IMG/VR virus record: IMGVR_UViG_2706796752_000001
Location: 94,101-158,100 of that record
DNA: 64,000 bases
Strand: one strand, 5' to 3'
DNA from: a virus
Lineage: Duplodnaviria; Caudoviricetes
Part shown: one piece after another, positions 1 through 64,000 of the stretch
How the letters are laid out: every line of letters starts with the position of its first letter
Numbering within the stretch: the first letter of the stretch is position 1
Notes under the pieces: generated by a model
What the model was told of the DNA's origin: nothing
What the model saw: the letters and a program-made list of their open reading frames with translations, nothing else
Database searches by the model: none
Made by a program: the position numbers and the translations under genes

Positions 1-2
1 CG

Positions 3-809
3 ATGTTATTCATGACGACATCTGACCCAGCGTTACGTTCTGTGTTAACACTAATTGCATCGTTTGAAACAACGCATAACATCTCATACGAGCACATGAC
101 GAGCTCAGTTATCAGTTTCGAGCGTAAGCAGCAGTACTTCGCTAAAGTACAAGAGTTACCATTGTTGGCTAAACGTAACAGCCATATTATCGCGCAGCTA
201 GAAGATATGTGTGACCTGTTCCGTGACAAGCTGTCGAAAAACGAACCTATTACATTCACAGAAGAGGAAATTCTACGAATCTTTAAAGGATTAGTGGCTT
301 ACCAGATTCTAGAGGGACTATACTTCTCTGGTGGATTCGTGTACTTCCACTCATTAGCACGAGATAACAAAATGATTGAGTCCAACAATATGATTAACTT
401 AATCAAAGCTGATGAGAACCAACATAGTGAGGTATTCGGTTTCGTTATTCAAATCCTAATTAAAGAGAATCCATTCTTAAATACAAAAGAGAATATGGAT
501 TGGGCTTTGTCATTCATTCAAACGGCAGTAGAGCTAGAGAAAGATTGGACAGAGTGGTTATACAAAGATATTGACACAATGTCAATCGATGAGTACCACA
601 ACTACGCCGAGTATCTAGCAAACTTAATTTGCCGCAATGCAGGTATGCAGGAGCCATTCCCAGACAATGGTGAGTTACGAGCTAAATGGATTGTAACGTA
701 TGGTTCTAAGATGTCTGGTAGCAACGAGATTGCATCTAAGGTAGATTTCCTACAGGGTAACGCTATCGGATACAAACACAAGTCAGAAGAGGAAGAGATG
801 GACTTCTAA
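3..809 (+). CDS. nrdF: Ribonucleotide reductase class I beta (small) subunit, 5'-truncated by the window
   Basis: Di-metal ligand motifs ETTHNISY, ILEGLYFSGGF and DENQH; followed by an NrdI-like gene. Confidence 0.92.
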   Translation: MLFMTTSDPALRSVLTLIASFETTHNISYEHMTSSVISFERKQQYFAKVQELPLLAKRNSHIIAQLEDMCDLFRDKLSKNEPITFTEEEILRIFKGLVAYQILEGLYFSGGFVYFHSLARDNKMIESNNMINLIKADENQHSEVFGFVIQILIKENPFLNTKENMDWALSFIQTAVELEKDWTEWLYKDIDTMSIDEYHNYAEYLANLICRNAGMQEPFPDNGELRAKWIVTYGSKMSGSNEIASKVDFLQGNAIGYKHKSEEEEMDF

Positions 810-1288
810 TGAAGTCTACTCTCTTTTACTACTCTTTAAAAGGTAATACGGTAGGAATATTATCTGAGTTAAGAGAAGAAGAGTTTACGCACATTATAGA
901 TTTAGGATATGATGGTATAACGAAAAGCTTAGTACGAGACTTGATTAAAGAGTCTACTATAATTGTACTGGCAGTACCGACTTATTATCCATCATATCAA
1001 GAGAAACCAGACTTTCCTAAATTTCTACGAAAATATGAAAAAGAACTCTTGCAAATTAGAGATAAACATGTTATAGTAGTAGGTAGTGGTAGAAGTGAGT
1101 ACAAACATTTCTGTGGCTCAGTAGATTTCTTCAGACAACACTATGTTAAAGCAAACTATGTGAAGACATTTAAGTTTGAAGGATATCCTAGAGCGAAAGA
1201 GATATCTCAGTTTACTAGATTATATAGAGAAGAGGTAAAGGAGGTTACCAATGGCAAAGGTACACAAAGTCTTAATGTACGTGACTGA
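809..1288 (+). CDS. Flavodoxin / NrdI-like protein
   Basis: YYSLKGNT FMN loop, VPTY and GSGRSEYKHFCGS motifs; adjacent to RNR beta. Confidence 0.8.
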   Translation: MKSTLFYYSLKGNTVGILSELREEEFTHIIDLGYDGITKSLVRDLIKESTIIVLAVPTYYPSYQEKPDFPKFLRKYEKELLQIRDKHVIVVGSGRSEYKHFCGSVDFFRQHYVKANYVKTFKFEGYPRAKEISQFTRLYREEVKEVTNGKGTQSLNVRD

Positions 1289-1878
1289 TTACGAAGAGTT
1301 CAGTGCAGAGCAAGTAGCTCAAGAAATAAAACGAACGTTACAACGCTCAGAGTTCTCAGTTCTAATAGAGCGTCATGAGGAGTCACCGCCGTTCGAGTGG
1401 GACGATGACCTTAAGATTAACTACGCAGACGAGACAGCAGAAGACTACGAAAACATTATGAAGGGGAGACCAGAATATGACAGAACATAAATTTACAGAA
1501 GTAGAGGCAGCACGCGTAATGAAAATCGTAGTAGGTGATAAAGCAGGTGCTTTCCCTATGGAAGACGAAATCTTGATGACATCTATCCTTAACGATGTAT
1601 TAACGAAAGATACAGTGAACGAGACGAAGGATGTAATCACAAAGACAGAAGAGATTCTGCGACGTTTACATGTAGCGCTGCAAGAAAAGAAACTAGCTAA
1701 TAAAGTTAAAGAAGAAGTGGACAAGCTTGTAGACGCTATTAACACGTTGTATCCGGAAGAGTCACGTCACTATCGTGTAGATGCAGTACGTAAAGCCGGA
1801 TTCAAAACCGCCGAGTTTAAAGTCCATAAGCATGACATTCTAGTTAATCAATTCAAGAAATATCTGGAGGTAAAATAA
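1251..1878 (+). CDS. Two hypothetical proteins (1251-1490, 1477-1878)
   Basis: ORFs with strong RBS (GAGG, GGGGAG) and translational coupling. Confidence 0.7.
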
Positions 1879-2146
1879 TGAAAAAGTTAATCAAATTATA
1901 CACAACACCATGCGCACCATGCCAAGCGGTAGGTAATTACTAGAGAACGAATTAGAAGTTGAGCATCACTCAGTCCACGTAGAGGAGCATCCGGAAGTTG
2001 CAGCACATTATGAACTAGCTTCAGTTCCGACTGTTATCCTTGTCGAAGTGGAAAACGAAGAAGATGTTATTGGAACAGAGATTAAACGCTCAATGAAATT
2101 CGTCCCAGACGAGTTAGATGAGTTAGCGGAATTACTAGTAAAATAA
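1878..2146 (+). pseudogene. Thioredoxin-like protein broken by a -1 frameshift (or sequencing error)
   Basis: ATG 1878 gives MKKLIKLYTTPCAPCQAVGNY then TAG 1941-1943; the -1 frame from 1940 continues LENELEVEHHSVHVEEHPEVAAHYELASVPTVILV...LLVK to TAA 2144-2146 (CxxC plus cis-Pro SVPT motifs). Missing from the ORF track. Confidence 0.85.
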
Positions 2147-2172
2147 AACTATAAAACAACGGAGGGTTTATT

Positions 2173-3393
2173 ATGACAAACACATTAACTAAACAAGAGG
2201 CACAGGAAAAGTTACAGGAGCGCATCGAGGCGAACCTAGCAGAAGGCGGAGATTACGGATTCGGTAAAGTTGCTGCATTCCGTAAATCGAAAGAAATCGT
2301 ATCTGCAATTAAGGAGAACAACACAGTTGTTGCAGGACCAACAAAAGCGTTCGTAGAAGAGATTGCATCTCTAGCATTTAACGGTAAGGTTGATGAAGAG
2401 CAGCTACAAGACATCATTAACGAGGAGTTCGCTAAATATGAAGTGCAATAACAAGTATTGTTGCTTCCAAGCATTCGATAGTTGTTGTCATGAGAGTGAG
2501 GAGGGGTTCGATAATGCAACCCCTAACCAGCTCGATTGTCCGTCTTCGGTACGAGAAGATTTAGAGAACGAGTTATATGAATATGCAACGTATCTACAAG
2601 ACCATTTCGACGACTTGAAGCCTAGATATCAAGCGCATATGACGAGATTCATCTTAGAGCAAAGACACAGTAAGACGAAAATAGATATCTTGCTAGATAC
2701 ATTCTCTCGTAAAACAAACTTTAATATGTCGACACAAATGCGAACATTATCCGAGTTAGTTGAAATTAAGAAGCAAATGGATAAGCTGGAGGAGAATATT
2801 TAATGCTTAGGTCATTAGACACGCAGTACGTAACTATTGTGATAACAAACGATAAAGGGAAAAACAGAGTTGGCACCTACACATTAGAAAACTTACTTCA
2901 TACAACAGAAGAAGAGTTAGTCGAGGAGCTAACACAATGTGATTGCCAACCAGTAGGGGAGAGTTACCATGTTGAATGCAATTGCGAAGATGAGTGGGAA
3001 GATTTCAAACTTAGCGTCGAACTCTAATGACTTCACAGTCAGTATAGGAGAGTATGTAATCGTTAGTTCTTCTAAGGAAGGTCAGAACGCGCTAGTAGCA
3101 TTAACGATGAGTGCGAAGGTAGAGATGATTAAGGTTAACGACTGTACAGTAGGGAATCTAGAGAAGATGATTAAAGTAGCGAAAGACACATTAGTTAATC
3201 ATCTAGTAAAAGAGAAAGAGAGTTTATATCGATGAACACTTATTCTGTATCTTACGTAACAGCTGATAACAAACGACGATATGCTAGTTTGGATGCGAAG
3301 AACCTAGCAATGCTAGAACAGATTATCCATCGTATCCAATATACAAAACAAGATATGATTATCACGTCAATCGTGCTAACTGGAATGAGATAG
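2173..3393 (+). CDS. Five small hypothetical proteins (2173-2451, ~2438-2803, 2803-3027, 2969-3235, 3232-3393)
   Basis: Coupled ORFs with RBS; 3232-3393 (53 aa) read manually. Confidence 0.6.
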
Positions 3394-3417
3394 AGTCCCT
3401 AAAAAGGACTCTATTTT
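3391..3417 (+). terminator. Rho-independent terminator
   Basis: TAGAGTCC-loop-GGACTCTA followed by TTTT. Confidence 0.7.
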
Positions 3418-3473
3418 GTTGTACTTTTTATGTTGTGCTATACTAATAGTATAGACAAATAGGAGGTCATCAT

Positions 3474-4244
3474 ATGGCAAAGAACGTGAGAAAAAGAACA
3501 GTTAACATCCATAACTCGGACCGAAGTGTTAACGCTAACTATACAACAGTAGAAAAAGAAGCAGAAGGTATCAAGGTGACTGCGCTAAATGCAGAAGAGC
3601 TTTACCGTACGCTAGGTGAACTAAAAGATGAATCATCAATCATTACTGAACGAGACGAGAATAAATACCTTGTATACCAGCAAAGATACGGTGACGATAC
3701 GTTAAACAATCTAGTATTCGACCACGGTGGATTCATCCAATATTATGTAACAGGTAAAGCAAGCGTACATGTAATTAATAAACTAGCAGGTGTTCCAGAA
3801 TCGGAGATTATCTATGGACCGAAGAAAGAATACACAGCAGATGAAGTAGAGAATGTTAGATTGGCTTCTATGGCTACTAGCACGGTCGTAGACGCGCCTA
3901 TCGTTCTTCCGGATATAAATGTGTACGATTATCTGTTTAGCCTTCACAGCCTACGATATCATGTCGATAAGGTACGTATTAGTTTCCCAGCTCTAGAAGC
4001 TGAAGAAATTACAGAAGAGCGTAGTAAATACTATGAAGAGCGCGGTGGTAAGTTCTACGTGCTACCGGAATACAAATATAAATGTTTCTGCCATCTTCAA
4101 GAGCCATTATCAACTTGGAAGATGAATATCTGGATTGTTTGTGATGATGCATTTGATGCTAACGAGGTCGAGTGTCTAGTAGATACAAAAAATCGTAAGT
4201 TCAAGTACAATCATAATGTCACAATTCTGGATGGTGTGAAATGA
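3474..4244 (+). CDS. Conserved-looking phage hypothetical protein preceding the HU-like gene
   Basis: 256 aa ORF, AGGAGG RBS. Confidence 0.6.
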   Translation: MAKNVRKRTVNIHNSDRSVNANYTTVEKEAEGIKVTALNAEELYRTLGELKDESSIITERDENKYLVYQQRYGDDTLNNLVFDHGGFIQYYVTGKASVHVINKLAGVPESEIIYGPKKEYTADEVENVRLASMATSTVVDAPIVLPDINVYDYLFSLHSLRYHVDKVRISFPALEAEEITEERSKYYEERGGKFYVLPEYKYKCFCHLQEPLSTWKMNIWIVCDDAFDANEVECLVDTKNRKFKYNHNVTILDGVK

Positions 4245-4567
4245 GTAATCTAGTAAATCGACAAGAATTAGCTCGACGTATTGCCTATAACGGTGGGTAT
4301 ACATTAGGGGATATGGACGATGTACTTAAATTACTAGAGGATGTTATCGAAGATGCATTACTAAGTGGTGAGAAAGTTAAACTAGGTAAAACCCTTACGT
4401 TAGATATGGTTAAGCTGCCGAAGAAGAAATGTTGGGACCAGCTGAACGAAAGATATGTAACACGAGAAGAGACGTACGTAGTGAAGGCACAGCTACTTAA
4501 GAAACTGGAATCTATTAGAATACCTGCGAAGGAGTGGAAACATGAACGTAATGAAAAAGATAGTTGA
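4241..4567 (+). CDS. HU/IHF-family (TF1-like) DNA-binding protein
   Basis: NRQELARRIA...VIEDALLSGEKVKLG plus beta-arm pattern; upstream of DNA polymerase as in SPO1/K-like phages. Confidence 0.8.
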   Translation: MSNLVNRQELARRIAYNGGYTLGDMDDVLKLLEDVIEDALLSGEKVKLGKTLTLDMVKLPKKKCWDQLNERYVTREETYVVKAQLLKKLESIRIPAKEWKHERNEKDS

Positions 4568-4775
4568 TATGTTTTTCGGTGGAGATAAGCAGAAAAGGAA
4601 ACAAACTTGTGAGGTATTTTGCCCTAGCTGTAGCGCTGGTATGATTAAGGAAGAAAGTAAAGTTAGATATATTGAGAGTGAACGTTACTATAGATTCATA
4701 TGTAGACCTTGTGGTAAGCGGTCTGTATGGGATTTCGATAACTTCCCTGTCCCTATTTTTATTAGAGAAGAATAA
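4542..4775 (+). CDS. Small Zn-ribbon protein
   Basis: CPSC...CRPC. Confidence 0.6.
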   Translation: MNVMKKIVDMFFGGDKQKRKQTCEVFCPSCSAGMIKEESKVRYIESERYYRFICRPCGKRSVWDFDNFPVPIFIREE

Positions 4776-4830
4776 TCTTCTCTTTTTTTTTATTTTAGGG
4801 GTTGTACTTACTAGAAACATATGGTAAGAT
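4764..4830 (+). promoter_or_regulatory. Terminator followed by a sigma-A-type promoter
   Basis: AGAGAAGA/TCTTCTCT hairpin plus T-run; TTGTAC(4802)-17-TAAGAT(4825) with extended TG. Confidence 0.65.
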
Positions 4831-4862
4831 AAAGACAGTTAAGAAAGAGGGGGGCGTTACAA

Positions 4863-5360
4863 ATGAGTGAAACAGTTAGAAATAATGAATTTTACAAAGC
4901 AGCAGCAGACCATCTTATGATTAGTGAACATGAGGACAAATCAACAGGAAAACCATACAGTTTGTATACATTATTCGATGGAGAGTTCGCGATACTACAT
5001 TTTAACAAAAACGACACACTAGTATCAATTGATGTTAAAACTATTATCGATACAGACTTAATTACAGATGAAGAATGGATTCCACTAAAGAGCAATCAAT
5101 ATGTGGGTAACATTATTGAGACATTTAGTAATGTAGGATGTAACGCTACATTTAACGAGATATTGTTGTTAGATAAGACATTCGATTGTAGGCACAATGC
5201 GTATACATCAACGTTCGGTAATAGTGAATCCGTATCATTAAGAAAGTTCATTTCTAGGTTAGAGGAATTACGCGAAGATGATATAAAAAACATATTGAAA
5301 GCAAAATGTTTTAGAACTACGATTACATTAAACGATATCATGTTCTGGGAGGAGAGATAA
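4863..5360 (+). CDS. Hypothetical protein, paralog 1 of a tandem triad
   Basis: C-terminal LRKFISRLEEL..DDIKNIL..K.F motif shared with 5362 and 6074. Confidence 0.7.
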   Translation: MSETVRNNEFYKAAADHLMISEHEDKSTGKPYSLYTLFDGEFAILHFNKNDTLVSIDVKTIIDTDLITDEEWIPLKSNQYVGNIIETFSNVGCNATFNEILLLDKTFDCRHNAYTSTFGNSESVSLRKFISRLEELREDDIKNILKAKCFRTTITLNDIMFWEER

Positions 5361-5361
5361 T

Positions 5362-5856
5362 ATGTACAAGCAAATTAATTTAGGTAGAGTAGTAAAGGGA
5401 CAAGCTTTAGTAGAAATGTTAACAGACTACGTATTTTGCGCGGGAGTAAACGGTAGTCATCACGAGTACTATTACCTGCAAAACGGGGAACTTAGAAAAG
5501 CGAGATTCAACTTGTCAGGTGTTCTGGTTAGTGATTATGCATGCAGCATTTCCTTTAACAACTTGTCTAGTAAGTCTATGAGTGTAGCGGGAGATGTAAG
5601 GAGAGTACCTAAGACATTATCGGAACAAACAGAAGGTACATTCGAGGAGGCTACTAAAAACTATACTGAAGTCAGATGTACGCATACGTACTATACCGCG
5701 GTTTACGGTAATGAGAATGTGACTCTAGCTAAATTCCTAGAAAAATTAACGAATCAATTTACGTCAGACGACATCTCGGAAATCTTAAATAGTAAAACAT
5801 TCTCAATCGGAGTTAATCATCAGCAATTCAAGAAGTTAATTAAGGGGGAGAATTAA
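5362..5856 (+). CDS. Hypothetical protein, paralog 2 of triad
   Basis: LAKFLEKL..DDISEILNSKTF. Confidence 0.7.
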   Translation: MYKQINLGRVVKGQALVEMLTDYVFCAGVNGSHHEYYYLQNGELRKARFNLSGVLVSDYACSISFNNLSSKSMSVAGDVRRVPKTLSEQTEGTFEEATKNYTEVRCTHTYYTAVYGNENVTLAKFLEKLTNQFTSDDISEILNSKTFSIGVNHQQFKKLIKGEN

Positions 5857-6074
5857 TGTTTAGCACATACATCGTAGTTATCCTTACTAAGGACGGTAGA
5901 GAAATTAAAGATAGCGTACGTTTATCGTCGAAAGACATGGGTGAGTATATCGAGAAACGCACCAATACATTTAAAGGTTTGTTAGTATCTGATTACTTTG
6001 CGTTACCTTTAGACACCATTGCTTTTCTATTCTTTGAAGGTGAAGCAAATATTTCCAAGGAGGAGATTAAATAA
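5856..6074 (+). CDS. Hypothetical protein (similar to 6697-7008)
   Basis: GGGGGAG RBS; VILTKDGREIK versus VFQMTSGRVKR. Confidence 0.6.
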   Translation: MFSTYIVVILTKDGREIKDSVRLSSKDMGEYIEKRTNTFKGLLVSDYFALPLDTIAFLFFEGEANISKEEIK

Positions 6075-6556
6075 TGGCAGAAGAATACATGGAGTTACAT
6101 TTCATAGGTTTAGATGTATTACCACACTTAACTAAAGGGTGGTTCCGTAAAGAGGGAACAACAGATGCGTACAGGATTATTGAAGGTAATATCATTCACT
6201 GGGATATGTTAAATAAAGAACAAAAGCACGATAACTCACTACCGTTCGCAGTACTAGCTCAAGGTACATTTGTGTATCAAGATTACAGTGAATCTAAAAA
6301 CTTTAAAGAGATTATCGGTTCTAATAATACATGGTTAATGGAAGAGACAGATATTAAAGGTTTAATGACAGCTGGTAAAAAATTCATTACACTAGAGCAT
6401 GAATTTACTAGATTGTTAGATGTTATTGTACTAAACGTAAATGAAGGGCAAGTTAGACCGATGCTACTTGATGATTTCTTATACGCTATGCATGAACTAG
6501 ATTTAGAAGAAATCCAACAAATCATGGATGAAGCTACATTCTGGAAGGAGATTTAA
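6074..6556 (+). CDS. Hypothetical protein, paralog 3 of triad
   Basis: LDDFLYAMHELDLEEIQQIMDEATF. Confidence 0.65.
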   Translation: MAEEYMELHFIGLDVLPHLTKGWFRKEGTTDAYRIIEGNIIHWDMLNKEQKHDNSLPFAVLAQGTFVYQDYSESKNFKEIIGSNNTWLMEETDIKGLMTAGKKFITLEHEFTRLLDVIVLNVNEGQVRPMLLDDFLYAMHELDLEEIQQIMDEATFWKEI

Positions 6557-6557
6557 T

Positions 6558-7008
6558 ATGGCTTATCCAAAATGTGATGCTTGCGGAATCGACATCTATC
6601 CGGTAATTAAAAGAGTCTTTGGAGGATGCTGCACGGATTGCCGTGACCGTATCGACGCTATGAAAGAGAGACAAAAACTAAAGGAGGAAGAAAATAATGT
6701 TCAGAAAAGAATCAATGACAATCAAACCGTCTAAACCACAACCACAAAATGAGAAGGGAGAGTTAATCACAGTTGTTTTCCAGATGACATCCGGTCGAGT
6801 GAAACGAATCCTTAATGTCGATGTAGACTCATTCGCAAACTTTGCAGAACGAAATAACAACTATAACTGGATTACATTCAACGACATCTCAGTAAATCTA
6901 CGAAATGTAGACTTTTATTGGAAAGAACTACAAGATGGTAGATTAGACCCTAATAAACCTATGAAAGTAGTACAAGTAGAAGAAGATAAAGAGGAAGCAG
7001 GGGAGTAG
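6558..7008 (+). CDS. Small Zn-finger protein (6558-6734) and hypothetical protein (6697-7008)
   Basis: CDAC...CCTDC; RBS-supported starts. Confidence 0.6.
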
Positions 7009-7054
7009 TCCCTTGCTTTTTTCTATTGACAAAAGTATGATAGTATGGTATTAT
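6996..7054 (+). promoter_or_regulatory. Terminator plus sigma-A promoter of the DNA polymerase gene
   Basis: AAGCAGGGGA/TCCCTTGCTT hairpin plus T-run; TTGACA(7026)-17-TATTAT(7049). Confidence 0.75.
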
Positions 7055-7074
7055 TCTAGTAAGGAGGAGATATA

Positions 7075-9186
7075 ATGAAAATAATGTTTGCGCTAGACCA
7101 CATCCGCGAAGAGCACTTCAAACAGAAGCGCGGAACAAACGAACTAGAGTTTAACTATCACAACACTGAAGCAGGGAAAACACTAGCAGCTCTGGTAGGT
7201 AAGAAAGGTTTAAACCTTAAACAAGACCAATGGTATATCGATTACGCGTTTAAACGGGTCCCTAAGGTCCGTACACGTAATAGAAATAAGAAAGCAGTAT
7301 CATACGTACCAGTAACGCAGAAAGAAGCAAACCCGTTATATGAAGAGTTCTCAGCTCGTGTTATTAAAGACAAACCAGATGTTATTGTTCCGATGGGTAA
7401 TATGTCGTGTAAGGCTACAATAGGAAAGTCAGAGATTTCTAAACTTCGGGGTGTGCCTAGACGAGAGATTATCACATCTAAATTAACAGATGAAACACAT
7501 GAGTGTTGGATTCTTCCTACTTATTCTATGGAGTATTTACTGTTCCAGCCTAAGATTACTAACTTAGTAGTGGCAGATATGGGTATCTTAAAGAAATATG
7601 TAGAGGACGGTTACTCCGCGTTTATGCCTAAGAAAGTAGAATACGAGGACGTTACCACAATTGCACGTGTACGTGAGATATTTACGAAAGAGATTGTTAA
7701 CGCTCCTGTAGTTGCATGGGATTTAGAGACTAATACACTAAGTGCAGAGAAAGTAGGAGCTAAACCTTTATGTATTAGTTTATCGTGGCGTGAGGGACAA
7801 GGTGTCACCATCCCATTGCAGCATAAGTGTTTCACTTGGAATCTAGGAGAGTTAGCTGAGATTTATAAATTCGTAGAAGAGTTCGTAGGCTCCAAGCAGA
7901 TTAAAGTCGGACATAATATTAAGTTCGATATTCGCTTCCTTCGTTTAACTAGAAACATCACTGTGTTTAATAATAACCGAGATACACAGGTTATGTACTG
8001 GCTACTAGTCAACCAAGAAGTAAAAGACTCTTTACGACTATCAGACCTAACATATGAATTTACAGATATGGGTGGATATGATAGAGAGCTAGAAGACTTC
8101 AAGGAGAACTTTAAGAAGAATGCACTTGCAGAAGACAAGAAGCGTATCGACAAACTTAAAGATGAATGGAAAGAGCAATGTACACTTGACCGTGCAGAAG
8201 CTAACGCACAGATTAAAGAGTTAAAAGAAATAGTAAAAGTACTCAAGAAACAGAATACAGCTTACAAGAAAGATATGGGTACAAAAGAGGACAACCCGAC
8301 CATCATGGAGCAGATTGGCGAGCTTCTGTTAAAGCAGCAGGATTTAAAATATGTTAAGCCTAAGATGCCTGATTTCGGCACACCGCAGAGTCCACGTAAT
8401 GAAATTGATGGTAGTGACTTTAACTATGAATGGATTCCTTTCTTTGAGATGCTAAGTCCATACGCAGCAGGTGACGTTGATGTGTGTTTACGTATCTACA
8501 ACGCGCTAGATAAACGAGCACACGATGAAGGGTTAACGAAGAAGATTGACCTATACTCGAATCACTACGTAGAACTAACTAACGTATTAGCTAAATTAGA
8601 GGCTACTGGCGTCCAGCTAGACATCCCTTACGTGAAACATATGGCTGAGATATACATCGCAGAAGAACAGCGCTTAATCGAGCTTATACGCACATATAAA
8701 ACGTCGAAGGATGTTGAAGCTTACAAAGAAGAGTTGTACCAGATGGGTGTAGAGGAGTTCGCTAAGCCAAAAGCAGAACGTGACCCAGAAACTGAGAAGT
8801 TGCGAACTAAACTTATGGACCCAGAGAAACGAAAGTTTAATCCAGCATCCTCAGATGACAAACAACGTGCATGGTACCTTATCAATGGGGTACAGCTACC
8901 ATTTAACCGAGAGTACCTTACAGATACGGCTCTAAATAACAACATCACAGAGCATGAAGCAGAATGGTATCACTTTAAAGCAGATAAGACAGCGTTCGAG
9001 TACATTAAGGACAACTATCCAGAGCATAAAGAACTTGCAGAGATTTACCTAGAGTACTCTTTAGTTAAAACTCGTAAACAATCATTCACTTACAAGTTCT
9101 TAGAAATGGTAGATGCGGATGGACGATTACACGGACGATTTAACCCAACAGGTACAGCAACATCACGTTTAAGCTCGGCTGGTCCT
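7075..9186 (+). CDS. DNA polymerase family A, exon 1 (UDG-like N-terminal domain, 3'-5' exonuclease, start of polymerase domain)
   Basis: WDLETN (ExoI), GHNIKFD (ExoII), YAAGD (ExoIII), GTATSRLSSAGP ending exactly at the 5' splice site; 704 codons. Confidence 0.93.
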
Positions 9187-9425
9187 AAACAGGTTGGGAC
9201 CAGAATAATCAACTCCGTGAATTGCTGGAAACCCCTAACGTAAAGCCGAGGGCAATCAGCCGCCAAGGCACACAGGAATGTGTGCAAGGTTCAGAGACTA
9301 GGGTATGGAGTCCAGAACGGACGGTAAAACCCCACGAGCGCGGAGCACCACAAGGTGAAGATATAGTCCAAACTATATGGAAACATGTAGAGGTGAGGAT
9401 AAAGAGCCTCATGTTAATACAAAAG
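9187..9425 (+). mobile_element. Group I self-splicing intron (IA-type), 239 nt, no homing endonuclease ORF
   Basis: P1 GGUCCU|..GGGACC with U-G at the splice site; P AAUUGCUGGAAA 9220, Q AAUCAGC 9254, R GUUCAGAGACUA 9289, S AAGAUAUAGUCC 9358; terminal G9425. Removal joins SSAGP to NLQNLP in frame. Confidence 0.95.
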
Positions 9426-10415
9426 AACCTGCAAAACCTACCTCGTAAGTCCGGTGATATTACTCGATTCGATTATATCAACCCGATTAAACGAGAGTTC
9501 GTTACATCATTCGATGGCGGAGCATTAATCCAGCTCGATTACAGTGCCTTAGAGTCTCGTATTCTAGCGTTAGATTCTGGTGACTATGAAATGATTAAGT
9601 CGTTCATTGAAGGTGCTGATATTCATAAAGAGACAGCGGCATTAACATTTAAAAAGCTTATCGATGAAATCACAGATGATGAACGTACAAAAGCAAAAGC
9701 CGTATCGTTCGGTGTAGTATATGGTGAGGTACCGATGTCCTTCGCGCCGAAGTGGGACATGACATTAGAAGAAGCAGAGCAGCTATTTAAAGACTTCTTC
9801 GCAGGGAAACCAACTGTAGAAGCGTACATTGAAGGTAACAAGCAGTTTGTACGTGACCATGGATATATCGAAACGAAACAAGGATTTACTCGTAACCTTC
9901 GAGATATATTCTCTAAAGATAAAGGTAAACAGAACGAGGCACTTCGTCAATCGAACAATACACGTGTACAGGGTACTGGTGCATTCTTAACAAACTCTTC
10001 AGTTATCCTAATCAACAAGATTATCGAGAAGCTAAACTTACGTTCTCGTATCGTTATGACAGTACATGATAGTATCGTAATCGATTGCCCACCAGAAGAG
10101 ATTAAACAAATGGCTAAGATTGGTGTTCACGTAATGGAAAACTTACCTATCGACTGGTTATACATCGATTGGGAAGGGAAACGTACTAGATTCCCAGTAA
10201 CAGCTGATGCAGAGATTGGTATCACTTACAATGACATGGTAGATTACGATGCAGAAGACCTATCTACTTTCGCTACAGTTAAAGGCTACTGTGACTATCA
10301 CATGAAAAAGAAACACTTGAAAAACTGTAAGAACTGTGGTAAGTTAACAGAAGAGAAGTATGAAGAGTTTATTAATCTTATGGAGGCGAATAAAGATGCA
10401 TACAGAAAACGTTAA
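9426..10415 (+). CDS. DNA polymerase family A, exon 2 (spliced product about 1033 aa)
   Basis: NLQNLP, motif A DYSALESR, motif B RTKAKAVSFGVVYG, motif C TVHDS. Confidence 0.95.
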   Translation, partial: NLQNLPRKSGDITRFDYINPIKREFVTSFDGGALIQLDYSALESRILALDSGDYEMIKSFIEGADIHKETAALTFKKLIDEITDDERTKAKAVSFGVVYGEVPMSFAPKWDMTLEEAEQLFKDFFAGKPTVEAYIEGNKQFVRDHGYIETKQGFTRNLRDIFSKDKGKQNEALRQSNNTRVQGTGAFLTNSSVILINKIIEKLNLRSRIVMTVHDSIVIDCPPEEIKQMAKIGVHVMENLPIDWLYIDWEGKRTRFPVTADAEIGITYNDMVDYDAEDLSTFATVKGYCDYHMKKKHLKNCKNCGKLTEEKYEEFINLMEANKDAYRKR

Positions 10416-10936
10416 TCACTTGAGAAACTTAACAGAGTACGCACAACAATTGTTAACGAACAATGTACAAGAGATGGATTGGGAATACTTAGCACGTCTT
10501 ACCTCTCTATCTAAGAAGTTAACGGAACAGTTAGAGACAGAACTAGCAATACGAATGAAGGAAGGAGCGTGGGGAAACAGATGGGTAAGATAGAGGAACT
10601 TATTAAATTATTAGGACAGACTAAGAAATTAGACATATACCAAGCGGACTGGGATGACTTACTAGACCTAGACCACTTATTAAGACGGTTAGTCGAAATG
10701 ACAGAGGGAGAGATAGAGGTTAGAATGGGATGAAAATCATTGATTTTATCAAGCGTCAATTTTGTAAGCATACACATACTACCGAAACATCGCGTACAAT
10801 CCACTCCGAGCGTGTTGGGGATGATAATCGCGTGTATCATTTAGTAGGTACGACATGTAAGAATTGTAACGCAACAGAGTATCACGGAGAAACAGTTAAA
10901 TGGGAATATGGCTACTACGTAGAAGAAGAGAAATAA
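10360..10936 (+). CDS. Three small hypothetical proteins (~10397-10593, 10581-10733, 10730-10936)
   Basis: Coupled ORFs; the first two share a DW..L..L..L...L pattern; the third has C/H Zn ligands. Confidence 0.55.
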
Positions 10937-10982
10937 TCTCTTCTTTTTTTTTATTGACAAACTATTAATAGTGTGATAGAAT
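10925..10982 (+). promoter_or_regulatory. Terminator plus sigma-A promoter
   Basis: GAAGAGA/TCTCTTC plus T-run; TTGACA(10954)-17-TAGAAT(10977). Confidence 0.8.
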
Positions 10983-11012
10983 CGTATTATATCAAACAAG
11001 GAGGAGATTTAC

Positions 11013-11375
11013 ATGGCATTATCATTAACTTTCACAGACCACTTAGGGTGTAAGTTTGAATTAGAGGATGGGGCGCACGATTTATACGCATCGTTGCTAA
11101 TGACAGATACATCAGATGGAGAATCAGCAAATGTTATGTTGAACGAGCAGCGTGTACACATGATTATTTCTACGTTACTTCAATCGCGATGGGGTAAGAC
11201 ATATACCGTACCTAATCTATATGATTATACGCTAGAAGAGTTAGAGGACTTTATTGAGAAACAAAAGCAACACAAAATTGAAGAAGCTAAGAAGAAGCTA
11301 GACATCGCGTTAAAAGATGCATATGAAGCTGGCGTAGACTACGAAGATATCTTAGATGCGGCGAAGAACTTCTGA
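11013..11375 (+). CDS. Hypothetical protein (possible member of the promoter-proximal paralog family)
   Basis: ANVMLNEQRVHMII strand-helix pattern; first gene after a promoter. Confidence 0.6.
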   Translation: MALSLTFTDHLGCKFELEDGAHDLYASLLMTDTSDGESANVMLNEQRVHMIISTLLQSRWGKTYTVPNLYDYTLEELEDFIEKQKQHKIEEAKKKLDIALKDAYEAGVDYEDILDAAKNF

Positions 11376-12028
11376 TGAACAAGAAGATAGCGTACGTATC
11401 TAAAATCCGAAGACCTCTAACATCAACCGTAACATTCTTAGCTACAGATACATTTACAGGTAAACAATATATCAAGACATATCCACTAACAGAAATAATC
11501 ATGATGGAGGGTTACTATCATATTATCGGGGATATGACAGGAAGTAACGATAGAAGCAAATTCGTGTTACGTGTGCTACCTAACCAAACTAAACTACCAT
11601 TCTATGTTTATGACCCTTATGAAAATGAGATTACACTGCATGATAGTGCAGCAGTGTTCGCAGATGATAATCGATTATCCCGTAACTCTGTAAGTAAGGT
11701 GTTAAACAAGGAGTGGGAACAGATAATGGGTTGGAGAATGTGGTACGTAGGCGATACACCTCCAGCATATATGATAAAAGGTGTAGAAAAAGGAGGAGAA
11801 GTCCACAAAGCGGATACATGGGCAGAGCTAGCAGTCAAGATTGATGTATCAAAACAAGCGCTATCTAACGGATATCGAGAAGGTAGACGTGTTATGGGAT
11901 GGGATGTTTTCTATGAGACTAGGGATTTAGCTAAAATGGCAGCTTGTTTCGAAGTATCACAAGAGTTTCAAGAAAGTGTTGACATTATCCAGAATCCATG
12001 TTATAGTGAGGAGGTAGAACATGCGTAA
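11375..12028 (+). CDS. Protein with NUMOD1/IENR-like DNA-binding repeats
   Basis: Two repeats: HDSAAVFADDNRLSRNSVSKVLNK..IMGW and DTWAELAVKIDVSKQALSNGYRE..VMGW. Confidence 0.55.
   Translation: MNKKIAYVSKIRRPLTSTVTFLATDTFTGKQYIKTYPLTEIIMMEGYYHIIGDMTGSNDRSKFVLRVLPNQTKLPFYVYDPYENEITLHDSAAVFADDNRLSRNSVSKVLNKEWEQIMGWRMWYVGDTPPAYMIKGVEKGGEVHKADTWAELAVKIDVSKQALSNGYREGRRVMGWDVFYETRDLAKMAACFEVSQEFQESVDIIQNPCYSEEVEHA
11979..12007 (+). promoter_or_regulatory. Sigma-A promoter inside the 3' end of the 11375 ORF
   Basis: TTGACA-17-TATAGT with extended TG. Confidence 0.7.
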
Positions 12029-12281
12029 ACAGATTGATTGTTTTGACATAGATGGTACGGACAAGGCTTACGTAGCTGTATCCGGTTATGTTGAAGAACG
12101 TAAGGATAAAACGCTTGAGGCTAGCATAGAACTAGACATAACCGATTACATTTACGAGAGCGGTCTCATCTATCTACATCCATCTAATGCTAGAGAGATG
12201 GGAAGGAAATTGATAGAATTAGCAAATAAAACGGAGGAGGAGTTTATTAAATGCCAACTTGTAGACAAGAAACAACGTTGA
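12021..12281 (+). CDS. Hypothetical protein, Cys-x-Asp paralog family
   Basis: IDCFDIDGTDKAYV...IYLHPSNAREMGRKL. Confidence 0.7.
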   Translation: MRKQIDCFDIDGTDKAYVAVSGYVEERKDKTLEASIELDITDYIYESGLIYLHPSNAREMGRKLIELANKTEEEFIKCQLVDKKQR

Positions 12282-13907
12282 CAATGTTACGACATGCACA
12301 AGACGATGAGCCTACATGGATTATTCATCAAGCTAATGGTAACGAGGTTGACCGAGGAACAGGTGAGTTTATCTTCAAACGAGGACGAACTTACACGTTA
12401 GATGGGACAAGGTATATCGTATCCGACATCGGACATGGTAGAGAAGGGTTGATGAACATATGTAAAGTCCATTTCTCTACATTCCTTGATAGAGTCCATG
12501 GTGGCGAGATTACCGAACTATTAAAATCGGATAGGAGTGTGTAGCATGCATATGGATAAAGAAAGACGGTTAACGATAACGGAGGTTAGACTTAAAGGAG
12601 ATGAGTATAACTACTCTTGGGTTTTACGAGGGGATGAAGGTATCATAAAGTATGGACATACTACAGATAAATCCCATGAAGACCTTAGAAAGGGTAAATT
12701 AGTTAACATTGACGGTGTTATGTACATCGTTACTAGGGCTACAGCTGAGGTGCTAGATTCAAGTATAATCAAGACCGAGTTATTCTTCTTAGAAGTTGAT
12801 GATGACCAATGGGTTATTAAATTCGAAGATAAAGTGAAAGGTGGAAGATAATATGAAAGCTATTTATATTGGAGAAGAAGAGTTTTACTATGAAGGTGGA
12901 AAGAAGGTCTTTCAATTTAAGAAGAATCACATCTATCAATCTATTAAGCGATGTCACACAGAGTGGGCTAACTTAACGGAAGAAGAGTTCTTAAAAATAA
13001 TGAACGAAACTGATGTGGATGATGAGTACGAAGAAAGCACAGAAGGGTATCTTATCTTCATCGATGAAGAAGGACGACCTGTAGTAGTAGATAACGGTTA
13101 CTGGCAGAAAGTATTCTATATTTTATAAGGGGGAGTTAACATGTACGGTCACATTTGCGACGAGTGTATGTACAAGCATAAAGATATTGTAGATAAGAAG
13201 ATTAGTAAAGGTGTGTTCCTTCTACTATTACCCGTAACACCGGAGGACTGTGACCTTTGGTACATGCATAACGATGAGGAAACGGAGGAGGAAGAATGCT
13301 AAAGTACATCGGAGAGACTAACGAACACTTTATCAAAGGTAAGTTATATGAGGAGGTTCTACTAGCTAAGTCACATTGGGCTAATGTACTACTAAAAGAT
13401 ATCGCGAAGAAACTAGACACCGATATAACAGAAGCGCACAGAGCTAGAACCATAATCTCAGAGACTGGTGAACATGTATTAATGACTGTAGAACAAGCAT
13501 TAGAGAAGTTTGTTATTATGCAAAAACCTACGCTAAAACTAAGAACTAGATTAAGAGATAACTTGGAACAGACAGGTGAGATTTATCGTGAACAACGAAG
13601 AATCTTGCAGGACCTGTTAGAGAACCATGTGGTTTACACGAATCTAACATTCTGGTATGGTTACGAGGATGAAAGGAACGGTGGGTTTGATACAAAGGTA
13701 GAAGCTATCGTAGAGGAAGATAGTGAATCGTTCCGTATTGAGTTCTATGACAGAAAATCAATACGAGTAAAGTACTGGGTTTATGTCGAAGACTTCTTAG
13801 ATAAGTTCGACTTTGTACCACTAAAGGAAGGGAACGGTCCTCTAAAAGACAGCTTAGATTACAGTTTATTACAAGACTACGTAGAACCAGAGGAGGATTT
13901 CGAGTGA
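12251..13907 (+). CDS. Hypothetical proteins: paralog pair 12251-12544/12537-12851 and paralog pair 12853-13128/13296-13907
   Basis: GRTYTLDGTRYIV versus GKLVNIDGVMYIV; YIGE..F.K...Y...WAN shared by the second pair. Confidence 0.6.
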
Positions 13908-14395
13908 ACATTCCAGTAGACTTCCTCGACTTCGATGAGATTACTATCAAAGACACAAATGGGTTAGTAGAATCATTCGATTTACGAGAAGAGTTAAAAA
14001 TTAACCCTGTCAACTTGCAGGAGGAAATGTTAGAACAACCTGTTAAATACGTCTATTGGTCCGCACTGCATGAGAAAGTACGATACCTACTAGAACGCCA
14101 AGAACTTAAGTTAGAACAGATTGTAGCCACGCTAGACGCCGCAGCGAGAGCGGAGATTAAGTCTAAAGGAGAGAAACCTACAAAAGATGCTGTAGATGCG
14201 TACGTAAAGACTAGAACAGAGTATGACCAGCAGCGTAAACGTGTAATCGAATTTGAACAGATTCTAGGTCGTACATCTCGTATCGTAAAGGCATTCGAGC
14301 AGCGCAGTAACATGCTGCAATCTATCGGTAAGCAGTTAGCTAACGAAGGTCAATACGGTCATAAAGCAGGGAGTGTGTTCACTCATGGCAATTAA
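13904..14395 (+). CDS. UvsY-like recombination mediator
   Basis: Helical coiled protein ELKIN..NL.EE...QP..Y.YW...T.DAV.A...AFEQR..ML; upstream of SSB and RecA. Confidence 0.65.
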   Translation: MNIPVDFLDFDEITIKDTNGLVESFDLREELKINPVNLQEEMLEQPVKYVYWSALHEKVRYLLERQELKLEQIVATLDAAARAEIKSKGEKPTKDAVDAYVKTRTEYDQQRKRVIEFEQILGRTSRIVKAFEQRSNMLQSIGKQLANEGQYGHKAGSVFTHGN

Positions 14396-14808
14396 AGAGA
14401 AAATGACGTCTGAGCAAAAGGTGTACTTCTATTATGGGTACGCCTACCGCTTAGCGCAGGAGGCAAAGCAGGACGGATGCTTCCCAGATATGACAGACAT
14501 GCAGCTATGTGAAATGTTTTTAGAAGAGTTAGTGATTCCTAAATTGGAGGCGAAACAGAAGTATGAGCACTTACGACGGAGCGTATTCAACCAATAGAGG
14601 GACGATATATAAAGGTGGGTGGAACGATGTATGTATATGTGAAGATGGGGAATTATCTTCTAACTGCACGAAGTGTACGCACAACATGGACGGTACGAAG
14701 AAGCCCGACAGCGTTATAAATGACCTTAGAAAAGCTAGAGAGATTCTAGAAAGTAATAGAATACAAAAGGAACTATCTTTACTAGATAACTAATAGGAGG
14801 GTTTTATT

Positions 14809-15210
14809 ATGAAAAAGAAGATTATTGCAGGTTTAGTAGCATTAATGGCTTTAACAGGATTAGTAGCGTGCTCAAATGAGGCGGATACTGTTTCTAGAAA
14901 TCTATCAGAATCAGCAGATAACTTCGAGGTACAACGTCGAGTAGTGTTCTTTAACGGTATTACAGATAAGTATCTGTTATCTATTGAAGGTCTATGCGCT
15001 ATGGACGCTTCAGATGCTAAGAAAGTTACTGTGACATGTAAGACGAAAGACAACACGTATAAGAAGCACTATCTAGGTCTTAGCGATAATGTAAGTTACT
15101 TCATCGAACAAACAGATGCTAAGTATGAAGATGCGTATCATTATAAAGTTGTATTCCGTCCAGAAGAGATTATCCCAGATATCAAGATTCGTACTAGTGG
15201 TGATAAGTAA
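14809..15210 (+). CDS. Phage lipoprotein
   Basis: Signal peptide with lipobox LVAC; RRVVFFNGITDKYLLSIEG signature. Confidence 0.75.
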   Translation: MKKKIIAGLVALMALTGLVACSNEADTVSRNLSESADNFEVQRRVVFFNGITDKYLLSIEGLCAMDASDAKKVTVTCKTKDNTYKKHYLGLSDNVSYFIEQTDAKYEDAYHYKVVFRPEEIIPDIKIRTSGDK

Positions 15211-15353
15211 TGAGTACGAAAATTAAGACAGAAGAGTGCGCTACTTGCGGAGGTAGCGGCTTTTCTGGTTATGGGACAGGCTATGATGCAGTATGTGACA
15301 ATTGTGGAGGGGCAGGTGAATTACCGTGTTATCCGAAATCCAAAGAATGCTAG
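15210..15353 (+). CDS. 47-aa DnaJ-type Zn-finger microprotein
   Basis: CATCGGSG...CDNCGGAG; not in the ORF track. Confidence 0.6.
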   Translation: MSTKIKTEECATCGGSGFSGYGTGYDAVCDNCGGAGELPCYPKSKEC

Positions 15354-15670
15354 ATATGTATGATGCAGACGAGTATACACGTGAGGAGGTAATAGAGTGT
15401 ATTATCGATAAAGTAGTAGACTATGCGCTATCTGATGAAGGTGCAGAATGGGCATTAGAGTATTTAGAAAGTAAATTAAAAAATACCACAATGTAGTTAC
15501 CTTTTTACTAGATTAATGGTATATAGAAATAGTAAGAAGGGATTCTTACAAACTACTAAAAGGAGGGTAGAGGTACACAGAGAGACGGAAAAGGTAGCTA
15601 AACCCTTTTAAACAGCTGTCCCAAAGAGGACGTAAAAAACCAAAATTATAAAACAAGGGAGAAATGAATA

Positions 15671-16744
15671 ATGGTAAACTTTGCAGATATTATTGAACAA
15701 CAACGTAAGGAATTAGAAGGTTCTGGAGGCGGACGTGGAGGTTCTGGTAACAGCGGTAACAATCCTAAGGTTGTTTATCCTACAGCTAAACATAAACGTC
15801 TATTCTTAAGTAAGGAAGAACCGGAAGTATTCATTCAAATCTTACCATCGGCTGATTTATTTGGTAAGTTTGCAGAACACTGCCGTAAAATCTTCTTATC
15901 GGCAACAACTAAGAACCAAAAGAAACTATCTAATACTTTCACTTTAACAGGCAAGAAAGATGGTAGCCTATTCTTAGATGCTAAGATTGATGAATGGACA
16001 GCGAAAGAAATGATTCCTACTCCATTCGGCGGACAACAAAAACCTAAACAATTCTTCACGATTAACTGTGTTAAAATCATTGAAAATCCAGATGGTACTC
16101 AGTTCCAAGAACGTGATGAGAAAGGTAAATTAGTTGTTCGATTATTCGATGTGCCTCACTCAGCTATGAAAACTATCAATGCAGCGTTAACTGATAAGCG
16201 TTTAGCTGGCGGTCGTCAGTTATCATTCTTAGACCCTAACGCAGGTTCACCAGTCTTAATCCAGAAACCTAAACAAGGTCAAATGGAAGCCCCTGTTACA
16301 GTTTACCAAAACCAGCTACCTCCGCTAGGAGAAGGATGGCAGAATGAACTGGAAGATTTATCATTCCACGGTCGTGCAACTGAGTTATTAGAAAATGGGT
16401 TAAACTGGGTACAACGATTTGCGGATGTTATGGAAGGGAAAAATAGTAACGACCCTGATTCAAACGTAACTAAAGAAGGTGGTCAATCAGCACCTGCTAC
16501 TACTAACCAACCAGTAACACCAACAAACACTGCACCAGCTACAAATCCTTACACAACTCAAGCAGCAACTACACAAACTCAACCTGTTAAAGCAGCTCCA
16601 GCAGCTCCTGCTAAAACAGAAGAAGTTAAAGTAGACGACCTAGAAGGCGTTGACTTAGATACACCTCTTGGTGATACAGAGATTGACTTAGGTGATTTAG
16701 ATGCTGTCGACATCGACGCGCTAATCAATGAGGCAGGACTGTAA
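15671..16744 (+). CDS. Single-stranded DNA-binding protein (gp32-like)
   Basis: IQILPS..INCV OB-fold core, Pro/Thr linker, acidic tail; lies between UvsY-like and RecA genes. Confidence 0.75.
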   Translation: MVNFADIIEQQRKELEGSGGGRGGSGNSGNNPKVVYPTAKHKRLFLSKEEPEVFIQILPSADLFGKFAEHCRKIFLSATTKNQKKLSNTFTLTGKKDGSLFLDAKIDEWTAKEMIPTPFGGQQKPKQFFTINCVKIIENPDGTQFQERDEKGKLVVRLFDVPHSAMKTINAALTDKRLAGGRQLSFLDPNAGSPVLIQKPKQGQMEAPVTVYQNQLPPLGEGWQNELEDLSFHGRATELLENGLNWVQRFADVMEGKNSNDPDSNVTKEGGQSAPATTNQPVTPTNTAPATNPYTTQAATTQTQPVKAAPAAPAKTEEVKVDDLEGVDLDTPLGDTEIDLGDLDAVDIDALINEAGL

Positions 16745-16802
16745 GAGTAGGGTAACACCTACTCTCCTCTTTTGAGGAAATACAACACTAGGAGGAAATT
16801 AA

Positions 16803-18053
16803 ATGGCAAAAGCGAAAGTTAAAGGTAAAGGACCTATTTTAGATTTAACAGCGGATTTCGATTTAAGTGAGTTAACAAGTGAATCTGACGGTCTAGTATT
16901 ATTACAAGACTCTGGATTTGCAGAAGTAAAAGATTGGCTACCTACATTCTTCCCTCGATTAGACCGAGCTCTTGGTGGAGGATTACCTTTCGGTCGTATG
17001 ATTGAGATTGCGGGTATTCCGTCTGGCGGTAAATCAACAATGACCCATCACATTGCACGTGTAGCATCTCAATTAGGCTGTATCGTTGTACTAATCGATG
17101 TAGAGGGTACAAGCGATAAGGTCCGATTAACAACGTTAGGTATTAACACGAAGAAGATTATGATTAAGGAGCCGGATGCTAAAGCAGGTCGTCCGTTAAC
17201 AATCGAGGAAGTTGGTAAAACAGTTGCTAAAACTCTTAAAACTTTCGAAGAGAAAGCGCCTAATCGTCCAATCGTTTACATCTGGGATTCATTAGGACAA
17301 ACCCCTTCAATTGTACAGTACGAGAAAGATTTTGGTGAGAAGGATGTCGGCGCTAAGGCTAACGCTCTAGCTCAGATGTGTACAAAGTTATCACCTTTAA
17401 TCGCAGAATCTAAAGCAATGTTTATCGGTATCAACCAAGTACGTGACGATATTGGTGGTATGAGCTTTGTAAAACAATACAAAACTCCGGGTGGTAAAGC
17501 TTGGGAACACGCGATGTCACAACGTTGGGAAGTTAAACAGAAGAAAGCTATTAAGAAGACAATCAAAGGTAAGGAAGAGCGTATTGGACATATTGCAGGT
17601 ATTCGTACTCGTAAAAACAAAGTAGCTCGTCCGATGCAAGAAGAGGACATTTTCTTAATTGCTGATACTGGATTCGATTATGAGTATAACTTAGTTCACC
17701 AAGGTATCGACGCTGGTATCGCTAAACAATCTGGACAAAGTTACATCTACATTGACCTTAAAGGTAATGAACATAAGATGCAAACAGCTAGATTCCTAGA
17801 TTGGTTACGTGATGAAGAAGAAGGTAATAAGGTACGAGCGGAGATTCTTAATCGATTAATCTGGGAAGAGTTCGGTAGCAAAGGTGAGCCTTATCCAGCT
17901 TCTAATAACTCTATCTTGAAACTCGACAACTGGATTGACCCTATCTACGATATCAGTGATATCACACCAGATGAGGAAGCTCCAGAAGACGACGATGATG
18001 ATGAGCTAAGTGAAATTGACTCAGAAAAATTAAATGCAGTACTAGACTTATAG
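16803..18053 (+). CDS. recA: RecA/UvsX-family recombinase
   Basis: LDRALGGGLPFGRMIEIAGIPSGGKST Walker A, WDS, INQVR, TPGGKA. Confidence 0.95.
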   Translation: MAKAKVKGKGPILDLTADFDLSELTSESDGLVLLQDSGFAEVKDWLPTFFPRLDRALGGGLPFGRMIEIAGIPSGGKSTMTHHIARVASQLGCIVVLIDVEGTSDKVRLTTLGINTKKIMIKEPDAKAGRPLTIEEVGKTVAKTLKTFEEKAPNRPIVYIWDSLGQTPSIVQYEKDFGEKDVGAKANALAQMCTKLSPLIAESKAMFIGINQVRDDIGGMSFVKQYKTPGGKAWEHAMSQRWEVKQKKAIKKTIKGKEERIGHIAGIRTRKNKVARPMQEEDIFLIADTGFDYEYNLVHQGIDAGIAKQSGQSYIYIDLKGNEHKMQTARFLDWLRDEEEGNKVRAEILNRLIWEEFGSKGEPYPASNNSILKLDNWIDPIYDISDITPDEEAPEDDDDDELSEIDSEKLNAVLDL

Positions 18054-18096
18054 AGAGAGGGGGTTTCCTCTCTCTTGATTTTTAAGGAGGGGTTAG

Positions 18097-18456
18097 ATGA
18101 AAGTAACGAAGGCATCAAACATGGACTTAGTAACAGAACTACTAGAAACGTATAGAGAGCGATTAGAAGTCACATCCTATGAAGCCCCAACTTCATACTC
18201 GGTGGTAAAAGAAGAGATGGAACACTTGATTTCTAAGAAACTACCTGTTATAGTAGAAGTAAAGACAGCCTACGCTGTTCAAACGTCTGTTATGCATCTT
18301 ACAAAAGCATTCGATAGATGGGCTACAGGGTACGCTGAGGGGTACATTGAAGGTGAGTTAGTTAAGATACCTCAAACAATCCATTACTCAGATATCTTGT
18401 GTAAGAAGACGGGTGTAAAAACAATATCGAAAGGAATGTTGCCGGATGGATTCTAG
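18097..18456 (+). CDS. Hypothetical protein between recA and the sigma factor
   Basis: RBS-supported ORF in a syntenic position typical of SPO1/K-like phages. Confidence 0.65.
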   Translation: MKVTKASNMDLVTELLETYRERLEVTSYEAPTSYSVVKEEMEHLISKKLPVIVEVKTAYAVQTSVMHLTKAFDRWATGYAEGYIEGELVKIPQTIHYSDILCKKTGVKTISKGMLPDGF

Positions 18457-18467
18457 CAGTGGAGTAA

Positions 18468-19124
18468 ATGAGTAGAGACTTAGAAAAAGAAGCAAATAAG
18501 ATTTTAAATGGTGCTGGTTTCCTTAAGAACATAGAGGAGACTAGCGGTGTGTTCTCACGTGACCCAGAGCAGTTATTTCACCAATACAAGAATCTGAGAG
18601 TATCAGTGTACAATAAGTACAAAGGATACATTCCAGATGAAGCTACTAGAGCGGAATTAATGTCATATATCTCTGAACAGTTTCTACGACTAGTTAAAGA
18701 GTATGATATTAATGGTCCGGTAGACTTCCCGTTCTACGTAGATAACAAGTTAAAGCTCCGTGTCAAGAACAGCTTCATCAAGAATAACTACAGAGACAAG
18801 AGCCGCGTATTCACTACGAAACACGACTTCGATGTAACGGATTTAATAGAGATGAACGAATCTATGGATTCATTACTAGAGGAAATGGAAGTATTAGAGG
18901 CTGCCTTATACGGAGTTAAACTAGATGAGATTGACAGAGATATCTTAACATTACTAGTTCGTGAAAATACAGACAGCTACATCATTAAGATTCTAGTAGC
19001 TAAGTACGCTAGAGATGGTGCAGTACCTGCATTACTCATAGAAGAGAAGCTAGCAGACTTGAAAGAATTGTTACGAACTAGACTACATGAAATGATAAGG
19101 GAGCGAAGTAACCATGTTGGTTAG
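18468..19124 (+). CDS. Phage RNA polymerase sigma factor (middle/late)
   Basis: Region-2-like EQFLRLVKEYD...DFPFYV; position two genes after recA. Confidence 0.75.
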   Translation: MSRDLEKEANKILNGAGFLKNIEETSGVFSRDPEQLFHQYKNLRVSVYNKYKGYIPDEATRAELMSYISEQFLRLVKEYDINGPVDFPFYVDNKLKLRVKNSFIKNNYRDKSRVFTTKHDFDVTDLIEMNESMDSLLEEMEVLEAALYGVKLDEIDRDILTLLVRENTDSYIIKILVAKYARDGAVPALLIEEKLADLKELLRTRLHEMIRERSNHVG

Positions 19125-19589
19125 ATACTATGACGAGTTACATGAAGTAGAACGTATCGACTTCAGCGACAACACAGTATTGCTTACACCTCGCAAGGAG
19201 GGTGAACGCTCATTTTGGATTGACGTAGCTGATGTAGATTGGCGCGATTCTGGGATAGAGGTGAGTTTCTGATGAAAGCACGTGTAGAGGTAGATATCTG
19301 GTTCGATGTGGATAACTGGACGGAATCAGAGTTTAAAGATGTTATCGAAGATGCAATTGATGCATATAACGGTTCTGCTGATGTACGAGCTATTAAGCTA
19401 GTTCCTGATGAGGATGAAGCCCCTGTACAATATGTTATCGGTTATCTAGAATTCGATGGTTTTGAGCACAAGATTACCGAAACAGGTTATGATGACAAAG
19501 GTAAATACTACGATATTATCACTAAGTCTGGTGGAGTACATCGGGTATGGGATTCCTACGTCATGGTAACTAACGTACAATTACATTAA
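19114..19589 (+). CDS. Two hypothetical proteins (19114-19272, 19272-19589)
   Basis: Coupled TGATG junction at 19270-19274. Confidence 0.6.
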
Positions 19590-19603
19590 CCGCTATATTA
19601 TAG
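19590..19603 (+). promoter_or_regulatory. Putative late promoter (CCGCTATATTA)
   Basis: Same 11-mer recurs at 32533; no sigma-A -35 box; upstream of the holin. Confidence 0.5.
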
Positions 19604-19632
19604 GAAGACCCAATAGGGAAAGGATGATATAG

Positions 19633-19926
19633 ATGGAAAATAAACACGAGGTATTTGTACCTGAGGAAGCACCTAAGATTGGAGCTGCAACGATTGTTCG
19701 CTTTATCGTTTTCGGTGTTGCATTAATTAACGCGATTGCTCGTTTATGTGGGCATGAATTAGGATTAGAGATTGACCAGAACGTAGCGTACGATTTAGTA
19801 TCTGCAATCCTATTATTCGGTTCAGCTAGTCATATGGCTTGGAAGAACAACGCGGTAACAAAGCAAGCTCGATTACGAGAACATGCAGCTAAACAAATTG
19901 ATTTAGACAAAGGAGAGGTAAAATAA
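19633..19926 (+). CDS. Holin (SPP1 holin-like)
   Basis: TIVRFIVFGVALIN..two TM segments..AWKNNAVTKQA signature. Confidence 0.85.
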   Translation: MENKHEVFVPEEAPKIGAATIVRFIVFGVALINAIARLCGHELGLEIDQNVAYDLVSAILLFGSASHMAWKNNAVTKQARLREHAAKQIDLDKGEVK

Positions 19927-20396
19927 TGGCAGTAGTCAAAGTGTCAGATTTCTTAAAGAATCCAACAGCAAAATTAGCAGATGGTGATATCCTATTCGCA
20001 CATGTACGTAGTGAAGGTTACCTACCATCGTTAGAAGGTTCTACATCTTTAGCACAAGGTCAATTAGTATTCCAAGTTAAAACAGTAGGTGGAAAGAAAT
20101 CAATCCTACCAGCTTATATTGACCATCAAGCTCAAGCATTAAAGTTCAAAGACAAAGAACCAGTTGTATACGTTGACGGTACGGACATCGTGTTCCACGT
20201 AGGTCAGAACCATGTAGACAAACAACCTTACAATGGCGCTGGATTCGACAAATACACTGGTGTGAAACCAGAGGATGTCGATAAGCAAATGGTGTTAGCG
20301 TTCTTAGACTTTGCAGATAGCACATTATCACTTGGTGTTAACGACTTCCGTATCGAAGAATCAGCGGTTGAAGCTGCACCCCCTGTAACTCCTTAA
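19926..20396 (+). CDS. Putative virion-associated protein
   Basis: Co-transcribed with the holin; codon style of a highly expressed gene. Confidence 0.45.
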   Translation: MAVVKVSDFLKNPTAKLADGDILFAHVRSEGYLPSLEGSTSLAQGQLVFQVKTVGGKKSILPAYIDHQAQALKFKDKEPVVYVDGTDIVFHVGQNHVDKQPYNGAGFDKYTGVKPEDVDKQMVLAFLDFADSTLSLGVNDFRIEESAVEAAPPVTP

Positions 20397-20488
20397 AAAT
20401 AGTAGTTGACAAATTTAATAGATTATGATAAAGTAGATACTATAAACGGTATCTACTTTTTTATTGCCGTAAACAAGGAGGAGTTAGA

Positions 20489-21424
20489 ATGGACCAGTTA
20501 AAAGCAGTAAGTGAAAAAGAGCAATGGACGTTTAATCACCAGTCATGTGACTACTGGGACAATGATATGTTTGATTCTCGCGAAGAGGCTATTGTAGAGG
20601 GAGTAAGACATGCTACTGAAATGGGGTGGACAGCGTTGTTTGTAGGTAAGGTTTCTGAACCGTCTATCGGTGTTTGTGGTGACCACGCTATTGACGAGGT
20701 TCAAGAGGATGTATATGACCAGTGCGGCGAGTTTGCAGAAGGATTCTTATCAGGAGTATCCATGGATATGCGACACGAACTGAGTGATATGCTAACCGAT
20801 ACATTTATCACTTGGATGAAAAAGAATGAACTACAACCTACTTTCTTCACAATCACAGAAACAGAGGAAATTAAATTTAAGAATTATGTTGACATTACAG
20901 ACTTAGTGTGATAAGATAGATTAGTAGAATAGAAGAGGAGGGATGAAATGGGTAACTACACAGGATTACGAGCGAAGATTGTAGTGAAAGAAGAGTACTT
21001 ACCTTTAGTTGAGCACGTTATCGACAGTGATGGTGAGTGGGGCGAGGCAGTACAAGCTTTCCCTTTCGTAGAAACGTTATCGAATAAAAACCGTGGAGAC
21101 CAAGTACCTTCCATGTCACCTGCATATATGCCGGATGAATGGGGAGAACACAACGTCAACACGCTAAATAAAGAAACAAGAGAGTGGGAGATTATTTTTG
21201 CTCTTAAAAACTACGATGGTGAAATACAATGTTTCATGAACACTATCTTAGCGAAAATAGCAGAGAAAGTTATTTACATGTATGAGCATTATGAAGAGTG
21301 GGATATCGAGAAACAATACACAGTAGAAAACGGTGTGCTAACTTTTGTCAGATACCTAGATGTATACACAAGAGAACATAGGGATACACCTAAAGATAAT
21401 GTATATAAAGGATGGGGATATTAA
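20489..21424 (+). CDS. Two acidic hypothetical proteins (20489-20911, 20948-21424), each with its own sigma-A promoter
   Basis: TTGACA(20406)-17-TAAAGT and TTGACA(20889)-17-TAAGAT. Confidence 0.65.
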
Positions 21425-22359
21425 TGAACAAAGAATTAGTGAAGTTGTACATGAAAGATAACTTCATGAATACAATTACACTTCCGGTTATTAAACGTAT
21501 GCTACCGGATTACGAAGTTGATGTTGAATTTGTGGACAAGCTTGATATCCACGCATTAGGAACACAAGCACAGTTAGTAAGTAAGATTATCGTGATAGGG
21601 CTACCTATCTACGAGAATGATGATTTCAAGAAGGCTATCGAGCCGCTGAACAATCCTTTTAGTGACTTCATACACATTAACACTTACGGGAAGAAAGTTA
21701 GTGTAGGTCGCTCTGTGGTAAGCGCAGACTTCCCACCTATCGTTTACCTGAGAACACTATTATTAACTAGTGAAATGACGACATTCCAGAATGTCAAAGA
21801 CAATTCTAAGTATGATTTTAACATTATCAAAGCTAGTAAGAACTACCAACAATGGAACGACGTCGATACAGACAACAATATCAAAATTCTCATGGCGTTA
21901 TACCGTGCGTTTGGGCGTAACATCACAGCTGTGTTAGAGGACAAGCCATTACAGGAGATTATGAAAGAGAATCTACCAGTAGTCAAGAGCCAACTTAAGC
22001 AGCAGTCAGACTTCATAGAGAAGAAACGACAGCAAACAAAATGGATGCGAATCGAGATTAACGGAGAACCTGTACAAGTTGGTACTGTATACGCAGAAGA
22101 CTGGACAAATGAAGTAGCTCACCGGAACCTTAAGGATATTGGCGGAGAGAATGGTGTTGCTCTGGTAGCTAGTACAACGAGAACATCTGACATGGTTCAA
22201 GTACGTACGAAAGGTGTAACAGTTGAACAGTTCTTCGCAGCAGCTAACATGAAGGATGGAACTACAGGTTCTGGTTATGTAGGGACAATGTTTTTACCTA
22301 CTGGTACAGCTAACGTAATTGCAGCAGCGATTAAAGCCATGGCAGAGAGTGGGGAGTAG
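21424..22359 (+). CDS. Hypothetical protein, possibly a degenerate DHH-fold
   Basis: Domain layout resembles DHH/DHHA1 but catalytic motifs are absent. Confidence 0.4.
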   Translation: MNKELVKLYMKDNFMNTITLPVIKRMLPDYEVDVEFVDKLDIHALGTQAQLVSKIIVIGLPIYENDDFKKAIEPLNNPFSDFIHINTYGKKVSVGRSVVSADFPPIVYLRTLLLTSEMTTFQNVKDNSKYDFNIIKASKNYQQWNDVDTDNNIKILMALYRAFGRNITAVLEDKPLQEIMKENLPVVKSQLKQQSDFIEKKRQQTKWMRIEINGEPVQVGTVYAEDWTNEVAHRNLKDIGGENGVALVASTTRTSDMVQVRTKGVTVEQFFAAANMKDGTTGSGYVGTMFLPTGTANVIAAAIKAMAESGE

Positions 22360-22519
22360 ATGTACGACGGATGGTCAGACGAAAAGGTACTGAAGGTATA
22401 TAGAGACTTTAAAGCAGCATTCTTAGACGATTCCCCTTGGAACATGATAAATAGAGCTCACTTCTTCCAATGTATGAAAGCAGCTGAAGAAGAACTAATT
22501 AAACGAGGAGTGTTAATGA

Positions 22520-23797
22520 ATGAAGAAGATTGAACTATACGAAGATGTGATTGCAGTACTAATGGGATACAGCAAGCGTGAACGCGGGGTAATCGACCGC
22601 ACGCTTGTGAATAAACTATTAACAGGACTAGGACGAGATAAGGTAACGAAAGAGGACTTACAGTTCTGTATCGATGACATTAACAACAGTGAATCACTTG
22701 CAGCTATTTATATGGCAGCTACGAACGGTGACTTAACCGTAGACAATATCGAACCTATTGGAAATGAGGTAGCTGTTGTAGAGGAAAATGTATTCTCTAT
22801 GGTCACGCCTCATATCATGGAGAGACAAAAACAAACCGAGTTCTTACGAGAATACAAGAAAGTACAACGTGAAGGTACAGCTCTTAAAATCTTAATGGAT
22901 GACCTTAAAAAGGAAATCGTAGCAGAGATTAAAGATTTACCAACACCTAAGTACTTAGCCGAGCCTAAGAACGTTAAGATTGCTGAGCATGGGAAAGCAT
23001 TGATTCTAGCATTCTCTGATTGGCATGTAGGTCTTGAAACGTTCCACAGTCGTACTGGTGACTACAATTTCGAGAGATTACAGAATTCGATTAACAGTGT
23101 AGTAGGTTGGGCTAAGCAGCAGATGGATACTCGCGTATTCGACGAGATTCATGTACTATTCTTAGGTGATATCATCGAGAACCAAGTTATGCGTAATACG
23201 CAGTCATTCGACTTAGAGTTCCACATGGCAGCACAGATTAGTAAATCTATCAGATTGTTCGTAGAGATGCTTAACGACCTGTCAGCAAATCATACGGTAC
23301 ACTTTAGTATGATTACAGGTAACCACTCACGATTCTTCCAAAACAAGAATGATAATCTAGCAAATAATAATGTTGAGTACATTATTCTAGACACGCTTAT
23401 CATGATTCAAGAAGAGTTGAACCAGATGCCTAACGTAGTAATTACTGACAATCGAAACAAGAATGATATGTTTGATATCGAGGTAGTAGGTCATCGCGTA
23501 GTAGGTACGCATGGTGACAAGATGCCTAAGGCAAAAGAGAAGATTCCAGTGTTTATGAAGAATGGTAAAACTATTAAAATCTTATTCTCTGGTCACTTAC
23601 ACTACCTAGACATTACACAAGAGTCATTCGGTCGTATGCACTACCAAGTATCGTCACCAGTAGGAGAAAATGATTATAGTAGCTCACTGAACCTACCAGC
23701 AACGATGCCATCTCAGTCTGCTGTTGTGTTATATCGTGGTAAAGAAACATATGAATCTACTACACTAATGTTTGGAGAAAACGGAGAGCTGGCATAA
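22520..23797 (+). CDS. Calcineurin-like metallophosphoesterase (Mre11/SbcD-like)
   Basis: SDWHVG, LGDIIE, GNH, THGD and GHLH motifs. Confidence 0.9.
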   Translation: MKKIELYEDVIAVLMGYSKRERGVIDRTLVNKLLTGLGRDKVTKEDLQFCIDDINNSESLAAIYMAATNGDLTVDNIEPIGNEVAVVEENVFSMVTPHIMERQKQTEFLREYKKVQREGTALKILMDDLKKEIVAEIKDLPTPKYLAEPKNVKIAEHGKALILAFSDWHVGLETFHSRTGDYNFERLQNSINSVVGWAKQQMDTRVFDEIHVLFLGDIIENQVMRNTQSFDLEFHMAAQISKSIRLFVEMLNDLSANHTVHFSMITGNHSRFFQNKNDNLANNNVEYIILDTLIMIQEELNQMPNVVITDNRNKNDMFDIEVVGHRVVGTHGDKMPKAKEKIPVFMKNGKTIKILFSGHLHYLDITQESFGRMHYQVSSPVGENDYSSSLNLPATMPSQSAVVLYRGKETYESTTLMFGENGELA

Positions 23798-23822
23798 GCT
23801 GGCTCCCTTAGGAGGTAATAGA

Positions 23823-24535
23823 ATGACTAGAAGACTAGTATGTTATAAAGATGTTTGGGAAACAGAAGAAGGTGAAACGTTTCGTGCGGCTATTAAACAT
23901 GATTTAGACATGCTCGAAGACAGTAAAGAACCAAAATTATCATGTTGCGAGGCTAGTGGACAGTTAGTATCTTGTGTTGTTAAGATGTATCCAAGTAAAG
24001 AGTTAGCTAGAACAGTTCGGAACGTGTACACTCCATTTAGATGTGAGTATATACCTAAGAAAGAATTCATCAAAGAGCTACTAATCCAATCAGGTAATAA
24101 ATACGCTATCGTAGAGAATGTTAAGATGGATGAAACGGGGTATGAGTTAGTATGACGAATATCGATTTAGTATTGTGTGTTATCGCAGCTAGTATCGGCG
24201 TTAACTACGGGTTGAAGTTACTAGGAGTTGTAGCACAGTTTAAAGAGATTAAAACTAAAGGAGAGACACCTTTGTACGGGACAGTATTGTTAGGTTTCGG
24301 GTTAACCTTAGTAGCTGAGATTGTGTTTGCCTTCTTTTACACACAACTCTACTTTAACTTTATCGAAATCTATTACTTAACAGCTATGGCGTTTGGTATC
24401 TCGCTATTCTTTATTAAAAACATAGTAGCTCACTACACCGCGTATGGGTACTGGGCAATTGTAGTTAAGAAGAATGAAAAGAAATTCAAAGAGAGCTTAA
24501 AAAGAGATATTAAGAAAATGGGAGGAGAGGCTTAA
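23823..24535 (+). CDS. Hypothetical protein (23823-24155) and membrane protein (24152-24535)
   Basis: The second ORF has three hydrophobic segments. Confidence 0.65.
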
Positions 24536-24581
24536 AAAGTCTCTCTTTTTTGTTGACTTTTTTAAAATAGTGTGCTATATT
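24524..24581 (+). promoter_or_regulatory. Terminator plus sigma-A promoter
   Basis: GGAGAGGC/GTCTCTC plus T-run; TTGACT(24553)-17-TATATT. Confidence 0.7.
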
Positions 24582-24610
24582 AGTAATATAATAATTAAGG
24601 AGGAGATAAC

Positions 24611-24880
24611 ATGAGTGAAGTTAAAACAGGTTATTTTGTAGATGGTGGTAATGGAGGTTTATATCGTAGAATCCATTGTGTAACAGACGGTGATGATTTC
24701 ATTGAGGTTGGGACAGCTTTTGATGAAGAACAGCGATTCGCGTTTAATATTGAGATGCATTACTCATCTAGTGACGAATCAGGGGAGAATCCTTCTATCA
24801 ATCTTACGCCAGAAACAGCTAAACTATTAATTCAAGATTTAGAAGCATACATTCGTGATTGTGAGGAGGATGTAGAATGA
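24611..24880 (+). CDS. Hypothetical protein, Cys-x-Asp paralog family
   Basis: IHCVTDGDDFIEV...INLTPETAKLLIQDL. Confidence 0.7.
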   Translation: MSEVKTGYFVDGGNGGLYRRIHCVTDGDDFIEVGTAFDEEQRFAFNIEMHYSSSDESGENPSINLTPETAKLLIQDLEAYIRDCEEDVE

Positions 24881-25887
24881 CTTTAGAGAAACATGTACAT
24901 GATGAAGGTAAAGGTTTTCATTTACCATTAGGAATCGAATTGAAACACTTAGTTCGAGAAAAAGAACTAATCGATTACGGGATTGCGATTAAAGACATCT
25001 ATGACGTTATCAAAACTGAGTTAATTCATGAAGCGAGACAAGGTAAAACACAGTACATGTTACCAAAGGGTAACGCAAATGAGATGGGAATTGGATGTAT
25101 ATTTGAGTCGAAAATTATCCGTCAAATGATAATCGAGGAGCTTCATTATAACAAGATAAAAGTATACCGAAAACGAAATGACACGTTAGGAGTATACGGG
25201 TTAGAATTTCAATGGGAGGTGTAATGAATGACAGGTGTTATCGAGAATGCAATGCCTCATTTGTCAGGTAAGTATTTACGTTATACGAAACAGGGCGCAA
25301 TCAGTGTAGGAGGGGAACCTCATTACATTGTAGACCTTATCAAAGAACATGACGGTACGATGTATGCAATCGTATTTAAAGCTCATACGCCGCATCCAAA
25401 AGGGGTTACTCCTAAGAAGAAGGCAACAGCTAAGAGTGAACGTATGAATCCATTTAGCATTAATACAACATTAGGAGCTTGGGCGAATAGTAAACTACCA
25501 GCTAAGTATAAGAAGCAATGGGTAATTGATGACCCATTATTCGTATGCCCTATTGTCAATGGTGTATCAACTTTATCCGGTCGACGTGGACAAGGTTTCT
25601 ACGAACGTGAACCTGATGTACTTAAACCTCGTGGTGGTGAGCTGGTTATGGTTCGTGGCGATTACACAGGCGTATTTATTCATTTAAACGATGTATACTG
25701 GTTCAATGAGTTCTCTGTAGGAGTCAAGAATATTGTACAAGCCTTGTCTATGCAACAGGGAGAGTTTATATCAGACTTCTATGACCTAGAACATAGTAAC
25801 GAAAGTGTAAGTAGTCCATTGTCACGATATTACGAAGTACTAGATAAGGGGTTGGAAGAAATTGATGACCAAAGAAGAGTACGATAA
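24877..25887 (+). CDS. Hypothetical proteins (24877-25224, 25228-25887)
   Basis: RBS-supported ORFs. Confidence 0.65.
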
Positions 25888-27480
25888 AAGAATGGATGAA
25901 CTGGTTTACGAACGGGAAGAAGCTTTTGCTAACGGCTTCTACGGTCGTGCCGATAGAATCCTAGAAAAGATGATTGATTTAGTAGATAAACAAAAGAGGT
26001 CACGCGTATGAGCGAGTACAACCCGTACGGAGGAACGAAAACTGTTATTAGTAGTTTACCCGTCGAAACTAAATTCTACGTCTGTAACGGGTCGTGGAGA
26101 GGTTCTATCGTAATGAAAGACGGAGTTAAACAATTACAAATAGGTACAGGTAAATACGCATCATATCGAAAGTTTGAAGGAGAGTACAAGAATCACCCAT
26201 TATGGATTGATATTGAGGAGGAAGGTAAATGACACCAGAGGAAGCTAGGGAGCTAATTAACAATGCTACAGATGAAGAGATTTACGACGTGTTAGATGAG
26301 ACGAAAGATGATATTTGTAGAGCTGTACGTAACAGTTTCTGGTCAGATATTGATAACTTAGTTAGAAAGGCTAAAGCTATGGAAGCGGAACTTAGATGGA
26401 GACAAAATGAACGAGAAGCGAGGTTCGGACGATGAGTAATCCACATGAATTTATCACTACTAGTTTAAATGAGTTGCACGCAATTAAGCATAAGCTTAGT
26501 TTATTAGATAAAATGGCTACCATGGCTGCTGATGCAGGTATGTGGTCCGCTCTAGCTGGAATTAGAGAAGAGGAGGCGAGATTAAATGAGCTCAGAAAAG
26601 CGTATTTCTTTTATGAATGATTGGAAGCATGAGATTATAGGTATCCCTGATGAGACGTGTAACATTGAATTAATCAAGAAAGACATCAAACACATTCGGA
26701 ACGCTATTAAAGATGCAGCTAATCGCAGCTACTGGAACTCTGTTGTTCACTTTGGTACATTGGCGCAAAAGAAAGAGGAAGAGCTTGCAGCACTAGAATC
26801 TAAGCAGGACTTGTATAACACTTTAATCGGAGCTAAGCTATGACAGAAGAAGAAAAAGTAGAACGGTTTTGGGAGATATTCACAGAATTTCAACTAGCAG
26901 CAGGAATGACACATCAGGAGGCTCTCGATTACGTTATTGCAGAACTACAATACGACCTAAAATGTAAGGAGAGATAGTATGTTTAAGTTTTTTAAGAATA
27001 AGAGATATTATTATAAGACATGGACAGGCGAAACTATCAATAGTGAGATACTTGTCTATGGTAAACTGTATAAGGTGAAGATTTATCCTAATGAGATTAA
27101 ACGTAGAAACGGGTGGCTTGACGTAGAAGATGTTTACATGGAGTATTTTATACGACAAGAAGATTTCGATAAAGGGTGGCATATTCAAGCAGATAGTTAT
27201 ACGACAGCATTAATGAAACTAACAAGACACTTGACTGAGGAGGGGACTTATGTCTACTAAAACATTAACAGTTCGGGAAGCAATTGCTTATATGAGAAGA
27301 GCCGCAGAATTTAATGAAGATGTACTAGATATGCCTTTGCAGATTGTTATGAATGAACCGTCGCTAGGTGCAAGAGTATCAGTAGGAGTGAAAGGCTTAA
27401 CGATGGGTATCGATTGGGATTATGGTAGATTCATGATTACGCCTCAAGAAGGTTTAGTAAGGAAGTCGAAGATACGATGA
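25865..27480 (+). CDS. Cluster of small hypothetical proteins (25865-26011, 26008-26232, 26229-26435, 26432-26620, ~26613-26843, 26979-27260, 27250-27480)
   Basis: Overlapping ATGA-coupled ORFs. Confidence 0.6.
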
Positions 27481-28193
27481 GTAAACAAACATTCTATGAA
27501 GATGATGTGAAACAGCTGGTACTTAATAATAAGCGGCTGTTTCTCCCTTTTAAAGATATGAAATCTGTTGTGCTTAGTGAGAAAGGTATCGACATCAACT
27601 CAGTAATTGCAGACTTGTTAATCTTCCGTAGTGATGGTATATTGATAGGAGTGGAAGTTAAGACAGCTAGAGACTCGACTACACGCCTTAACAAGCAGCT
27701 TAGGGCATACAGTAAGATATGCGATTTAGTCTACGTTGTATGCGAAGATAAGCACGTTGAAAAGGTAGATGCTATTATTAAAGAGTACAAGCATCATGGA
27801 GTAGGTATTATTGCTTATACAGAGTTCCGCGGTGAAGGTATTCTCGGTATGTATAGTGAAGCTTATCCATCACCTAGACATGATGTGAAGGCAGCATTTA
27901 ATTCATTGTTCTGGAAAGAGGAGCTACTTAACATTGCTGGTTCCTTTAAACGACAAGTATCTACATTATCCGGTGATGGTGCTAAAGTAGGTTCCGCAGA
28001 TAGCCGAGGAGCAATCGGTATGAACGGTCTACTTGTTCAGTCTGGTGTGAGTTCTCGTATGAAGAAGAGTCAGATTGCATCACATATTGTAGAACGATTA
28101 GGACCAGATAGAGCTAAACATCTACTATGCAATATGTACATCAATGGTAAGATGCACCCAGAGAAGACATTAAATAAATATTATTTCCAATAG
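27477..28193 (+). CDS. PD-(D/E)xK-like protein (sce7726-family-like)
   Basis: IADL...GVEVKTARDSTTRLNKQLRAYSKICDLVYVV. Confidence 0.75.
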   Translation: MSKQTFYEDDVKQLVLNNKRLFLPFKDMKSVVLSEKGIDINSVIADLLIFRSDGILIGVEVKTARDSTTRLNKQLRAYSKICDLVYVVCEDKHVEKVDAIIKEYKHHGVGIIAYTEFRGEGILGMYSEAYPSPRHDVKAAFNSLFWKEELLNIAGSFKRQVSTLSGDGAKVGSADSRGAIGMNGLLVQSGVSSRMKKSQIASHIVERLGPDRAKHLLCNMYINGKMHPEKTLNKYYFQ

Positions 28194-28410
28194 GGGGTTA
28201 CGATGTTTAAGACAAAAGAGGAGTTTGAACTAGAGAAACGACAACATATGGTTATGAGAGAGATGGTAAAGTGTATGTTACTATGTTTAGTAGGGTTCCC
28301 TTTAGCTTTCTGTCTCTTGGTAATCTTAAAGTTTCTACAATATATTTAAATTAGTAGTTTACAAACAAAAGATAGTATGATAGAATGAAGTTAGTTAAGG
28401 AGGAGATAAC

Positions 28411-28713
28411 ATGTTTGCAATTACACTTGATAGAGATAAGTTGGACGAGCTTTGCAGCAAGAATACTAAAACATTAACAGAAATGGCTCTTAAACTAGCA
28501 GAAGAAACCGGAGAGATTGCTCAAGCAGTACTATCTGTTGAGAAGGCTCAGGGAAGTGCATACAAAGCGAAAGATGTAGCGGATGTAATCGAAGAACTAG
28601 TTGATGCAACTATGGTCATCGAGTCTATGTTACATCGACTTAAGGTAACGGACAGTGAGTTTAACGCAGTGTTCAATCAAAAACTTAAGAAATGGGAGGA
28701 GAAGACAAAATGA
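28411..28713 (+). CDS. MazG-like nucleotide pyrophosphohydrolase
   Basis: LKLAEETGEIAQ...EELVD (EExxE / EExxD); own promoter TTTACA(28358)-17-TAGAAT. Confidence 0.85.
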   Translation: MFAITLDRDKLDELCSKNTKTLTEMALKLAEETGEIAQAVLSVEKAQGSAYKAKDVADVIEELVDATMVIESMLHRLKVTDSEFNAVFNQKLKKWEEKTK

Positions 28714-30587
28714 CGGATTCATTACAAGTAGGGCAAATTGAGGTATTTACAATCGGAGACATCGAGGAGCAGTTTTACCGACTAGGTATCAAACCAGTAA
28801 CACATTTAAAGTTTATCAGTCACACAAAAGAAGTTAAAGTAGCATCATTAACTCCGGCTGACTATACTAAACTAGTAAATGATATGTGTATCGATGATAG
28901 CAACTGGAAAGATGCTGGATGGAGTAATCCTGTCGGAAGCAACTTAGGCGTACCTACACACATAGCTACAGTTAATGGTCATGACATGTTATGTTGGTTA
29001 GAAGATGACTTAAATGATGACGATGAAGCTATTCTGAACGGATGGTATGTAGATATCTTTGAATACCTAGATATCGGTGTTGGTGCTACAACTTTTAAAA
29101 ATGCATCAGCAGTAATCAAAGACCTAGCTAAGTACAATAGTATGTCAATCACTAACTTCTTAATGAAGTATGTACAGGATGGAAAGATTTATTTATCTAG
29201 AGTGTTTATCCCTATTGATGGAGAACTGAAAGAGGTTACATTACACGGCACAGAATCTGGGCGTATAAGCTCTAAGGAGGAAAACTAGTATGACAGAACG
29301 TAAACATGCAGTTACAGTAGGTGGTTGTGGTTCGGATGACACGCTAATGGTAGAAGTATATAACGACTTTGAACACAAAGTAGGGTACGCGTATAATTAT
29401 GTTAAAGTAGCTGATTTAAAAGAACAGCTAAAAGCAGTGAATATGAGATTGGTAGACGATAATGAGCCAAGAGATACACGTATGTTCCGTGTGTACAAAA
29501 TGAACGATTGTGATGTTGTAGCAGCTCGTGATGAGCGTGAGGCGAAGTCTTTCTACAAACAAGAGACTGGAATCGACCTAGAAATTGATGATGAGTATTA
29601 CGAAGGAGAAATCTCATTAAACGAGACGATGTTATTAGATGTTAATGAAGTGCCGATTGAGGACTACAGGGTATTCGGTTTTGAGTTTGTAGAAGTGTAT
29701 AACACGAAGTACTTCCGTACACCGTACTGGTATGTAATTGGTTGGCATAACATAAAAGAACCAACAGTAATCAGCTCAACGGAGGCGTTCTAATGAAGAA
29801 GACACATATATTACAAAATTCCATTGTTTTACGAGATGAAAACAATATGAGAGCCGTTGATATGCCTAAAGGTACAGAAGTAGCCATTCTTCATAAGTTC
29901 GATGAAGAGAGCTACAGCGAAGGTAAAGCTGTTGTTATTTTTGATGGTAAAGAAGCAATAACTGTAGCAGCGAATATAGTTAATGAGAAAAAACTAACAT
30001 TAAAGCAGCATCAAGCCCTATGCCCTAAACACGCGAATGAACTATGGAGCACGTTCCCATATGAAACTATTATCATGAAGCGAGTATATACTAAAGAAGA
30101 GTGTGATGCATGTAAGGAGGAGTTCCATGGCTAAGTGGGTTCGAGTAGAGTATACAGAAACGATTCGTTCTGACTGTTATGTTAAGGCAGATAGCATTGA
30201 TGAAGTGAAAGACCTTATCCGAGCAGGAAAAACTTATGAGGATGATATTCTGGAGGCAGATTTAACTCTAGATACTGTTGTTACCATGTCAGATAAAGAG
30301 ATTGAAGAGGCGGGGTTATAGTGGGTATCAATTATACAATCGCATGTCATACCTGTAAGAAGAAAATAGACTTATCTTTCCGCAGTTATTCCCGTGACTT
30401 CATTGCTAAGGTCGCAGGAGATATGATGATGTATTCGCATATCACACATCATATGCAGATTGTTCATGATATTACCGGATGGGATGAAGAGTATGATAAG
30501 ATTGAAGAGTTGGTCCAGTCTTATCAAGATTTTAGTGAAACAGAAATAAAAGATTTTATAGATGGTGTTATCGGTGAAGAAGAGTAG
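28710..30587 (+). CDS. Five hypothetical proteins (28710-29288, 29290-29793, 29793-30134, 30127-30321, 30321-30587)
   Basis: Coupled ORFs with RBS. Confidence 0.6.
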
Positions 30588-32351
30588 CTTTAATTCTCGT
30601 TCACATTCCCGTGGGTTAGGCGCTCGCGGGATGAACGGGTTAAATGACAACGGACGTAACGCTATGCAAGGCGTACTGAAGAAGACTTCCGGTAATTACC
30701 GTGTAGAGTTCATTGAAGAGTTTAAGAACGTCACAGAGCGTAATGTGGAGCTTAAAGAGAAGTATGCACTAGAGTTAGTAGCTAAGCATACAGGAACTAG
30801 TATCGACATTATCAGACTAGTACCAAAAAGAAACGGAGAAGTTGTAACTTTAACTTGCCTTGATAGTGTTTACTATGTTAAAATAGGTACAACGATACTT
30901 GGTAAGGTTAGTATAAGGGTACAAAGAACGTTCCGAGGACGAAGTATTATGATAGTTTATAAGACTAAAGTACTTAAAGAGTCTGGAGAACGTAAAGCTT
31001 ATACGAGAAACGATACCTTCGTTAAGAAAACAAAAGGGGAGATAGCACATGACAAACGAAACCATTACAGAAACAACTAAATTAGACCGAGTTAAACAAA
31101 TTTTAACATACGGTGATATGAAGATTTTAGGTATTCATTACACAAATGCTTACTTTGCTAAGAACCATATCACTCGCAGCTTCTACATTAAGGAGTTAAC
31201 TAAGATTGAGAGTGACAGAATTGACATTGGGTTCTTCTTACGATTACCTTATAACGACTTCCCAGCACTAGAATATACACTAAATATGTTCGAAATCTCA
31301 GGTAAAGGCGATGTGATGGGATATATTGCAGAGGGAGATATGCTGGACAAGCCACATCTAGAAGAAAAGATTACAAGTCACATGAGTTTATTCACAGCTG
31401 ATATGTTTGTTTCTCTAGAAAACCCTAATGTGGTCATCAAACCTCACACAATTAACAAGTATAAGGTGTACGAGGTTAAAATCAAGGACACAATGTTCAT
31501 CGATGAGCTAAATATTGACCAAGAAATCACGTTAATCATTGGTGATGCTAACTTTAATAGTGTTATCGGACTACTATCTACAGGCGAACCTACGATTAAG
31601 GACGTTAAAGTGTTTCTAGACTTACTTTCTAGCAAAAATGTTACAGGAAAAGCCTTCACAGGTATGATGATTGATACTCCGACGACGTTAGTTACGATGG
31701 AACCACGCACAGAGATGATGAGTATCCGTAAACGAGTAGGTACCGCTGGATATAACATTGAATCTGAAGACTCTACTGCATCAATTACAGGGTTATTTTT
31801 AGACGGAGTTAACAAAATTGTTGTTGATACAGACGGAATTACAAATGAAAAGTACATTGAGTTAAACAACGATGAGTTAGATACGTCAATTACTTTATAT
31901 TTCGAGGTGTAATTATGGAAATTAAAGAGACTTTAGATAGTTTAAATCAAGAGATTGCAAATACTATCCTAAAATTAGGAGCTAAATCTAGAGAACAAGC
32001 AGGGATGTTGTCTAAGTTAGGTGATATCAGCGAAGAAATTGTGTATTTGAGTGCTATCTTAAAACAATACGAGGAAGACAGAAAGCGATATGAACGAATG
32101 AAGCGTATCGCAGATGCTGAACGTAAAATCACAGACCTTGATTGTGTCATGTTAAAGATGGGAGCGAGATTGACATGATTAGTATAGACCCTTTTAGTCG
32201 AGATGGATACATGAATGATTGTATCTGGGTAGGTGGATGTATTGGATTCTTCGGTTTGTTATTTGGAGGATTGATTATCCATGGCACAAAGGAATTGAAC
32301 ACCGGATTATGGGTAAAGTTGTATAAATCCGTTAAATTAAGGAAGTTTTAA
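30562..32351 (+). CDS. Basic protein 30562-31080, 287-aa protein 31049-31912, coiled-coil protein 31915-32178, small membrane protein ~32175-32351
   Basis: Coupled ORFs. Confidence 0.6.
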
Positions 32352-32357
32352 GTTGAG

Positions 32358-32390
32358 AAAGTCTCACTATCTAGTGGGGCTTTTTATTTT
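32358..32390 (+). terminator. Rho-independent terminator
   Basis: AAAGTCTCACTA/TAGTGGGGCTTT plus T-run. Confidence 0.7.
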
Positions 32391-32648
32391 GTCTTGTTCG
32401 CGTTATTTACGAATATCTTGTACGACCTGTATTTTGTTTAATATCGTAAACGTAGTAGCTCCCTAAAATACATAACAAAGTAGTAGTGTTTTTTACATAA
32501 TTTACGTTTACGTTCCAAACAAGGTAATGCATCCGCTATATTAGACATAGTAGCAAAGACAGCTGTCATTACAGTGTTCTAAGCATATACAATTCATGCA
32601 AGATATTCCAAAAACGTAGACCATTAAGGTCAAAAGGAGACTATTAAA

Positions 32649-33344
32649 ATGACTAAAGATAAAAAGAAATTACAAGCAAGTTCGGTATTGGTGCAGCTAT
32701 ATAATAACAAGAAACTAGTAACCAAGGTAGACAATATGTTAGATGATGGTAGAACGTACGATTACATTATTGCTTTCTGTGAGGACCAAGGGTTCACAAT
32801 TAGTAAATCTTCTCTAACAAACTATAAGAAGAAGCGTGAGGAAGCTATTACAGAAGGCGTACCGTTAATCTCTTTACTTGACAAACGTGCAAAGGATAAC
32901 GTAACATATATTAGTGATAAGAGAGTGCAAGAATTTAATGAAGAGTCACAAGCAGCAGCAATGCCCTTCGGTGCAGTTGATAAAGTGAACAACGTATTCA
33001 ATGATGTAGAGTTCTTAGATACAGTTATCGCTAAAGCATTTGTAGGATTACAAGAGTTTGATATTATCGATATCCCTCTAGCAATCAAAGCTATGGAAGT
33101 TAAAGCTAAGATTACAAACAACGCGTTAGGCGGTCTATCAATCTCAGCATTAAAAGAAATGTCTATTAAAGTGAGAGCGAAGGAATCAGCATTAACTGAA
33201 GTTGTTATGAAGTACGTTCCGGAAGAATATCATGATGCTCTATTCGCAGACCTAGAGTTAGCAGAGAAGTCATTCTATGAGAACTTAGATTTAACAGAAG
33301 AAGATAGAAGAGTGAAAGATGCAATGCAAGCATTCGGTATTTAA
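32649..33344 (+). CDS. HTH-type DNA-binding protein (possibly a small terminase or late function)
   Basis: GRTYDYIIAFCEDQGFTISKSSLTNY HTH-like N-terminus; preceded by a putative late promoter at 32533. Confidence 0.5.
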   Translation: MTKDKKKLQASSVLVQLYNNKKLVTKVDNMLDDGRTYDYIIAFCEDQGFTISKSSLTNYKKKREEAITEGVPLISLLDKRAKDNVTYISDKRVQEFNEESQAAAMPFGAVDKVNNVFNDVEFLDTVIAKAFVGLQEFDIIDIPLAIKAMEVKAKITNNALGGLSISALKEMSIKVRAKESALTEVVMKYVPEEYHDALFADLELAEKSFYENLDLTEEDRRVKDAMQAFGI

Positions 33345-33356
33345 TAGAAAAACTTT

Positions 33357-33396
33357 TAAAAGAGTCCTTGACGGGGCTCTTTTTCTATGTTAAGAT
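33357..33396 (+). promoter_or_regulatory. Terminator hairpin with the -35 box in its loop, plus sigma-A promoter
   Basis: AAAAGAGTCC-TTGAC-GGGGCTCTTTT; TTGACG(33368)-17-TAAGAT(33391). Confidence 0.75.
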
Positions 33397-33438
33397 ATAA
33401 GTAAGTTAAGAAAACAAATTACTTGGAGGTAGTTAAAT

Positions 33439-35638
33439 ATGACGAAGGTAAACAAGGTTAGCAGCGTGACTGGATTAGTAACTTCTATGAAGAACAAATT
33501 GAAGGCAGCAGGATTTGAAGTAGGTAAGAATAACTCTTCTATTAAAGATGGTGAAAGTGTATTTGCTTATGGTAGTATCTACAACTGGTCAGGAGATATT
33601 ACGCTTTACACAAAAGACTACTATTTAGCAAAAGAAGTGTTGACAGATTTCGGTGCTCATGTTAAGATGAGAGTAGGTAAACCAGTTGTGGTTATCAAGT
33701 ATGAGTTAATATAGGAGGGTATGCAATGAGGTGGAAGTTTTTCGAGTCATTGGCATCTACATTCGCAATGATGAGTGGAGCAGGTCTAGCGTTTACATGT
33801 ATGGAACCTAGCACTTCTAATCTAGTAATCACAGTAACATTCATGGTACTGACAGTTATAACGCATTTAGCGAGAGGAGAGAAACCAGTTGATTAATTTT
33901 AAAGATGATATCGATAAGTTGTACGATAAGTATGCAGAGTATGGAGACTGGAGTAAGACCAGTGTTCTACTAGAATTGAAAGGCGTATTAGATTGGTGCT
34001 ACTCAGATGGAGCTACTTACAGTGAGTTCTTAGATGAGGTTAGTATTTTAAAAGACAAATATAATAACGAAGGTCACTGGAGAAAAGTGCTTGTACTAGA
34101 AGAATTGGAGGAACTGGTATGATGTATACGGATATCCCTTACGCCAATACAGTGAGGTCAGTATCAATGATGCAAAAGTACTCGAAACAAGAAAAGGTAA
34201 AAAGTGAAATTAGGAAAGAGATAGTAGATGAAATTAGTAAAGAGGCTAATGACGGTTCATTACAAGCGATGTTGATTCCTAATGAGTACCGTAGAGACAC
34301 GGCTATCTATAAATTATTCGCATGGTATGACACATATAAAAGTGTTCTAGATGATTTTATCGCTAAAGGTTATAGAGTTAGCTATCATAATGGGGTAGAG
34401 AATAAATTATGCGGAGGTATAGACTCTCCTCCTTATATATTAATAGAGTGGTTCGATACCGAAGTTAACTTAGAAAAGGGAGATGACAAGTAATGGCAGT
34501 AGACCAATTTGAAGATGGATTTGAGCAACGATGGGAAGTTATGAACTTCGATTTATTAACAACATTAGAGGACAAGCTAGACGCCTTATTATCAGGAGAT
34601 GTTCTAGTTATTCGTAACTTTGAACAGTTCACAAAGTCGGATGTACTAATTAAAATGAAGAATATTAAAGGGAAAGATGTTACAGTAATTAGCTATGATA
34701 CTATGAAATCTTCTCTCGGTGATGCATTCTGGCAAGTCTACAACATCGGTATCAACGATTTATCACTACTACCTGTTTTAGTAGTTTATGATATTAAAGA
34801 TTTGCAGGACACAAATAAGTTTAAGATAGGCGATGTCGTAGCATACGTATCAGCTGAGAATGGTAAACATGACACAGCTTTCATCACAGATATCTACCGC
34901 AGCATTGACCCTAACAAGAAAGGTCACCATCTATACGCTTTATCAAGAGAGGAAAAGTATGCATACGAACAAACTGAATTAATGGGGGCAGAGTAATGGG
35001 AGAGCGCGAAGTAACATTTACAGTTAAGCTAAACTTTAAAACTATGGATGATGGTTTAGATGAAGTCTTAGAGGAAATGATACAAGACGATGTTAACGAG
35101 ATGATGAGAGAGCTAGATTTAGAATCTGCATTGGAAGACTGGGAAGTTAAAGTTGAGAAGGTTATCCCTGTCCGAACATGTTGGAACTGTGACGGGAAAG
35201 GTGTTTGTTTAGACCGCGGAGATGATGCATTCTGGGATTGCGAGACTTGTAACGGAACGGGGGAGTTAGACAATGACTAATAGAAGTATAGAGATACCAG
35301 AACAAGTTAGACGAGTAGAAAGTGCGTATACCATGCGTAACAGGTCTGTATTGGAGATATTAAAGAAAAATGGCGTAACTGAGGCTGCTGTAGTTAACTA
35401 TATTCTAGGAAGTATCGAGGAAGCTGTCAGTAAAGGTGACTTTCGTGTAATCTTCACTAAGAACGAGGATAATCTAGTATCGAAAGTTATGTTTGAGAAC
35501 TTCCAGCATTATATGATTCTAACACGTCGATTTAGACAAGCAGGGTATACGGTAACACCTGCATACGCTAACGATGGAGAGAAACAGTATATGAGTAGGT
35601 TAACCATTTCATGGAATATTGCGATAGATAAAATTTAG
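33439..35638 (+). CDS. Hypothetical proteins 33439-33714, 33889-34122, 34119-34493, 34493-34996, 34996-35280 (DnaJ-type Zn finger), 35273-35638
   Basis: RBS-supported; CWNCDGKG...CETCNGTG in the 34996 ORF. Confidence 0.65.
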
Positions 35639-35704
35639 GGGTTGACAGTAATGGGTTTTAAGGATATAATAGAACGAGAGATAAATAAAGGGGGAGTTAA
35701 AGTT

Positions 35705-36418
35705 ATGGCAGTTATTGATATGGAGAAAGATGTTAAGAAGGAAACACTTATCCAAGGTGCAGTCACAGCATCATGGGGGTCCGAGGATGCATTAACAGTA
35801 GAGTTAGAGGAAAAGGTTATCAAGCTGTACACGAATGACGAAAAGGTAACTTCTATCCAAGCTAAGCTGGATTTATCAGCAGGTAAGATTTACCGTATAT
35901 TACGCCGTAATGGTGTCCCTAAACGTCGTGGACCGTACAATCGTGAATCAGCACAACGCATGTTAGAGCTTAACGATTACGAGAAAAAGTGTATTGCCGA
36001 CTTATACATTGTAGGTAAACCTGTACTCGATATTGCTAAGAAGTTTGGAATTAACTACCAAACAGTGTATGATATACTAGACGAGAGAGCAATCGTTCGT
36101 CGCTCAGAGAAAGGTATTGCCCCTAACGCTAAAGGTAAGAAAGCTATCGGTGACGTGGACTATGACGTAATGACATCAGGTGGGGTAACTTATGCGGGTA
36201 AACCAATCGTAGCTAAAGTGGACCCAAAAACAGCTAGGGAAGTAATTGATAAATTGAATGCTATGAAAGCTTCTGGAGAACTTAGAGCTCAGATTATTCC
36301 AGCAGAACCAGAAGTAACTGAGGTAGCAGGTAAAGTTATCTTAAAAGGAAAGGATGTATTAGTAGACATCTATGTACCTAAAGAGGATGTTAGTAATATC
36401 GTGGTGCAATACAAATGA
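35705..36418 (+). CDS. Double-HTH DNA-binding protein
   Basis: IQAKLDLSAGKIYRILRRNGV and IAKKFGINYQTVYDILDE; perfect promoter TTGACA(35642)-17-TATAAT places the start at ATG 35705. Confidence 0.75.
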   Translation: MAVIDMEKDVKKETLIQGAVTASWGSEDALTVELEEKVIKLYTNDEKVTSIQAKLDLSAGKIYRILRRNGVPKRRGPYNRESAQRMLELNDYEKKCIADLYIVGKPVLDIAKKFGINYQTVYDILDERAIVRRSEKGIAPNAKGKKAIGDVDYDVMTSGGVTYAGKPIVAKVDPKTAREVIDKLNAMKASGELRAQIIPAEPEVTEVAGKVILKGKDVLVDIYVPKEDVSNIVVQYK

Positions 36419-37469
36419 GTTATGCGGAGCTTATCTTAGAGAAAGAGTTGGAGAGATTGGCGTTTCTTATAGCTCAACGTAAGCGTTGGCTTAGTACAAA
36501 TGTAGAGGGACATCCTCACGTTAGTTCAGTTAAACAAGGCATACTGTGCGACGAGATGAATATCCAAGATTTAGAGGCAGCGTTAAATATTATGAGAGGG
36601 GCTAGATAATATGAGCGCACTATCCCACTTGCACTATGAGCTAGAAGAGATGAAATCTAAGAACAAACGAAGAAAGAGTATGCTTGAGAATCAAAAGGGT
36701 GGAGACCGAAACGCGGATTACTTATCGCGTGTGGCTAAGAATTATGCATGGACAGAAGTGGCTATCTATAAATACGAGTTGGCTATCAACTTATTAGTGG
36801 AAGTTAAAAACGGACTATTAGGAGGAAAAAATCATGAATAAGAAAACAATGTTAAAGAACATCGCAACTGGTGAGGTAGTATTTGTAGAGGTTAACCGTA
36901 ACGGAGCAGTAACGGTAACAATTGATGTGAACCATCCGACTAAGGAGCCTACAACAAATGTATATAACGAGGAGTTCACATTGGAAGATGTCGTTCATCA
37001 GTTCGTAACTTCTGGATGGGTTGATGTAACGGACAAGCACGCTGTGTTCAAACACGAAGTAACAGTTGAAGTACCTATGGATATCAAGAAAGCAATCAAG
37101 GATTACAGCTTAGCATCTAAAGAAGAATCAGCAGCTAAGACTAAGAAGGATAAAATCAAGAAACGTATCCAAGAGTTCATGGAGAAACACGGTTTAGACC
37201 ATGTAGAAGGTGTTGACGGATTCGAGGCTAAACTTACTGATACAGTTAAGACAGGCTCAACAAATACCTTCACTACTTATGATGTACGAGAAGTACAGCA
37301 CATCTTACCTTCTCACCTATTCAACAAAGTTGCAGTACTTAAAATCGATGCAACTAAGTTACGTGATTTAATGAAAGAGAAGAACATGAAGGCTGAAACA
37401 AAGGACAAGCTTGAAGAGGCTAAAATTTACCATGGCGCTAGTACTCGCTTCACAGTAAAACAAAACTAA
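36415..37469 (+). CDS. Hypothetical proteins 36415-36609, 36611-36841, 36834-37469
   Basis: Coupled ORFs ending at a terminator at 37468-37494. Confidence 0.6.
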
Positions 37470-37565
37470 GGGGCTAACGCCTCTTTTTTTTTTTGTAAAA
37501 ATATGTTGCAATTTGTTAGATACTATGATAATATTACTTTATCAGTTACCGAGGGGGAGTTACAA

Positions 37566-38441
37566 ATGATTAAACACAGAGAACTAATTTTACGAGCACA
37601 GGACGGAAACGAAGAAGCAATGGAGGTACTACTAACTAAGTACAGCGGGCTAATGTGGTCACTTATTAACAGTCATAAAATAAACCAGAACAGCCACGAT
37701 GACGCGTATCAAGAACTATCTCAGTGTTTCTTTAAAGTGGTACATGCCTTCGACGTGGAAAGAGGATTCGAGTTAGGGACGTATATGACAGCATCTATGA
37801 AAGGTGTACTAAAGAACTTTATGAGAAACACGAAAGGGTTTAAAATACCTGTCAGACTAGAACCTATTGTACTAAAGTTACGTAAAATGGAGATATCAAA
37901 TCGAACAAACTTAGAGCTAATGGTAGAGTTAGATTGCTCTCTAGAAGAATTACAAGAGGCGATGTCATGGTTATCAGCATTTAAGTCAATATCTATGGAT
38001 GAAGAAGTTAACACAGGTAAGAGTAATAATGTAGCCGATGCGAAACTAGGGGACATTATCTCATCTGGAGAGATGGCAATTGACGATAGAGTTGCACTTC
38101 GAGATTTGATTGATAGACTTCCTTCTAAAGAGAAGTACATCATCTCTAAACTCTATTTCGACAATGAGCAACAGATTGATATCGCGAAAGAAATGAGAGT
38201 TACAAAGAATACGATTAAGAATATCGAACTAGATGCGTTACGTAACCTTAGACGTATGGTAGGCGGCGATAAAGCTCGCCCATCAAATAGAGGAACAAAG
38301 CCACAGGTAGGAGATAAAAAGCTGTGTATCGAGCTCCTGCGAGCTAGAAGTGGCGGACATAAAGAGATTAGTAGATTAACAGGGGTACCAGTAGGAACTA
38401 TATCTACATGGGCTAAAAAAGTTAGAGAAGGAAAAATGTAA
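37566..38441 (+). CDS. Sigma-70-family factor, sporulation SigF/SigG/SigB-like, with an extra C-terminal HTH
   Basis: LILRAQDGNEEAME, AFDVERGFELGTY, ISMDE, region 4 LPSKEKYII...Q.DIAKEM; RBS GAGGGGGAG before ATG 37566; promoter TTGCAA(37506)-17-TAATAT. Confidence 0.88.
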   Translation: MIKHRELILRAQDGNEEAMEVLLTKYSGLMWSLINSHKINQNSHDDAYQELSQCFFKVVHAFDVERGFELGTYMTASMKGVLKNFMRNTKGFKIPVRLEPIVLKLRKMEISNRTNLELMVELDCSLEELQEAMSWLSAFKSISMDEEVNTGKSNNVADAKLGDIISSGEMAIDDRVALRDLIDRLPSKEKYIISKLYFDNEQQIDIAKEMRVTKNTIKNIELDALRNLRRMVGGDKARPSNRGTKPQVGDKKLCIELLRARSGGHKEISRLTGVPVGTISTWAKKVREGKM

Positions 38442-38508
38442 AAAAGTACTTGCAAATCACTAGAGTATATGATAGAATAAAAGTAAGTTAAAGAGAGGAG
38501 GAGTTAAC

Positions 38509-39761
38509 GTGTTACCGGACAAGGTTAAGGAAGCGATTGTAGGTATTCTCGCTATCATAGGGGGATTGACAGTTGCTAACATCATCATCCAACTAATACC
38601 TTCTATTGCAACTCTACTATTCTATGTGTTGTTGGGTGGTATCGGAGCTTATGTAGCTCTAAAGGTTAAAAAATACAATGAGAGCAAGTAGCTCACCAGA
38701 ATATTGAAGGGTGGTGGCATAATGTACATTCAAACAGAGAATACTGTTGCAGAAGTGACTGAGTTAATCTACAACGCTAAGGAGGGTAAATAATGAGTAA
38801 GTATACGAAAGAGGAGAAAGTAGCAATGCAGGATTTCATTCAAGGGAAGATTAGTAAGATTGACAGCGCACTAGCTAAGACGGAAGTGCAACTATATACA
38901 GAACAGGATATACAACGCATGCTAGGCGAGCTAGATAAAGTCGAACAAGCTGTATCGGACATGAAATGGTTCCTGCGAGCAGAGATTAAGGAGGAGAATG
39001 AATGACACCAGCACAAGCGGACAAGTTGATTTGGATTAGCGATAACGGAACTCAGGAAGAATACGAGGCGTATTGGGATGAAGTGCAAGAAGCGCACGGA
39101 CATAGTGATGATAGAATGTGCGAGTTAATCGGTCTCCGTTTCGCAGTAAATAAAGCATTCGGGGAGGATGAGTAATGGACATTAGTTTCACTATTCCGGA
39201 TTTCTGGTTAGGTGTGTTGGCAGTGGTAATTGGTGGTCCGATACTAATCTATGTAGGCGCAATATTGTTCGCAATGTTAGTGTTTAGGAAGGGGTAGCCT
39301 ATGCGACGTACTTACGGGGCTAAACGTAGGGTGATTAACAAGAAGGATGAAAAGATAGCTCTACTAGAGTATTACAACTATATGTTGAAAGAGTTATTAG
39401 AAATTGAACAGGATATTAGCATTGACGCAGGGGAAGTTTTACGTCATGTATATCACGCTAATCCAAACATCTACGTAAAGAATAAGATACAAGAGTTCAT
39501 AAAGAAACATGAGTATAACATTATCACAATTAAGCCTAAGGAGTTGATGTAATGAAAGTATTTCAAGGTATAGCCACTGCGATAGCTATTTCGTATGTTG
39601 GTTTAATGTCTGTAGCATTCTTTACAGTAGGGTCAACAGGTTCTTCCGAGGACTTACGAGTACAAGCAATATGGATGGGTGCATTCTCTCTAGTACTTGC
39701 AATCATGTTAGCAGTACCTTACATCTACAAAGCAGTTAGTGTAAATAGAAAGGACTGGTAG
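38509..39761 (+). CDS. Cluster of small hypothetical and membrane proteins (38509-38691, 38793-39005, 39301-39552, 39552-39761 and shorter ORFs)
   Basis: Promoter TTGCAA(38450)-17-TAGAAT; hydrophobic segments. Confidence 0.55.
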
Positions 39762-39762
39762 A

Positions 39763-40511
39763 ATGTTAAAGTTTATTGGTAGAGGTAGCGCGTTTAACAC
39801 ATGGGAAGGTAGTAACTCAGCTTACTTCGTTTATGGTAAAGAGCTGATTCTGATTGATTGTGGTACTGAGACATTTAAGAGATTAAATGAATCTTTCTTC
39901 TTAGAAGAGTTTACTAATATTAGAGTACTTGTCACGCATACACACGATGACCATGTAGGTTCATTAGGTAGCTTAATCATGCATAACTATTTTAATATGG
40001 GTAATCTAGGAGAGAAGAATATCTGGGTCTATTCTCCTTACGATATTAAACTAAAAGATGTGCTAGATAAAGTGGGGTGCACAACAAAGTACTACCATCC
40101 TAGAAACTTCGATAACAATATTGATATGAAGTTTGAAGATTATGAAGACATCAAAATAGTTGCAGTACCACAAAAACATGTAGAGGAGCTGTTAGCGTAT
40201 GGCTATGTCATCGAGGTTAACGACAAGACAATCTATTATAGTGGCGACACTACTCTGTTACCTTGGTTCGTTAAGAAGCCGACGATTGTCAACAAGTTTG
40301 ATTACATCTATCAAGATACGAGCTGGTTACACTACGAAGGGAACGTACACTTATCGCTAGAGAATCTAGTAAATGCAATCACGCATAGAGAACTACGCAG
40401 CAGGATTTATTGTATGCATTTAGATACAGGCTAATGCCACATCTAGACACCGTAAAGAATTTAGGTTTTAACGTAGTGGAGGTTGAAGAATGTTTCAAGT
40501 CAGGGATGTGA
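39763..40511 (+). CDS. Metallo-beta-lactamase-fold hydrolase, Apyc1 (anti-Pycsar)-like; stop at 40434, with the natural C-terminus in the -1 frame to 40511
   Basis: GRGSAF, LIDCG, THTHDDH, YYSGD, YQD, VHLSL and MHLD motifs. Confidence 0.8.
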
Positions 40512-41621
40512 AGTGTATCGCCTATGTAGATAACATAGAAGTTGGCTCATTTGTTATCGAGAGTATAGTAGGTCATGAGATGGAGCAGGTTCTAGAGAGT
40601 GCGCAGTGGGCGTATGAACAAACGTGGGGATTAACAAATGTAGATTGGGAAGAGGAGTGGTAGAATGAACACAGATATGATACCGGAAACACCAGCAGAG
40701 GTGTTAGCTTGGAACATGACACGTCACGGATACGGGGCGTCGTACGAACGAATCAAGGCATTATTAGTAGATTTTACAGATGACCAACTAGAAATACTAG
40801 CTTACCAGATGTATCGTACAGCAGAGAAAACAGGTATGGACGCATTTGATACGTACCAACCAGTGGAGGGGTAATATGTTAGATGCAGTAAAAGAGTATA
40901 ATGAACTTTACCAGAATTGGAAGGAGTTGCACGAGACATTAGATGAGGCTATCGAAATGGGTGCGGATGCAGCTTACATCATCAGTCTAGGGAGAGATAT
41001 CATAACAACAGACTACGCACTTAAAGAAGCTGGAAGTAAAATGTATAACGAAATCTATTAAGGGGGCTCGTATGACTATCGAGGAGAGACGTGAAGCAGA
41101 AAAAGAGGTCGAGAGAATCTTAGATAATATCAAAGATACTGAAGATTACATCAAAGAGTATAAAGATATGTTGTACAATGACAGGGATGAAATTGATGTA
41201 ATCGGTTGTGCTAAGTGGCTACTTCAGTTACAGGAACAACTTAAAGCACAGCAAGAGGAGTTAGAAGACTATTTATATAATATTAACTAAGGGGGAGTAA
41301 ATAATGAGCAAACCACATATAGACGCAAAGTACTTTGTAGAAGGTAAGGTAACGGAAACGAAGGAAGTATTTAATAAGAATCATTTCGCAGTAGGTTCAC
41401 CTGTCCTCATTCAGTCTTATACATCTGGTCCAGTAGCGATGAGATGGGGAGAGGAGTACGGTATAGTCAACGAGTACAACGACACAAGACTTGTTATTAC
41501 AACAGTTAGATGGGATGGCGGTCATGTAGATAATACAATCCTACTATCAGAGCTTGATGATACCTTTAATGTAATCCCTGTTAAACTATTGTTAGAGGAG
41601 TTGACGATTGCCAGTGTCTAA
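40490..41621 (+). CDS. Small hypothetical proteins (40490-40663, 40665-40874, ~40876-41061, 41072-41290, 41304-41621)
   Basis: RBS-supported ORFs. Confidence 0.6.
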
Positions 41622-41841
41622 TATATTACGAGTAAACTGTCATACTGCATTTCAAGATGAGATGGAGCTTAGTAAAGAGATTGCAGACTACGGTGTCGAA
41701 GTAATGAAAATTAAGATTACAGAGCGAGAGTATGAAGGAATGGATGAAGAGGATGCTACTTACGCTATGTTACATTTAAATAGAGAGACAGCTAAGCTCG
41801 TAGCAGAAGCGCTATTACAATTCGCATTGGAGGAGAACTAA
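41608..41841 (+). CDS. Hypothetical protein, Cys-x-Asp paralog family
   Basis: VNCHTAFQDEMEL...LHLNRETAKLVAEAL. Confidence 0.65.
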   Translation: MPVSNILRVNCHTAFQDEMELSKEIADYGVEVMKIKITEREYEGMDEEDATYAMLHLNRETAKLVAEALLQFALEEN

Positions 41842-43058
41842 TGACTAAAATGTATATCCCTGACAAGTTAAAAGTAGGTTTCCAGAGTCGTGATGATACG
41901 TACTCTGGTAAACTTAGCTACATCACTTACTATGATGAGAAGGGAGTGTTGCGTAAAGAGAACAGTTGGAAAGGTTGGATTAGGGAAGAGTTAGGTATCA
42001 TGGAGCTAGACAATAAGCCTACTGAAGGATTTGTTATTAACCGTTCTGGTGGAGGCGTACCTAAATGGAGCGAACGTAAAGCATTCATTCGTGTATGGCA
42101 CCCAGAAGGTTTCGAGTTCGAGATTGACTTGGACAACCTTATGTTTATCTTAGCTCATTGTAGCGTAACGAAAGGTAAGGGTATCGAAGGTAAGCTTATA
42201 CTAGCATGGGAAGGGCAGCAGCTGTATTTACTTCCTATAGAATCTGACGTCTATCAAACTATGTCTGCGTACTCTGCTGTAATTAAGAAGCTAGAGTTTG
42301 TGGAACCTAAGGACCTTAAGATTGGATACACGTATATCGATACAAAGAAGCAGGAAGAATGGGTCTACATTGGTAGATTCATTAAGTACAGCTCACCTAG
42401 TAACTCATCGTATGGCTGGAGAAATGATGAACAGAAACGTAAGAATGTATATGGAACTAAAGCTAAGCAATGGTTCTTTGCTAAAAAGTCTAGTTGGACG
42501 AAAAACGGGTGGACTATTGCATCTCGTTCCAACGTTAAAGATTTCTTCTGTGAGGAAGCGGATTGGGGATGTGTACAAGACTTCACTGTGTTCGAAAAGA
42601 TGATGGATAGCAGCACAGAGATTAGTGAGGTTAAGATTTGGGAACCAGAGTACTACGAGATTGACGTGGAAGAGATTATGTCCTATCTTGCTTCGTATGA
42701 AGGTTATCGTAGCGCAGACTCATTCGCGTTCCATCTAGAAGGAGATAGAGCAGCTGAGTGCCACTATCGAGTAGAACGTAGACAAAAATACCAGTATACG
42801 ATTAGACATAAAGATTCACCTCAAGAACCTGAGTATGAGTATGCAATCTGTAAGACTCGTGTTCTAGGTGGTCATGAGAGCATGGGATGTACGTACTCGT
42901 TAACAGAGAATGCACTTCGAGAGAAACTAGCAAATGAGTACAAGCCCTACATGTTACTCGTTCGTCACGCGTCAGGCAACCCGTTCAAAGTTTATGGTGG
43001 TAGTAAAGAAAGAAACAAGCAATTAGCAGAAGAAACAGGCGCTAACAGCCAATACTAA
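41841..43058 (+). CDS. Hypothetical phage protein, 405 aa
   Basis: IPDKLKVGFQ.R.DTYSGKL.YI.Y.DEKG.LRKE.SW..W N-terminal signature recognised from other large phages. Confidence 0.7.
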   Translation: MTKMYIPDKLKVGFQSRDDTYSGKLSYITYYDEKGVLRKENSWKGWIREELGIMELDNKPTEGFVINRSGGGVPKWSERKAFIRVWHPEGFEFEIDLDNLMFILAHCSVTKGKGIEGKLILAWEGQQLYLLPIESDVYQTMSAYSAVIKKLEFVEPKDLKIGYTYIDTKKQEEWVYIGRFIKYSSPSNSSYGWRNDEQKRKNVYGTKAKQWFFAKKSSWTKNGWTIASRSNVKDFFCEEADWGCVQDFTVFEKMMDSSTEISEVKIWEPEYYEIDVEEIMSYLASYEGYRSADSFAFHLEGDRAAECHYRVERRQKYQYTIRHKDSPQEPEYEYAICKTRVLGGHESMGCTYSLTENALREKLANEYKPYMLLVRHASGNPFKVYGGSKERNKQLAEETGANSQY

Positions 43059-43078
43059 ATTAAAGGGAGAGATTTATA

Positions 43079-43501
43079 ATGATTCAAACTAAACAAGATG
43101 CTAAGATTGTAGGAATGCAGACTAGTATTAAACATAAATTAAACGCTATCGAGCTAGCTTTATCTAATGTACCAGACTTTAAGACTCCATGTAGTCTTAC
43201 GTTATACGGGGAGAAGTTAAACTTCCATACACTATCAATTGACAAGCTGCGTGAGGTACAGGTACAACTTAACATGCACAATCTATCAGCGAAAGATTTA
43301 AATGTAGAATACTGGTACAAGTTTGCTGGATTCCCTATTATGGACTGGATGCAAGATATCGCCACTATCATTAACAAGCACAACCTTAAGAAGGAGCGCG
43401 AAGAACTAGAAGAAACAAATAAAGAGATTGATGCTATGTTATCTCAAGAAATGAAAGAAGACCGTAAACTATCTGAACTAGCTAACAAGTTCGGACTATA
43501 A
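43079..43501 (+). CDS. Hypothetical coiled-coil partner of the 41841 ORF
   Basis: F.T.CSL...G...N.H...W..DI...L..LLS pattern; terminator follows at 43506-43540. Confidence 0.65.
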   Translation: MIQTKQDAKIVGMQTSIKHKLNAIELALSNVPDFKTPCSLTLYGEKLNFHTLSIDKLREVQVQLNMHNLSAKDLNVEYWYKFAGFPIMDWMQDIATIINKHNLKKEREELEETNKEIDAMLSQEMKEDRKLSELANKFGL

Positions 43502-43623
43502 TGTAGTAGCTCACTAGAAATAGTGGGCTATTTTTTTTTTATAAAAGTGTTGCAATCTAGTTTTACCTATGATAAGATAAAGACAAGTTAAGAGAACAAC
43601 AAATTACTAGGGGGAATTAAATC

Positions 43624-46600
43624 ATGAAAGCAAAACACATTTTTGACAGAGTTGATAGAAGCAAAGGTAATGAGGGTTGGTTAAGTCTAAGCGATGTCGC
43701 TAGTGAATTTCAAATCTGGGAAGATTATATTAGTGAACCAGAAGATTGCAGAATTAAAGTTTACTGGTTAGGTAGCTGGTACTGCACAGATACAATCGTA
43801 GGTTTCCAAGTCTACTTCTTCGATGATAGACCAATGGCATTCACTACTCAAATGGGACGTAAATGTGAGGAGAATTGGTACTGGGCTAGTCAAGAGGTTG
43901 CAGAGGATGTTAAAGAATATATCAAATCTCTTATAGTAGAAGAGGAAGATGAAGTAAGCGTAAATTTGTTTAACTGGGAAGAGGAGATTGGTGATGGTTA
44001 CCGTATCGACTTTAGTGGTCAATTATTCGGAGGTGACCATAAAGCAACACATAACGGAAGAGACATCACTATTAAGGAAAGATTAAAACATACTGAGTAT
44101 CGTATTGACACAGACTTAATTATCGAGTATAATGACACGAAGGAGCAAGCTCGGGTCAGTATTCGGGACCTCTTGTTCAAATTTAACTTAGTAGAGGAAG
44201 ATGAAGAATGTTTAAGTTTAGAAAAGGATTCGTAAACTTCACTTTAAAATCAACGGTAGTTATTACAACTTTAGTGGTAGGTGTTTATGTATACTCAACA
44301 AATGGAGGTTCTGCACAGACATTAATACCGCACGATGCTGGTGACACAGTAGACACAGCTTACAGTGAATCGTTAAGAAAGAAAAACCAAACGGTGCACA
44401 ATAATAATGAAGCTATCCAGAAGGCGGAGAACCTGATTGCTGAAGTGAACAACACAAAGGTATTTGAGGATGCACTCAACGATGACAGAAAGCCGGAAGC
44501 GAAGAAGTACGATATTGAATGGATTGTAAAGGATGAGAACACAGTCCAGTTAGCGATTAACTTCCGAGCTGTAGAACGGATTGACGGTATTAAGCCAATC
44601 ATCCACAAAGAGTATGCAGCAGCAGTGGCGAAAGATGTATCGTATGTACTAGATGAAATGAATGACCGTTTCCATGGAGGAAAAGCAAAGACACATCAAA
44701 TCACATTACAAATCATTAATGAAACTGGAGATGTAATGGCGGAGATGGGGAATGGAGTGAAGTAATGAGCACATTATATCCTATGTCGTCTATCGGGTGT
44801 TCAAGGGAAGAAGCTATAATGTTTTGTGTACAAATGAATCGGGTAACCCAGCTAGGGCTGCCCGATAACTTTGAAGAATATACGGACAGAGGGATTATCC
44901 ACTTATACAACTACTTTAGAGCGGTAAAAGAAAGGATGGACAAGCAATGAGTGAACTTAAATATTTCACATGCACAATGACAGCAGAAATTACTAGAACT
45001 GTAGAAGCGCGTGACAAGGAGCATGCGCTAGAGATTGTCGATGAGAACGACATGATGTATGAACTGAAGAACTTTAAGACGGACTACGAGATGAGTGCTA
45101 AAGAACTAGGAGTTATTTCTAAGATTAATTACCAAGAGAAGATGTTCATCGTCCATAACATGTTTGCACATCTTGTTAATGGTACACCAGTGAAAGTTAC
45201 AAGAGAGCATTTAGAGGTGTTCCAACGAGCGTATGATGCCATGTCAACAGGTGTTAGACTAAATATACTAGAGTTAGAGAATAGTAATAAAGTGATTGTA
45301 TCTTTAGGGAGGGCTGTGTAATGGTTTACATTGATTTAAAAGAGGATGGTCAAGGTAGTTTCTTTAGTGATATTGATGAGTTTATCGATAGTTTACCTTT
45401 AGACGCACAAGAGGCTGTTAGAGAATTAGTGGATGATGCTATTGACGAGGCTACAACACCATACATTAATATGACGGGGGTAATGTTATAATGACAAAGT
45501 TAGTTAACGTAGGACATGTAAACGCGATTATTAGTATCTATGAAAAGTTACTATCTTTACCAGATTGGGAGTATAAGGAATGGGACAAGCTGCGTGAGAA
45601 ACTTAAAAACTCTGTCGCACATATGGACAAGCACGCGATAGATTTACCTTGCACAGTTAAGGAGTTAGAGCTGTCTATTGAGCCCGTACAGAACATTGTA
45701 AGTTTCTTTGATGATTGGATTGAGGATGACACTAGAAGAGGTATAACGAGTCGAGAGGTGTTTCTAGATAAACTAGCTGATGAGGCTAATGACCTGCATG
45801 TTGTCCATGTAAACAACATTCAAAGGGATGAGTTCTAATGGAGACTCTATTCAAGAAGGAGATACCGCAGGTACCTAATATGTTTTATAGAGGGGTAACA
45901 AAGAAACCGTTCGACTTCTACACAGTCATTACTTATAACGGTTATGACATACAGAAGAAAGAACATATTGATAAAGTAATAGGGTTAAGTGTGAAGGGGT
46001 ATCACAAAGACTATATATTATATGCTTTTTTCTTATTCGTAGAGGAGGAGAATTACAATGACGTACCGTGATAGAATGTACCAACGTTGGGAGAAAGAGG
46101 ACGATGCTTATTACCGTAGGCACGTACTCGATGAGAGTATTAAGTCATATGATATTGGGGGCGTATTTGCATTAGTATTATCTGCGGATGATACGAATCT
46201 ACAAGGTTACTATAAAAGCCATTCTAGTAATATGACATTCCAGCTAGAATGTGAGGGGCTAACTAGAGGGAAGATTATTAGAATGATGTGGGACAAGGCT
46301 AGAGCTATTAAACCAGAACTGGAGGCGGCACAATGAAACAGCAGCAATTAGAAGAGCAGGTAAGAAAATTAGAATCTCAAGTAGCTTACTACGAAATGAC
46401 CCTAAAGAATATCGCTAGACGTGATAAGACGATTTTGAGCGAATTAGCTGTACGTAAGTTTACAGGATGGGCGGTATCTACTAGAGAGAGTTATCTAGAA
46501 GTTATACACATGGCTACTGATACATTACACGAGTATGGGGTTAAAGTTAGGAAGAGTGATAAACTATGAAAAAGTTGTTGACTTTACTAGTTTTGTGTGC

Positions 46601-47910
46601 TACACTGTTAATAGGTTGTGAGACTGATAATTATGTAACTACACTTGAGGATGTTAAGGTTGTTGGTAAGAACTACTCGACAGCTAGAGCTAGGTACAGC
46701 ACGATTACGGTAGAGGGCTCGGATGTTAAGTTGGAACTTAAAATCCAAGACAGCCAGTTTAAAGCTATTCAAGAAGGTTCGACGATTACAGTTAAGTTTG
46801 ATAACCGTGATATGCTTATCAATCACATAAAGTTCAAGGGGGAAAAGAAGAGTGAGAACAATTAATGGTGGTCAGTTATACAAGGTAAAAAATATGGGTT
46901 TAATGTTGACGATGTTTGACGAATCTTTCATGCCAATTACTTATGCTGTTCAAGAAGAAGTTTCGGAGTACGATATGTACGAAAAGGTAGATGAGTGCAA
47001 GATTGGGGTAACGCTGCGACACGTGCAACTAGACTTCGAGATTACTATTACGATGGACCAACTTGTAACTTACTTCGAACCGTTTAATAGTCATGAAGTA
47101 GTCCTAAGACCTGTAGTTGGACGGAATACTATAATCCAGTATTTGAAGGACGAGCTGTCAGTTGATGATATTGATTTTGGTACAGGCTTCCTTATCAAGG
47201 TTGATAGACACTCATTCGACGCAGATGACGATGATGTAGTCGTTAGGATACAGTATGCGAAAACAGGATTTAGATTCCGTCAGTTCGTAACAATTGCAAG
47301 AGTTATGGAAATGAAGTCTCTCTTGTCTATGTTCAATAACCCTAGAAATCGTTATATCTCTGATATGAATCTATTTGATAGAGTTACTATTGCTGAGCAT
47401 AGGGACTATCGTTACTTCTATGGGTATTCCACAGCTGAAGGGTTTTGCAGAACTATCCGTAAAAACATCGATAAGCAAGAGTTTGCTCTAGATAGAGAGA
47501 ACGTATCAACTGTAGTAGAGTTTAAAAGTATAGACATCTACCTAAATAGTGATGAGTTAGAAGTAACATATACTAAAGGTGTGAAAGAGGAGGAGAACGA
47601 AGTGAGTGCATTTAGAGTTATTAGAAAAGATGAAGATTTAGTAGAATTTCCAGAAACGATTGGTAAAGGGTTAGTTGTAACGTTTAAAGCTGGAATTGTA
47701 CACATGCTAGTGAATAACTTAGCGTTAGTTAAAAACGGCTCTTTCTCTGTTGTTGAGATTAGTCAACGAGGCTCACTAGGTGTATGGGGTGCTAAATTTG
47801 AGTCTATTGCAGACTACAAGAAAGGTATTAAAGGTTTAGGAATTAAAGTAATAGACATAGAAGAAATTAATGATTACTCTCTAGTAAATAAAGTATTGCT
47901 AAATAAATAG
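43624..47910 (+). CDS. Operon of hypothetical proteins (43624-44235, membrane-anchored 44208-44765, 44765-44950, 44947-45321, 45491-45838, 45838-46071, 46058-46336, 46333-46569, lipoprotein 46566-46865, 46852-47910)
   Basis: Promoter TTGCAA(43550)-17-TAAGAT; lipobox LIGC in the 46566 ORF. Confidence 0.6.
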
Positions 47911-48019
47911 ATTCATGTTATACTAAACTCAAGTTACTAGTAGCTCACTAGGATACTGACTAGGCTCTGTTCTGGTGAGTTGGTCGTAAAACTATAAAAC
48001 TATAAAACTATTAGGAGGA
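47896..48019 (+). promoter_or_regulatory. Sigma-A promoter with a structured ~90-nt leader
   Basis: TTGCTA(47896)-17-TATACT(47919); 11-bp stem AGCTCACTAGG/TCTGGTGAGTT; (AAAACTAT)x3 before the RBS. Confidence 0.65.
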
Positions 48020-48322
48020 ATGGAAATGTTACGAGTTATTACTGAGACAGACCGACAAGAGGCTTTAGTTGAGAAGGAGCAAGAAGAGTATATTTTAAGT
48101 AGCTCACGAGGTGGTATTGGGGTTATCGTCCTAAACAAAGGTGAAATTGTTAAACACGATTGGAAAGAGCTGGACAGCTTCGTTAAGTTCGCGGAAGCGT
48201 ATGTAGGTGATGACGAGATTGACGAAATGGTAGACTACGATTTCTCTTTCGTAGAAGTTAAGTTCGTATACTCTTATGAAAACTACGAGAAGTTCTTAAC
48301 GGACCGCGGGGTGACTGTATGA
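48020..48322 (+). CDS. Acidic hypothetical protein
   Basis: AGGAGG RBS. Confidence 0.6.
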   Translation: MEMLRVITETDRQEALVEKEQEEYILSSSRGGIGVIVLNKGEIVKHDWKELDSFVKFAEAYVGDDEIDEMVDYDFSFVEVKFVYSYENYEKFLTDRGVTV

Positions 48323-48615
48323 GTATCCCATTCAATCTGACTTGGGACCAAGCTAGAACATTACTAAATCAAGGATACACAGTTGAACATGAATCTTTTA
48401 AAAATGGTGACTATCTATACCTTATTACTAGTAAACGACTATGTGAAGCATTTGAATACGGGTATGGGGAGTATGAAGGTGAACCTACATTCATCGACAC
48501 AGTTGTAGAAGTAGTAAATGTGGATAGACGTTTATACAGTAGTGGCAAGATTCTTAAGATAGGATATGAGCCAAGTAGATACATTCAAAGTGAAGGTTGG
48601 AGAGTCAGGAAATAA
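48319..48615 (+). CDS. Tad2-like (DUF2829) nucleotide-signal sponge protein
   Basis: LTWDQARTLLNQG..LYLITSKRLCEAFEYGYGEYEGEPTF..YEPS...SEGW parallels SPO1 Tad2 as I recall it (FGEALEVLKQG..LFLKSSDALASDFGFGFGEY..EPVF..WVPSQ..AEDW). Confidence 0.75.
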   Translation: MSIPFNLTWDQARTLLNQGYTVEHESFKNGDYLYLITSKRLCEAFEYGYGEYEGEPTFIDTVVEVVNVDRRLYSSGKILKIGYEPSRYIQSEGWRVRK

Positions 48616-48634
48616 TTAATAGGGAGAGATTAAC

Positions 48635-48982
48635 ATGGATAACGAAAGATTAATTGGTAAATGGGAGACTCACTACTTACGTAAACAGCATGAGGGAGAG
48701 AAAGCAATGTGTACATGGGCTCAAGCTCGAGCTGCTATGCAAGTGGAAGGATTAGCAATTAAACTTAATAGTTTTAAAGAAGGAGAGTACATGTACTACA
48801 TTAGTGGAAATGACTTTGCTAGAGCGTTTGGGTATGGTAAACGTACAGTGTTACACTTTAACGCAACAAGATTCGTATCTCAGTGGGCTTTCGTTGACTC
48901 TAACCACGATATCCATGTTGGTTTCGAACCTAGTGATTATGATTGTCAGTATATGTGTCAAATTGTTGGGAGGATTAAATAA
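48635..48982 (+). CDS. Second, more divergent Tad2-like paralog
   Basis: TWAQARAAM..SFKEGEYMYYISGNDFARAFGYG..IHVGFEPSDYD aligns by eye with 48319. Confidence 0.6.
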   Translation: MDNERLIGKWETHYLRKQHEGEKAMCTWAQARAAMQVEGLAIKLNSFKEGEYMYYISGNDFARAFGYGKRTVLHFNATRFVSQWAFVDSNHDIHVGFEPSDYDCQYMCQIVGRIK

Positions 48983-49212
48983 TGGCAAGAGAATGGACAG
49001 GCTGGGATAAAGAAGAAGAGATTTATAGTGAACAAACGGATGACAAGAATAAGTTCACGGTTAAGAAATGTTACAAAGGTTCGAATCCGTCTTATGTTTT
49101 AGAACCAATGTACATGAGCCCTACAGGGTGGAAGAATGGTACACGTAAAGTAATTGGTGTTAGAGCATTCGAAAAGATTCTAAAAGCTGTGGAGAGCTCA
49201 CTAGTAAACTAG
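48982..49212 (+). CDS. PC4/YdbC-like small nucleic-acid-binding protein
   Basis: VLEPMYMSPTGWKNGTRKVIGVRAFEKILKAV resembles the PC4 beta-hairpin plus helix. Confidence 0.45.
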   Translation: MAREWTGWDKEEEIYSEQTDDKNKFTVKKCYKGSNPSYVLEPMYMSPTGWKNGTRKVIGVRAFEKILKAVESSLVN

Positions 49213-49236
49213 TAGCTCCCTAGAGAGGATGATAAT

Positions 49237-49677
49237 ATGGCATCTTTATTAGCCTTCTTTGGACTGTGTGCGTTGTATTTTATTGTTCATATGTATTCTA
49301 ATAGTACACCTCCAAATAATAAGGACAGACGATTAAGCAAGGACATGAATGACGCTGTTGAGGCGAACAATAAAGCTAGGTTAGAAGAGGTTCGACGAGA
49401 GACGCGAGAGTATCTAATTAAGAGTAACTTTAATCCTAGCAAACATAAAGCACCATTAAATGATAGAGGGTTTAGAATGCATGGGAAGCAACCACCTACA
49501 CCTACTAGACCTAAAGATACTCGTAGGAACTGGAATGATAGAGATGACTTGAATATGTCATTCTTTACATCGCCGCATACGCCTAGTAGCTCACCAGCAC
49601 CAAGTTGTGGGCGTAGTTATCATGATGACGGTGGAGGTTCTAGTAGCTCCTCAGACTCATGTGGTTCATTTGACTAG
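49237..49677 (+). CDS. Membrane-anchored protein with a low-complexity Ser/Asp tail
   Basis: N-terminal TM segment; SSSPAPSC..GGGSSSSSDSCGSFD tail. Confidence 0.65.
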   Translation: MASLLAFFGLCALYFIVHMYSNSTPPNNKDRRLSKDMNDAVEANNKARLEEVRRETREYLIKSNFNPSKHKAPLNDRGFRMHGKQPPTPTRPKDTRRNWNDRDDLNMSFFTSPHTPSSSPAPSCGRSYHDDGGGSSSSSDSCGSFD

Positions 49678-49727
49678 TAGCTCACTGGAACAAGTATAGC
49701 GCCGACCAAACCTAAAAGTGGTAGTTC

Positions 49728-49760
49728 AAAAGAGTCTGACAATTCTGTCAGGCTTTTTTT
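49728..49760 (+). terminator. Strong terminator closing the middle region
   Basis: AAAGAGTCTGACA/TGTCAGGCTTTT plus T-run. Confidence 0.8.
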
Positions 49761-49929
49761 ATTTATTTTAAGACCCTTGTGAACCCTTGGTATGACTGGG
49801 TTTGTCTGTGTTTTGTAAATAGTTTCTTCCATTATAGGAAACATAAAAAAGTTATTTAAAATAATGGTTGCATTTTCCTTGTTTACCATGTTACGATGTT
49901 TACAGAGTTAAACGAGAGGAGGGGACAAG

Positions 49930-51908
49930 GTGACAAGGGCGTACATAGTTGATAGTAACATTAGTTTCTTTGTAAGGCGCGTATACAGTTACGGCGATGT
50001 GTTCACACATAATAACAAAGAATATCAAGTGCTATACATAACAGGTGATACAATGTTCATTGCGTGCGTATCACATACACATCAAGGTAAAATAAAAAGA
50101 GTTTCAAAAAGTGTTGTACAAGTTAAATATGTATGATACAATGAGGGCAGTTAAGAAAAACAAAAAAAAAGGTGGTAGTTGAAAATGAGATTTACAGATA
50201 GTTTAACAGTGGTAAACGAGGCGGCAGAAAGAAAATTAGTTGTTAGAGAGGCATTGAGTCAAGTTGAGTTATTAGTGGAAATTACAGATTTATATGACCG
50301 TGGTTTAACAGCTATCTATTTAAACGTTGATGAGGTTAAAAGCCTTGTAAACTCTATGCACAAACATTTCCGTCGTGATAAGTTCATCTATAAAAGTGAG
50401 CGCTCTTTATACTTCAAATATATGTCAGAGACAGAGCGAACAACAGTCGAGCTAAACATGTTTGTAATCCGTATTAGTGAACTGGATTTACAAAAGACCT
50501 GCTTACTATTTGAAAAGTGGTTAACACATCACGGTATTGAGTTTGAAGGTATGGACACAACAAAGGAAAAGCTCACACTTAAGATTGATGAATGTAAGAA
50601 AGATTTACAGTTCTTTACTAATGAAAAAGTTAGCATTATTTCAAGTATGACAAGCGTGACAAATAACACTGTTTTAGATGTGCTGGTGTGTGATTTAAAG
50701 GAAGCAAACCGCAATATTGAGAGATTAGAAAAAACTTTACAGGATTGTATTGACAGACTGTCACAATTTTAGTAAACTAGGGTTAACTTAATAAGGAGGT
50801 AGTTGCAAATGACTAAAGAGCCTACGTTATACAAAGGTGGGACAAGCATTAAGAGCCAACACCGCGCGGTACGTAAATTTAACAATAGCAATAGTAACGA
50901 AATGTTAAAGGCGTTGCGCAAAAGTAAGAAGGTGAAAAAGTAATGGATTGGAAATCATTAGATGATAAAACCTTTGTCATGAAGGTAAAGGAGTTCGTTA
51001 AGGGGTTTAACACCCCTCGAACTTCTATGAAAGAGGTCATAGAGTTTAACGAAACGTTAGACATTATAGAAAGCGAATATGATAGACGTTTCTATCTTGA
51101 TTTCTATGAATCATACTATGAGTTACTGGACATTGAAAACTAAATATTAGGAGGTCGTTATATATGACAACACCAGAAACCTTACAAGAACAACGCGAGG
51201 AGCTACAGGACAAGCTAGAATTATTGTGGGATGCGTTCGACTATTCGTCGAGCCCGTCGGAGCGTGAAGAACTTAAAACAGAGATTCGCGGTATTAAGGC
51301 GCAAATTGATAAGCTTAATAAAACGCTAGACATGTTACAAGATAACATTAATGAGGATGCTTGGTACAGTTCTAGTGATGCGAGATTATACGAAACGGGG
51401 TTAACACAAGATGACTTCCTTCAATAGTAAAGAGTTACTTACATTACATGGGGCATTACATGAGCTTATACACTATGGATTCTTTGACGTATTTTCAACT
51501 AGTAAGCTTAGTTCATATCAATTAAAAGATGTGTTAGATATAATGGGAATCAAGTACACGTCTGATATTGGCAGTGTTAACGGGTACAAGTATATAAGAA
51601 TTAAAATAAAGTAGAAATTGGGGGTTGCAACCCCCTTACATACATGATACAATGATTACAGGTTAAGAAATGCAAATAATTTAATAAGGTGGTAGTTGAA
51701 TATGTATATTCGTAGTGAAGTGAAAACAATGTCAGAAACTCAATTAATGTTAGCTTTTCATAGAATTAGCTGTGAAATGGTTAAAGATGAAATGAGCGGT
51801 AAAGGTGTTAAGCAAAAGACACAACGCGCTCTAGGATACATTATTAGTGAATTGGTAGGGCGTTATGATTTAAATGAAAATGAATTAATCGACGGTATTT
51901 GGCAATAA
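49930..51908 (+). CDS. Early-region hypothetical proteins (49930-50136, 50179-50772, 50809-50943, 50943-51143, 51164-51427, 51411-51614, 51696-51908)
   Basis: Downstream of repeat promoters and RBS. Confidence 0.65.
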
Positions 51909-51978
51909 ACGTTTGCATTCTAAAAGTGGACATGCTATAATAATTACAGGTTAACAAAACAACTAAAAAGGTAGGTAG

Positions 51979-52266
51979 ATGAAAATGAAGAAAACTCCAG
52001 ATTACAAATATTATGTTACTATGATTGATACTTTCATGAGCGGGTGGGGCGAAGCTAAAGACCGTAAAAACAAACTAGCTTTCGAATGTGAATCTTATGA
52101 GGAAGCGCAAATTGTAGCAGGTAACGGGACAGGTCGCGAGGAAATGAAATACATTTACATTTGCTCTAATAGACCTAAACAAAAGAAAGGTGAATTACTT
52201 CAATTCAAAACTAAAGAGGAAATGGGCGCTTTCTATGTACCTAATAAATGGGGTGCGCCTTGGTAA
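51979..52266 (+). CDS. Early hypothetical protein directly upstream of the pistol ribozyme
   Basis: Own promoter (51913); YVTMIDTFMSGWG motif. Confidence 0.75.
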   Translation: MKMKKTPDYKYYVTMIDTFMSGWGEAKDRKNKLAFECESYEEAQIVAGNGTGREEMKYIYICSNRPKQKKGELLQFKTKEEMGAFYVPNKWGAPW

Positions 52267-52268
52267 GA

Positions 52269-52341
52269 ACTGTCTGGACAGTGACGAAAGTCAAAGGGCA
52301 TTAAGTCCAGAGCGTCCCGCCTAATAAGGGTGGGGGTTGCC
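52269..52341 (+). ncRNA. Pistol self-cleaving ribozyme
   Basis: P1 ACUG/CAGU with loop UCUGGA; AAA linker; P2 GGCA/UGCC; UUAAG; 6-bp pseudoknot UCCAGA; invariant GCG; P3 UCCCGCCU/GGGUGGGG; G52336-U52337 cleavage dinucleotide. Every pistol consensus element is present, in order. Confidence 0.9.
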
Positions 52342-52435
52342 AATAAAAAAAAGTGTTGACACTTTTCGACGGCATGTGATACAATGTTTATAGGTTAGGA
52401 AATACAAATAAAAAATTATAAGGTGGTAGTTACAT

Positions 52436-53416
52436 ATGACAAACGTAAATGAATTAAAAGCAGTTGAGGAAAAAGAAGTAATTCAAATTGAAAGCAAGGA
52501 GTTTAATTTCCCATTATATGATGGTTACAACGAAGAATTATGTGATAGTGAAGGGAACCGCGTTACTCGACAAGCGTTATCGTTTATTGTAGAGGACAAG
52601 CAATCCGGCGACCTTGACAGAGTTATTAGTGACATGGTTGACCGTTATAGCAGTGATAGCACTCATGATATCTGGACAATTATAAGAGATGCGCGCGACG
52701 CGTTCCAAGATGCAATAAGTGAAGGAATGATTGTCGTTAATCCGGAGGACATGAATGACACAATGTTAAACGCTTATCTGTATCTTTTGGACAGTGAGTT
52801 ACAAGCGAATAGAAGTGAGATTCTATATAACTACATTGTATACCGTGTTAATAAAATGTTAGTGGACAAGCATGTAACACAAATGGACATCGAAGGTCTA
52901 GAGCAGGAAATTGAGAATTATGCAGACGAGGCAGAAAATAGTTATAGTGAGTTCGATTACATGGATGATGAAATGTTTTCTCAGTTGGAAGAATTCATTG
53001 ATTCATATATGGCAGGTCTTGAAATGGGACAACCTCTTGATAATCAAGATTGGGAAAATATCGGTGATGTAACTATCACAGAGGGCGCAATGTTTATTAA
53101 GAAAGACGAAGACACAGACAATAGTTATTATGTGGAACGTGTATCTGGTAACGAATTTGAATCATTCTATTTAGATAGTATGTATATTGATTTAAACGAT
53201 GGTTGGATTAACTGGTATGATATCAACGAGTATGCAGGAATTAGCATGGACGCGGAACCATATGAAAGAATTAGCGCTTTAATAGGATATGACGGTATTG
53301 AAAACTTTAATCCTTCGACAACAGAGTGTGAAAAGGCTGTAGACTTATGTGCAGCACTTAGAAACGCTGGTGTAAATGTGGTATGGAGCACGGAGCACGA
53401 AGAAATACAATTCTAA
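52436..53416 (+). CDS. Very acidic early protein (DNA-mimic / anti-restriction candidate)
   Basis: D/E-rich 326 aa; sole gene of its cassette. Confidence 0.6.
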   Translation: MTNVNELKAVEEKEVIQIESKEFNFPLYDGYNEELCDSEGNRVTRQALSFIVEDKQSGDLDRVISDMVDRYSSDSTHDIWTIIRDARDAFQDAISEGMIVVNPEDMNDTMLNAYLYLLDSELQANRSEILYNYIVYRVNKMLVDKHVTQMDIEGLEQEIENYADEAENSYSEFDYMDDEMFSQLEEFIDSYMAGLEMGQPLDNQDWENIGDVTITEGAMFIKKDEDTDNSYYVERVSGNEFESFYLDSMYIDLNDGWINWYDINEYAGISMDAEPYERISALIGYDGIENFNPSTTECEKAVDLCAALRNAGVNVVWSTEHEEIQF

Positions 53417-53530
53417 ATAATATAGGTGGACAAGCCTAATATTTAAAATAGGGGCTTGTCTTCCTTTTATACATATGATACAATGATTACAGGTTAAGAA
53501 ATACAATACATATAAGGGTGGTAGATTCAT

Positions 53531-53915
53531 ATGACAATTAAAGAAGGTTCTAAGGTTAGTGTTAAAACTCAAATGGGGTATAAGTTCACAGGCACGGTTA
53601 CAACTGGTGTGGATTCTCGTACAATCTGGGTTATCAATGACTATGAAGGAACAATGCATGTAGTAGACTTGAAAAACGACAAAGTCACAGTAATAGAAGG
53701 GGCTTTGTAATATGTGTCAAGTTGTCTCGTTCACAAACTATAAAGCGCACGGGGCGGTGATTGATGATAGATTTGTATATCACTGTGCAAACGGTGAATG
53801 TCACGCGGTTGCCTATCATGGGGAACCTGTTGAATGTCCGGAGTGTGGCTGTAATTTAGTAGTAGAAACCTTTATAACGGATGAGGGTGTCAGTGAGAGT
53901 TATAAGGTAGTATAA
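53531..53915 (+). CDS. 59-aa SH3-like microprotein (53531-53710) and Zn-ribbon protein (53712-53915)
   Basis: The first ORF is missing from the track but has the repeat RBS; the second has C..C..CPEC. Confidence 0.65.
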
Positions 53916-53999
53916 AAAAAGTGTTGCAACTAGAAAATACATATGATACAATGATTATAGGTCAAGAAAACAAATAACTTTATAAGGTGGTAGTTAAAT

Positions 54000-54452
54000 A
54001 TGAAAAAGTTAAATGATGGTTTACAGGTGGTTCAAGAGTGTGTTATGTTCGATTGTCATTATAGCACTTGTGATGATATCCGTGTAGTCAAGGATTCAAA
54101 CAATAATGTTACTGTTGCAATTCGTGTGGATAACGGAGAAACAATGTCAACACCAAGCGCAAACCTAACACCAGCGGAGATTGTACTATTTACAGAAACG
54201 CTAGTAAAGTTCTTAGAAATATTAGAGGAGGACAAGCCTACATTTACTAATAAAGAAGTGGTTATATGTCCAGAGTCAGACAATACCAAGTTTACAGTAT
54301 CGGTTAATCATTATGACTGTGATATATGTTTTGATATGTACGGCGATAGAATCTACCTCGACGTTTTCCAAGTACAAGACATTATAAACCTGCTAAACAA
54401 AGAATTAAAACATGTTCATATCTCAGAGCGTGTTATAGGGGGTGGACAGTAA
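54000..54452 (+). CDS. Cys-x-Asp family paralog (two-domain form)
   Basis: FDCHYSTCDDIRV..ANLTPAEIVLF..IYLDVFQVQDII. Confidence 0.7.
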   Translation: MKKLNDGLQVVQECVMFDCHYSTCDDIRVVKDSNNNVTVAIRVDNGETMSTPSANLTPAEIVLFTETLVKFLEILEEDKPTFTNKEVVICPESDNTKFTVSVNHYDCDICFDMYGDRIYLDVFQVQDIINLLNKELKHVHISERVIGGGQ

Positions 54453-57386
54453 TGCAAGTTAAGTTAAGACAGAACAACATTACACAGGTTATGGAAGACA
54501 TTAAGGAAGCTCATGAGGACGTTATGAGCGGAGCAATGAGGAAAGTACAGTGTGTACAATTGATTGCGGATTGCAGAGATGTCAAAATGATTCTAGTAAA
54601 TGAATTATGGGAAGAAATGTACAGGGGGTTCGATTATAATGCTTAATGTTAACGACTTTCAATTTGTAATTATTAGTAATGATACACAAGCGGTTTTCGG
54701 TTTGGATGTAGGGGAACAAAAGGAAGGCGCGATATTAATGTATGACCTTAACGTGTACCTTTTAGCAGGTCTGGAGAACGGGGAATATGTTGATAGATTC
54801 AATTACTCTAATAGAGCCGAGGACGAGGCAAGGGCGGCGTATATGGTTTGGTTTGCGTGGTCTAATAGTCTACGTGAAGAACTAGAGTTAAAAGGCTTCT
54901 CAATGGCTAGTAACAAGGTTACAACGAAAGTGCAATGTTTAATAGAGGAAGCACAGGAGGAGTTAAACAAATGAGCATGCGAGGTAGTTTAAAAATTGTT
55001 GTGTGTATCGGGTTTATGGGTGGAGTTATTTGGGGAATGGCACAATTCTTAGAAATTATGAATTAATTTAAAATAGGGGTTGAAACCCCCTTACATACAT
55101 GGTACAATGATTACAGGTTAACAAATACATATAAAAAAGGATGGTAGTTACATATGAATAAAACAATTAGTATGGTTGATGTAGTGGCAGAGGTTCAAGA
55201 GGTTAAGGGCTGGGAAGTTAGCAACGTTCACCCAACTTATATGAACATTACTAATGAAAAAGGTCACAGTCTGTATGTTCAAATTAATTCGTTAACGAAA
55301 GATATTGTTATTGCAGCTCGACATAATGAACGTATAACGGAGACAGTAACGGCTATAGGAAATAATCGTCCTATAATGGATGTTATCGCGGCGATGGTTG
55401 ACACGTTTGATGCTATCGAAGAAATTAAAAGTAAAGGTATAAACTGGGTTTGTTACGTTCGTAAAATTAAGATAGATGATTTGTAAAATAAAGTGTTGAC
55501 AGTTTCAAAGGTTACATGATACAATGATTACAGGTTAAGAAAACAACAAATTAATAGGAGGTAGTTACATATGACTACAGACAGAATTCAAAAAGGTGAA
55601 GAACTGGTTATCATCAATACAACCATGTTTAACAAGAAATACAAGGCGGTACACATGGAAACAGTTGTTGTGACTGACATTACAAGCATTGATGAGGGTG
55701 TTGTCGAATGTAAGTATTCTGGTTATAATTTTGCTGGTGATTTAACAGAAACGCTTGTCTTACCACTAGTAATCCTTAAGCGTAAAAATCAATTGGACGA
55801 TGATGAGTATGACATGTACTTAGAAGTTAATAAGAATAAACTATTTTCTTCTAAATCCACTGAGATTGCTCATATAATCATCAAAGAGTACAAAGAATAT
55901 GGACATGTTCATAATAGCCGTATAAGTGAACTATGCAACACTATTGCAGGGCTTTACGAGTTCGATAAACATAATTTTATGTCTCTGGTTTTATCACAAG
56001 TAATCACAATCACAAAAACTATGAAAGAGGGAAAATAATATGTATACATTAAACGATGAGTTAATCAAAGGTCAAGTATGGTTTGAGGACGCTGTAGAAA
56101 TGTTAAATGAAGGAATCGCGGTAACTGTTGAGGTTAATGGTTACGATTATGAAATTGACCTAGCTGCAAACTATATAGGTGGTGACCACTTACCAGATGA
56201 TGAATTTATTAGCGAAGTACTAGGGAACGTACATTACAACGGTGCTGAGAATGTTATTTTTAAAACAGTAGATTACCTACTTAATGGACATAGTATAGAA
56301 GATATTAATGTAACGTTTTAATAAATAGGGGCTTGTCAGCCCCTTGCGTATATGATACAATGATTACAGGTTAAGAAAACAAATACAAATTAAAGGATGG
56401 TAGATGAATATGACAAACGTAATTAGAAGACAATGGGACACTTTAGGATTTGCGGGTAAAAACTACGTGACAAACGAAGATGAAACGATGGTGTATGTGT
56501 TAGAATCTTACAGTCAGTTAGACATGAGTCAAGGGTTTGGACTTAATGTATCAATGGAACTAATTGCAGGATGGGAATATATTGACATTGACTATAGTGA
56601 CCGTCAAGGGTGGGCGTCTAAAGAGTCATTTGTAAACGAGACGCACAATGAAGACTTCACATTCTATCCGATGGTTGAAACATTAAAAGAGGCAATAGAG
56701 GAAGCTGGATTTAAACTATTATCTACATTCGATGAAAGCCGTATAGTTAAGGTTTTGGGTGGAGAAGATGAATAACGGCGACAGCCTTACAAATGGTGAC
56801 GGCTGGGAATATTCAAGCGAAAACTTTGACCGTAATACACTCATCGTTAGATGGTGGGTGTATTGGTCGGGGTGGATAGATGAGCAATTCCCAGAACATG
56901 ACCCTATTGAATTCTTGAAAGTACCAGTTAAATATAAATGTTGGGGTAAAGGGGTGCAGGACAATGACAGGAACGTTGTTATGTTTAAATACTGAGACAA
57001 GCCTTTTCATGGGTGAAGGCTTACCAACTGGAGCTATTACCGAGATGTATGGAACGGCTCTGGATTATGCGGCACAGTATGCAGGGTTTTACGGGTCAAT
57101 ACAAGACGTTGTTTACAACGGTGATAGTTTACTATCTTATGATTATTGTGATGCTGAGGTTAGGGTTTTAGCCGCGTACAGCGGTGTAGGCACTTCTAAG
57201 ATTATAGCAGATGAACAGGAGCATTTAAACAGCTATCTAGAGTGGTTGACAAAAGAAACATTATGGTGTAACATGGTATACGGCGCTAATCCTAGCGAAC
57301 TAGCAAAAACGTTTAGAGATTTAGAGTTTGAAAGTTTGGTAGAAATGTTAGGTACAACAAACTATTATAAAGGGTGGTCGTTATAA
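54452..57386 (+). CDS. Early hypothetical proteins (54452-54646, ~54639-54974, 55154-55486, 55571-56038, 56040-56321, 56404-56775, 56759-56995, ~57009-57386)
   Basis: Cassettes behind repeat promoters. Confidence 0.6.
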
Positions 57387-57985
57387 TGACAGAGGTAGTG
57401 TTAACAAACGCAGAGGAAACGGACAAAATTTTATTCGTTAGTGATTTAATTAAATCATTCCAACGTATACAGAAAGGTAAACAGTTCCGTTTCTGGTATA
57501 GAGATGTGCAGCATGTAGACAAGCCCCTAAAATCTGTTGATGGTAGAATAGCAAATTCGTTTATACAATCTTTCGATGTTAAAAGCGCGTTTGATGAAAT
57601 AACAAACATTCAATATCAGAATGTTGAACAAATTGTATTCCTTGAGAATGGTTCTATGTATGATTTACGCGCTGATTTGTTTAAACATGCGCTTGACATT
57701 ACAGAAACAGCACTATTTAAATACCTTACCAACATTGATGAGAAGCGCATATTGATTACTGTAATAGCTAAAGACATGAATTACAAGATTATTAGAATTA
57801 TTACAGGGCGAATTGATGTTGTGAACGCGGAAAGTGAAGTCGTTGTTGTTAGACATGATGACTCGCCTAGCCAGTGTACAGAAATTGGATTCGAAGAAGT
57901 TATGAGCATTCAAGAACGATTACAAAATGAAGATAGCATTGAGTTTACTTTCATTAATAATAACTTGTGGAGGTCTACAAAATGA
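57386..57985 (+). CDS. Tandem YolD/WYL-like (SH3-fold) domain protein
   Basis: Two repeats of strand-Y..G.I..strand..I.(Y/F)..V..I. Confidence 0.5.
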   Translation: MTEVVLTNAEETDKILFVSDLIKSFQRIQKGKQFRFWYRDVQHVDKPLKSVDGRIANSFIQSFDVKSAFDEITNIQYQNVEQIVFLENGSMYDLRADLFKHALDITETALFKYLTNIDEKRILITVIAKDMNYKIIRIITGRIDVVNAESEVVVVRHDDSPSQCTEIGFEEVMSIQERLQNEDSIEFTFINNNLWRSTK

Positions 57986-58395
57986 CGAATACGCATACGG
58001 GCTCTATGTGGGACTTTATGCCCACGTTAGATGAAAAGAAGACAATTGCACCAGCTCCGGAGGTAATCGCGCACAGCGAGCCTCTGGAGCCCTCAAAAGT
58101 CATTATGGATGAGCTTACCTTTAAAACCGACTTACTAGATAAAGTTTTGTTGTCTTTAGAGGTTAATACAGTACGTGTTATATACATCGATAGTAGTAAA
58201 AAGCAGAATTATAGCATAGTTGATGGAATTATACAAGGGAAACTTGACGGTAAACTAATTGTTAAACATCAAGTAAACTATGACTTGACACATATTGACT
58301 TTGTTGATATCATTATCATTGCCGAGTTAGGGAATCATACATTTTACGACTTTGACAAGCGTTACCAAGACTATAGAGAAAAGGCGGGGGAATAA
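57982..58395 (+). CDS. YolD/WYL-like domain protein
   Basis: VRVIYID..IVDGII..LIVKH..IDFVDIIII. Confidence 0.5.
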   Translation: MTNTHTGSMWDFMPTLDEKKTIAPAPEVIAHSEPLEPSKVIMDELTFKTDLLDKVLLSLEVNTVRVIYIDSSKKQNYSIVDGIIQGKLDGKLIVKHQVNYDLTHIDFVDIIIIAELGNHTFYDFDKRYQDYREKAGE

Positions 58396-58396
58396 C

Positions 58397-60011
58397 ATGG
58401 CTGGACGTATTATGGAGTTATCTATACCTTTTAATGGTGAAGGGTTTGAAAAAACTGGTAAGATAGTGTATACTTTTGATAAGGATACTATTGTTTTTAA
58501 ACAAGTATGCGAGGTTCGCAACAGTGATTTGATTTACACTAAGATTACTACAATTGTAGACCGTGCACAATTCGAAAAAGGTGTTGACAAATTAAAGGGA
58601 ACTAATTATGTATGTTTCCGTGACCACAACGACGAAATTACAATATCAATCGACATTAAGGTTCGTTTGACAGACGGTAAACGCGAAATTGTAGCCGATG
58701 TACGTATGTATCATTTAGGAAAGAATATAACAGGAGAAGTGACTGTGACACTTGACAAACTAGAGTTAATGTGCAGCGAAATTACACGCAATCAACGGAT
58801 TATGGATAACGAGTTAACACAGGAGGTTGTTAATTAATGGTTAAACGGTTAACAGATAGAGAAATAAGCATGGTGCACGCTGGTTTTACGCCTACTGATG
58901 ATAATAAGGTATCATTCTCTTTAACCGAGGAGGAAAGCAATACCTTATATTGTTCTCTCATTGTATATAATAAAGAGTCCTTAAAACGTTTGTTCAATAA
59001 GTCCAGAGTGTACGAGCTAATATATGAGGACTTGGAACAACTCGTAATTTCTTTAGGGCAAACAACAAACAACGATGTAAAACGTGTATGGGACATTCTA
59101 GAGTTTAATACAGCTCAACAACACCCCGTGGACGGATGGGTAACAGGAGGACGAACGCCCCGCGACGGTGGTTACCGCTTGTTTCTTATGTTAGAAAATG
59201 CATACGTTTACTTCTCTGGGAAGGATATTGAATACAATGACTGAAATATATCGTAATTACATTGTATCCAAGCGTATCAAGGAAACACCAGCAAACTTTT
59301 TTGATGCTGTACTAGATTTACACGCGAAAACAGAGTTCATAAATCTAACGTATCGTGAGTATGACGGGGCTTTATATACACATGTTTGCAGAGTCGTAGA
59401 AGTGTGTGACCGTGTACTTATCATTGAGCGACTACCACACGCATATGAGGTTGAGACAGGTGCTCCAGCTGGTAAACTAATCGATACTATAGTGAAGATG
59501 GATGCTATTGTCAAGCTAGAGAAAAGACAGTATGTAAATGATAGTGTTTATGATAAATACTATACAGCGTTATGGGACGAGATGGACGACGCTGAGGGAT
59601 TAAATAGATTTATTGAGGACTTATAAAAAAGTGTTGACGGTCTATTTCATGTGTGGTAATCTAAGCTTGTACTTAATTATAAGGAGGTTGCTACACATGA
59701 AAGTAGAACGTTTAGAGCTATATGCAATGTTAGCACTTGCTAGACATATTAAGTCTAGCATGAATCTAGCTGTAAAGCATAATTGGAATTGTACAGTAAC
59801 AAAATATAGTTCTGTTGAGGTTAAAGACGCGTACCGTTATACAGGTAACGAGTTTAAAAGTATTAGTCAGTTTTATGCAATCTGTTACAAATTAAGAGAT
59901 AAGGGGCTTATCTTCCTTACTGTTGGTAACAGGTATAATAAGTCTTGGATGAGCTTTAAACATGAAGGTATCGACATAATGAAACAATATAAAAAAAGTG
60001 CTTGCAAGTAA
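58397..60011 (+). CDS. Early proteins 58397-58837, 58837-59244, 59237-59626 (YolD-like), 59697-60011 (winged-helix-like)
   Basis: RBS-supported; promoter TTGACG(59634)-17-TAATCT fixes the start at 59697. Confidence 0.55.
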
Positions 60012-60077
60012 TATACAGACATGATACAATGAAGTCAGTTAAGAAATACAAAAAAAAATATAAGGTGGTAGTTACAT

Positions 60078-60503
60078 ATGAAAGAATTAAAAGCGGTTGT
60101 GGAAATGGTTAGTCTTGGTTGTGTGTGCTCTGGTACGGATTACATGAATGTTGGTGTTACTGCTGAAGAAAACATTTCAATCTTAATGCATGATGACATG
60201 GGCGAAACGGTTGAGCGTATTGAGCGCCAACTAACACCAGAGCAAACAGCAGCCTTTACAGATAAAATCATGCAACTTCTATTGTCAATGTATCAAAATA
60301 CTGGTGTTATGGGAAATATGGTTGAACGTATCGTACATGATGAAATTAATGATATTGATTTGCGTATCGGTCATGATGTTGAGGAACAGGAAGTTTTGAT
60401 TGAGCTTAATGGCACAGGAGTTATCCTTGTACTTGAACAAATTGAAAAGATTATGGACTTAATCCAAAAGGATAGAGTTAAAGGAAACATTTCTTTCAAT
60501 TAA
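60078..60503 (+). CDS. Cys-x-Asp family paralog (two-domain form)
   Basis: LGCVCSGTDYMNV..QLTPEQTAAF..ILVLEQIEKIM. Confidence 0.7.
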   Translation: MKELKAVVEMVSLGCVCSGTDYMNVGVTAEENISILMHDDMGETVERIERQLTPEQTAAFTDKIMQLLLSMYQNTGVMGNMVERIVHDEINDIDLRIGHDVEEQEVLIELNGTGVILVLEQIEKIMDLIQKDRVKGNISFN

Positions 60504-60596
60504 TTAAAATAAGGGGTTCACAGCCCCTTTCATATATGATACAATGAAGTCAGTTAAGAAATACATAAACAATTAAATAAATGGAGGTAGTTACAT

Positions 60597-61138
60597 ATGA
60601 AAATCAAACAAATCTTGCTAAGTAATGGTACTGTAGTAGAAAAGGCTTTTCCAACTAAGATTGAGGAAGTTACAAGCATCTATGAACTAGGTCTTGATGT
60701 TGTGGAGGAAAAGGAAAGATTATATAAGGCTATTCGTTTAGCTCCTACGGACATGCGTTATAGTGAGTTTGTTAAGTACCGTAAAGCATGGGTTAAGGAA
60801 ATTATTGAATTGGAAACACTTTATAAAAATGTTTGCTATGCATACCACAACGAGCCGTTACCCGAGGTTATGGCACGTAAAAATGAATTTTTCACTGTAG
60901 GAGGTGTTGCTCTATGAAACCAGCTAATAAATTAGAATATGTACATGCAATTGATAATGAATTAAGGTTTTTACCGCATAACATTAAGGTGTCAAGAGTT
61001 TGGAATGGTGCAGACTTTTGCGGAGAACAAAAGGCAGAAACATTTGTCAATTTGTTAGGTGAAGGGGATTATAAGAAAGCTGCTACAAAGTTTACTAAAG
61101 AAGAATTACAAGGTATTTGGTATTTCGCGCAACACTAA
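60597..61138 (+). CDS. Early hypothetical proteins (60597-60917, 60914-61138)
   Basis: Behind repeat promoter 60517. Confidence 0.65.
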
Positions 61139-61170
61139 ACTAAAACAATTATAAAGGATGGTAGATTATA

Positions 61171-61910
61171 ATGACAAAAGTAAATGAATTTCATATCGTA
61201 TGTGATGTACTGGAAAGTGATAATTTAACAGTGGCAATGAATGACAAAGGCATGACGAACATATTCATGCATGTAATCTTTAATGAGGAGCCACTTACAA
61301 AGCATCAACTACTATCACGTGTTGAGACGTTACACCTTATCAAAACATTATCTATCTGTATGTATGAAGATGTACATGAAGAAATTAACAAAGGTTATGA
61401 AATTAAGGATACAGTTGCAATTGTATCAGACGCAGCTAGAAAGCGCGCATACATCTATATAGGTGTTGACGCTATAGCCTTGAACCGTACAACGTGCAGG
61501 AAGTTTAGAGATGAGTTAGAAAGGGGGTTAAACGCATGAGACATCAAAAAGACGTTTCTATTTGTTTAATCTGTGAGGAGTTCAACAACGATACATTGAC
61601 CCTCACTAAGTCATCTAATACAAGTGATTTAAAACTTGAATTCGTATTCATTAGAGATGTACAAGACAGTAGGCACAAGCGTATCAAGTATACAGTATTA
61701 TTGGACAAGAAAGAAGAAAATATACTATACGATTACATTGACGGGGTTAACATTGATAACAGCATTCGTTTTGATGATGGTACAAACGAGTTAGAAGTGT
61801 CAATTGATAACTGGAATGAAACTATCACGTTCTCATACAACAGTAGTGACATTGTAGCATCACAAGACAGTAAACAAACAATTCTAGATTTGTTAGATTG
61901 GGGGATTTAA
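61171..61910 (+). CDS. Two Cys-x-Asp family paralogs (61171-61539, 61536-61910)
   Basis: IVCDVLESDNLTV and LICEEFNNDTLTL N-termini; two-domain layout. Confidence 0.65.
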
Positions 61911-62112
61911 CAAATGAGAGCTAAGCTATACGCAGGATTAGAAGGTATTGAGAAGGTTAAGGAAGTATTAACAAGGGCGTGTATTCAAGAAGAAATAAGC
62001 ATGGAACAATGGACAAAGATTAATAATCATTTAGAGAATGCACACATAAGTGTAGTAAGAGCAATCAACTTCGATAAGTCGGAGGAATAGAGAGAGAATA
62101 CGAGGTATAATA

Positions 62113-63910
62113 ATGTTAGGTCTGTACAAGTCAGAGGAGATAACAAGCTATGATGTTATCATGAAAACACTAGCAAGAACAAGAGACACACAATTCTTTA
62201 TGGTAACACATATTCGACGTAAAGAGGGGAAACAAGAAAGAAAGTTCTTAGTAACAACAGTGTACAAGCTACATGAGATTGTATACAGTACAGCGTTAAA
62301 GGTAACACATATTCGATTCGTTGACTATGAGGGGAATATATTAGTTATCCCCATGGAAGATATATTGATTATCAAATCATGTACTTAAACTAAACGATAT
62401 GAAAGGAGCATATATCATGACAAAAGAAAAGGAACTAGCAATATGTTTATCATTAGTAGACTTATTAAAAGAGCTTACAATAAAAGATGGCAAGATATAC
62501 GTATACATTGTTACATCTGATTACGGATATGATAAGAATGAATTTGAAGGGGTGTATAGTACAGAGGAGAAAGCAAAGGCTAGATGTGATAAAGCAAACA
62601 AAGACCTCGGGGGAAATATCTTCAGCTACGAAGAATATTATCTAAACGAAGACTAAACAATAAATAGTATATAACACATAATGAAAGGGTGTAGGTGTAT
62701 ATGACAAAAAGAAACAAAGTAAATGATATAAGTACTTGGACAGATAAAGAACTAGATACGCAAATCGTTACACTAGAACATATCATCAAACGGAGTAAGG
62801 AAAGATTAAAACAACTGAGAGAAGAAGAACACAGACGCGATAATATCAGCGCATACTTTAATAAAGATGATATGATAACACAAGGATTAGTACATGCGGG
62901 TATCATTAGAAAGAAAAGAAACAATACCAACAATGATAGAGCTATTAGAGAAAGACAATTCATAAACAGTTCAATACAAGGGGGAATGTAATATGTTAAC
63001 GGTAACCTTGATTGATGTACTATCAGGTGTAAAGGAAAAGAGAGACTTCTCAAACGAAGAATCACTACAAAAGTATTTATCAAGAAATCCATTCGTAATT
63101 GTAAAGAGAGGTGCTTAATATTATGTATAGTTTCGAAGGTCATGAGTTAACCGTGGTTAAACGTTTAGCATTAAAGCATATCATGTTATATTTACAAACA
63201 GGGCATACGGATTATACAATCAATGTAGACACTGTAAAAGAACTAAGCATTAAAGAACAAGTATGGATACAGAAAGCAACTGAATCAATCAAAGACATTA
63301 AGCAACTCAATTGTAACTTCAACAGCTTTGATGAGGCAATAGGCTGGATGCTTATACACATCAAACGAGAGTTCGAACAAACACTAAAAGAAACAACAGT
63401 ATTCGCGCACCCACTAGAAGAACGTGTATTTGTAACAGTGCCAATTGATGAGGCAATTACATTAATACAAACGGTAATAGATATTCGATTACACTCAATG
63501 AATAATAAAAACAAAGATAACGTAAAATATAACCATCCCGTGTATAGAGCAATTACAAAGGTATTAGAAGAACAAAGAGCACGTGATAAAAGAATAGAAC
63601 TATATAAGGAGGTTATGTCATGACAATCAGATACTATTCATCAGTAGAGGTTATGGACTGGAATGAAATAGCAGAGGTATTAAAAGAGGATGTATCACAC
63701 TTTCATATCGTATACAAAGAGTATAAGAAGGTAGGGGCAAATGATACGTTAAAGGAGTTTGTTACATCAGACCTAGTTAAACTAGAACGTATTATATATG
63801 ATGTACAAGAACAAGCGGCATCATGGGTAGAGTTCACAGGTAATAACAGCGAGACATTGTCACTTCCTTTGTATGAGATTATAAACGTTAAAGGGATTAC
63901 ATTACACTAG
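62113..63910 (+). CDS. Hypothetical proteins 62113-62388 and 63620-63910 (paralog pair, YolD/Sm-like), plus 62417-62656, 62701-62991, 63111-63623
   Basis: LYKSEEITSYDVI.. versus YYSSVEVMDWNEI..; IPMEDILII versus LPLYEIINV. Confidence 0.55.
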
Positions 63911-64000
63911 AGCAACAATAGCTATTATATAACCATGATTAACAAAGCTTAACACTTATATACTTTGAGAGCCTACGAATAACTAACATTGACAAGCCTC

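Follow-up and report, generated by a model that had tools for sequence, protein, structure and literature searches.

The sequence window analyzed here, a stretch of 64,000 nucleotides, spans bases 94101-158100 of a 158,100-bp virus record and forms the right end of that genome. The nearest relatives are Wphvirus phages (Herelleviridae, Bastillevirinae) of Bacillus thuringiensis, B. cereus and B. anthracis, with 86-97% identity around the locus described below. The early region consists of a series of small plus-strand genes, and each gene or short block carries a near-identical sigma-A-type promoter and leader. Between two of these cassettes lies an element with the layout of a pistol self-cleaving ribozyme. 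The window also contains a match to a group I intron at 9177-9390 on the plus strand (75.7 bits, E 2e-17). The genes and signals surrounding the pistol-like element are:

51912..51941, + strand: putative promoter-like site of the upstream cassette (TTTGCA, 18 nt, TATAAT, TG; 10/12 in a consensus scan)
51979..52266, + strand: early gene of 95 aa, phrog_5423 (ORF list; PHROG E 9e-60); the pistol-like element starts 2 nt past its stop
52264-66, + strand: stop codon TAA of the upstream gene (sequence)
52269..52341, + strand: pistol-like element, 73 bases
52342..52355, + strand: A-tract between the element and the next promoter, lacking a U-tract (sequence)
52356..52385, + strand: strong sigma-A-type promoter-like site of the next cassette (TTGACA, 18 nt, TACAAT, TG; 11/12 matches)
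52436..53416, + strand: downstream gene of 326 aa, phrog_3460 (ORF list, PHROG)

The 95-aa upstream protein has no Pfam family and no informative Atlas neighbor, and its PHROG is without known function. The downstream gene encodes a very acidic protein (pI 4.05, 23% D+E, 6% K+R), which carries the annotation 'Ocr-like protein' in phage MrBubbles. A DNA-mimic anti-restriction function is possible for the 326-aa protein, as a lead only.

No terminator-like site was found between the upstream gene and the next promoter, and the A-tract at 52342..52355 is not an intrinsic terminator because a U-tract is absent. Canonical terminator-like sites are rare in this part of the genome, with only one on the plus strand between 47 and 58 kb. 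The promoter at 52356 belongs to a family of repeated early promoters, and the other hairpin-less members are preceded by the same A-rich stretch and then GTG. Four early promoters have their -35 element in a GC-rich hairpin, three of them clean and one imperfect. These hairpins (51620-51635, 55075-55090, 56327-56344 and about 53450) lie just after the previous gene and present the -35 as their loop. An earlier note, made from the letters of the window, had proposed that the ribozyme sits where other cassettes have a hairpin. This describes the four promoters correctly, but hairpin and ribozyme are both absent from the junctions at 50115, 51912, 53924 and 55496, and the idea that the ribozyme is a general substitute for the GC hairpins was rejected for this reason.

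Anatomy and class assignment of the element

The element contains all parts of a pistol ribozyme, a class for which Weinberg 2015 is reportedly one of the source papers. Its parts, read from the sequence, are:

52269..52282, + strand: P1 hairpin, 4 bp, ACUG (52269-72) paired with CAGU (52279-82) (sequence, Rfam alignment)
52273-78, + strand: P1 loop UCUGGA, 6 nt, which is the 5' strand of the pseudoknot (sequence)
52283..52292, + strand: extra hairpin GAC-GAAA-GUC, 3 bp with a GAAA loop, inserted into the P1-P2 linker (all folds; Wphvirus-specific)
52293..52296, + strand: A-rich linker AAAG before P2 (AAA 52293-95, G 52296) (sequence)
52297..52300, + strand: P2 5' strand GGCA, paired with 52338-41 (sequence, Rfam alignment)
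52301..52305, + strand: conserved UUAAG junction, identical to the Rfam consensus
52306..52311, + strand: pseudoknot 3' strand UCCAGA, 6/6 Watson-Crick pairs with the P1 loop
52312..52314, + strand: conserved GCG core, invariant in all sequences aligned
52315..52335, + strand: P3 hairpin, 8 pairs (3 G-U) between 52315-22 and 52328-35, with a 5-nt loop (sequence, folds)
52336..52337, + strand: P3-P2 junction G52336/U52337, 2 nt, with the predicted cleavage site between them (aligned to the Rfam GU junction)
52338..52341, + strand: P2 3' strand UGCC (sequence, Rfam alignment)

The P2 and P3 helices occur in the canonical order, with P2 enclosing P3. The junction between P3 and the P2 3' strand is exactly 2 nt long, as the pistol class demands. 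Both the purine-G of UUAAG and the GCG core match the Rfam consensus and are unvarying in 17 aligned pistols. We take A52304 and G52305 as the counterparts of A32 and G33 in the env25 pistol, and the GCG at 52312-14 presumably represents its G40, C41 and G42. A review discusses the roles of A32 and G33, with the core purine and the G of GCG as key residues, proposes G40 as the general base and cites the env25 crystal structures 5K7C and 5KTJ (PMC6154101). Pistols cleave at the P3-P2 junction by 2'-OH attack, which yields a 2',3'-cyclic phosphate and a 5'-OH; the length of this junction is strictly conserved, while the identity of its two nucleotides varies among active pistols (PMC4604425, Harris 2015).

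The Rfam Pistol model (RF02679) aligns end to end with the element (52268-52341) and scores 33.1 bits, which is 1.4 bits short of the gathering threshold of 34.5 bits, a database convention rather than a property of the RNA. E-values are 1e-4 within a 221-nt stretch, 0.03 when the whole window is compared with all 4227 families, and 1.7e-5 for Pistol alone across the 158-kb genome, where the model finds this single match. Copies from nine sister phages score 29.7-36.4 bits. Three pass the cut-off (MrBubbles 36.4, Zuko 35.2 and Megatron 35.1 bits) and the other six lie at 29.7-33.9. Posterior probabilities in the Rfam alignment are low at the linker, where the alignment is uncertain. We also made a loose descriptor for this analysis (core motif, 6/6 pseudoknot pairs, P1, P3, a 2-nt junction and P2), which matches once in the window and in 1/300 dinucleotide-preserving shuffles. 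Judged by its sequence, the resemblance to a pistol exceeds chance.

The other family considered was RAGATH-12 (RF03149), whose match covers 52261-52300 only and is not significant (14.4 bits, E 1.4, against a gathering score of 75 bits). It was rejected, and five related phage genomes held no better match. The RAGATH-12 match shares with the 5' half of the pistol a 12-nt stretch over P1 and its loop, as well as the hairpin loop.

The most unusual feature is the hairpin at 52283-92. In about 20 distinct canonical pistols that we parsed, the linker is 2-9 nt long and mostly reads (A)U-AAA-N-AG, whereas it is 14-15 nt in the Wphvirus copies, and the window copy carries a 10-nt insert with AAA 1 nt from P2. 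None of the parsed canonical pistols has the hairpin. It is predicted in every fold, its stem is invariant in the sister phages and its loop varies (GAAA, GAAAA or AAAA), a pattern that fits a hairpin. The invariant stem gives no covariation among the sisters, so the hairpin is probable rather than proven. Since the stem directly abuts the P1 3' strand, it could stack on P1, and the hairpin is probably a lineage-specific decoration that does so. The insert accounts for most of the 20-40 bits by which the score falls short of the canonical copies. The changed linker, with its 10-nt insert and displaced AAA, could reduce activity.

We consider it very probable that the element is a member of the pistol class, and likely, at a lower level of confidence, that it is an active self-cleaver. 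The earlier note had described a complete pistol with cleavage between G52336 and U52337, and both the reading of the sequence and the Rfam alignment place every part and the scissile step where the note had put them, to the base. Its suspicion that the extra hairpin is out of the ordinary is borne out by the parsed pistols. The covariance model matches end to end, with a score slightly below the cut-off.

Conservation in Wphvirus and synteny beyond the genus

The element is kept in 40/40 phage records that match the flanking DNA, with 90.6-100% identity. Across ten aligned phages, the mean identity between pairs is 98.5% for the core (52269-52318), 84% for the upstream CDS, 74% for the downstream leader and 58% for the start of the next CDS. 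The difference is larger still in the BPS13 clade, where the ribozyme is 97.6% identical and the upstream protein 65%. Variation among the sister phages is found mostly in the P3 loop and the distal P3 pairs. One of these pairs, 52319:52331, covaries and appears as G-U, A-U or G-C in the sisters, including a double change. Single deviations at other positions are a U at 52336 in Zuko and a G for A52293 in Crookii (an unverified record), which turns the AAA of the linker into GAA.

The record of Bacillus phage BCPG1 places a 29-aa 'hypothetical protein' (BCPG1_165) across the ribozyme, at 1474-1563 of its locus, which is probably a spurious gene call. The window has an ORF akin to it (44 aa, 52190-52324).

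Orthologs of the upstream gene occur in other phages, with 46-50% identity to the 95-aa protein. Chotacabras, LBC2, SWEP1, LY2 and a complete IMG/VR phage of 154.5 kb carry a canonical pistol that begins 1-6 nt after the stop codon of the ortholog. Chotacabras, LBC2 and SWEP1 are recorded as Bequatrovirus and LY2 as Bastillevirinae without a genus. Three of these syntenic pistols were scored and reach 57.9, 60.8 and 74.2 bits. In both syntenic genomes that were searched whole, of which Chotacabras is the one from the Bequatrovirus-type group, the pistol is a single copy. The gene downstream of the pistol differs in each lineage. In C30-1, the ortholog and the pistol are separated by an unrelated gene that has its own promoter. 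The IMG/VR phage L051 shows no promoter ahead of the gene that follows its pistol, which places that pistol inside an operon. Sundance and Kirov, two more distant phages, have no pistol in their genomes and instead have a terminator-like hairpin after the ortholog. Orthologs of the gene at 51979 thus carry a ribozyme at the same position, a point that the earlier note had wanted checked, in Wphvirus, in the Bequatrovirus-type phages and in an IMG/VR phage.

We compared 11 elements, namely ten that directly follow the ortholog and the C30-1 copy, which comes one gene later. Standard pairs make up 100% of the P1 and pseudoknot positions in these elements, with compensatory changes in P1. The pseudoknot occurs in six different sequences, every one fully complementary. 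The Rfam model leaves the pseudoknot unscored, so this covariation does not derive from it. Pairs were counted by a script, which mis-parsed the 3' end of the LY2 copy; its counts were used because MAFFT misaligned the P3 halves.

These data bear on the suspicion that the likeness to the pistol motif arose by chance, to which the score below the gathering threshold would lend some weight. The genome-wide E-value and the shuffled sequences argue against it, and canonical pistols at the same site in orthologous loci, together with the covariation, practically refute it. We regard a chance likeness as negligibly probable.

The idea that phrog_5423 is a general ribozyme-associated gene was rejected, as the gene adjoins a pistol only in L051 among 40 diverse IMG/VR loci. 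The link between gene and pistol is specific to this phage lineage, since 40 other phrog_5423 loci from diverse viruses have no adjoining ribozyme. A 131-kb IMG/VR phage with a phrog_5423 homolog (L106) carries two canonical pistols (2233-2305 and 2965-3035) ~0.5 and 1.2 kb downstream. Further IMG/VR contigs were fetched by the pseudoknot pattern (L017, L024, L032 and L030), and some of them have two or three pistols close together or in tandem. L032 also has a near-threshold type II hammerhead, and the pistol of L030 is situated within a tRNA array.

Possible roles at the gene boundary

From the observed anatomy, conservation and synteny we infer cleavage, a fate for both of its products and a benefit to the phage. 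In the explanation that we favor, which we hold to be somewhat better than even, the element is a genuine pistol transcribed as the 3' untranslated end of the phrog_5423 gene, and self-cleavage would set the 3' end of the message and sever read-through RNA. Transcripts from the promoter at 51912 would run through the ribozyme. P1 would form, its loop would pair with the P2-P3 junction to give the 6-bp pseudoknot, and P2 and P3 would assemble. The 2'-OH of G52336 could then attack the phosphate before U52337, so that the RNA is cut after G52336. The upstream message would keep nearly the whole folded ribozyme and end in a 2',3'-cyclic phosphate, whereas read-through RNA into the next cassette would begin with a 5'-OH and may be a substrate of RNase J1 in Bacillus. 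In place of a terminator, the folded ribozyme would give the upstream gene a 3' end that is both defined and structured, and the next gene would rely on its own promoter at 52356.

Several observations point to this role at the 3' end. The element follows the gene across lineages, terminator-like hairpins replace it in two phages, and there is no terminator here. The proposed fate of the read-through RNA is modeled on the glmS ribozyme: in B. subtilis, RNase J1 breaks down its 5'-OH product (PMC11780869). In Firmicutes, pistols often lie close to phage genes (PMC4604425). In a literature search, we found no transcriptome of Wphvirus or Bastillevirinae phages. Since the downstream gene differs from lineage to lineage and the ribozyme keeps its place behind the upstream one, it resembles a 3' element of the upstream gene more than an insulator of a particular gene pair. 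Junctions with neither a terminator nor a ribozyme (e.g. 51912, 53924 and 55496) speak against a simple insulator, and insulation is clearly not needed everywhere. For a role as 3'-end former or insulator, taken by itself, we see about even chances.

The same cut might also serve as a substitute for a terminator by a torpedo route. RNase J1 can dislodge a stalled polymerase (PMC8501993). If the ribozyme were to cut co-transcriptionally, RNase J1 could load on the 5'-OH, degrade the RNA up to the polymerase and dislodge it. If this were true, no intrinsic terminator would be needed to end the gene, and the strong promoter 15 nt downstream would escape occlusion; the Wphvirus hairpin could tune the speed of folding and so make cleavage co-transcriptional. 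We consider this route doubtful.

An active ribozyme could also serve another purpose. Cleavage may adjust the dose or lifetime of the message by removing a stabilizing sequence downstream, it may act in timing, or the 5'-OH leader may alter how read-through copies of the downstream gene are translated or how they decay. Anatomy and conservation would be the same as in the favored explanation, bacterial ribozymes in 3' UTRs and polycistronic RNAs have suggested roles only (PMC6765202), and the L051 pistol inside an operon, with no promoter visible before the next gene, would suit such a purpose. In five lineages, however, the element lies 1-6 nt from the stop codon of the same upstream gene and the downstream gene is unrelated, which argues against a role tied to the latter. 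We judge another purpose to be unlikely, though the most credible of the alternatives to the 3'-end explanation.

Cleavage itself may have been lost. The element would then be a pistol-derived RNA, inactive through its changed linker, that persists because it structures the 3' end, protects it as a pseudoknot or binds a protein. The linker is unlike that of all canonical pistols parsed, the score is 20-40 bits below theirs, Zuko has a U where the attacking 2'-OH is supplied, and Crookii has GAA for AAA. The two junction nucleotides nevertheless vary in identity in active pistols (PMC4604425), and the catalytic-core nucleotides and the junction length are kept at 98.5% identity, which a mere hairpin would not need. 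We rate this possibility as quite improbable. Less probable still is that a mobile or selfish element carrying ribozymes left it behind as a neutral remnant without present use. Ribozymes do cluster with mobile phage DNA, and the viral contigs with two or three tandem pistols would agree with such an origin. Against it, the element is a single copy that two genera keep at one position, its core varies far less than the flanks and shows compensatory changes, and loss was found in 0/40 Wphvirus records. A neutral leftover is thus a very unlikely explanation, and the 3'-end role remains the one that we prefer.

Significance and relation to known systems

For pistols, as for most self-cleaving ribozymes of bacteria and phages, only suggested biological roles are available (PMC6765202). 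Most known pistols occur in arrays or in uncultured phages, settings that make the effect of one copy difficult to separate. The element described here is a single copy at a fixed place in more than 40 sequenced, culturable phages of B. thuringiensis and B. cereus, which makes it a handy system for pistol function. Natural comparisons are available between canonical and hairpin-bearing pistols (two genera), with terminator-like hairpins (two phages) and with a U at the nucleophile position (one phage). The case also matters for annotation, as the element lies just below the Rfam threshold and a 'hypothetical protein' was called over the ribozyme in one record.

Ribozymes at the boundaries of phage genes have been on record since 2011, when prophage hammerheads were described that flank single genes or short blocks and were proposed to process long transcripts into gene-length messages; in one case they flank the anti-restriction gene ardA (Perreault 2011, PMC3088659). 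The window shares with them a self-cleaving ribozyme at a phage gene boundary, and its next gene encodes a very acidic protein with an Ocr-like annotation in one phage. It differs from them in that the ribozyme is of the pistol class and single rather than arrayed, and in that the flanking genes have their own promoters and do not form a plain polycistronic operon. The glmS ribozyme of Bacillus likewise leaves a downstream fragment with a 5'-OH after self-cleavage, as the window pistol is expected to do. glmS is a metabolite-dependent switch in the 5' UTR of a cellular gene, whereas no ligand or switch is suggested for the window pistol.

The closest comparison is with the pistol class itself (RF02679). 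The window copy shares with it the P1 with a 6-nt loop, the 6-bp pseudoknot, P2, P3, UUAAG and GCG, the GU junction and the occurrence in a Firmicutes phage. It differs in the 10-nt linker hairpin, in the AAA that lies 1 nt from P2 and in its 33 bits compared with 55-74 for canonical copies. The Bequatrovirus-type pistols (Chotacabras, LBC2, SWEP1 and LY2) have in common with it the position 1-6 nt after the stop codon of the ortholog and the A-rich stretch and promoter that follow. They are without the linker hairpin, have other P1, pseudoknot, P2 and P3 sequences, and precede unrelated genes. In the literature searched on pistols and Bacillus phages, we found no earlier description of the window pistol. 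The pistol class is known, and three things are modestly new: the linker hairpin, the one site behind the same gene that two genera conserve, and culturable phages in which its role can be addressed directly.
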